This document shows positions 1-64,000 of a stretch of 64,000 bases of DNA, one piece after another. Location: the NCBI RefSeq assembly GCF_009914755.1, contig NC_060926.1. One strand, written 5' to 3'. This DNA comes from the human T2T-CHM13v2.0 reference genome, Homo sapiens. Both the position numbers and the translations under genes were made by a program. How positions within the stretch are numbered: position 1 is the stretch's first letter; every line of letters begins with the position of its first letter. The notes under the pieces are model-generated. The model was not told where the DNA came from. It searched no databases and saw only the letters and a program-made list of their open reading frames with translations.

Positions 1-749
1 TTGTAGCTATAATTTTGTATCTTTTAACAAATCTCTCCCTGTTCCTCCCCCTATTCTACCCAGGCTCTAGTATCCTCTGTTATACTTTTTACTTCTGTGA
101 GATCAACATTTTTTTAGCTTCCACATAAGAGTGAGAAGAACAGGCAGTGTTTAAGTCTGTTCCTAGCTTATTTCACTTAACATAATGCCCTTTAAGTCCA
201 TCCATGTTGCCTTGAATAACAAAATTGTATTCTTTTTATGGCCACATGGTATTCCACTGTGAATATATACCACATTTTCTTTATTCATTTATCTATTGTT
301 GGACACCTAGGCTAATTCCATATCTTGGCTATTAGAAATAGTACTGCCGTGAACATGGGGATGCAGATGTCTCTTTGAAATACGTATTTTCTTTTTCTTG
401 GATAAATTCCCAGTAGTGGGATTGCTACATCATATGGTGGTTCTATTTGTGGTTTTATTTATTTATTTATTTATTTTTTTTAGGAATTTTTACATTGTTC
501 TCTATAGTGGCCGTACTAGTTTACATTGCCACCCACAGTATATAAGAGTATGCTTGTCTCTGCATTCTTGCCAGCATTTGTTATTTATTGTCTTTGATAA
601 TAGTCATCCCAACTGGGATGAAACAATAACTCATTGTGATTCTCATTTCCATTTAACTAATTATTAGTGATGTTGAGCATTTTTTCGTATTTTTTTGCCA
701 TTTGTAATATTCTTTTGAAAAATATCTGTTCATATTTTGGCCCATTTTT
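1..749 (-). mobile_element. Old L1 (L1MA-like) 3' portion, interrupted at ~749 by a younger L1PA
   Basis: Diverged antisense L1 3'UTR/ORF2-end motifs (ttccacataagagtgag, ttccatatcttggctatt, gtgatgttgagcatttt). The sequence resumes colinearly at 2297. Confidence 0.8.
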
Positions 750-1674
750 GAAATTTTGTTATATTTTATTTTTTAAGTCCCGGGGTACATGTGCAGGATG
801 TGCAGGTTTGTTAAATAAGTAAGTGTGCGCCATGGTGGTTTGCTGCATTTATCAACCCATCACCTAGGTGTTAAGCCAAGCATGTATTAACTCTTTTTCC
901 TAATGCTCTCCCTACCCCATTGACCTTCCCCCACAGGCCCCAGTGTATGTTGTTCCCTTCCCTGTGTCCATGTGTTCTTTTTTCAGCCCCCACTTATAAG
1001 TGAGAACATGTGGTGTTTGGTTTTCTGTTCCTGCATCAGTTTGCTAAGGATAATGACTTCCAGCTTCATCTATGTCCCTGCAAAGGTCATGATCTAGTTT
1101 CTTTTCATGGCTGCATAGCATTCCATGATGTATATATACCATATTTTCTTTATCCAGTCTTTCACTGATGGGCATTTGGGTTGATTCCATGTCTTTGCTA
1201 TTGTGAATAATGCTGCAATGAACATATACATGCATGTATCTTTATAATAGAATAATTTATATTCCTTTGGAATATAAATTGTTCATTGAACAAATGAATC
1301 CTTGATAGCAGCTACACCAGTAATGGACTTGCTGGGTCAAATGGTATTTCTGGTTCTAAATATTTGAGGAATTGCCACTTCTGTCTTCCATAATGGCTGA
1401 ACTAATTTATATTCCCACCAACAGTGTAAAAGTGTTCCTATTTCTCCACAACCTCACCAGCATCTGTTGTTTCTTGACTTTTTAATAATCGCCATTCTGA
1501 CTGGCATGAGATGGTGTCTCATTGTGGTTTTGATTTGCATTTCTCTAATGATCAGTGATGTTAAGCTTTTTTTCCATATGTTTGTCAGCTGCATGTATGT
1601 CCTCTTTTGAGAAGTGTCTGTTCATGACCTTTGCCTACTTTTTAATAGGGTTGTTTGTTTTTTCTTGTAAATTT
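750..1674 (-). mobile_element. L1PA (approx. L1PA8-L1PA13) 3' end, non-inverted part of a twin-primed insertion
   Basis: T-rich tail, then ggggtacatgtgcaggatgtgcaggtttgtt...aagccaagcatgtatta and ORF2 C-terminal sequence. Degenerate TSD attttggcccattttt (734-749) / atttttgcctattttt (2297-2312). Confidence 0.85.
1283..1319 (-). other. Candidate micro-NUMT (mitochondrial 16S rRNA fragment) inserted in L1
   Basis: Non-L1 insert whose reverse complement TGGTGTAGCTGCTATCAAGGATTCATTTGTTCAATGA matches recalled human mt-16S TGGTGCAGCCGCTATTAAAGGTTCGTTTGTTCAACGA at 30/37. All mismatches are transitions. Confidence 0.65.
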
Positions 1675-2296
1675 ACATTCCATGCTCATGGATAGGAGGA
1701 ATCAATATTGTGAAAATGGCCATACTGCCCTAATCAATTTATAGATTCAGTGCTATCACCATTAAACTACTATTGACAGTCTTCACAGAATTAGGAAAAA
1801 CTATTTTAAAATTCATATGAAACCAAAAAAGAGCTTGTATAGTCAGGACAATCCTAAGCAAAAGAACAAAGCTGGAGGCAGTGTGCTACCTAACTTAAAA
1901 CTATACTACAAAGCTACAGTAACCAAAACAGCATGGTAGTGGTACAAAAATGAGCATAGACTAGTAAAACAGAATAGAGAACTCAGAAATAAAACCACAC
2001 ATCTATAACCATCTGATTATTGACAAACCTCACCAAAAAAAAACCAAGGCAGGAAGAATCCCTATTTAACAAATGGTACTGAGAGAACAGGCTAGCCATA
2101 AGCAGAAAATTAAAACTGAACACCTTCCTTACACATTTTACAAAAATTAAAGATGGATTAAAGACCTAAATTTAAAACCCAAAACTATAAAAACCCTAGA
2201 AGAAAATCTAGGCAATAGCATTCAGGACAAAGGCCAGGACAAAGATTAACAAAAGCAAAAATTGACAGATGGGATCCAAGTAAACTAATTAAAGAG
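1675..2296 (+). mobile_element. Inverted L1 ORF2 segment of the same twin-primed L1PA insertion
   Basis: The strand switches abruptly at ~1675 to sense ORF2 sequence (acattccatgctcatggatagga...ctaattaaagag), which ends at the second TSD copy. Confidence 0.85.
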
Positions 2297-3337
2297 ATTT
2301 TTGCCTATTTTTTAATCAGATGTTTTCTTTTGAGATTTTTTGTTGTTGCGATGTTTGAGTTCCTTGTATATTCTGTATATTAATTTCTCGTCAGATAAAT
2401 TGTTTGCAAATATCGTCTTCTTTTCTATAGGTTGTCTTTTCACCCTGTTGACTGTTTTTATTGCTGTCCAGAAGCATTTTCGTTTGTTATAATTCCACTT
2501 GTTTACTTTGCTTTTGTTGCCTGTATTTTTGAGATCTTATTCATAAAATCTCCCTAGACCAACATTCTGCAGTGTTTCTCCTATGTATGTTTTCTTCCAA
2601 TAATGTTATAATTTTAGGTCTTACATTTAGATCTTTAATGCATTTCGAATTGATTTTTGTATAGGTTGAGAAGTGGTAGTCTGGTTTTTTCATCTGAATA
2701 CGAATGTGCAGTTTTCCCCACACCATTTATGGAAGAGACTGTCTTTTCTCTAATAAATGTTCTTGGCACCTTTGTGAAAAATGAGTTCACTGTAGGTGTG
2801 TGGATTTGTTTCTGGGCTCTCTATTCTGTTCTCTTGGTCAGTGTGCCTGTTTTTATGCCAGCACCATGCTCTTCTGATTACTACAGCTTTGTAGTGTATT
2901 TTAAGACTGGCAGTGTGATGGTTCCAGTTTGTTCTTTTTGCTCAGATTCCTTTGGGCATTCAAGGTGTTTCATGGTATAATACAAATTTTAACAATTATT
3001 TTGATTTTTCTATGAAGAATGTCATTGGTTTTTTGATAGGGATTGGACCAAATCTGTAGGTTGCTTTGCATGGTATGATCATTTTAGCAATATTAATTAT
3101 TCCAATCCATGAACATAGATGTCTTTCCATTTGGTTTTACCCTCTTCAATTTCTTTTATCAGTGTTTTGTAGTTTTCCTTGTAGAGCTATTTTATCTGCT
3201 TGGTTAAAATTTATTCCTAGGTTTTTTTTTTTCTTAAGCTATTGTAAATGGGATTGCCTTCTTGAATATTTTCAGCTAGTTTATTGTTCATGTATAGAAA
3301 TGCACTAATTTTTCTGTGTTGACTTTGTATCCTGCAA
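2297..3337 (-). mobile_element. Old L1 (L1MA-like) ORF2 remnant, continuation of 1-749
   Basis: Antisense ORF2 similarity; ORF 2541-2726 contains [17 protein letters not shown]. Confidence 0.8.
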
Positions 3338-3354
3338 AAACCTTTCAATTTCTT

Positions 3355-3666
3355 TTTCTTTTTCTTTTCTTTCTTTTTTTTTTTTTTTGAGACAGTCTCC
3401 CTCTGTCGCCAGGCTGGAGTGCATTTGGCGCCATCTCGGCTCACTGCAACCTCCGCCTCCCCAGTTCAAGTAGTTCTCCTGCCTCAGCCTCTTGAGTAGC
3501 TGGAACTATAGGCATGCACCACCATGCCCTGCTAATTTTTGTATTTTTAGTAGAGATGGGGTTTCACCGTGTTGGCTAGGATGGTCCCTATCTCTTGACT
3601 TCGTGATCCACCTGCCTCAGCCTCCCAAAGTGCTGGGATTACAGACGTGAGCCAATGCACCTGGCC
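3355..3666 (-). mobile_element. AluSc-like SINE
   Basis: Full dimeric Alu with gtcgccagg and gacttcgtgatc diagnostics. TSD aaacctttcaatttctt (3338-3354) / aaagctttcaatttctt (3667-3683). Confidence 0.92.
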
Positions 3667-4754
3667 AAAGCTTTCAATTTCTTATGCATAACAGAAGTTC
3701 TGGTTCACAGTAAGCTTGCCTCAATATGCAAATGTTGAGATATTGAACAAAAGCAAGAAATGAAGAAAGAACATTTCAATAGATCACGCAGAGTTAATTT
3801 CCTTAAAAATGGATTATCCAAAAGGCAAATGTGATCAAATGCCTTGGACCACCTTCACATTACAGCCCCAAAATGGCTATTGATAAAATGGGAATACTGC
3901 TCTTCCATTAGCTTGACATAGATAAGAAAATTCAGTTTTCTTATGGCATAGTGTCTGTATTTGCTGTCCATGATTTCCATTAACAGAGCGTTTTGGACTG
4001 GGGGAAAAGTAAGATTATATTTTCATCTCAGGACCTAGGAGTAACACCTTATCAGATCAAGGTCAAAACTAAGCAGATAGTGACAATGTAATGAATGTTG
4101 AAACTGAAGTTTAAGGTTACCCACTTAAAAACGTTTAAGAGCTAATGATTTTTTCATCATTATAGACACAGAGATGTTTTATAAATGTGTGATTGAAGAG
4201 CCTGAGGAAGATACGAAATGAAGTCAAGATAAACTGAAATGAATATCAAGGAGGCATGATTAGATTCTGATTGTGACTAAGAAAGCTTAAATCTAATCAC
4301 CATTACTACAATCAAAACAAAACGAATATTTTTAAATGGAATGAGAGTAAACTTCAAGAAATTTCTAGTACTTTCCATAAGAAGAGAGTATGCCAATTAG
4401 CTGATCTGAAGGACTAGTCCATTTAGAAGGTTTACACTTATCATACAGATGGCTGTCTTGAGTTTAAATATTTTGAAGCCATTAGCCATTAATATTTCTC
4501 TGTTTTTATTTTAATTGAATCACATTGTTTCCCCATAAAATTTCTGTGTCTGTGGACTATATAATCATTCTACCCATGAAGCATCTGGACAGAGAGAGAA
4601 AAATTAAATTTGTGCATCTAAAAAGCTAAAGACAAGACCCAGGCATGTGTTACACACAAAGTAGAGCCAAGCTATTGGCTTTGTTTAGGCAGGGAGGAGA
4701 ATTTCCTTGGATTATACCTCCAGTAACAGAGCAAGGCTCTTCAACTTCGAGATG

Positions 4755-4871
4755 AGATATAGATATAGATATAGATATAGATATAGATATAGATATAGAT
4801 ATAGATATATGTATATGTGTGTATATATATGTGTATATATACACATATATACGTATATATATATATATATA
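4755..4871. repeat. Compound microsatellite (AGATAT)9 followed by an imperfect (TA)/(TG) tract
   Basis: Nine perfect AGATAT units at 4755-4808, then tatgtgtgtatatata... to 4871. Confidence 0.95.
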
Positions 4872-6083
4872 GTGGGAGACAGAGAAAGCAGAAAAGGGTT
4901 AGATAATTTAGAAGAGAAAAATTAGTTAAGGAACACATAATATTTAATATAATCACTATGTTGGGTATTGCTTCCTCATTTAAATTTGTGAGGAGTGCCT
5001 CTATCTTGTTGCCACAATCAATGCTAATGGAGTGTAAAGAGTTTATATTCCTAGCTATAATTCACACAGGCAGCCAGCCTGGCTATTTGGGTAAGCTTGG
5101 GCTCCTCTCATCTTCCGATCTTGAGCAATGTGTGTACACGTATGGCACTGTGTGTATATGTGTGTGCTACCGTGTGTGTGCCTGTGTGTGCGATTACATT
5201 TATATGATCAAAGCTTTTGTGAAACGGGATATAAAATAGGAAATCTAGGAGATGCTCCATGTTTTCGGTCCAAAAACACATGCACAATTCAAAGAAGAGT
5301 TAAGTTTATATATATACACAGACATACTAGCACACTTTTTTTTTTAACTGAACAGAAAAAAATCAACAATGATTACACATAAGAGGGCATTCATGGGAAG
5401 GAATACAGAATTATCCAAGGACTAATTTCTACTACAATTCTTGCCCAGGAAAACTCTCCTAACACCTACAAATACATTTTCTAAATAGGGAGCAATCATC
5501 TTAAATTTATTACTTTGTCCCTCTGGGTAATGTCATACCTTTCCTTTGCTGAACCATCTTTCATATATGGCTAGATGAAACCTTGTCTCTGGAGATGGAC
5601 ATGGGGATTCATTAGAGAAGAAGAAATGGAAGGCATTATCTCTTTATGTAACCCAGTCTTATGAGACTGTGGTCAAAGTTCAAGTTAGTAACAGTTTGGT
5701 TTAATGGTCATTGGAGAGTGATAAGAAGAATGCATCAGAGAGGAATATATTCCAGAACACAGCTTTCCACCTGGATTATTATTTTATTGAGACTATAAAA
5801 GGATTCTGTCTTTATGAGTCGCTGTGTGTACAAATCTCATCTCACAGGTTCTGAAGAGCCTGAATGTCAGTGGTGATTCATTTCCACACTACCATCTTAA
5901 TGGTCAGACTGTTTATGTGACTGGAAAGGATTCACAAAGAAACAATGACTCATGAGAAGCTAGTAGATGTGAACAAGCTTATGGTGCATTTTTAGTTTAT
6001 GGACTAAAAATTTGAGATTTAAGTTTTAAGTTGAAGAAAGAGATGTTTAGAAATTGCGGATGTATTATTTTCGCTTAAGAACA

Positions 6084-6404
6084 CAGTCGGCCCCTGTATT
6101 CATAGCTTCTGCACCTGTGGATTCAATATCAGTGCCAAAAATATTTCTAAAAATCAATGATAATAAAAATAATAATACAACAATAAAACAATACAAAATA
6201 AAAACTCAGCACAGTATAACTATTTACAAAACATTTACATTGCTGTGGTTATTATAAGTAATCTAGAGATGATTTAAACTACATGAGAGGATATATGTAG
6301 GTTACATGCAAATATTATGCCATTTTATACAAGGCACCTGAGCATTGACAGATTTTGTTACCTGAATGGGTTCCTGGAATCAATCCCCCACAGATACTGA
6401 GGGA
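6084..6404 (-). mobile_element. MER2 (TcMar-Tigger non-autonomous DNA transposon)
   Basis: cagtcggccc terminus; internal attataagtaatctagagatgatttaaa and ggttacatgcaaata; end ttcctggaatcaatcccccacagatactgaggga. Confidence 0.85.
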
Positions 6405-7065
6405 GGGGGTAAATTAGGACTAATTTACCCCTAAAGTCTCTTCCAGATTTATAATTGTTTTACTATGTAATTGCTAAATTATCATCCTGCTAAAATTAAC
6501 ATGAAATTTCAATCTTAATTCCTTGGAATATCAAGTGATCAGATAAATAAATATGATGTACACATCAAACAATTCTACTTATATTTTTAAAAAATGTTGT
6601 AAACTTAAAAATATGGCAGACAATTGAAATTCTTGTAATGACTTGTAAAAGAATCCTCTTATTTTTAGTGCTACTTACAGGTTCGTGTTAAATGTTATAT
6701 GAAGCCATTGGCTCATAAGTATGTATGTTTTTTAGCCTACTCTATTTGTTCAGCTCTATTGTTACCTTTAAAATCCTTATCCACTTGGGACCATTGTGCG
6801 TGTACTAGGCTCTACTTCAAAATATGACCCCCAGATCTTTTGCTTACAAGTTTTTGTCTTATTTATTATGTTACATCATTAGATGGGAAAAAGGCTTTAC
6901 ACATAAACACAGAGGAAATTGCATATCATGAGGTTATTTTTGACAAGCCACAGAATATATGCATAACCTCTAAATTAAAAAGCAATGTGATAATAAAAAC
7001 AAATATTCTGAGAACTTGACATAAACTATTCTGATTTCTTGGGCCTAATTTAATGCACTTTCTTC

Positions 7066-7207
7066 CTTTACTCTCTTTTTTTTTGGTTTCTTTTCTATTT
7101 TCTTTTTTTTTCTTTCCAAATTTTATTTTAGGTTCAAGGGGTACATATACAGGTGTGTTACATGCGTAAACAGCATGTTGCAGGTGTTTCGTATACAAAT
7201 AATTTCA
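7066..7207 (-). mobile_element. Short L1 (L1PB/late L1PA-like) 3' tail fragment
   Basis: T-rich tail followed by ttttattttaggttcaaggggtacatatacaggtgtgttacatg. Confidence 0.65.
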
Positions 7208-8149
7208 AGTACTCAGAATTTTGGAGGGAGAGGTTAAATCCAGAAGTCTTCCCTTTCCCTGTGCCTTTTCTATATAATCTCCATGCTCTGAGAGAAGTCT
7301 CATGTTATTTTTCTGATTTTAGGAGAATGATTAGGCAACATTTGTTAGTGTGCAGGATTCCAGTACACCAACAGATTCTGTACATAACAATAGTGCTTTT
7401 GCTAGGATCCTCTTCCAAATTGGTAAGAGCAGTTAGTTACCCCACTTAAGGCCTGTTCATACTAGTTCTTCTTGCATCACACAAGAAGTTTAAACAAAGG
7501 TTTTCATATGACTTTGTACTTCAGGCTGGCTGGTCCTCAGAGTTGTGTTTGAGTTTGAGGTTGAAATGTTAGAGATACTTGTTACTCACTAAGTGACATA
7601 CTTTTAACCAGAGAGACCTGAATCCAGATTTCAGGTACTAGCTCAAATCTTAGTAAACAGGATTTAATATTTGTGTTTGCCATTGCTTGCTTATTGCTCT
7701 TTGTGTATAATTCTCCCTTCAGTATCATGGTATAAGAAATGCAGAGGCCAGAGTAAAAAAAAAATTACGAAAATTTAAATATTCAGGATACATGTGAAGG
7801 TGAAAAGAAGAGTCTCAAGAACTATACAGAGAATGGCAAGATCACCACTCCAAATTCTTAAAAGTCATTAAGAAACCATGGGATGGCAAATGACCTTCTT
7901 CAGTAAAGGAGGCAATGAATATACTGTATGTGGATTGTCTCCAAAGAATGTAGAAATAATGTAGTACAATTCATTGTTTTGATGAAATAGTTCTCTTAAC
8001 TGATTTTACATTCACCTGTTATAAACCAGCTGGAACAGCTTAATTAGCTTCTTGGCAAAGCTAAAGCTAATTTTTTCATTTTTATTATTTTCTGCTTTTC
8101 CCTCATAAGCAAACCTTTCCTCCATCTTCAACTCACTGCCTGTAATAGA

Positions 8150-8275
8150 CTTTTGTTACTCAAATTGCACTACATAAACCAGCAGCACTGACATCAGCTG
8201 GGAACTTGTGAGAAATGGTGAATGCAGGACCCACACAACAGCTACTGGACCAGTCTGTTTTTTAAACATCAACCT
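8150..8275. mobile_element. MER5A-like hAT-Charlie fragment
   Basis: accagcagcactgacatcagctgggaacttgtgagaaatg resembles the MER5A core. Confidence 0.55.
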
Positions 8276-9929
8276 GGATAAGAAGTGGCACAGTAGAAAA
8301 ATAAGTGGTGCAATAGCAGTGTGATGCTGCTATGATCTTTGCCTGCAGTGGTAATAGTGAATCTTGATTGTGATATTTATTGGAGATAATATGTTATTTT
8401 TTTTGTTTAGAATAATTAATGATAAAAGTAGATAATTTGGGCCTCATTTTGTCAACCTGATTTTGTATGTGTCCTTCTAACAAGTTTTGGAATTTGACAA
8501 GTGTGATATTTGAATGAGAATGATACAAAAACCTGAAAACAACTTTGAAGATGCTAGGGAAGTTATTTATGTTCTAGTAGAAGATGGCGCAAACTCTTGC
8601 ACTTTAAAAAAGAAAGAAAATGTCTCTTGTATCCTGAATGATGACTGGAACTCAGCTGCTTAAGAAAATTTGGAAAGATCATTAATTTTTGTCTTATTTC
8701 TCCAATTGGAAAAGGAATAGTTTTGTTTTACAACTTTAATTTCAGTGTGGGAACTTGATGATAGAAAATGTTTCATATTATTCTCAAATAGTATGCTGTA
8801 TATTACTGGCATTATATTTCTTTTAGCAGAAAAGAAATGTCTTACACTCTGTCTTTTCTAGAATCTAGTTTGTATATTTTAAGTCTATAATATACAATGA
8901 TTCAAGGTACAAGATTAACAGGAAATAGATTTTTATCCTAGAAGATAATGTGATCTTTATGTCCATTTTGTTCCCATTTTATTATACCACCTTTTGAAAT
9001 TTATACCAATGAGAAACAACAGCAACAACAAAAACCAAAAAAACCCCTCCATGAGATATTGAATTTCCACTTCATAAGACCTAGATGGATACATGGGGAC
9101 ACTTCCAGAAAAGTCCTCCCCCAAAGAGAAGAGCCCCAAATTAGCAGTTAAAAATAAACATAGCTCTTTGGCCTCTGATTCTTCAGAGAGAATGATTTCA
9201 TGGGAACATTGATTAGGGAAAAGAAAAAAAAAAAAGGATCTACTTTCATCACTTTCTCTTTTCTTAATTGGGCTTCATTTGCAGTAAGACCTAGAAAATA
9301 GACTCACTAGATTCTAGTAGTCTCATTGGACCATGCTTATTCGAGAACTATGAAGTAAACACAGCCTGGTGGTTCATGTAGGACATGTGATGAAATTTCA
9401 CCTAATTTGAACTAAAATGATGCAATGATTGCATGTTCAAAGCCTTAAGTATCACAATATGAATTTTACTTTCATTTGTTAATAGACAGACCTTGAATAA
9501 TTCTATATCTTAAAGTTTCCTAATCTATTTCAGTGGTCAGAAGTAGAATAATTTTGGAGTAAGCATCTCTGGAAACAGGCAAAGTAAGTCAGAATTTATT
9601 ATTAAATACCTAGTGTAAAATGATAACATTGAATTAGGAATGATGACTACAGGGAGGAAGTAGAGTAAAGATTGTAGATGCCATTTTCATCAGAGGAAAG
9701 GAAGGACAGGGACTTCATTTTGGAGCAATTTGCTAATGATGAGGCACCGATGGTACTGCTAAGAAAACTGGTTGAGGACAGTGAAGATGTTCAGTCCTTA
9801 GGCTGTGGATGTGTCAGTGGTTAAAGAGGTAAAAACACCCAGTAGAACTGGGGTTAAGTTACAATGATAAAAATCAGATAATTTAATTATATGGAAGTGA
9901 TTAAAGGAAATTAGAAAAATAATTTAGAA

Positions 9930-10050
9930 TAGAGGGACGAGAGAAGAGCAGGGGAGGGAATGGAAAGGGAAGAGGCAGAAAGAGAGGAAAGGGAATAAAG
10001 AAGGAGGGAAAAGAAAGGAAAGAAAGAAAAGAAAGGAAGGAGAAGAGGTA
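9930..10050. repeat. GA-rich low-complexity polypurine tract
   Basis: Near-pure A/G run (gagaagagcaggggagggaatggaaagggaag...aagaaagaaaagaaagg). Confidence 0.85.
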
Positions 10051-11869
10051 TGAGAAAACCTATGAAGTGATAAGAAGAGATTAATCTCAGTTTGGGGGCA
10101 TACAAAGTTGAGAGACATGAAAAAGGAAAAAGAAAGCAGGATTTTTTTAGTTGCTCTTGATAATCTAAAGAGTATCAAGGTCAAGGGTCACAAAAAACGT
10201 AAAAGGAGAAAAATTTTAGAAAAATCAAACAAAAATCTGGTAGTGTCAAATTCTGCCAACAAATTAGGGAAGATGTAGACAGAGAAAGGCCCATAGGATT
10301 TGGGAATTTGGCAATTTGATCTGTACTGATTGAATGAGAGAGATTATGCAGTAGAATGATGAGGAAGACAGATTACTGGGCATGAGGAGATAATCAATAG
10401 TGATTATTTAGAAGAGACAAGAAAGAATAAACTTAAGATGGAAAAATAGGATATCATAAGGAAGAAAAAAGTACATAGTGTATGACATATGAAGAGCTTT
10501 GAGCTAAAAAGCCATGTGCCTTGGAAGGATAGAACCTATAAGATAAAATCTCTGTCCTGAAAAACCTTACATTCTACTAGGATGGTAACATGAGTCTCTA
10601 CATTGCAATGTAAGTATATGATAAATATCAAGAGGCTTCATTTACTTGCATGCTCTCTTCCTCCTTCCATGCCTACTGTGTAAACATAGCTCTCCATATT
10701 TATTGCTTGTATTTTTGCAATAGACTTATAACTTATTTTAGTCTCATGCCATTCTCTAACCTGATTCACAATTATGGAGCCCTTTATATACCCACATGGA
10801 TCTTTTTGCTTTTCAAATTAGTAAGTGGAGGTCAAGGGTGCCAGATGCTGCAATGCATGGAGCAATCCTATACAACTAAGGCTTGTCCTGTATGACTCAA
10901 GATTTGCAAATGTCCAAACAGGCTAAAACCATAACAAATACAGACTGGGATGACTATAGAACATAATAATCTGAGAGAGCTGTTAGCAAGAGTTATATAA
11001 AAAGCTTAGTAGATTAGAGAATGTTGTTGAAAGTGAACTTGTATGAAAAAAAGACGTTAAAATTTATTGAATAGAATATGTATTTATTCTATTTTTTGGT
11101 GTATTATAGCATCTCCAGTCACACCTTTAATTGAAAAGATTTTCAGTACAGTACAGAAGTGCAATTAGTATAAACTCAATGAAACCAATTGCAAATTCAT
11201 AACGGTAGAGGTTTTTAAACTCCTTTTGACAGATTTTTAAATGTGTTATAAATCAATAAAGATACATGAAAATAAGGTATTCCATGAATTTCATTTATAA
11301 AGTTTGTTTAAAAAATAATGCATATTATTGCATTCCTATTAATATATTTAGAAATTTGTAATGAAATGATAAGTAACAAGATTTGTAAAAATTGAATATG
11401 GAAGAATTTGATTTAATATAGCCTCATTTGTTATCTTTCTCTGATATTATCTCCAAAAGTCTCTCATATACCTCTTCTGTGGTTTTTGGTATTTACTATT
11501 TTTCTTCTTGTTTCATCTATTATTCTTTGTTGTTTAGAGAACGATATAGTCTTCAGTGTCTTTTTAAGCAGTAGAGACTTAAAGCATGTCCTGATGTGAG
11601 GAGGACTTTTAAGACAGATTATAATGTTTCATCATTGCCCTAACCCATGTCATGAACATAGATAATTATTTTGACACTATGTTTATCTATAAATTAGTCG
11701 TAATTCATTTGACAGAATATTATACGTATTTGTTTTCTTCACTCTGACTGTGATTTTTTTTTTTTTTTGGTGTGACTCCGTCTATAGTGCTCTGTGTCTA
11801 TTTCTATCTCTCGTTACCACTTTAGTTTTAACTTTGGTTTCTAAATATTAACTGCCATTATTTTATTTT

Positions 11870-12500
11870 CATATTCATTGAGCACATACTATGTGCCATA
11901 AACATGTGAGATACTAACTATATAACCCAAACAAAAAAGACAAATCTCTCTTCTCACAGAGCATGCATTCTAGCATGGGAGAAAGAGCATAAACAAATAA
12001 ATGGGTTGAAAAGTGTGTAAGTGGTGATAATTGCTGCGGAGAAAAATAAAACAAGGCAAAAGGAACTGGGAAAAGAAATGTTCACATTTTATACAGGGTG
12101 ATTAGGGAATCTCTTGCTGATATTTAAGCTTAATTAAGAGGAAATGAGAAAGAGAAATATGTGGTTATCAGGGCCAGGCAATAGCAATTTCAAAGTCCTA
12201 AGGCAGGAAGGCACCTGACATCTTCATAAAAACCACAAGAAGAGAGAAAAACTGGAGCAAAGTATGTTAATTGAGAAAGAAGGTTGGAGAATTGCCAGGG
12301 ACAGAGGATGAAGGATTTGAAAACCACCATAAGAACTTTAGTTTAATGTTCAGCATAAAATGAGAAGTCAAGGACAGAATTGTAGTAGAGTGGCATAATC
12401 TGACTTAACATTTTTAAAGGATGACTCTGGCTTCTATTTTGAAAACTGTCTTAAAGCTAGGATATAAGGAGAGAGACCAGGTACATGGCTATACCAGTAT
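11870..12500 (-). mobile_element. L2 3' fragment
   Basis: ttcattgagcacatactatgtgcca...agacaaatctctcttctcacagagc...atctgacttaacatttttaaaggatgactctggct. Confidence 0.65.
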
Positions 12501-12518
12501 ATATCACAAGAAAAATAA

Positions 12519-12877
12519 TAGGTTGGGTATTTATTATTTAAAATGTTTGGAACCAGAAATACTTCCGATTTCGGATTTTTTTATTTTGGAATATTTGCAT
12601 ATGAATAATTACATATCTTGGGGTTGGGACTCAAGTCTAAACACAAAATTTGTTTATGTTTCACATACACCCTGTACACATAGGCTGAAGGTAACTTTAT
12701 ACAATATTTTAAATAATTTTATGCATGAAACAAAGTTTTAACTGCATTTTGACTACATCCTGACATATGAGGTCAGGTGTGGAATTTTCCACTTGTGGCA
12801 TCAGGTTGGCATTTGAAAAGTATCACATTTTAGAGGATTTCAGATTTCAAATGTTTGGAGTAGGGATGCTCAACCTG
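12519..12877 (+). mobile_element. Tigger4b/MER46 (Zombi) DNA transposon
   Basis: TIRs aggttgggtat... / ...agggatgctcaacctg followed by TA; internal gatttcggattttttattttggaatatttgcat. Confidence 0.85.
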
Positions 12878-13029
12878 TAATACATAATTAGGAAAGTTCT
12901 CTACTTACTTTCATATGTAGCTTTGTGAGTGTTTACTAACTGAATGTCTAATGATGACTTCTGTGTTTTAAATTCAAGCAGTAATTGGCTAGACAGTACT
13001 ACCTTGCTATCTTTGCTTATAGCAACTAT

Positions 13030-13150
13030 TATTTCATTAAATATTTATTGGAGACTTGAAATGTGCCAGACATTGTGCTGGGCACTAAAGATAAAATAGC
13101 AAGTAAAACATGCACACTCTTTATATCCATAGACCTTATATTCTACTAGA
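13030..13150 (-). mobile_element. L2 3' terminal fragment
   Basis: ttcattaaatatttattggagacttgaaatgtgccagacattgtgctgggcact. Confidence 0.6.
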
Positions 13151-14429
13151 TAAATTGCTTTAGTTTGTATTTATTATTTCTCTTATTTTCCATATTCTTT
13201 TCCTCCTCCCCTAAATTGCATATCCCTTTGAAAATGGATTATGCATCTAATTATGTAGTGTGGATTCATTCATTTATATAATAATTGACAGCCTGTGTGC
13301 CATGTACTGAGCAACTCGTACCACTCCAGTAAGTTGGACCTTGCTGAGACTAAGTGAATGTTCAGTAAAGTCTTTCAGAGTTGAACTGATTTGAATATTA
13401 AAAACAATAAACAGCAAAGAAGACAGGTAAAGAGTTAAGGAGCTGTATCATAAAATATAGGCAGGGAGCATGCAAATTATGTTCCCTCTCTGCTGGAGTT
13501 GCTGACCCTAATGGCTTTTGCTTATCATTTGCAAGCCTTTCTTATTCTCAGTTTACTTCAGTCACCTTCACTGTCAAAGCAGGACAGTAATACTTGCTGA
13601 CCTTTCAGGGATGGAAGAAAGAGCCAAAAAAACCATGCAAATGATTGCATACAAATGATCAGGCTGAGAGTGGCTCAATATAAATGCTAACTAGAAAAGG
13701 ATGCAATTCACTTCACGCTATAATTTCAGTGCACAAGGAGACATCGGACCATCGATTACCCCCTCTTATATGTGAAAAATAGATAAAAAGAAATTTAGCA
13801 TTCACAACTATAACAAAACGTTTGTTCAAAGCTCTTGTTATAGTAAGTCTTCTTTAAGAACCAAATGTTTATTTTGAAAATATAGTCATGAAGTAAATAG
13901 AAAATGTGTATAACCATCATAATTTTCTAGGAATAGAATAGAGATGTAGACTTTACCATTTGAATCAAACAATTTCTTCTCCCTTGATCATTCAAATAGA
14001 AGAGGGAAAACCCACTGTGAAGTTACAAACCCAGATAAAAACTTTTAGCTGTATTTTTTTACTCTTTACTCCAGATTTCCATCTTTAATATAAATAAGGT
14101 TATAAATGGTTGGTTCTGTTAGTTTATGTAACATGTTTTAATTTTTTTGTATGCTTTCCTACTACATATTGCTATGGATATTAAGTTTGATGTATACATT
14201 ATTATATAATACATGGTTTTACACTAAAATAGATATGACATCAGTGATCTTGAGCAGGCAAGACACAAGGGTAGATGTAGAAAAATATTATGTTGAATTT
14301 CTATTCAACATGCTTATTTCATTTAATACCATACAGACTAGGTGGAAAAACTCTATTTTAATCAATGTATTGATTCCAACCCCAACTTCTTTCCTACCTT
14401 TTCTTCTTTCTTTTTTTTCTTACTTTCAT

Positions 14430-17330
<2,901 letters not shown>

Positions 17331-19139
17331 TCTGATCCCATTTTTAAATTCTTTTATCAAGTATGGTGCTAGTTGGAAGTTGATTGTACAGTATCTTTTA
17401 CACTATCTTTTACCAACACAACCTCATTCTTCTTTTTAAAGAAGAAGGTGAATAATTATTAAATAAGCATATTCACTTTCTTCTTATTAAATAAAAAGTG
17501 AAAAATTTTGTCTCTTTGTCCAAGTTGATTTTAATGTGCCTTAAGACAACAAGATAGACATATTCAGAAGGTCAGAAAGGTCTAAATATTAAGATAGATA
17601 TTAACGTGAGACATTAATATTTGGAAATATTAAAAGAGTTGGAATCGTCTTGGAGAGTTGGGTCAAAATGATCAGAGAAAAGGTGAAGATTGGAACTCTG
17701 CAGAACATCAATAATATGTCACCTCAATGAATGTCTATATGACTCTTCAATCTATCTAAGGCATAGTAATAGCTTAATACCTAATTAATTATTAGTACTT
17801 TATATGATTATTAAATTAAGTAAGGTTACTTACTCTAAGTGTCAGTTCTTTCTCGTATTCTATTGCATTAGTTGTACATATCCAGAGAGGTATTTTAAAT
17901 TAGAAATGCAGGTAAATTTCACCATCAGGGCATTAAATAAAAACTTGTTGATTTATAAATATGTGTGTATATTCCAAAGTGTCTAAAATTTCTCATTGGT
18001 AACACCTGAGAGATATAGCATCATGGCCAATGTATATATCTTTCAATGAAAGGCAAGATTTATAAAGTTTTAAGTGCTTTAAATGAAATTTCCATTTATA
18101 TATATCAGGTTACTATATGTAGCAACTATCAATTAGCCATTTCTGATTACTTTTTATAAAACTATGTCATATATAAACCTTAGGCACATTTTAATGAAAA
18201 ATAAATAAAAAAGTAGTAGATCTATTATCATCACCATAATTTATCAATGTTTGGGCTACATTGCTGATTACGTCACTTAAAATACCAATTTAGAAAATTT
18301 ACACAGTAAATCAAAGAAATAATTGAATATCAAGGATGTTTTGATTTTGTTTTAGATAACCCCTGTTGCTTTACATAGCTTTTTTCATTTGTAATACAAG
18401 ATTTCCTTATATGTCCTTCCAAAATTTAAAATAAGTTTGTTATAGTAAAACTTGTGTCTGTTCACTCATTACCTAATTAATAACGTCTCCAATATATTTC
18501 ACTGATTAGTAAGTTACTTAATCAAATAGTATATTAAATAATGTCACATATACTGAGTGATGACATTAATGTCAAGACCTCTTCATTTTTATTTACAAAA
18601 TATGCTTAAACATTTTCCATTTCTTATTATATCTATAAAGATAAGCATGTTTATGAAAATTAGACACACAAATTATTTCTCGCCTGCTAGGAACTTTTGA
18701 TTCATTCAGCAAATATGATGCCAAAATTATTGCAAAGTGAGCATCAATAGTTATACTGATTTGAATCCTAAGAAACTAAAGAAAATGTTGTGAAATATAT
18801 CATTTTATGACATTAACTACTGAGACCATCAGACCCATAAATAGTGAAGTGCTATATAACAATGATGATAATATATTATATATGCACAAATAACATTTTT
18901 CCATTAACTTATGCGTACAAATTTTTACCAGACAGATAAAGCAGTCAGTTTAAAATAATAAAAGCTTGGAACTATTTTTGTGTGTCAATTCTGGAAAAAG
19001 GCAGGCGCTTGCTTCACGTCATCTAAGACAAGACACTTTTGACTGACTGTAATTCAGTGTACTTTTTCCACTACACATTAATCAGTTTCTACTGATTTAT
19101 CCAACTCTTAACTATTACTGCAAGATCATACTAGCCTTC

Positions 19140-19515
19140 TGCCTTGCATCTGTCACCTCTCGCTCCCGTGGTGAGAAACCTGGTACCTAACATCTATCAT
19201 CCATTTCCCTTAATCGTTCAATGCCAGTATACATCCATAGTGGTATCAGGATTGTTAAGCTGTACCAGGGTGGGGAAAATATTTCTTAACTAGAGTATGG
19301 TGCTTATGTACAATATCTTTTGTCAACAATTTTATGGACTCCACTAATTTCCAAAGTTACTTACGTCAACACCTTGTCCCTCTACCCCCTTCTCAGTGTG
19401 GTTGGTTCATATATTTACAGTACAGATAGATTCTCTGGCCAGAGTCTGCATTTCTTTCTGGAACTATGTAGTCTGCTAAATAGTTTTTGAAAATTTACAT
19501 ACATTAAGATTCAAC
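19140..19515 (-). mobile_element. Old L1MC/L1MD-like 3'UTR fragment
   Basis: gtgagaaacctgg...tccatttcccttaatcgttcaat...aactagagtatggtgcttatgtaca...ccaaagttactta resembles the recalled L1MC/MD 3' end. Confidence 0.5.
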
Positions 19516-19617
19516 AAATAATTTTTCAGGAAGCATCCCTTTGAAAAGTAAATTAACTACCCTTAAATAAATGTAAGATATATAGAAAACACAATTTTAT
19601 ACTCTTACTTTGGTTAA

Positions 19618-20011
<394 letters not shown>

Positions 20012-21861
20012 TGCAAAGTTAATCATTAAAACATAAAATTAATACTTTTATTTCTTTTTTAAAAAAATACTGTTTTTCAACATTATCCTCAGCCTATCAC
20101 CCAAACCTGTATATATCCCTTACTTCCCCAACGAGTCTGAAGGTTTTCGGAAGTATGGTGGTATGTTCTGGTGATTGACTTGTATGGAAACATTATAAAT
20201 TGGAACAATAGGGCCAAGAATGGAAAGTGAGAAAAAATTTAAATTGGAGTAAAAATATGAGAGGATAAAAATGAGATTTCTGGTGCATCTATTTAACTCA
20301 ATCTAACATTTCAGGAAGGCTCTCATTGGTCACAGTGGCTGGGGCAGAGGCAAACATATTAAATGGTAGTATGTACCAAATATCCCTCTGTGCAGTATCT
20401 GACAGCAATCCAGTAGAAATGAGATGAAGAAAGATGATTGCTTAGCTGAAATAAACAAGGCTTCCATTAATTAGAAACCAGTTTCATGCAAGGCATAAAA
20501 GGGGAAACACTTCCCTCTTCAATTTTCACTATTAACTTGAGAAAAAGAAAACAAGTCTAGGCTTTATAAATCAAAATGTGTTCTTCCTTCCCATTTAAAA
20601 ATATTTACTTTTTCATGTGATGTAAAAATAATTGTCACAGAACCAGTAGAATTCTAGCATTGTTTATTTTATATGTGGTGAGCAGGAACATATTTAGAAA
20701 CCAGCCACAAGGCAGTAAAATTGATTTCTGGTTTATCTGGTATAGCTTTGAGTCCCTCACTGAGCCAGGGAATAATTGATTGCTGCAAGCCTTGTAGCAG
20801 TGGTTAAAAATTGATAAATGCTAAAGAGAGCACGATGGTTTATAGCTTCTTAAAGATTGTGGAACCTCTATATTTCTCTCTCATCACCAGCTCTAGATCA
20901 TGCGGTAAAATTTAAAAGGCTTTTTGTCTTTTCCTTTGTAAATTATGTTCAGCCACTCAGGAACCCTGTAGCTGAGAGGACCATGGGAACCTTTTAGTTA
21001 AATAAGGAGACGTGTGATTTATAAATGCAGGTTATATATTGAGTAGTATTTTATTGCTTTGTAGTAGCCACACCAATTAGAAAAAAAAGACAACTTTGAC
21101 AATATCTTTCAAAGTGGCTAACTAATGTTTGGACTTTAAAAATGAATAGAATACTAAGAAAAAGTATTGAAATTTCTGCAGTGTTTCTCTATTTCAGCAA
21201 TTTATAATTGTAGCTTTTAGAACTGGAAGAGAACTCAAGCATAGCATACTGCTTTTATTAGTCAGTTATTATTATTTCCATGTTATATAGAAGCTACAAT
21301 GTTTTCAAAGTTGAAAGATTAATTAAAATTCTCTAATTGTATCTTTCTCTAGTTAAATGTGTAACTTCTAGAAACATTAATTTTCAAATTCCTTAATAAT
21401 TTTAAACTAGTCCAAATAATTTTTCCATTCTTTTATTAGATTAAGGTAACATTTCTAACAGTTTAAAAAATATTTTAGGTGACACATGAAAATATATGAG
21501 AGGTTTATACCAAAAAAGTACATTAAAACATTTCATAGACTAACAGAACTAGGAAATATCTTCTGTATTAAATTATCAAGTTAAATTAAATTTTATATTA
21601 ATTACCAAGTATTTTCTCTCAACTCAAACCTTATGAAACTCATGGTTAGCAATAATATAAATGATTTGAAAATTACATTACAGCTTTCACAATTTTTAAT
21701 GTTTATTATAAACCTACATTAAGAGAATAATTTTCTAATTACCTTAAAAGAGCACTTTATAAAAGCTTAGGTGTGTTTTCTGGGTCTACATTGAAGAGTT
21801 TTACTGCATTTACCTTTTCTACCTTTTTAAAAATAATTTATAAGATAAACTAGGAACAGAG

Positions 21862-21863
<2 letters not shown>

Positions 21864-21901
<38 letters not shown>
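21864..21901. repeat. (AC)19 perfect microsatellite
   Basis: Uninterrupted AC repeat. Confidence 0.97.
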
Positions 21902-21903
<2 letters not shown>

Positions 21904-23001
21904 CATCACTTTACATTCATGGCCCCTTTCCTTGGATGATTTTGGTGGAGAGGGGAATTACATACCAATTACGAACTGAATTAGGTTATTATTCCTGAAC
22001 ACTGCGTACACCATCCTAACATGCCCAGCCTCCACTGGGCATTAATAATTTTTAAAATACACCACTTGGGAAATTTATTTTAATGGATAAATGCAGAAAC
22101 AATAGTGTGAAAACCTCCCTAAGGTAACAGGGCATTGATGGCATGGCATTCTGCAGATTCTAGAAGGCAAGGAAAAAACCCTTTAGAACCTAGAGACATG
22201 CAAAATATATTATAGTCTGTTCCAAATCCCTTACACTCATTAGGTTATTAAAAACTTCAACATGATTTAAGTATATTTCATTCAGTAAGTGAGAAAAGCA
22301 ATAAAAATGGTTGTTATTATCATAAACTTAAAGAGTTCATCTAAAAATACTCTGCAAATTATCAACCGTCACATATAATAACAAGTGAACTAGCCCATTG
22401 GATGACATTCAAATTAGTAACCAGGTTCCACTGACACAGCTTAGAAATTTACAATTATTTTACCATCCTAGTTGATTCTAAATACATTTTGCCAGCATAG
22501 CTATTTCAAACTTTTCTAATTTAGGTTTGGTAATATATTAATTAAAAAGTTTTAAGGACTTTAGGTCTACTCTTCAGTCTTCACTGTACTCTGAGTTTAA
22601 TTTGAGCCACACTAGCTGAAGGCCTGGAGCATAAAAGGGATTGTGCAATCTATGTTGCTTAATAGAATTCAAAGATAACTAAGTTACAACATCCATTTAT
22701 AGAATATGGCCATTTGTAGGGAAGAGTTCTTTGCAAATGTTTCTCTTAAGGTAGTGACAACAGAAAGAAAAGACTATGGGTCACTACAAGTTATAGCACT
22801 GTGTGAAGAAAGCATTCGTATTTACTTGAGCAGATCTTACATAAAAGGAATGTTTTTCTGAGAAGTTTGAGCCAATGTATAAGGGAAAAAAATGAATGGT
22901 AAAGTATAAGTAATGTTAACAGAATGCCAGAATTGACCACAGTAAGTAAAAGAAAGTAAATACTTATATGCGCATGTATAAAATAATTAGAAATCTACCA
23001 A

Positions 23002-23497
23002 TAAATCATGCTGCTATAAAGACACATGCACACGTATGTTTATTGTGGCACTATTCACAAGAGCAAAGACTTGGAACCAACCCAGATGTCCAACAATGAT
23101 AGACTGGATTAAGAAAATGTGGCACATATACACCATGGAATACTATGCAGCCATAAAAAATGATGAGTTCATGTCCTTTGTAGGGACATGGATGAAGCTG
23201 GAAACCATCATTCTCAGCAAACTATCTCAAGGACAAAAAACCAAACACCGCATGTTCTCACTCATAGGTGGGAACTGAACAGTGAGAACACATGGACACA
23301 GGAAGGGGAACATCATACACTGGGGACTGTTGCGGGGTAGGGGGAGTGGGGAGGGATAGCATTAGGAGATATACCTAATGCTAAATGACGAGTTAATGGG
23401 TGCAGCACAACAACATGGCACCTGTATACATACTTAACAAACCTGCACGTTGTGCACAAGTACCCTAAAACTTAAAGTATAATAATAATAAAAAAAA
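23002..23497 (+). mobile_element. 5'-truncated L1PA4/5-like element (~0.5 kb)
   Basis: ORF2 C-terminus (ORF 23036-23278 ...[13 protein letters not shown]), 3'UTR and poly(A). TSD agaaatctaccaa at 22989-23001 and 23498-23510. Confidence 0.93.
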
Positions 23498-23522
23498 AGA
23501 AATCTACCAAAATATTAGTGGC

Positions 23523-26867
<3,345 letters not shown>

Positions 26868-27099
26868 AGTTGAAGTTGGTTGTAATTCTCAATTCTTTGC
26901 TTTAAACATCCATGTATTTTCTAAATCATCTACAATGAATTTTTGTATAAATTAACTTTATATACATATATATGTAGAAAGACTACCCTGCTACAGAAAT
27001 TATATGAATTGAAATATTATAATAAATTATAATTATAATTAGAAAAAATAAGTATTTTGTAATCTTAAATATACAAGTCTTCTTTTGTGCTCTTTATAT

Positions 27100-27360
27100 A
27101 GGCAGTGTGGCACAGGGAAAAGAAAACTGCCATTTTTGAAGCCAGAGTGAGTCAAATCCTAGACAGAAGCACTCAAGTGTAGATAGGAAAAAATTACTTA
27201 AAACCTAGCTGGGAGAAATTATTTAATCTCTGCAAATCATATTTTCTTTATATGTAATATGAAGACAATAATAAGACATACTTCATCAGGCTGCTGTGAA
27301 GTTTAAGTGAATTAATATTTGGAAAAAACAAGAAAATATCTAGCAGAGTGACTCTCAATG
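27100..27360 (+). mobile_element. MIR SINE
   Basis: ggcagtgtggcacagggaaaaga...ttatttaatctctg...cagggctgctgtgaagtttaagtga. Confidence 0.6.
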
Positions 27361-29689
27361 AGTTTTAATGTCAGTAATAAAATGCAGTATATGCTCTCCT
27401 TCTCTAATGTCTCTTAGTTGTGAAAGATCTCCCTCAACCATATATCTGAAATTATCATCACCTGAAATTGTCATTATCCTCAGAAGGGTTTCATATTAAC
27501 TAATTTCTACTTAGGTGCCAATGGCTAAACCTACTTCTCTTCTATCAGTGAGGAAAGAGCAAAAAAGGGCTGAGCTGATAGGAATAAGTAGAAAATAAGA
27601 AACAGTATAGAAGTAGGGAAGGGAAGGAGAGTGCAGAGAAAAAGAGATAGATGCAAATAAAAAAAATGTTTTTCCAGTGGCTGACAATGATGCTTGTTTC
27701 CAAAATTTAAATGTGAAATGCTTCTTGTTCAATGATTTTTCCCACAAATAATATCTACCAGAAATACTACTATTACTTTTGTTTTAAAATGTAGAGTTGT
27801 TTTTTAAGGAAATACATACAAAGTACATTCCTTTAGGAAGTACATTCTTTAGGAAGGTCCACACTAATGTGAATGAGGAAGCATCTATTAACTGTCTTAT
27901 ATGTATCCTGTTGTGTCAGGTACTTTGGTTTAATATATTCTTATAGTTTATAAGAGAAAACATATGGTCTCTGAGAAATTATATGACATAAAACTTTTAA
28001 ATATAGATCCCCCCAAAATTGCTTTCTTTTATGTGGTAATTGAAATTGTCTATTTATCTCTCTTTTTATTTACCATCAAGAAATAAGTCATGAGGAGAAA
28101 TTATAGCAGCAGAACTTTTCCCCTACTTCATGTATTCATTTTTTAAAAATCATCTTCCTTTATTTATTTACTTTAGTTCATTATGGCTTAACTCAGTCTC
28201 ACCCAATTACATGAGCTGTTCATAATGGTGTCTTACTTCAGCAGTCCAGCCAGCTGTGATTGAAGTCAGCCAGGAATGCCGACTACAGATCAGAGCACCT
28301 GTGAGATTATCAGTTCCATGTGGAATGTCAGACGTATTCTAAACTAGAGTAATTGACTTGGCCAGGATGAGGGGTCAGGAGTGTCATTAAAAATATATAG
28401 CTTGGTATGATTAGCTGCAGAGAAGAACATTCAAGAGCTGGGGGCCCTGGAATCTCCATCAACTTCACAGGTTTAGGTGCTTGGAAGTGGATTTTGGAGG
28501 GATTGCTGTGATCTTTGACAAACTTAATGTATCATTCACTTAGGCTGTCATTCAGCAAACCTTCTGTGAAAATAGATTCATCACAAAAGGCCATGACATT
28601 AAAGCTGTATACAACTCTTGAACAGAGTCAAAAAAAAAACTGGATCTTTATGACTTCCTGAGTGTTCTCTTTTACAAAATCAGGACCACAGACATGTGCA
28701 TGCCTGCATGCAAATGTACACAAAGACACACATTCACACACGCACACTCTCACAAACATACCCCTTGTTGTAGAAAATAGTATAGTCAAAGTCATAGCCT
28801 GATTCTGGCAATTATCTGAGACCCAACAGCATGTGTTTTACATATTTATACTCACTATTGATTTAAATTTTGTTATTCACTCCCTTTTCCTATTGTCTTA
28901 TTTTCTTCCTTAACATATTTTTATATTTCCTATTTTAGCGATTTTAAATTCTTTCTGGAACGACGTTGGCACAAATCAAAAATTAAATCTTATAAAGTGC
29001 TCTATGGTCATAGGCAAAATGGAATCTGTAGATAATCAAGTTCCTGAAGGGATGTGAAACCAACTGCTACAAGGATAAGCTAGAAGAATCAGAGATTTTT
29101 GGCCTGAAGCACACACAGAAGACTACTTTTAGAGGGGTCTGATGTCACTAACTTCTTGAGATTGCTGCCATTTTTAACATACAGCTAGCTGGATAGAAGA
29201 AGACAGTCTCAGATAAATGACCAGTTCAGGCCACCAATGTCTCCTTCCAAAAAGGCCTGTACTGCTGTACATGCCAAGGGTTAGAGATTTTGGGGCCAAC
29301 TTTTTCCAGCATGTCTTATATCCTTCAATAAGTTGGTTACTTTGCAAAACATTAGACCACTTAATAATCAATTTCCTCCATGGATTCACTCATACTTTGT
29401 CCTCACACTATTCTGGACTCCTTTCTCTTGATTTTATTTCTCCAAGTGATTCAATTGTGTCTTTTGGGACACTTATAAGTAAACATTTCCACATCCTCAG
29501 CTTTATCACAGAATTTTCACTTCCTTGCCTTAAGTGTCCCTGGAGGCTGCTGATCTTACAAGTAAATGTCTGGAGATAGGGTTGACAGCTCTTGAAGGCA
29601 GTGCCATTATGAAATCAATCCTAGTCTAAGTAGACATTTTGGGTACCATGCCTTCTTATCTACTTTTGGGCTGTGAGCATCCAGTCATT

Positions 29690-30210
29690 TTATTTTACCG
29701 TACAACTAGAGGTAACTTCTTAAAGTACCAAGTATATCATTCCCTGGTTTAAAGACCTTTAACTGTTAACTATTGCTCTGCATATAAAATCTTAACTTTT
29801 GCCATAACTAACAGGGATCTTCTTGATCTAATTCCATCTCAGATCTTAATGTTGTCTACCTGCTGTGCCTGAGGTTTACTGAGTTGCTGACACTTCCTAA
29901 AACATGCCTTGTTCTCTTACTTTTGGGCCTTCCGGACACCAGCTTTGCTTTCTTGGCCCCACTGAGGGGGCTTATTTTGTAGATGTCGTTATTTTCGGAG
30001 AGGCTTCTATGAACCACCACCCTCTCTGCAAATTAGGTACTTTTTCTTAGTGCACTCGTCCTCCTTGATCTTATCCTACTGCGACAAAATAATTCTTGTA
30101 ATTGTATGTGTCCACAAATACACTATACATTTTCTATGAATGAAGATTATATCTGCAGCATTCAGTAGCATAACAGAGACTCAATAAATATGTATTGAAA
30201 TGAATTAAAT
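29690..30210 (+). mobile_element. L2 3' fragment
   Basis: tcattccctggtttaaagaccttt... ending in the typical L2 terminus ctcaataaatatgtattgaaatgaat. Confidence 0.6.
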
Positions 30211-31534
30211 TTAATAGCTGATTACAAATAACTGGCTCTAACATAAAAGTAGAGATAAGTTTGCTTTCATTCATGTAAAGTAGCAGATGTGAAACCAATG
30301 AGGGAGCATTATTGGGGGCATATTTTAATCAAAACTACTGAAAAATCTGAAAGAATTATGTAAAGATAAAGTATGCTGTCTTGAGATGTGGTGAGTTTTT
30401 CACCAGAATGACTAAAATATGCCTTAGATCATTAGTCCCCAAACCTTCCTTCTTGTGTACAGACTTCTATTAGTTTTATTTTTCTTCTTTTTAAGTAGAT
30501 ATATTTCTATAGCCAAAAAATATAGATTTGTTTCCGTTATAAAAATGTGCTATTGCGCTAGTATGTTATAATAATCATGAAGCCTGCTATAATACATAAA
30601 ATAGACTACTTAGAGAATAAATGTAAAAAATTTTCTAGTACTTTTTCCTGTGTCTTAATGAATTGCTTTGTGTACCACCCTGGGTCCTTGCTCTACATTT
30701 TGAAATAATTGTAAGGCTATGATTAAATTTTAAACATGATAATATTTTTAATGAATATAGTATAGATTTTTGCCTTGAAATTCTTATTTTGAAAACAATA
30801 TTGAATTTAGGCCAAAGAAAAATGTACTTACTTTGTTATCCTTTTTAGCAAAATCAAATTGCTAATGGCAGTGTTTAGCGTTTTCTGTATGTTGATGACT
30901 ATGCTTCAGTGGCGTAAAATCTAATGCAATAAACCAGCATTTACTAGTTGTGGCATAATGCAAGAAAGCATCATTTTGCTAAGGGATATCTAGGGATTAC
31001 TAGTTCTCTCTCTTTCTGGTCAGATTTAGTCCTAAACTCCATAAGGCATTTACTAACATCTACTTTCAAATGATGAACAACTGTCCTGATCAAAGGAAGA
31101 TGAAAACACAAAATTCTTTATTCTGGAAAACACATCTCCCTAGAGTGTCTCCGCTGCACACTCTTCCACCTTGCATATTTGTATATTCAGACACTAGAAA
31201 ATTCACGTGAAAGGAGCCTCCACTTTACCAATTATCAGAAATATGCAAGTGAATTTAATATCACTAATAGTTGGCATGTCAATGATTAGATAATCTATTT
31301 GAAATGCTTATTCTATAAAGTTGTATTTTAACCAACAGTTTTATGAAGAGTGTTCAGTCCTCATAAAATCATCTCAGTTCCCATTTGTGCACTCAGAAAC
31401 TTACCACTGTGTTCTGTTTTTATCTTTATAATCTATATTTAACAATTGCATTGTATCTTCCCTGGTCTCCAGCTCTAAGCAAATAAATACTCTTCTTCTT
31501 TCTTTTTTCTTGTATATAAATGATTACAGAGAAT

Positions 31535-31655
31535 GGGACAGAGAGAGAAAATGAAGAGACATAGTTAGAGAGATACACAGGCACAGAGAGAGAGAGAGAG
31601 AAAAAGAGGAGGAGAAGAGAAGAGAGAAGAGACAGAGGAGAGAGAATGCAGAGAA
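31535..31655. repeat. GA-rich low complexity with (GA)n
   Basis: agagagagagagagagaaaaagaggaggagaagagaagagag. Confidence 0.85.
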
Positions 31656-32092
31656 TTTACAATTACTATAGAAAATGTGCACATTTTTCATAATAAAAAT
31701 GAGTAAATACTTTCATGATATTATTATCACAGACTGATGATCTGACATAGATTTCGTGCCGTCTACCTGGGTCTCTACACGACAAACCTGAGTTAGATGT
31801 AATGTAGAGATATGTTTCCACATTGCCCTTCTTGGGGAAGGTGAGCCAGTTCTGAGGTGCCTGGTCCTAGTTGTCACAGATGCAGTTATTTCACACTAGG
31901 CTGCCTGCCAGCCTGGATTTGTCTTCCTTTTTTTTTTTTTTGTTTTCAATCTCCCTGGGCTTGCGTCATTACATCAACACATTCTGAAACATCTGTCAGA
32001 ATCCTTGCCAGTTCAAATTTACAAAAGTGCAATAATATTCTATCTCCCCATCACCACCAAATCTTGCTAAAATAAAATCATACATTTATTTA

Positions 32093-32533
<441 letters not shown>

Positions 32534-34384
32534 CTAGTGCTAAATGTTTATGGTTTTGAATCTGAATGTTTTCATAACATTTTATTTTTAGCGTATTTTT
32601 TAGGTTTCCATATTCCAGTGTTGCTGCAACAAATACGTAATGTTTATAATCAGAAAAGCATTGTTAAATAACCTCTGCAAAAACTCTTTAATCTCCCTAA
32701 TCTAGGGATAGGGAATTATTTTATCTATAATTTTAATTCTAATTGTTAGAGTGTGGCTGCCTGGAGCACTGACTTGAAAATAAATCTGAAACCCATCAGG
32801 AAAAAATAATGTCAATTAACATTGGTTGTCATTTGTTCAAGAGGAAAAAGTCGGAGCATGATACCCCATATTTGCCATGCATTCTGAAATGTTTTCTTTT
32901 GTCTTTTACTTTAAAAAAAGATGGATGATTTTATTTATATATTAGAACTCATGATCTGTATTTTCAACTCTGCTCCAGTAAGTCTCTTATTCATTTGGTT
33001 AAAGCACCAATTACACTTACCCCGTAGTTTCTGATTTTTGATAGGACATTAGGAGAAAGACCATACATTTAAGGGAAATGAAAATAAATATCTAAGATGA
33101 AGTGATTATTATAACTTTGCAATATGGATTGAACCTGGACTAAGTACTAGTGCTATATCAGGAAGCTGGATCAATTTGACACCTACTGAAAGTGACACAT
33201 GGGCCTTGCTAAAGAAAGAGTTTAAATCTGGTAGTGCTTCAGAATTTTTATTTCAGTGAGGTTCTGTAAAATTAAATTCATCTGGCATTGTGGGAAAAAG
33301 TTGTATTATATATGAACCAATTTCTTAAATAAGTGCAACTTAATCTTCTAAGAAACTTTAAAATATTTAATCTTGTTGGGTATTTTTTTTTCCATTTTTT
33401 TCTTGCTATTTCTTTAGGGAAAAAAAACAGAATATATAACACTCTTCATTAGTATGGAACACACATACTATTTTATTTCCTATTTTAAAACTTAATTACT
33501 CAAATACTCCATGAATTTATTAGCAATTGATCCAATATTTCCCTCTTTAATGTCAATTGCTGCTCCCTTTTCCTTATGCATAGTACATGGATCCTCAGGA
33601 TTCACTTACGCAGTCCACTGAGCAGTGGCCATTCACACTTTTAATGTGAGGAAGAGTGAGAGAAAGGAAAACAGAAATTATTTCATACCAAAAGAGCCCC
33701 TGATTTTTCACTGCTTCTTTTGTTATTCACATACAGGAGGATATGTTCCTAATCACTTTTATGATGTGAACATGCCTGCACAGTTGCCACTGCTGCATCA
33801 TGTTGGGGTTCCCAAATTTAGACCTTTTTCCACTTACACTTTGTTCTCAACCACTGTGCCCTCAAAATGACCACTATTCCAGCATATCTGAGGTAAGAGA
33901 GAGCTTCTTGCCTGAGACACAAAGTGTGCCCAGAACTAGAATTCTGCTTCTAATACTCAAACTCTGGTGTTATGTTGGAGTTACCAGCCCAGACCTCTTC
34001 CTTTGTAATAAGTTTCCATTTGTGATCAGCAATGGCCCTTTCTGGAACCATCTCAAGCCATCAGTGAAGTTTGACTAACTTTGAAAGGATGGGGGCCTTG
34101 ATCTTTTATTTTCTGAAGATTCCTGGCACACTATGCTAATGTACTCATATTCATTCCTCATACCTAGCTTTGTAAATGTAGAACTCAAACTTTTAAGAAG
34201 ACACTCTCCACAGGAAGTGGATATCTCTTTCCCAACATAAGTGAGGCCACAGATTAGCACAGACAATTAAAGAGGTAAAATCTGCCAAACGTTTTTTTTT
34301 TTATTCTAGCTTAGAAATGATTGGCAAGACTTAAGTTTTTTCCAATACAACTTTTAACTTATCTCTATTACAAATATACACACA

Positions 34385-34612
34385 ATTATTAATTAATTTA
34401 TTAGTTTTCATTGATACCTAATAATTTTACTTTTTTATAGAGCACACAGGATGTTCTGTACACATATAGAATTTGTAACGATCCAATCAAGGTATTTAGG
34501 TTATTCATCATCTCAAACATTTATAATTTCTTTGTGTTGAGTATGTCTCCAATCTTCTACCTCTTCTGAAATATACAATAAACTCTATTTTTAACTACAG
34601 TCACTCTACTTG
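34385..34612 (-). mobile_element. L1MA-like 3' end fragment
   Basis: gatccaatcaaggtatttagg...tctcaaacatttataatttctttgtgttg...gaaatatacaataaa...aactacagtcactctac. Confidence 0.7.
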
Positions 34613-36559
34613 TCTCATATGGCACCAAACTAGATCGTTGTTGTCTTGATAACACAGCATTATCATTATAGCTGTAATACATAATGCTGTACCTCCTCTC
34701 CTAACCCTGGAAGTTGCAATTCATCCTTCAATGCTCAGCTCAAAGGATTATTGTCTCTAAAGTTTTAGCAAATGCTGAAGCAGAATTTCACCATTTAATG
34801 GGTTCACAAGCTGCTGCCTTTATAGCTTATGGTACATATGTTTGCCAATATAAATGATCCACTTGAGCTAAATTGCCACAGCTGCTACAACACCTCTTTA
34901 CCTATTTTTGGAGCAAAACTGAAAATCAGAAAAGTTTAACTTTTTCAAAATAATGAAAAATTTCTCTCCAATCCTCTCCATCATTATACATTAATAGGAA
35001 AAGAAAGGACAAAGACAAGGTTACAAATGTGAAAGGGTTATTTTTTTCTATTCTGATAGAAATAAGTTTAGAGCACCTGCATGAACAACTTGTATTGAAC
35101 AGCAATGCAAGGAACTGCATACCGAAAAGAAGAATCTCTTAGTGACAAGAACCGTGTTGACCATGCAACACTATTAGCAAGTTTATTTTCATTCTTTATG
35201 TAGATGTCAGGGATATGTAGCAAAAATACATTTTTAAGTGCAACAGAGTAGATGCTTGCAAAAACAGACTGTGATAACTATCTATTTGCAAAAGTCAGTA
35301 CAGATATGATTATCTCAGCATTAAATTGGCTGATGTAAAATGGAAATCATGAAAATTAAGTCACCACACAATAAAATGACAATAGGTTCCTAAATCAATC
35401 ATGAAAAATTTTCCCAATGAAGAAGGGACAACATAAAATTTTCCTTTGAGAAAGTCTCAGTAATATTTGCTTAATATGCTGATAGGCTTATCAAGCTTCT
35501 TGAAAAAAAACTGATTTACAATACAGTGGGGATTATTTTTTTTAAGTTGGAAGGGAAAGAAGGTTTGATGTAAGAGTGCTTTGAAATGTGGAGTTTTCCT
35601 AAGTATTACTCCCACAAGACCATAGTCTTGAAATTAAATTAGGCCTTTAGAATATCAGACAAAATAAATGGATTGTAATTTATTTCAATAGCTGAATGCT
35701 TACTATTTTTCAAAGGATTAATTGAGATATATAATTCTTTATATAAGTAAAAGAAATTTTCTAACTTTCAGAAACATCTAAACTTAGTTTTCCACTAAGT
35801 TGTCTCTAACTCAACCCTCTTTTCACTTTTTTTATTATTTTAGAGCAGTAACATTTACTTCTGGAAAATCATCCAAATAAAACCAATTTACTTTCATAAA
35901 ATCTAGACTTTTTGGATGTTAGAAGCATGATTTACCATCTCCTATTGGGACCTTATTCCAGAAATGATTTGCTCTTTCATTTGCTAATTGCATGACGATT
36001 AGAATCTGGACCCAAGACCTTTTTAATGCATATAATTAAATATTTCAAACTTCTTACACTTTTGATCTTCTGGTATCATATATTCAATTAATAGCATAAT
36101 TCACATTCCCCTACATACCATGAAACTACCTTTTTCCTGATTATATTAATGTATACTAAACATAAAAAAAGAAATTATATAAAATAATATTAGGACAATC
36201 ACTTGAAATTTTCCACCGAGGGACAACTAGTCAAAATATTTCAGTGACCTCTGATATAACACTATCTGTGCATAGATATATTCACTTATAAAACATTTCT
36301 ACATATGTGGTAATAATTACAAAAGTGAGCACAATTTTAAAAATAGCTTTCTCTTCACTCTTTAAACTTACCTCTTTATTTCTCTTCTGCTTTTCTATTT
36401 CCACATTTCTCATTTTCAATGGCCAGTATTTAGGGGCTTTGTGCTATCTTTCTACACTTTAAATTTTTTATATCAAATTTCATATGTACTTTTACAGTTT
36501 CAGAAGTCTTATTGTTTTTTACATGAGTGAGATCACAAGGTTTTATACTTAGTTTTAAA

Positions 36560-37383
36560 AAAATTTTCTCCTTCAACAAATATAACTGGAATCCCTGTGA
36601 GTCAACCAAAATAGTTTTAACTAACTCTTCATAATGGCTAGCTAAATGGAATTCTGTGGTAATACAAATTATTCTAAAATTCCAATATTTACACCCATTT
36701 TTTTTCACTCATGAAAGCACTGCAATAAGCAGCTTTTATAGATATTCTTAGGTACTATTAGGTGCTTTTCTTTTGGTGGAATGAAACCCCAGGAGTGAGA
36801 CTGCGGGTTGAAAGATATGTGGATTTTTTAAATAGATAACTGTCAGAATATTTTTATTAAAAACTTTAGTATTTCACATTCTTGAAGCACTGTATGTGAA
36901 TATCCTTTCTCCACATTCCCATTGGCAAGGGCTGGTTGGTTTTTGATAGCATGAAATTTGATTTTTGGCATGATATCATTTAGGAATACAATTTTATTTT
37001 CATTCCATAGGAATAAGCAAAATCCCATGACAGTTTATTGAAAAATATGTCAGTTCCCACTGATATACTGGGAAACATCAGTCTTATATCAAATGTCCAT
37101 ATGTGCATACATCTATTTTTGGACTTTATCTTTTGTTCTATTTGCCTACTCCAGGACCTACCCCATTATCATACAATAACTATTACTTGGCTTCTATCCA
37201 ACTGTGGTATCTGGTAGAACAAATCCCTACACCTATTCTTAATGATGATGTGGACTGATCCGGACTTTTCTTTTCCATATAAGTTTTAGTATTAGTTTGT
37301 TAATTCCACATAACCCAGTTTGGATATTTGTAGGAATTGTATGAAATATACATCAATTTTAGGAAAATTGGCCTTTTAATATA
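36560..37383 (-). mobile_element. Very old L1M (L1ME-like) remnant; continues in pieces to ~38900
   Basis: Degenerate antisense L1 motifs (cactgcaataagcagc, ttccatataagttttagtattagtttgt, aggaattgtatgaaatatacatcaattttagg). Confidence 0.5.
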
Positions 37384-37735
37384 CAGGCTTTTGGTATCCA
37401 CAGGGGAATGGTTTCATCTACCCACCACAACACTCCCCCACCTATGGATACTGAAATCCTAAATCCTCCGATGCTCAAGTCTCCTGTATAAAGTGGTGTA
37501 CTACTTGCATATAACCTACAGCAATTTCCCCATATACTTTAAGTAATCTCTAGTTTATCTTTATAATACCTACCACAATGTAAGTGCCAGGTAAATAGTT
37601 GTTACACTGTATTGGTTTTTTAAATTGTATTATTTTTCCTTGTTGGTGTTTTTTATTTTTATTTTTTCAAATGTTTTCTATTTGCAGTTGGTTGAATTCA
37701 TGGACGTAGAACCTACAGATACAGAGGAATAATTG
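37384..37735 (+). mobile_element. MER2
   Basis: ggtatccacaggggaatggtt...gatgctcaagtc...ttgcatataacctac...gttggttgaattcatggacgtagaacctacagatacagagg. Confidence 0.85.
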
Positions 37736-37789
37736 TGATAAGACATGTATCTTTTTTATTTTTCTACTTACTTAAAACTTCTTTAATAT

Positions 37790-38030
37790 CTTGTTTTAAA
37801 TTTCAGTCAGTTTCGGAGGAACAGATGCGTTTGGATACACGGATAAGTTCTTTAGTAGTGATTTCTGAGATTTTGGTGCACCCATTACCCAAGGGGTGCA
37901 CACTGTACTCAATGTGTCTTTTATCCCTCAACCCCTCCTACCCTTTCCCACGAGTCCCCAAAGTCCATTGTGTCATTCTTATGTCTTTGTGTCTTCATAG
38001 CTCAGCTTCTGCTTATAAGTGAAAACATAT
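37790..38030 (-). mobile_element. Short 5'-truncated L1PB-like element
   Basis: gataagttctttagtagtgatttctgagattttggtgcaccc...gagtccccaaagtccattg. 18-bp TSD ttaaaacttctttaatat (37772-37789 / 38033-38050). Confidence 0.85.
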
Positions 38031-38190
38031 AATTAAAACTTCTTTAATATATTTTAATAATGCTTTAAAATACTTCCCCGCAAAGGTCTACCACATATTT
38101 TGATAGACTTGTTACTATTATTTTATTGTAAATATTTTGCTTTATTTTGTCTTGTTGTTATTCTATATTTGTATTATGATGTGTTAAGCA

Positions 38191-38510
<320 letters not shown>

Positions 38511-39074
38511 GTTAAGCATTTTTTTTAAGTTCACCATGAATGTTTTTTTTTTAATGCATTTAAAGGATTGTGTGTTTCATTAATTCTAGTTAGTTATCAG
38601 ACAAAATATCTTCAGATACTGCCTTCCCCCATTTTACTGTATGGCTCTCTAGAACTTCCTTTTCATAGATACTGTTTTGTTTTAAAGGTTACTCTATCTT
38701 CCTTATGTCAACTTCATGCTTTTCCTTTTTTATCCCTCTGGAATAATATCTTCAGATTTATTTTACAATTAAATAATTTTATCTTCAAGCATGTTTTATC
38801 TGACATTTATCCTGTCTATGAAGTTTATAATTGTTCTTACTTTATTTTTCATTTCCAGAAGGGGTGTTTTGTTCTGTTTCAAGACTTTTTTACAGGATTT
38901 TAACAGAATTTTAATGCTTGTTTATTTTTAAAAAACAATTGAATAATCATTGTATACTTTCTATCTGGATTTAACATACCTGTAAAGCAAAAGTTAGCTT
39001 TGTGGTGATGGATTTGTGCTTTTTATAAAAGAAATGTTTCTGGATTCTTTTTTTCTTGAGCTATTTTAAATGCC

Positions 39075-40216
39075 TTTATTATTATTAATATTTATTATTA
39101 TTATTACCTGTGCAGAATGTGCAGGTTTGTTACATAGGTATACATGTGCCATGGTGGTTCACCGTACCCATCAGCCCATCATCTACATTGGGTATTTCTC
39201 CTAATGCTACCCCTCCCCTAACCCCCTACCCCTGACAGGCCCCAGTGTGTGATGTTCCCCTCCCTGTGTCCATGTGTTCTCATTGTACAACTCCCACTTA
39301 GGAGTGAGAAAATGCGGTGTTTGGTTTTCTGTTCTTGTGTTAGTTTGTTTAGAGTGATGGTTTCTAGCTTCATCCATGTCCCTGCAAAAGACATAAACTC
39401 ATCCTTTTTTGTGGCTGCATAGTATTTCATGATGTATATGTGCCATATTTTCTTTATCTAATCTATTATAGATGGGCATTTGGGTTGGTTCCAAGTCTTT
39501 GCTATTGTGAACAGTGCTGCAATAAACATACGTGTGCATGTGTCTTTATAGTAGAATGATTTATAATCCTTTGGGTATATGCTCAGTAATGGGATTCCTG
39601 GGTCAAATGGTATTTCTGGTTCTAGATCCTTGAGGAATTGCCACACTGTCTTCCACAATGGTTAAAATAACTTACACCTCCACCAGCAGTGTAAAAGTGT
39701 TCCTACTTCTCCTTATCCTCTCCAACATCTGTTGTTTCCTAACTTTTTAATGATCGCCATTCTAACTGGCTTGTGATGGTATCTCATTGTTATTTTGATT
39801 TGTATTTCTCTAATGACCAGTGATGATGAGCTTTTTATCATATGTTTTTGGCCACATAAATGTCTTCTTTTGAGAAGTGTCTGTTCCTATCCTTCGCCCA
39901 CTTTTTGATGCAGTTGTTTTTTCTTGTAAATTTGTTTAAGTTCTTTGTCGATTCTAGATATTAACCCTTTATCAGATAGATAGATTGTAAAAATTTTCTG
40001 TCATTCTGTAGGTTGCCTGATCACTCTGATGATAGTTTCTGTTGCTATGCAGAAGCTCTTTAGTTTAATTAGATCCCATTTGTCAGTTTTGGCTTTTGTT
40101 CCCATTGCTTTTGGTGTTTTAATCATGAAGTCTTTGCCCATGCCTATGTCCTGAATGGTATTGCCCAGGTTTTCTTCTAGGATTTTATGGTTTTAGGTCT
40201 TACGTTTAAGTCTTTA
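39075..40216 (-). mobile_element. 5'-truncated L1PA7-like element
   Basis: gtgcagaatgtgcaggtttgttacataggtata...catctacattgggtatttctcc; ORFs 39218-39430 and 39458-39658 are ORF2 C-terminal pieces. Confidence 0.88.
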
Positions 40217-41694
40217 TTTCAGGGATCATTTCTATAGTTGGTTACTATTTCTGGATTCTTAAGGCTTTATGAACTTTCAACTCTGCCCTGATTTGAAATA
40301 ATGTTTTTAAAGCGGTTAACACAGCATTTTTAGTTGTCCTCTTTCAAGAATGTTTTTCTGGACATATAGTCTACCAAACTGCTGGTAAGAAGAGCTGGAA
40401 TTTTAAACACTGAAATCATAGATTTTAATTTCAGAAAATATGATTCACGCTGAAGTATTTTTCCTTCTTCCTTTGGTAAGTTTTATCTTATGTGAGATCC
40501 ATCTTCTCTGATAGCTTGATTTCTCTAGAAGCTTGCTGTTTCTAAATAATATGCATATTTTTATACACTAATTTCTCTATTCTCCTAAGAGCATTTTTAA
40601 ATTCCTTGGCCAGCCTGTGACTCTATATCGCATAGATTTCAGGTAAGGCTGTTAAGGTCTTTCAAGTAGATATTCCACAAATTGTGGTAGATACAATGGC
40701 TTCTAGTTCTTAAAAGTTACTTGTACACAATTACCAACGCGTCTCTTCTCAAATAAAACAAGAAGAAGAAGTTTCTGGTCTGAGTTCTTCATGGCAGCAG
40801 TTTACGTTATTGGATCTCAGGAATAGGCAAATATTCAGTTCACCTGTGCACCTTCATCAACGCTCTTCTCAAGCCAGAGAGATTCAATACCTTTTACCTT
40901 TCCTCTTCTTTGTACTTGAGTCTTGAAGTAAAAGCTGTCTACAAAGAAGTTTGTCTTTCATTAAAATTGGTCTCCTAGTAATGGTCAGGCTCAATCAGGG
41001 GGAAGTACTACATGTGACCAATTCTTTTTGCCTAGGGTGATTTATAAAATTCACAACTCTCTAGAACTTGTCTTCCAAACTGCCCACTTAATGTTCCACT
41101 CAGAAGCGGAACTGGAATAAAAATAGTAGAAGGCATTACACATATGTTTGGGCTACCATGTCCCCAGAATACCTTCTCACTGATTTGTCAGATTAATTAT
41201 TGAGTTTCCTGCAAAATTAAACTGCTATTTGTATAAAGACTCCATTAATCTCTTTTTAAAAAGTCCCTTGTTCAATCTAAAAAAATTTTTCATTATTCAT
41301 TTACTTTTCAATATTTTAATTTTGTTGACCACCTGGTTGAAAATGTTTCTGCTCATCCAGCTGTTATTTCTAATTACTTTTCTTCAAAAAAATTCAATCA
41401 CTAACTGAGTCTGCTGAAAAAACAGAATTATTGTTCCTTAGGATATAATCAGCTACATCTTCCTTGTCACCTGAGCTCATTTTCACCTGTATGAGCCATC
41501 TGTGATTTCAGCCACAGTTGGGTTTATTATTACAATTATGAGCTGATGTCATAAGAAAAGGAAATCGATTTAGCTGGAGTAGATAGACTCTTCTTAAAAA
41601 ATTATTTAAGAAAATACATTTAGAAATATAAGAAGGACATTGAAAGATTGTACTAAACAAGTCATTATATCTAAATTTTAAACATTCTTCTATA

Positions 41695-41912
41695 AAGGAG
41701 CAGTAGAACACAATACTTAAAAGCACTAAGCCACACTGCTTAGGTTCAAATATTTTTCTTAAAAAAAACTATTTATTGGCTTTGTAATCTTGAATGAATT
41801 ATTTAATTGCCACTGCCTCAATTTTATATGTATAAAGTAAGAATAATAGCCTTTACCTATTTCATAGGGTTGTCATATACGAGAAAGCACTATTTAAATA
41901 TAATTATTATTA
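41695..41912 (+). mobile_element. MIR SINE
   Basis: gcttaggttcaaat...tgtaatcttgaatgaattatttaa...tgcctcaatttt...tcatagggttgt. Confidence 0.6.
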
Positions 41913-42034
41913 GGGAAATGAGCTGTATTGAAATGAGTTTATTTCAGAATCCATTAAAGGAAATAGAATAATTCAATATAGGGAGTCAGTATAGAGCAAG
42001 ATTCACCTGCCTTGACATACTGACATCATAACAT

Positions 42035-42175
42035 AGTAGCAATGAAACCTTGGGAAAGCAAGCCTATTAATTCCTCTGTTCCTAAATTATTTCCTTTGTA
42101 AAATTGGGATAATAGTACCATCCTAATAGGATTGTTTTCAATATTAGAACCATGAATGTACTATTAGTGCTGTGC
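42035..42175 (+). mobile_element. MIR fragment
   Basis: ttcctttgtaaaattgggataatagtaccatcctaataggattgtt (MIR core). Confidence 0.6.
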
Positions 42176-42449
42176 AACCCAGTACAAAATAGCTTTTGAC
42201 TAAGTTTGATCTGTATTTATTTGTTACAGTCCTTGTTAAAACTGCGTGGGTAAAATATGAATATAAAAATGCCCACTCCCTTAATATGATCCCACAAAAA
42301 TGAATCAAATAAAACAGGAGAAAGTTTTACTTCCATGATTTCTGACGTGAAATGAAATTGTTAAGAAAATACTAATTCTTGAATAAGGTAGTTCAATACC
42401 TTTAATGCTTCTTCACTTACTCTAAATCATGTTTTTTTAATTTCTGAAT

Positions 42450-42530
42450 GAGAGGAGAGAGAGAGAGAGGAAAGGAAAGAGAGAGAGAGAGACAAAGAAA
42501 GAAAGAAAAAGAAAGAAAGAAAGAAAGAAA

Positions 42531-42563
<33 letters not shown>

Positions 42564-42670
42564 GAAAGAAAGAAGAAAAGAATAAGGAAGGAAGGAGGGA
42601 AGAAGAAGGAAGAAAGAAAAGGAAAGGAAGGAAAGAAAGAGAGGGAGATACGGAGAGGGCGAGGGAGAAA
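42450..42670. repeat. Complex (GAAA)n/(GGAA)n/(GA)n polypurine repeat
   Basis: ~220 bp almost purely A/G with several GAAA runs. Confidence 0.95.
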
Positions 42671-43453
42671 GTAAGAAAATAGATTTATATTCATTACACC
42701 ATTTTTTTTTTTACAGTAAGACACTGGAAGCTAATTATATGTCCATCAATAGAAGAAAATAATTCATTACCCCATTTTTGTTACCGTAAGAAGAAACTGG
42801 AAACTACTTAAATATCCATCAACAGCATACAGGGAATTGGTTACATATATAATGATGCATGGTAAATACTCAGCTTTACTCAAATATTGTGACTGAGGAT
42901 ACAGTGTCAATCCAGTAATTAGAATGTGCAGCACCAGCTCAAGCATGATTTGAACTGGAATTTTGTAGTGGGAAAGGGAGAGATAGAGGATGCCTCCTTC
43001 TCCTGATTTCCTCTCTCCCTTTTCCAGCTGCTAGCAGGCTGGTTCTCTCCCAAGGAGCTTTCACAGGTATTTGGATGTTCCCTTGACCAAGCAAATTATT
43101 ACAAATGATGCACTGAGCTACTTCCTTAGATCCTGGGCATCCGATAACACATCTCCAACCTCTAATTTTTTTATCTAAGAGTTTCTTGTCTTTTTGCTAG
43201 TTTTACTGGACACTCAAAATGGCCCCTTCACTCCTCTATAGTTCATGTCTGGTTCCAGTAAAGAAAATCACACATCTCTTGATTCAACAAAATGTCAGAG
43301 TACCAAACAGAAACATTACAGCAAATAGTCACCTCTTCTCTGTTCACGGTTCACTGTCTATTTTAGCTCTCTTGGGAATGGATCTGGCACCAGTCCTCTG
43401 TGTTTTCCAGCTATGTGGACTGTATTTCACAGCTTTCTAATGGTCTCAAGGGG

Positions 43454-43670
43454 CTTGGGGCTTCTTAACCACAGCATTATTGATATTTTAGCTGGAAAAT
43501 TCTTTGTTGTCACGGACTGTCCTATATGTTGTAGGATGGTTAGCAGTACCCTTAGTTTTTACTTACTAGATTCCATGAGCACTTTCTTAATTGTGAAAAC
43601 TGAAAATGTCTCCAAACATTGCCAAATATCTTGTGGACAGTAAAACTGCCCACAAGTTAAGACCGCCTGG
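43454..43670 (+). mobile_element. MER20 (hAT-Charlie)
   Basis: cagcattattgatatttt...ctgtcctatatgttgtaggatggttagcag...aaaatgtctccaaacattgccaaat. Confidence 0.85.
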
Positions 43671-43738
43671 TTAGAAGGTAGCATCCTGCTGTGCCCATAG
43701 GAAGAAAATTCAGTGAGACAGCAGAGTAGCAATTCTCC

Positions 43739-44134
43739 AGATACAGTTTGGATCTGTGCCTTGCCCAAATCTTATGTAGAATTATAATCCTCAGTGTTGG
43801 AGGTGGTGCCTGGTGGGAGCTGATTGGATCATGGGGGCAGATTTCCCCCTTTGGTGCTGCTCTAGTGAAAGAGTTCTTGCAATATATGGTTGTTTAGAAG
43901 TATGCAACACCTCTAACCTAGCTCTCTCTTCCTTCTGCTCTGGTGGCCAGGTAAGATGTGCCTGCTTCTCCTTCTCTTTCTGCCATGATGGGAAGCATCC
44001 TCAGGCCTCCTCAGAAGCAGAAGCTTATGCTTCCTGAACAGCCTGCAAAGCCATGAGCCACTTAAACCCCTTTTCTTTAAAAATTACCCACTCTCAGGCA
44101 TTTCTTTATAGCAACCTGAGAAGGGACTAATACA
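43739..44134 (+). mobile_element. MSTA-like MaLR solo LTR
   Basis: gatacagtttggatctgtg...ttggaggtggtgcctggtgggag...tttctttatagcaa...gactaataca. 5-bp TSD tctcc (43734-43738 / 44135-44139). Confidence 0.9.
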
Positions 44135-44484
44135 TCTCCTTAAGTAAGTCTCTCTAGCAACCTCTTCTCTCCTGTTCTCTTCACCATTTTATCTTCCAAG
44201 TGGAGCAGGCTTTTAAAAATCATGGAACATATTTATCTAATTACTACTGAAATTCAGGTGTGCTTCACACTTATTTAGATACCATCATATCAATGGAAGC
44301 AGGAGGAGTCTAACATTCTATATTATGTACAATATATATGTGTTTGTATGTATCTCAATAGATTAATTTTTAAATATTTCCTAAATAAATGACATAGAGC
44401 CATATTTACCTACATGGAAAGGTATATAAGAAATACTTTAATCAAAAAAAAATCAGAATTTAAACATTAATTATATGAGCCACT

Positions 44485-44680
44485 TTTAAAATTTTTATTG
44501 TTTTAATTGACAAGTAAAAATTGTGTAGGTTTATGGTATAGAACATGATGTTTCCATATGTGCACACAGTGTGGAATGGCTAAATTAAGCTATTTAATAA
44601 ATTCAAGACCACACATACTTAACAATTTTTGTGTTGAGAATACTTAAAATCTACTCTCTTAGCAATGTTCAAGTATACAT
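44485..44680 (-). mobile_element. L1MA-like 3' end fragment
   Basis: ttttaattgacaagtaaaaattgtg...gtggaatggctaaattaagcta...gagaatacttaaaatctactctcttagcaat. Confidence 0.75.
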
Positions 44681-47309
44681 TTTAATGAAAATAGTAATTT
44701 GCTTTTTTAAAGGAATATATATCCATACTTACAGATATACATATGACTTGGAGTAATAGAGAGAAAATATTAATAATTTTTTCCAGGGCAGTTTAATATT
44801 TATATAATGTAATTACTAATGCTATTCAAAAATAAATATTTAAATGTAGTAATTTACTGCCTTAAAAATCCCCAAAATGTATTTATGAAATAATATGGGT
44901 GGTTGTTATTTCCCAGAATTAAAAATCAGAAGGGAAACTTGAGAAATGTCTAGTGACTATGGTTCAGTTGAGAAAGCATAGGAGAAAGAGGTCAATAGGT
45001 TATCAGTAAATAGATGTATTCGTTATATCCATACACCACTTACAAGACATTTATAAGAACAACTGAATTCTAAGGAAAGCTTGTTGAAGGTTTCAAATAA
45101 GTGGCATTAATATTTAAAAGAACAAAAAATTTTAAATTTTATTTTTAACGGACAAGCAGTATGAAAAAATCGTGAATCCAGGCTGTAAAAAGCACTGAAG
45201 TTAAAACTAGAAAGAATAATATCATCAAACAATATAAAACAAGAAGCCACTTCCTAATAATTGTCAATAAATTTACAATTCCATATCTTTGTTAAAATCA
45301 TATTTGAAATGAAATCATGTTACATTTTAAAATGCAGTGTTTTATGCAATTTTCAATAAATACTTCCTACCTCATTTATTAAGTTTATTTATTTCTTCAA
45401 CTTTTAAATAAACTTTTCTATGACCTTTGGCACACACATTCTATCTACCTATTTGTATTTTTCCTGATTTCTACTCTGGGCTATAATATAGGAAATAAAT
45501 CAATAGATTTCATTTTGCCAAATGTCAATTTTTAAGTTTGGAGAACTCGTTATTAAATTCTCATCTGCTTACACTTCAGCACCCAGTGGATTTCATCTCT
45601 TTTCGTCCTTCAACTAATATGTATTATTTCTGCTTATGTCTTTCTAGACTTCCTTGCTTAGGGTTTACCACTCCTCTCTTTCTTTCTCTATACCCATTGG
45701 ATTTATGCATACTTCTATGAAATGCTCATGAAAATATCACTTTCACTAATAAGTGAACTCATTCAGAGGAAGAACCTGGAGATACCTCAAGGCAAAGTTT
45801 GGAGTTTTAGGAACATTCTGGTTTAAGGCTACTGTATGAACTTTAGCGCCTGAAAGATGAATTTTAATTTTACTGTTCTTTATTAGTATAAAGAAACTAA
45901 TATTTGTATGTATACTTTCATCTTTCCCATAGCAAATCACTTTCTCTATTTGCTTATTCTCTTGTCTCAATACCTCTGTTTGGTGATGATAAATTCTCTA
46001 GTTTTTCAATATCTCTTTAATCTCCCTCAATTAATTTTCTATTTTAAATTTCTGGGAGAGAAAACTGATTTGTCTCACTCTTTTGTTGTTGTTGTTGTTA
46101 TGTCCCATTAGTTACAGGTCAGTGGGCTATCCATAGATGATATTCTTTGTAGTAGGTTACCACCCTTTATCCAATTAGAGTGCTTAGAATGGAGGCAGTA
46201 TTGTACACTACAGAATATTGCTTTCTCGGTTACCACTGACTATTTCTTTGCCAATATTTTAAGGTAAAGGAAGTTTTACAGGCAATGAATGAAAACTCCT
46301 GTGAAACATGATCTAAAAGGTTTTATAAATATTGCTAATTTCCAAGATCCCACATCAGTGTTAATAATCTATTTTCAATTTCTAATCTTTAAAACAAAGA
46401 TAACCTGCATGAATTTTATAGCGCCCCATGAGACGTCCCATTTTTGTGTCTTTGTATTCTTATCTCTAGCTCTAGGACAACTACTCAATCAGAGGTATTT
46501 TTTTAAGTTCTAGATGTTTCAGCTTCTTTGTCAGCAATGCTGAGTCATAAAGAATTAAACAAAATGGAGTAGTGTTGTAAATGCACACAAAAAAATCAAT
46601 ATTGCTGAATTGAGGAGAAGAAATCAATAAAGGAAGGTATGTTATTGTCAAACTTCTAAAAGGATTTTGCAAACAGTGGAGAGTAGACAAAATTCCTAAA
46701 ACATATATCAGCTCAACTGTCCTTTAGTATATTACACTAAGGAAGTAGAAAAGGTAAATAAACAAACAAATGACATTGTGAATGTATATTAAGGAGATTA
46801 AATGTAAGCTAAAGAGCCCCAAGTGTGGTTTTTGAAAAAGATGGTTCTTAAAGACTAATATCTCTCTCAAAGTAGATTTATTTTTGTTAGTTGTTTGGTG
46901 TTGTTTGAGTGATGTATGTATTTTGTCTTTGTTCTTGACCTCTGAGAAAAGAACATTTTTATATGGATATATTATGCCCTTTTGTTCAATAAAAAATACC
47001 ATGAGTCAAGATGTCCTTACACAGCTTAAGATGTCATATTAACTCTTGATAGATGCAGGCCTTCCAAGAAGCTGATACACTCTCATCAATACAAGATGTC
47101 AAATTCATGATAAATAGCCTTTTAAAAATGAGATTTGGCTTAAAAAAATTGATAAAGAGCCATAACATTTAACCATCATAAAAATGAATCTGCCTTGACA
47201 TTTATTTCATAAATTAAGATGTTTTAAAGTTCTATGAGGCCAAAGGCTAATACTTAGTAATATAATTCCCCTGTTCTCTAGACACAATAAAACACCTGCT
47301 ATCAAATTC

Positions 47310-47540
47310 CTAATACTAATGCTGCTTAGTATTTTACAGTGTTTTCTGTTTTTCAAAGAAATTTTTCAAATATACTTGGTTTTATCCTCACAGCAACCCT
47401 GTGACATAAGTAAAGACATACTGGGCCTATTTTACAGATGAAGAAATAGTGATGCAGAAAGAAATAAATGGTTTAACCAAAGTTACAAAACAAGTTGGGA
47501 ATTGTAATTCCACTTACTGATTCTTCTAGAAGTGCTTTTC
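47310..47540 (-). mobile_element. MIR SINE
   Basis: atcctcacagcaaccctgtga...attttacagatgaagaaa...aaccaaagttaca. Confidence 0.65.
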
Positions 47541-47829
47541 CTGTTCTTCTATACATATTCTCCATGGGAGGAATAACTGTCCTGCTTCCATATGGAATAA
47601 TAAAAAGTAATTCAATTTAGAAATAAAGACTGCTACTGCACTGATGTCTAGACTAACAGACTATTATTGTATTGTCTGAGGCAATATTTAGGACAGCATA
47701 AGGAAATAAAAAATACCAATATGTTTCTAGCATTTTAGAAGGTACCACATACCTATTAAGTACAGTTGTTTAAATAGAGCATTAGTAGAATAGAATCCTG
47801 AAATGCCATAGATGGGTAGGAATACTGAG

Positions 47830-47975
47830 AGCAAACACTTATAGCACATTTACTGTGTGCCTAACATGGTTGTGTTTGATCCTATGAGTTATAAATTATG
47901 CATCATTTTTAATTTTACAGTAGAGGAAACTGAGTTATTGAAAGGTAATGATTTGTTCCAGACCACATAGCTCAT
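47830..47975 (-). mobile_element. MIR fragment
   Basis: atagcacatttactgtgtgcc...attttacagtagaggaaactgag...gaccacatagct. Confidence 0.6.
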
Positions 47976-49401
47976 TCATATTTTCAGTAGCAAATAACTA
48001 TGAAAGGCAGTATTCAGTTTCTCAGTAAAGGTATGTTTCCCATGAAATGATCTGAATGATTTGCTAGAAAGTGGTAGTGAGTCAAGATTAAAATAGCCTG
48101 GTTATTTTACACAGGATGATATTTGGAGATACAAAAACATAGGAAGCTACAGCAAAGATGTTCTCTTATTCTGTCAATGAACCTTTTATGAAATGTAAGA
48201 AATGACGGCTGGATGTCAGAAAACTAACAAGAATTACTGAGCTAAATATGTGATTTTGATTAGAAAATATTAAAGTGCTCATCAGAAATGGTTTTTTATA
48301 AAAATGACTAAACATGCCAGTCAAATGTTATTTGTTATACTAAGACACTGCTGAACCTCAAAACAAAAATAATGACTCAACTGCCTAGACAAGTATTTGA
48401 ATAAAAATCGTTCAGTTTTATATTGTAAAAATAAACTGTATACCTAATAATAATCATTTTTAAAGCATTAAACTAGGGTAGCAAGTTCAAGTACTCCTTT
48501 AGAGATGGAAAAACACATTAGTTTTGAGAGTGAAATCTAGAATCAGATCAGACTCCTTATCTTCTAAATCCAGTGTTTTCTCTCATGTTTCCCCCAAAGA
48601 GTGAGGATGTTATGAAGAAAATGTGTGAGGAAAAAATAATGTTTGAATTTGGGGAATATTTTTCTTGATTTTTTCTTCTATTCTTTCAGAAACACAAATC
48701 TATCATGAGCCAGTGACATGTTTTCTATATGTAATTTAAAACATGTTATGTTATAATTCAGTTTGTTTAATTGTATCATGAATTTTATTTGGTGGGTGAA
48801 TTAATTACTTTTCTAACTTATTTATGATGTTTTCTACATATTTTATCATGATGTTTCCATTAGTCCCACTTTGGGATAACTTCCAAACTTCTGTAACTTT
48901 TGATAACTTTGTGCCTCAGCAACATTAGACTCACTTATATAAATTTAATTACTGTAAACCTTGGAAATTCTAAACCACATGCCATGGGGATTCAGGAGGC
49001 AGTCATGCAAAAAAATAGATTATTTTAAAGCAAATAGACTTTAGAACATTCCAGTCTACATTGTAACATTCAGCTCAGTTTGAAAAAAATATGTCAAATT
49101 CATAGTATCTATCATGCTTACTCTACAATGTTTGTTCCCAGTATCATTGCATTGTTACCTTAATAGTTACAAAAAAAATTGCAACATTTGACGTTTCGAA
49201 TTCAGTAATAATTTACACTGAAACTGAAACATACATTACAAGTAAGTGTGCATTGAACATACTTGAGCAGAATGGATATATTAAAAGCATATGTTAAATG
49301 TACAACGTAAATATTTTATATTTTGTTTCAGATTGCTTTCAATTATAGAGCAACAGATTCATGCATAAGCTCATTTTATCATTTTCTACAGAACTATGAG
49401 G

Positions 49402-49676
49402 TATTATATATATCAGGATATATAATATATATTACATATAATTATATTTATATTATATATTATATAATTATTTTATATTATAAAATAGTATATGATTTTA
49501 TATATTATATTTTATATAAATATAAATATATATTTTATATTAGCATATGATATATTATATGTTTTATGTTATATTAATATATAATATATACTTTTGTTGT
49601 ACTTTATAATATATTTTATTATATATTATGTAACATATTATATATCCTTATTTATAAAATTAATATAAATAAATAT
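49402..49676. repeat. AT-rich (TA-derived) low-complexity tract
   Basis: ~270 bp of degenerate tatat/tataa units. Confidence 0.9.
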
Positions 49677-51689
49677 GACTCATATTCCTAAACAACTACT
49701 ACAATACTAGTTTCATTTAGCCTGTTAGGTATTACTTGCGTTTCAGTATTTTTATCACAACTTTTCATTGGTAATGGAAATAAAATTTTATGAAAATCAA
49801 ATACTTTGCAGGAAAAGACTGTGTTGGTAGTTACCCACGCTAGACAGCTGAGGATATTTCTAAGATTAATTATTGTGCTTAGAAAAATCTAGAAATGCCA
49901 ATCCAATATAGCATAGCCTGATATTAGCTTTACTTCAGTAGCCTTATTGATGTTTAATTTAGTGAAGCAATAAATTTATTTAAAAATGTGTTTCTGCCTG
50001 CATTTATTTCCAGCATCTGTTTTATGAAAATCTATTTAAAGAATTTTTAAAAATCACATAGTAAAGCATGCATTCGGTTGCACATTACCAATAATTTATA
50101 GGGAGGAAGATTACTTCAATAGTTGTTAAGACAAGAAAGACAGGCTAATTGCCACAAAACATGTCAATGTAATTGTTATTAATATTTCATATCCAATGTA
50201 AAAATAACTTGAACATAGACCATGCATATAAAATATAGTTACAATCTTTTTTGCAATGGTGCATATTTGAATACTACATTGCCAGCTTTTTCTTATTAAA
50301 TTAGCATGATTTTAGTGACAAATAAAATGAAAGGGGGAGTGTGAATAAGAAAATATGTAAATACGTAGATGGGGATTATCGCTTCTTTTGCTTTAATACT
50401 ATGTATTTATATTTTGTCTTGAATTAATTAGGAGAGCAAAGTGAATAGTGTGATTTGCTTAGAGGACAATGCTGCTACAAAAACCTGTTCCACTCCAAGG
50501 CCAACTGCAGTTTTGAGGTAAGTTATTAATAAATGAAATAAAAAGACAGAAGAGAACCTAATTTAAAAATTAAGAATAATAGGGAAAGAGGGAAATGTGT
50601 ATACTTGAGTTCAATTGGTCAGCTTACCATTTGCCATAATCCTCTTGTCATACTTTACTAGTGTCCAGCAAATAAATGTATAGAATTAATTAACTCACAG
50701 ATATTATTTTTTATCCTGATGCCCTTTCTGAACAACTCAAGAAGTAAAATCTCAAATACTTAGAAGGGAAGGTAGCGCTAGGGTGTAAGTTCTTAAGTGG
50801 ATCATTTGTTTTTTATAAGTACAACTTTACACTATTTTATGAGAAACTTTTGTACCAAATTCATATCTAATTTTATTCAATCATAAATTGCAGGGATCAT
50901 TACAGAAAAGTGTTTCTTATTAAAATCAATTCACTTTCTATTTTGAGGAAATTTTATTTTATTTGAATTAATGTATCAGTAGAGATTTTCATGAATTAAA
51001 AAGCAATTTAATGTTTCTTTTATCTACTTAGACTGAATAGTAAAATGTATTATATAAAGCCTTGCAACTTATTACTGACCATTGGTGTACCTGAAGTTAT
51101 ACTCCTCCACAGAAGTTTTGGTAATAATTCACAAGCGCGTAATGAGTAAGAATTGTTTCCTAGAAATAGACTGAGAGTTAGGCAACTGACATATTGATGG
51201 TAATGATTTAGTTAAGCTTGTCTTGCTTTATTGTATTAAAAGAAGGAAACCTTTAATACATGGCTCCTGGATAGAACTGCTTTTTACGTTTTCCTATGTA
51301 CTTAGAAATACAAAGCAAAGTTTAAAAGTAACCCTAGAAAGCAACAGCAATGGAGTTAAAGTTTTAAAGATAAAGAAGATGAATATAGCAGAAGCCTATT
51401 TTGTAGGATCGGTCTACTTAATAAGGAGGAATTTGTCTAAAATACAAAAGTTTAAGTGGTGACTAGGTTTTGAAAGGGCTTATCAATTTTGACTGGTGGA
51501 AACTTAAATATTCACTTGTTACTTTCTAATATGTGAGTCACCTTTCATTTTAGTAATATTTATTAACTATCTGTTATGTACCACATTCTAATTAAGGCAT
51601 TAGGATAAAACAGTAGACATAAAAATCCCAACTATCAAGGAGTATCCTATGAGGTAGACAGGGTACATGACTAAATTAAATAATGGTAA

Positions 51690-51870
51690 CAATAATAATA
51701 CAATATGATAACCAATGTTTCGGCCTAAGCACAAAGCACATATCAAATTATTTAACCTTCATACCAATACTATGAGGCAATTACTAATAGCATTTCTATC
51801 ATATAAATATGGAAACTGAAATATTCTGCTAAGTAATTTCCCCAAATCACATCCTAGTAAAATACAGATT
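51690..51870 (-). mobile_element. MIR fragment
   Basis: atttaaccttcataccaatactatgagg...aatatggaaactga...taagtaatttccccaaatcacatcctagtaa. Confidence 0.6.
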
Positions 51871-51939
51871 TGGTAAAGAGAAATATCACCACTGAAGGAT
51901 ACAGAGATAAGACATAAGTACATGAGAAGAGGTTCAACT

Positions 51940-54627
51940 CCAGTAGTTATTTACAGGAATGTAAAATGATACAGCTATTCTCAAAAACAACTTGGCAGTT
52001 TCTTAAAAACAAAACACGTAATTGGTGTAAAACCCAGCAATTGCACTCCTGGTAATTTATCCCAGAGAAATGAAAATCTGTACATGAATGTTGATAACAG
52101 CTTTATTAGTAATAGACAAAAACTGGAGACAACCCAGATGCTCTTCAACTGGTTAATTGTAAACAAATTGTGACACATCCATACCATGAAATACTATTCG
52201 GCAATACAAAGAAACAAAGTAGTAATACAGCAACCTGGATAAAATCCCTGGTGAATTGCATTGAGTTACAAAGATCAATTCCATAGGGTTACTACTGCCT
52301 GATTTTGTTTACATAACGTTCATGAAATAACAAATTTATAATGATGGAGAACAGATTAGTGGTTTCTGGGATTTAAGAATGGTGTGGAATAGTAAGAAAT
52401 AGGATGTGGTTATAAAGGGTAACGTGAGAGATCCTAGTTTTGATGGAAATGTTCTGTATCTTGACTATATCAATGACTATATCCTGGCACAGTGTTGCAA
52501 TTAGGAGATATCAATTGAAGGATATATGTAATCTCTATTATTTTCTACAATTTAACACAAATATTACAATTTTCTCAGAATAAAAAGTTTAAAATAGCAA
52601 AAGGATATAAAATATGTACCATGTTAAACTAATCAAAAGTAAGTCTGAAGAGTTTTTTTAATGAATGTCAGAAACTTAATTTAATAGTCAAAAAAATGTT
52701 ACCAGGGATAGAGAGTGTCATTTCATGAACATAAAATGGCTCATTCATCAAAAGGGCATAAAAATTCTAAACATTGATATACCTAATGGCATAATGTTAA
52801 CAATATAAAGAAAAACTTTTGAAATTAAAAGGAGAAAAAAACACATCAAAATCATTGTCAGTGATTTCAACACTCTCCTCTGATAAAACAGGTACACAGA
52901 ACTGATAAAACAGGTAGACAGAAAATCAGTAAGACTATAGAAAATTCAATCATTACTCTAAAAACAACAAACATGTCTATTGATACTTAAAAATCATACC
53001 ACCTAACAACAGAATACAACAGTAGAATACAGATTATTTTCCCATTATTTTCAAATGCCTTCATAATATTTATCAAGATAGAACATCTTCTTGGACATAA
53101 AACAAGACTACATAAACATAAAAGGATTCAAGTGATGCAATAATTAGAAATCAAGAAGAGAAAGATAACTAAAAGAGCTCTAAATATTTGGAATTTAAAT
53201 AAACTTTTAAATATAGGTCAAAGATGAAATTAAATCTAAATATCTAAGGTAATTTGAACTAAATATAAAAACACAACATGTCAAATTTTGTGGAATACCA
53301 CTAGATCACTATTTAGAGCTGTATGTAGAGCAGTAAATACCCAATAATACATAAAAAGAAAGGTCTTAAATCAGTGCGTAGTACTGACATAAATATACAA
53401 ATAAAAAAGATAAACAGAAGAGAACAGAGAGTCCACAAACAGATCCACACATATATGAACAACTGATTTATAACTCAGGTAAAAAAAAAAAAAAACAATT
53501 CAGTGGAGATTGGATTTTGTTTTCAAGAAATAATGACAGAAATCAATTATTTACCCACAAGCGTAAAAATAAAATACCTCACACCATTGATTAAAATTAA
53601 CTAAAAAATCATAGACCTACATATAAAACCTAAAATTACATCTAGAAGAACACACAGGAAAATAACCTCTGTAACCTTAAAATAAGAACTATTTTTGATA
53701 CAATATATAAGTGTGATTCATATTAGAACAAATGGATAAATTTATCTTCAATTTCATCCTTAAAGTTAGGAGAATAAAAGGCCAGCCACAGAGCAACAAA
53801 AACTATTTCTACTATATATATCTGGTGAAGGAATAATAATTAGAATATGTCTGGAACTCTTAAAATTCATTGATAGTAAGCTAACAACCCAATTAAAGGA
53901 CAAGGGCAAAAAACTTGAACAGCCACATTACCAGAGTAGGTGTACTTATTTGATGGCAAAGAAGCACGTGAAAAGACATAAGTACACATTAGTTATTAGA
54001 ACAAGGCAAATGACAACCACAATGAGATACCATTATAACGACTACACATCTATTAAAATGGCTAAAATTAAAGAGGCTGACTATACCAATGGTTGACAAG
54101 GGTGTGGAATGACGGAAACTCAAACATTGCTGCCAGGTATGTAAAAAGGAACAACAAATTTGGGAAACAGTTTGACAGTTTCTTAAAAAGTTAACCCTAC
54201 ACCTGCCATATGATTCACATACACCATACCAAATACTTATTACAAACATATTACTGTAATCATAATTTCATTTCTCTGAAATAATTATTTAGTATGGAAT
54301 ATGTAAATCATAAGGTTTATTCATAATTGTCTTGAAGACAACTCAAATGTTTATTAACAATTGAAACTGTGGTACATTCATGAAATCAAAAGCTACCCAG
54401 CACAAACTTAAAAAAGAATAAAATATTGATACAAACTACAACATGGATGAACCTGAAAAGAGTTATGTTGAGTGAAGTAATCCAGACAAAAAAGACAACA
54501 TACTGTGTGATTTCATTATGTAATATTCTAGTAACCTCAAACTAATCTGTATTGCCAGAAAGTTGGTCAGTGGTTTTCTGGAGATGAAAGCGAGTGTAGG
54601 AAAAAGTGAGAAAGAGAGATTAAAAAG
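51940..54627 (+). mobile_element. Patchwork of old sense-strand L1M fragments (3' end, then ORF2 pieces, then another 3' end); resumes at 55664-55800
   Basis: ttggcagtttcttaaaa...cccagcaattgcactcctgg; gtgatttcaacactctc; acaatgagataccatta; acaacatggatgaacctgaaaa. Confidence 0.65.
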
Positions 54628-54639
54628 AGGCAAGAAGAA

Positions 54640-55663
54640 AATATCAAAAATATATAAAAAATCCAAACAACTCAACAGTAAGAAAACACATAACCAACTT
54701 TTTAAATGGGCAAAGGAAATAAATATTTTTCAAAAGACTACATGGAAATGATTGACAGGTATATGAGAAAAATATTCATCATCACTAATCATCAGGGAAA
54801 TGCAAGTTGAAACAATAGTGAAATGTCACCGCACAGCTGTTAGAATGGCTACTATCAAAAAGATTTTAAAAATAAACACTGGCATGGATGTGGAGCCCTT
54901 GTATACTGTTAGTGGGAAAGTAAGTCAGTAAAGCCATTATAGAAAATATTATGAAGATTTCTCAAAAAATTAATATCATCCGGCAATTCACCACTGCTGG
55001 TTATATCGAAAGATATGAACTCAGTATGTCAACAAGATATCTGTACTCCCATGTTCATTGCAGCATTATTCACAATAGCCAAGACATGAAATCACTCTGT
55101 GTCTATCAATGGATGAGGTATGAAGTACACACACATACACACACACCCACACACACACAATACTATTCTGCTTTTAAAAAGCTTTTTATATTTGTCCATG
55201 TCATTTACAACAACATAGACAAATATAGAGGAAATTATGCTAAGTAAAATAAGACACAGAAAGAGAAATACTGTAAAATCTAACTTATACAGAGGATCTA
55301 AAACAGTCAAACTTGTAGAAGCAGAGTAGACAAATGGTTACTAGAGGCTGGGGAATGAAAGAACTGGGGAGATGTTGGTCAAAGGATACAAAACTTCAGT
55401 TCAACAGAAGGAATAGATTCATGAGGTCTTTTGTACATCATGGAGATGATTATTAAAAACAATATATTGTCAATCTAAAACTTTCTAAGAGAGTATATTT
55501 TAAGTGTTCTCACCACAAAAAAATCATAAGTATAGGAGGTACTGTATATGTTAATTAGCTTGATTTCATAAGCCATTCTACAGTATATACATTTATCAAA
55601 ACATGTTGTCTACCAAAAATATATAGAATTTTTTATTGGTGAATTTTTTTAAATAAAAAGAAT
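54640..55663 (+). mobile_element. L1MA-like 3' element nested in the older L1M
   Basis: tcactaatcatcagggaaatgcaa...atgttggtcaaaggatacaaaa...taagtgttctcaccacaaaa...atgttaattagcttgatt. Degenerate TSD aggcaagaagaa (54628-54639) / aggcaagaggaa (55664-55675). Confidence 0.8.
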
Positions 55664-56482
55664 AGGCAAGAGGAATCTTTTTCCTTATCTTTATTGTGTA
55701 ATTGTTTCATATATATTTATATATTTTAAAACTTGTAAATTGTACACTTGAAATGCATGCAATTTGTTGCACATTAATTATGTATTCATAAATCAGTTAA
55801 CAAGACTGATCTAGTTTTAGACACATTTTCTAAAAATGAAATAGGCATTTTGAATGTAGACATTTTTTTCTTTCACTGTGCTTTATTGAGAAACATATAA
55901 AGCCTAAATTGTAAAGCGTATTTTTCAAAGGGAATTCAGGTGTACGTTCCCTTGCTTCCAGTAGCTTGAATGTTTAAACATCCCAGAACAGATGGCATTA
56001 AGCTCTCTGAATTGAAACCTCTAGAGCTAAAACTCCTCAAATTTTCTTGATCTGAAGGTCAGCATTGTGTACTTACATCTCTTCTTGTTTGTCTTATGCT
56101 CATTTGTTATACCTCAGTTCTCATTTTTTTAACTTCTGTATGAACTATTTAATTTTGCATGATAATAATTAAGCCAGCCTTTATTGTTCTTTACTTCTGG
56201 CTTACTTTTAACCTCAGTCACATTCAATTTTGCACAAGTCATAAAATCAATCATGTCATAAAACAAAATAATTTTAACATAGTAATGCATCAATTTGGAA
56301 ATGTGGGAAAGTGTTAGGTTTCTGAACTGTCAAAATTTCTGGTTTTCTTACTTTAACATTATATTCATTTAAGTTTATTACTTGAGTAAAATTTTTATTA
56401 TTTGTAATTGAGGTAAACACATTATTTCCTTATAGCATAAGTAATCTTTTTATTATAGTGTTTGCTGAGATTATATGGTAGG

Positions 56483-56909
56483 CATCTTTCTTTGTTTGTG
56501 TTGCTATAAAGGAATAATACTTGAGGCTGCGTAATTTATAAAGAAGAGAGGTTTATTTGGCTCATATTTCTACTGGCTGTACAAAAAAGCATGGCACTGA
56601 TATCTGCTTGTGCTGAGTGACACAGGCTACTTCCACTCATGGCAGAAGGCAAAAAGGAGCATGTGTGTGCACAGATTACATGGCAAGAGAGGAAACAAAA
56701 GTTAGAGTAAAGGTTCCAGCCTGTTTTTAACAACCAGCTCTAATGGGAACTAACAGAGCAAGAACTGACTCATACCCATTCCAGGGAGCGCATTAATCTA
56801 CCCATAAGGGATCCATTCCCACGACCTAAACAACTCCTATGAGGCCCCAACTGCAACACTGGAAATCAAATTTCAACTTGAGGTTTGAGGGAACCTTACA
56901 GCTACAGCA
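56483..56909 (-). mobile_element. MSTB-like MaLR solo LTR
   Basis: tgttgctataaaggaata...taatttataaagaagagaggtttatttggctca...catggcagaaggcaaa...aaatttcaacttgaggtttg. Imperfect TSD gtagg/gtaag. Confidence 0.85.
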
Positions 56910-57590
56910 GTAAGAATTTATATTTTAGGTAACTCATATTTCAAATAGTTTTCACAGAATCAAGTGCAAATCATTATATATGTACCATGATACATACAGC
57001 TTTATAATGAAGAGAGAAGCGTGACAGAAGTAAAAGTCTATAGTAACTTTATAAACAAGATAATATTTGACATTAATGTTTTCTGAACGATATCAATGCA
57101 GGTCTAAAGGAATGCAAGCTGTAATATTCTACTTAAATATATTTATAAGCAATAATTTTATTTTGTGAATTTTGTAAAATTTTGTATTTAAAATTATTTG
57201 ACATTCCTAGTATTTGTACAATATCATGGTTTTTAACCTTGTCCTTATTTATAAATTATTTAGTTCAGTAAAATTTTCTGACTTTGACTTACTTCCATCT
57301 AAAAATCCTCTAGATAAACATGCATAATAAAAAGGTTAACTAAGACTATCAACTTGAGGTTTTTTTTCACTTTATTTTTTTTTCATTATTATACTTTAAG
57401 TTCTAGGGTACATGTGCACAACAGGCAGTTTGTTACATATGTATACATGTGTCATGTTGGTGTGTTGCACCCATTAACTCGTTATTTACATTAGGTATTT
57501 CTCCTAATGCTATCCCTCCCAACTCCCCACACCCCACCACAGGCACCAGTCTGTGATGTTCCCTGCCCTGTGTCCAAGTGTTCTCATTGT

Positions 57591-61424
<3,834 letters not shown>

Positions 61425-61487
61425 TATGATGTTAGCTGGTTATTTTGCTCGTTAGTTGATGCAGTTTCTTCCTAGCATCGATGGTCT

Positions 61488-62513
61488 TTACAATTTGGCA
61501 TGTTTTTGCAGTGGCTGATACCGGTTGTTCCTTTCCATGTTTAGTGCTTCCTTCAGGAGCTCTCGAAAGGTAGGCCTGGTGGTGACAAAATCTCTCAGCA
61601 TTTGCTTGTCTGTAAAGTATTTTATTTCTCCTTCACTTATGAAGCTTAGTTTGGCTGGATATGAAATTCTGGGCTGAAAATTCTTTTCTTTAAGAATGTT
61701 GAATATTGGCCCCCACTCTCTTCTGGCTTTTAGAGTTTCTGCTGACAGATATGCTGTTAGTCTGACGGGCTTCCCTTTGTGGTTAACCTGACTTTTCTCT
61801 CTGGCTGCCCTTAACATTTTTTCCTTCATTTCAACCTTGGTGAATCTGAAAATTATGTGTCTTAGAGTTGCTCTTCTCAAGGAGTATCTTTGTGGTGTTC
61901 TCTGTATTTCCTGAATTTGAATGTTGGTCTGCCTTGCTAGGTTGGGGATGTTCTCCTGGATGATATCCTGAAGAACATTTTTCCAACTTGGTTCCATTCT
62001 CCCCGTCACTTTCTGGTACACCAATTAAACGGGATTTGGTCTTTTCATATAGTCCCGTATTTCTCAGAGGCTTTGTTCATATCTTTTTACTCTTTTTTCT
62101 CTAAACTTTTCTTCTCGCTTCGTTTCATTCACTTGATCTTCAATCACTGATACCCTTTCTTCCACTTGATCGAATTGGCTACTGAAGCTTGTGCCTGCGT
62201 CACGTAGTTCTCGTGACATGGTTTTCAGCTCCATCATGTTATTTAAGGTCTTCTCTGTGCTGTTTATTCTAGTTAGCCATTCATCTAATCTTTTTTCAAG
62301 GTTTTTAGCTTCTTTGTGTTGGGTTCGAACATCTTCATTTAGCTCAGAGAAGTTTGTTGTTACCGATCTTCTGAAGCCTTCTTCTCTCAGCTCGTCAAAG
62401 TCATTCTCCATCCAGCTTTGTTCCGTTGCTGGCGAAGAGCTGCGATCCTTTGGAGGAGAAGAGGTGCTCTGATTTTTAGAATTTTCAGGTCTTCTGCTCT
62501 GGTTTCTCCCCAT
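61488..62513 (-). pseudogene. Disrupted L1 ORF1
   Basis: MGRNQSRR...ENDFDELREEGFRR (62064-62513) and ...ARREWGPIF...YPAKLSF...PLQKHAKL (61488-62024), separated by a stop/frameshift. Confidence 0.93.
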
Positions 62514-63547
62514 CTGTGTGGTTTTATTTACCTTTGGTCTTTGATGATGGTGACCTACAAATGGGGTTTTGGTTTGGATGTCCTTTTTGTTGATATTGAT
62601 GCTATTCCTTTCTATTTGTTAGTTTTCCTTCTATTAGTCAGGACCCTCAGCTGCAGATCTTTTGGAGTTTGCTGGAGGTCCACTCCAGACCCTGTTTGCC
62701 TGGGTATCACCAGTGGAGGCTGCAGAACAGCAAATATTGCAGAACAGCAAATGTTGCTGCCTGATCCTTCCTCTGGAAGCTTTGTCTCAGAGGGGTACCT
62801 GGCTGTATGAGGTGTCAGTCTGCCCCTACTGGGAGGTTTCTCCCAGTTAGCCTACTCAGGGGTCAGGGACCCACTTGATGAGGCAGTCTGTCAATTCTTA
62901 GATCTCAAACTCCATACTGGGAGAACCACTACTCTCTTGAAAGCTGTCAGACAGGGGCGTTTAAGTCTGCAGAAGTTTCTGCTGCCTTTTGTTCAGCTAT
63001 GCCCTGCCCCCAGAAGTGGAGTCTACAGAAGCAGGCAGGCCTCGTTGAGCTGTGGTGGGCTCCACCTAGTTCTAGCTTTCTGGCTGTTTTCTTTACCTAG
63101 TCAAGCCTCAGCAATGGCAGACGTCCCTTCCCCAGCCTCGCTGCCGCCTCGCAGTTCGATCTCGGACTGCTGCACTAGCAGTGAGCAAGGCTCTGTGGGC
63201 ATGTGACCCACCAAGCCATGTGCAGGATATAATCTCCTGGTGTGCCATTTGCTAAGACCGTTGGAAAAACGCAGTATTAGGGCGGGAGTATCCTGATTTT
63301 CCAGGTACCATCTGTCACGGCTTCCCTTGGCTAGGAAAGGGAATTCCCCGACCCCTTGCACTTCCCAGATCAGGCGATGCCCCACACTGCTTCGGCTCAC
63401 ACTCTGTGGGCTGCACCCACTGTCCAACAAGTCCCAGTGAGATGAACCCGGTACCTCAATTGAAAATGCAGAAATCGCCTGTCTTCTGCGTCGCTCATGC
63501 TGGGAGCTGTAGACTGGAGCTGTTCCTATTCAGCTTTCATGGAACTG
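62514..63547 (-). promoter_or_regulatory. L1 5'UTR (internal sense promoter and antisense promoter region), CpG-decayed, YY1 motif mutated
   Basis: GC-rich L1PA 5'UTR. The YY1 core CAAGATGGCC reads CATGAAAGCT at 63541-63532. Confidence 0.75.
63114..63206 (+). pseudogene. Truncated L1 ORF0 (30 aa)
   Basis: MADVPSPASLPPRSSISDCCTSSEQGSVGM* resembles the ORF0 N-terminus (MAGAPPPASLPPCSLISDCC...); premature TGA at 63204-63206. Confidence 0.75.
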
Positions 63548-63604
63548 AGAGGAAGCAATTATTTTTGAGGTTTAAGTGACTGCTAGTAAAGTGTATCTTA
63601 CAGT

Positions 63605-63745
63605 GTGGGGGATGAGGTGGCAGGAGTGGACTGAGTCGCTGAGGCCCATCCACTGTCGGTGGTTGGCGTAGTCACCGCAGCACAGGAAGTACTGGAGGCC
63701 CGAGTAGTTGGGCTGCTCATAGAGCATCCAGTAGCCACTGTCCAC
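63605..63745 (-). pseudogene. CRYGGP: Gamma-crystallin (gammaD/E/F-type) exon-2 fragment, codons ~38-84; probably the crystallin gamma G pseudogene fragment
   Basis: Translates [47 protein letters not shown] versus recalled [52 protein letters not shown] (40/47). GC-rich island with no exon 1 or exon 3. The symbol is from memory of the isolated human exon-2 fragment. Confidence 0.85.
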
Positions 63746-63829
63746 CTCAACTTGAGGTTTTAACATAAACTTCCTAACTATCAAAGTAAGATATTTCTCA
63801 AGTAAACAAATAAATGAGCAAATGGGTGA

Positions 63830-63955
63830 ACGGGTCAATATGAGAATGCTAAAATGATACTAATTAGAATGCAGAAAAACAGGTTTGGATATGAAACAGT
63901 TGAAATTCTCATACATTGCTGGTGTGAATATAAAATGGTATGGCCATTTTAATAC
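63830..63955 (+). mobile_element. Old L1M fragment
   Basis: gaaattctcatacattgctggtgtgaatataaaatggtatggccatttt. Confidence 0.6.
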
Positions 63956-64000
63956 AGATGCAATTGTGGTTTTATATTTGTCCTTATTTATAAATGATCG

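What the first reader, a model, noticed from the sequence alone, without database searches (positions are those of the whole stretch)
63548..63607. Crystallin homology stops at the exon-2 donor; the 57-bp linker is a barcode for the source L1
Seen: on the minus strand ...CTCATCCCCCAC (His84) is followed by ACTGTAAGATACACTTTACTAGCAGTCACTTAAACCTCAAAAATAATTGCTTCCTCT and then the L1 start. Known (recalled): gamma-crystallin exon 2 ends after codon 84, and this linker does not resemble exon 3 or begin with GT. Inference: exon 2 was spliced to a cryptic acceptor ~57 nt upstream of the source L1. The linker ends in TC/AAAAATAATTGCTTCC, a TTTT/GA endonuclease-type site, which may be the source element's own 5' TSD.
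Basis: partly seen in the sequence, partly recalled or inferred. Interest (0 to 1): 0.7.

Follow-up and report, generated by a model that had tools for sequence, protein, structure and literature searches.

The report
Spliced crystallin exon carried by L1
The CRYGGP pseudogene is a piece of a gamma-crystallin exon that was spliced onto a short stretch of that gene's own intron and then copied to chromosome 2p16 together with a full-length L1 retrotransposon in one jump, a rare but already described kind of event.

Summary
On the minus strand a 15-bp target-site duplication (63761-63747 and 57363-57349) encloses, in order:
- one extra G
- 141 nt of gamma-crystallin exon 2
- a 51-nt linker
- 6 unmapped nt
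- a full-length, decayed L1 with an A-rich tail

The target site reads TT|AAAA, so this was one L1 insertion event.

Crystallin homology stops exactly at the exon-2 donor (CAC|GTGAGT in all six CRYG genes). The linker has a single other match in the T2T genome (47/51 nt). That match lies 758 nt downstream of the exon-2 donor, co-oriented, in intron 2 of the gene I take to be CRYGEP. It follows ctcttctaattacAG, and the skipped piece is GT...AG. The unspliced-intron and unrelated-locus readings are both refuted.

No L1 lies at the donor site today. The site reads CCTC|AAAAAGAATTGCT|CATGAG, and the paralog I take to be CRYGFP supports it as ancestral.

Best reading (0.62): a sense L1, since lost, sat in CRYGE intron 2. 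A host transcript spliced exon 2 to a cryptic acceptor 51 nt upstream of it, and the chimeric RNA retrotransposed.

Main rival (0.28): RNA or reverse-transcriptase recombination without a resident L1.

This class was catalogued in 2026 (17 cases). CRYGGP is not among them. Verdict: new member of a known kind.

The parts
63747..63761 (-). 5' target-site duplication, AAAACCTCAAGTTGA on the minus strand. It is preceded by TT, giving a TT|AAAA L1 endonuclease site.
   Evidence: the repeat finder family D9, 15/15 identical to 57349-57363; sequence.
63746..63746 (-). One extra G at the 5' junction. It belongs neither to the TSD nor to the CRYG sequence (the genes have C there).
   Evidence: read directly.
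63605..63745 (-). CRYGGP: the 3' 141 nt of gamma-crystallin exon 2 (codons 38-84, second Greek-key motif), 5'-truncated within the exon. It ends exactly at the exon-2 splice donor and keeps TAC at codon 56.
   Evidence: 91.5% identity to the D-type gene and 90.1% to the E- and F-type genes. Pfam Crystall PF00030, E = 3.3e-12. Alignment.
63554..63604 (-). 51-nt linker copied from intron 2 of the gene taken as CRYGEP (G000:C2:208591536-208591486, minus strand). In the donor it begins directly after a cryptic 3' splice site.
   Evidence: 47/51 identical. Sole genomic match. 758 nt GT...AG skipped. The E-type structure is shared, whereas the F-type gene has about 133 extra nt and the D-type gene has no homolog.
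63548..63553 (-). TCCTCT: six bases between the linker and the L1 that match neither the donor intron nor the L1 5' end of the other copies. Unexplained filler.
   Evidence: A genome pattern search for this junction found only the window itself and one unrelated chr10 copy.
57364..63547 (-). Full-length L1 (L1PA5-like or slightly older) starting CAGTTCCATGAAAGCT|GAATAGG, with a degenerate A-rich tail at about 57364-57384. Its reading frames are broken into many pieces.
   Evidence: 5' end aligned with 29 other full-length copies. 898 nt of 5'UTR match other copies at no more than 90% with no large gap. Stop-to-stop ORFs of at most 326 aa. Tail.
57349..57363 (-). 3' target-site duplication.
   Evidence: D9.

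Best explanation
CRYGGP is the 5' leader of a single L1 retrotransposition event that happened very roughly 20-40 million years ago.

**Shown**
- One 6,383-bp unit (exon-2 fragment + 51 nt of intron + 6 nt + full-length L1 + A-tail) was inserted by target-primed reverse transcription at a TT|AAAA site, producing a 15-bp TSD.
- The RNA template had been spliced. The canonical exon-2 donor of a CRYGE-type gene was joined to a cryptic acceptor 758 nt into that gene's intron 2.
- Reverse transcription, or 5' repair, stopped inside exon 2.

**Inferred**
- A sense-oriented, coding-competent L1 then sat in CRYGE intron 2, immediately after ...AAAAAGAATTGCT, 51 nt downstream of the cryptic acceptor.
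- Transcription entering from upstream read into it.
- The L1's own polyadenylation signal defined a long terminal exon, which activated the cryptic acceptor.
- The chimeric RNA was copied in cis by the proteins it encoded.
- That source allele never became fixed, or was lost, leaving the empty site seen today.

This is the cis-splicing / 5'-transduction route described for RAP1GDS1/L1PA2.
For: **One event.** The TSD is 15/15 and lies at the outer edges of the composite. There is an A-tail and a TT|AAAA target.

**Splicing.** Homology to all six CRYG loci ends at CAC|GTGAGT. The linker starts right after ...ctcttctaattacAG in the donor gene, and the skipped 758 nt are GT...AG. Only 7.8% of positions in that intron follow an AG, and 2.1% follow an AG with at least 60% pyrimidines upstream.

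**Donor gene.** The linker is 47/51 identical to the E-type intron. It shares that intron's structure against the F-type gene (about 133 extra nt) and has no homolog in the D-type gene.

**Genomic contiguity of linker and L1.**
- The L1 is complete to within a few bases of the family's 5' end.
- Homology to the empty site stops 13 nt after a TC|AAAAA motif. Only 4.5% of positions in that intron have a YY|AAAA motif 7-20 nt upstream. Among 29 genuine L1 5' junctions, 9 have YYAAAA and 17 have AAAA, scanned over a wider 28-nt stretch upstream. I judge the likelihood ratio at about 3-7.
- The linker-L1 junction is not a splice site, since the donor has GCT|CA, not GT. Trans-splicing onto the L1 therefore cannot explain it.

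**Precedent.** PMC13174262 (sections and Table S5 read) reports 17 mRNA/L1 5'-transduction chimeras.
- Most of them carry near-full-length L1.
- Several have short unmapped bases at the L1 junction.
- Most have no surviving source L1.
- One, RAP1GDS1, has a verified intronic source L1 whose cryptic acceptor lies 15 bp upstream.
Against: - No L1 is present at the donor site in this assembly. The sequence across the site is continuous and agrees with the F-type paralog, GCT(C/T)(A/T)TGAGAATC.
- The six bases TCCTCT are unexplained.
- No second insertion carries the linker.
- No other L1 shares this copy's CCATGAAAGCT variant (0 others at up to 1 mismatch).
- No L1 is closer than 90% over the 5'UTR among the 40 of 7,660 candidates that were scored. 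No sibling or source was therefore found.
- The endonuclease-site argument is post hoc and modest.
- Gamma-crystallin genes are lens genes (recalled), so their transcription in germline or early embryo is unexplained.
- Only one human genome could be searched.
Confidence: 0.62

Rival explanations
1. No L1 ever sat in CRYGE. A separate, aberrantly spliced CRYGE RNA (exon 2 joined to the cryptic intron-2 exon) was joined to a full-length L1 RNA from another locus. The joining happened either when the L1 reverse transcriptase jumped templates on reaching the 5' end of the L1 RNA during insertion at 2p16, or by RNA ligation before reverse transcription.
For: - The donor site is empty and looks ancestral.
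- Six unmapped bases sit exactly at the junction, as could arise from untemplated addition before a jump.
- Both mechanisms are documented for U6/L1 chimeras: PMC6789731 (search listing and abstract only) and PMC13174262 (introduction and Figure 7 legend).
- For cases without a source L1, the authors of PMC13174262 also keep recombination between two RNAs open.
Against: - Known switch or ligation chimeras have a full-length abundant small RNA joined at its 3' end to a usually 5'-truncated L1 (PMC13174262). Here the L1 is full length and the partner is a rare transcript joined at an internal intronic position.
- A random join point would have a YY|AAAA motif 7-20 nt upstream only 4.5% of the time.
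- The cryptic acceptor has no obvious reason to be used without a downstream terminal-exon signal (inference).
- PMC13174262 itself disfavours template switching where splice junctions are present.
Confidence: 0.28
2. Two unrelated events or a DNA-level rearrangement. Either a crystallin DNA fragment was already at 2p16 and an L1 later landed beside it, or a segmental copy of CRYGE suffered a 758-bp deletion.
For: Wistow 2012 (PMC3554465, passages read) describes the fragment only as 'a translocated remnant ... apparently associated with a line'.
Against: - The 15/15 TSD brackets the crystallin fragment and the L1 together. No TSD brackets the L1 alone.
- The 'deletion' has the canonical exon-2 donor and an AG acceptor as its exact edges.
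- No CRYG flanking DNA, such as intron 1 or upstream exon 2, is present.
Confidence: 0.03
3. The linker is unspliced intron 2, and the GTAAG three bases after His84 is the donor.
For: The bases ACTGTAAGA after CAC contain a donor-like GTAAGA.
Against: All six CRYG genes have GTGAGT directly after CAC, followed by unrelated sequence. The linker maps 758 nt further down the intron.
Confidence: 0.01

Closest known systems
RAP1GDS1/L1PA2 chimeric insertions (PMC13174262, 2026)
   Same: Host exon 2 is spliced to a cryptic acceptor a few bases upstream of an intronic sense L1 (15 bp there, 51 nt here). The chimeric RNA is retrotransposed with a near-full-length L1, one TSD, an endonuclease motif and an A-tail.
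   Different: - There the source L1 survives in intron 2, has a 5'UTR deletion and produced two offspring. Here the donor site is empty, the 5'UTR has no large deletion and only one offspring exists.
- There the leader reaches the transcript start. Here it is truncated inside exon 2.
MAP3K13/L1PA5 and FHIT/L1PA4 chimeras, and the other entries of Table S5 of PMC13174262
   Same: - Exons end at splice donors and are fused in sense to full-length L1.
- The TSD is 14-17 bp.
- No source L1 is found in the host gene.
- Several entries have short unmapped bases at the L1 junction.
- The MAP3K13 L1PA5 starts ...GGTTCCAAGATGGCCGAATAGGAACAGCTCCAGTC, the same 5'-end type as here.
   Different: - In those cases the exon abuts the L1 directly, so trans-splicing is possible. 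Here 51 nt of the host's own intron lie between the exon and the L1, which argues for genomic contiguity.
- CRYGGP is not in that table: 0 occurrences of 'cryg' or 'crystallin' in the text and in the 6 supplementary files held. Its only chr2 insertions are at 116.3 and 169.3 Mb.
SVA exon trapping / 5' transduction (MAST2-SVA_F1)
   Same: An upstream host exon is spliced onto a retrotransposon transcript and mobilised by the L1 machinery. From the review PMC4859970, passages read.
   Different: The carrier there is a non-autonomous SVA and the acceptor lies inside the element (recalled). [quoted passage not shown]
U6/L1 chimeras (template switching or RtcB ligation)
   Same: A two-part insertion in the same orientation within one TSD.
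   Different: There a full-length U6 is joined at its 3' end to a mostly 5'-truncated L1 (PMC13174262). Here a fragment of a spliced pre-mRNA is joined to a full-length L1.
CRYGGP as described in print (Wistow 2012, citing Brakenhoff et al. 1990)
   Same: The same locus: an isolated motif-2 fragment on 2p associated with a LINE.
   Different: The passages I could read do not mention the splice to an intron-2 cryptic acceptor, the TSD or the E-type origin, and they call the fragment gamma-D-like. Brakenhoff 1990 is not held, so I cannot say what it reports.

Membership tests
L1 target-primed reverse transcription insertion | Target-site duplication flanking the whole insert | tested here: met
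   15/15 at 57349-57363 and 63747-63761.
L1 target-primed reverse transcription insertion | 3' A-rich tail and TT|AAAA-type endonuclease target | tested here: met
   The tail GAAAAAAAAATAAAGTGAAAA lies before the 3' TSD. The 5' flank reads ...gtt|AAAACC.
Spliced mRNA/L1 5'-transduction chimera (class of PMC13174262) | Unique non-L1 RNA-derived sequence in sense orientation between the 5' TSD and the 5' end of a near-full-length L1 | tested here: met
   141 + 51 nt map to one gene in sense. The L1 starts within a few bases of the family 5' end.
Spliced mRNA/L1 5'-transduction chimera (class of PMC13174262) | The host part shows a splice junction or ends at a splice donor | tested here: met
   Exact exon-2 donor joined to an AG acceptor, with 758 nt GT...AG removed.
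Classical 5' transduction (source element identified) | A source L1 lies directly downstream of the transduced sequence at the donor locus | tested here: not met
   The donor site is empty in this assembly and is continuous with sequence shared by the F-type paralog. Other primates and ancestral alleles are not testable here. I therefore claim it works like a 5' transduction, not proven membership.
Template-switch / RNA-ligation chimera (U6/L1 type) | The 5' partner is a full-length abundant small RNA joined at its 3' end, and the L1 part is usually 5'-truncated | tested here: not met
   The partner is an internal piece of a spliced CRYGE pre-mRNA and the L1 is full length. Features taken from PMC13174262.
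Classical processed pseudogene | Copy of a mature mRNA ending in its own 3'UTR and poly(A) | tested here: not met
   There is no exon 3 and no CRYG 3' end. The exon-2 fragment is followed by intron sequence and the L1.
Beta/gamma-crystallin (Pfam PF00030) | Greek-key motif sequence | tested here: met
   47 codons hit PF00030 positions 39-82 of 82, E = 3.3e-12, 46.8 bits against a cut-off of 25. It is only a fragment and no gene; 8 of the 13 differences from the majority sequence of the D/E/F-type genes are CpG transitions.

The most novel reading that the evidence does not exclude
The insert is a dated fossil of a functioning host/L1 partnership.

- CRYGE was transcribed in germline or early-embryo cells when L1PA5-7 were active.
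- It still read Tyr (TAC) at codon 56. The TAG now shared by the genes taken as CRYGEP and CRYGFP arose later and spread between them by gene conversion.
- The resident L1 already carried the three substitutions that disrupt its 5'-terminal YY1-type box. It therefore depended on the crystallin gene's transcription and splicing to move.

This would be a second case of 'promoter co-option by a 5'-compromised L1', and the first from a tissue-specific gene with a short intron.
Probability: 0.15. Interest if true: 0.45.

Novelty: new member of a known kind. Interest (0 to 1): 0.3.

Why it matters
- It turns an oddly named 'pseudogene' into a fully explained object: a spliced host-gene leader carried by an L1.
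- It corrects the likely parent from gamma-D to the gamma-E lineage.
- It adds one case to a very small catalogue (17 in hg38) of L1 insertions that shuffled upstream host exons. In this case 51 nt of the host's own intron separate the exon from the L1, which favours cis-splicing into a resident intronic L1 over trans-splicing.
- It gives a time-stamped snapshot of CRYGE exon 2 before the stop codon at codon 56.
- None of this changes how L1 biology is understood.

Tried and rejected
**Siblings or a source element**
- Searched the genome with the crystallin-plus-linker stretch. The only linker match is the E-type intron.
- Searched for the private L1 5' variant CCATGAAAGCTGAATAGGAACAG. 0 other matches at up to 1 mismatch.
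- Searched for the TCCTCT/L1 junction with the variable bases as N. One other hit on contig C10 has an unrelated flank and its own A-rich target, so it is chance.
- Searched with 898 nt of 5'UTR. The best hit is 90%, none lies in the CRYG cluster, and only 40 of 7,660 candidates were scored.

**Explaining TCCTCT and the next bases as more donor intron**
- An alignment with a 12-nt gap can pair CATGAAAGCT with CATGAGAATCT of the E-type intron.
- The same bases match the L1 5' end of the other copies better, so I rejected this.

**A second splice at the linker/L1 junction**
- The donor has GCT|CATGAG, with no GT. Rejected.

**Linker homologs in the other paralogs**
- D-type gene: none of 18 nt or more at word size 7.
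- F-type gene: only the first 13 nt are contiguous.

**Dating**
- A star-tree branch length from 30 copies over 1,400 nt gave 6.8% (all sites) and 5.3% (non-CpG). The alignment was gappy (2,511 columns) and the copies were picked by 5'-end similarity, so this is rough.
- Exon-plus-linker divergence is too small a sample for more than '20-40 Myr'.

**Literature and earlier notes**
- Brakenhoff 1990 is not held.

Full report
**1. What is in the sequence**

Read on the minus strand, the region is a single composite insert:
- TSD AAAACCTCAAGTTGA (63761-63747)
- one extra G (63746)
- 141 nt of gamma-crystallin exon 2 (63745-63605)
- an L1 beginning CAGTTCCATGAAAGCT-GAATAGGAACAG (63547 downwards), running about 6.18 kb to a degenerate A-rich tail (about 57384-57364)
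- the same 15 bases again (57363-57349)

The repeat finder reports this 15/15 direct repeat as family D9, at exactly these edges. The base pair before the 5' TSD is TT, so the target reads TT|AAAA. These are the hallmarks of one L1 endonuclease/reverse-transcriptase insertion that includes the crystallin piece. No repeat pair brackets the L1 alone.

**2. The crystallin part**

It translates to [47 protein letters not shown] and then runs into [10 protein letters not shown]. The 47 codons hit Pfam Crystall, E = 3.3e-12.

A search of the window's own assembly found six exon-2 homologs on contig C2:
- three at 90-91% identity: 208604129-269, 208592295-435 and 209625326-466
- three at 77-81% identity

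From their order and spacing, and from the cytogenetic table in Wistow 2012, I take these three to be CRYGD, CRYGEP and CRYGFP. The names are my inference, because the loci carry no annotation here.

The 208592295 gene has:
- ATGGGGAAG as exon 1
- a 243-nt exon 2 with TAG at codon 56
- His84 as the last exon-2 codon
- an exon 3 about 3.75 kb downstream

In the alignment of all six genes, the window's homology ends exactly where each gene has CAC|GTGAGT.

Over the 141 nt, the window differs at 12 positions from the D-type gene and at 14 from each of E and F. D, E and F differ from one another at only 2 of 141. Of the 13 differences from the D/E/F majority, 8 are CpG transitions. That is the decay expected of a dead copy.

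**3. The linker**

The 51 nt at 63604-63554 have one other match in the genome: C2:208591536-208591486. It lies on the same strand as, and downstream of, the E-type exon 2. Identity is 47/51.

In the donor gene the match is preceded by ...aagtaccaactcttctaattacAG. Exactly 758 nt, beginning GT and ending AG, separate it from the exon-2 donor. In that intron 7.8% of positions follow an AG. Only 2.1% follow an AG with at least 60% pyrimidines in the 20 nt upstream; the site used has 65%.

A boundary at the canonical donor on one side and at an AG acceptor on the other is the signature of RNA splicing. It is not the signature of a DNA deletion or of an unspliced intron. The donor-like GTAAGA inside the linker is also present in the donor intron and is incidental.

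The paralogs differ at this site:
- The F-type paralog has the same acceptor and the first 13 nt, then about 133 nt that E lacks, then a much more diverged counterpart of the rest.
- The D-type gene has no homolog of 18 nt or more.

The parent was therefore a CRYGE-lineage gene, even though the exon alone looks marginally closer to D. The two extra exon mismatches to E are E-specific or E/F-specific changes, one of them the TAG.

**4. The L1 and its junction**

Of 29 other full-length copies retrieved with the junction region, 26 read GGTTCC/GTTCC/AGTTCC + AAGATGGC(C/T) (one of them ...GAC) just before GAATAGG, 3 of them as ggCAGTTCC. The other 3 (L020, L021, L037) are diverged there. The window's L1 is therefore complete to within a few bases. 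It carries three substitutions in the ten bases that correspond, from memory, to the YY1 box.

The six bases TCCTCT between linker and L1 match neither partner.

Other features of the L1:
- It is broken into many short frames.
- It has no large 5'UTR deletion. 898 nt align end to end with other copies at 88-90%.
- It has a star-tree branch length of about 6.8%, or 5.3% at non-CpG columns, against about 5-6% for most comparators (a rough estimate).
- Its 5'-end type (GGTTCC..., CTCCAGTC) is that of the element called full-length L1PA5 in Table S5 of PMC13174262. The L1PA2 and L1PA4 entries there read GGAGCC.

With L1Pa5 peaking about 25 Mya and L1Pa7-3 spanning 30-10 Mya (PMC7449397, passages), I date the event loosely to 20-40 Mya.

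**5. The donor site today**

After the linker homolog the E-type intron continues CATGAGAATCTTCCCTAAAGAAG, and the F-type gene has TTTGAGAATCTCTCCTAAAGAGG. The site is unbroken and ancestral, and no L1 is there.

Homology between insert and donor stops 13 nt after CCTC|AAAAAG. That is what a 13-nt TSD at a TC|AAAA endonuclease site would give. The frequencies are:
- Random positions in that intron with a YY|AAAA motif 7-20 nt upstream: 4.5% (12% for any AAAA).
- The 29 genuine L1 5' junctions, scanned over a wider 28-nt stretch upstream: 9 have YYAAAA and 17 have AAAA.

This is a modest, post hoc likelihood ratio of roughly 3-7.

**6. Mechanism**

*Shown*
- A single TPRT event.
- A spliced CRYGE-type RNA as part of the template.
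- 5' truncation in exon 2.

*Inferred (0.62)*
- The L1 was physically downstream of the linker, in CRYGE intron 2, on an allele that was later lost.
- The cryptic acceptor was used because the L1's polyadenylation signal created a terminal exon.

The arguments for the inferred steps:
- The L1 is full length and abuts intron sequence at a non-splice junction.
- The join sits at an endonuclease-type site.
- A cis arrangement removes the need for a rare lens-gene transcript to meet an L1 particle by chance.
- The same architecture has a surviving source in RAP1GDS1, where the cryptic acceptor lies 15 bp upstream of an intron-2 L1PA2 (PMC13174262).

*Main rival (0.28)*

The rival is recombination of two separate RNAs, by template switching or by ligation. 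It is supported mainly by the empty site and the six orphan bases. It fits poorly with what such chimeras usually look like.

Two-step or DNA-level origins and the unspliced-intron reading are excluded.

**7. What is known**

- Wistow 2012 (PMC3554465, passages) lists CRYGGP at 2p16.3. It describes it as an isolated fragment similar to gamma-D motif 2, 'apparently associated with a line' and 'merely a translocated remnant', citing Brakenhoff 1990. I could not obtain that paper.
- A full-text search for CRYGGP found 5 papers. I read only Wistow's passages.
- A search combining crystallin, LINE-1, transduction, chimeric and pseudogene found 1 unrelated review.
- Hancks and Kazazian 2016 (PMC4859970, passages) call L1 5' transductions almost non-existent. 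They document retrotransposition of upstream exons 'at least for SVA'.
- PMC13174262 (2026; passages, section 13, Table S5 part 1 and the chr2 rows) then catalogued 17 such L1 insertions in hg38.
  - CRYGGP is absent. There are 0 occurrences of 'cryg' or 'crystallin' in the main text and in the 6 supplementary files held. The only insertions on chr2 are at 116.3 and 169.3 Mb.
  - I did not read parts 2-3 of Table S5 row by row beyond those searches.

The kind of event is therefore known. This instance and its anatomy appear not to be in the literature I could search.

**8. Verdict**

- Observation: confirmed.
- Novelty: new member of a known kind.
- Interest: 0.3.

Noticed in passing
window 63532-63541 (minus strand): The ten bases that correspond (recalled) to the L1 5'-terminal YY1 box read CATGAAAGCT, against CAAGATGGC(C/T) in most of the 29 other copies. 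That is three substitutions, two of them transversions. This variant occurs nowhere else in the genome at up to 1 mismatch. Whether the source element already carried it cannot be told.
   Followed up: partly
L004/L008 and L003 (loci taken as CRYGEP and CRYGFP), exon 2 codon 56; window 63689-63691: E and F share TAG at codon 56, while the D-type gene and CRYGGP have TAC. D, E and F are 98.6% identical over the last 141 nt of exon 2, but the E and F introns are only about 90.5% identical. This suggests exon homogenisation and a stop codon that arose or spread after the retrocopy was made.
   Followed up: partly
L008, minus-strand positions about 1075-980 (CRYGEP intron 2): A patch of about 95 bp resembling the L1 3'UTR, in sense orientation, replaces the middle of an antisense Alu roughly 0.5 kb downstream of the linker site. 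It is not adjacent to the linker and is probably unrelated, but it is odd.
   Followed up: no
L008, minus-strand positions about 1477-960 (CRYGEP intron 2): A block starts 24 nt after the linker homolog. It consists of a (TA/TG/GA)n microsatellite, about 170 nt of unique sequence, and an antisense Alu. It is flanked by CCTAAAGAA direct repeats and is absent from the F-type gene. It looks like a separate retro-insertion with extra 3' sequence.
   Followed up: no
L041 about 3251-3383, against L039 (E orientation) at about 2476: A ~133-nt indel separates the E-type and F-type introns inside the linker homolog. It is bordered by similar short motifs, ACTGTAAGAT and AATGTAAAAT, which suggests a slippage-type deletion in E.
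   Followed up: partly
L011 (G000:C22:40577-40652) and L014 (G000:C4:42031-42106): These two full-length L1 copies near contig starts have identical 5' flanks. They are probably one insertion duplicated between subtelomeric regions, so the 29 comparators represent 28 independent insertions.
   Followed up: no
window 63601-63604: The RefSeq CRYGGP span (63601-63745) extends 4 nt past the end of exon-2 homology into the intron-derived linker.
   Followed up: yes
window 63572-63859 (minus strand): A 95-codon stop-to-stop frame runs from the upstream flank through the crystallin fragment into the linker. There is no sign that it is anything but chance.
   Followed up: no
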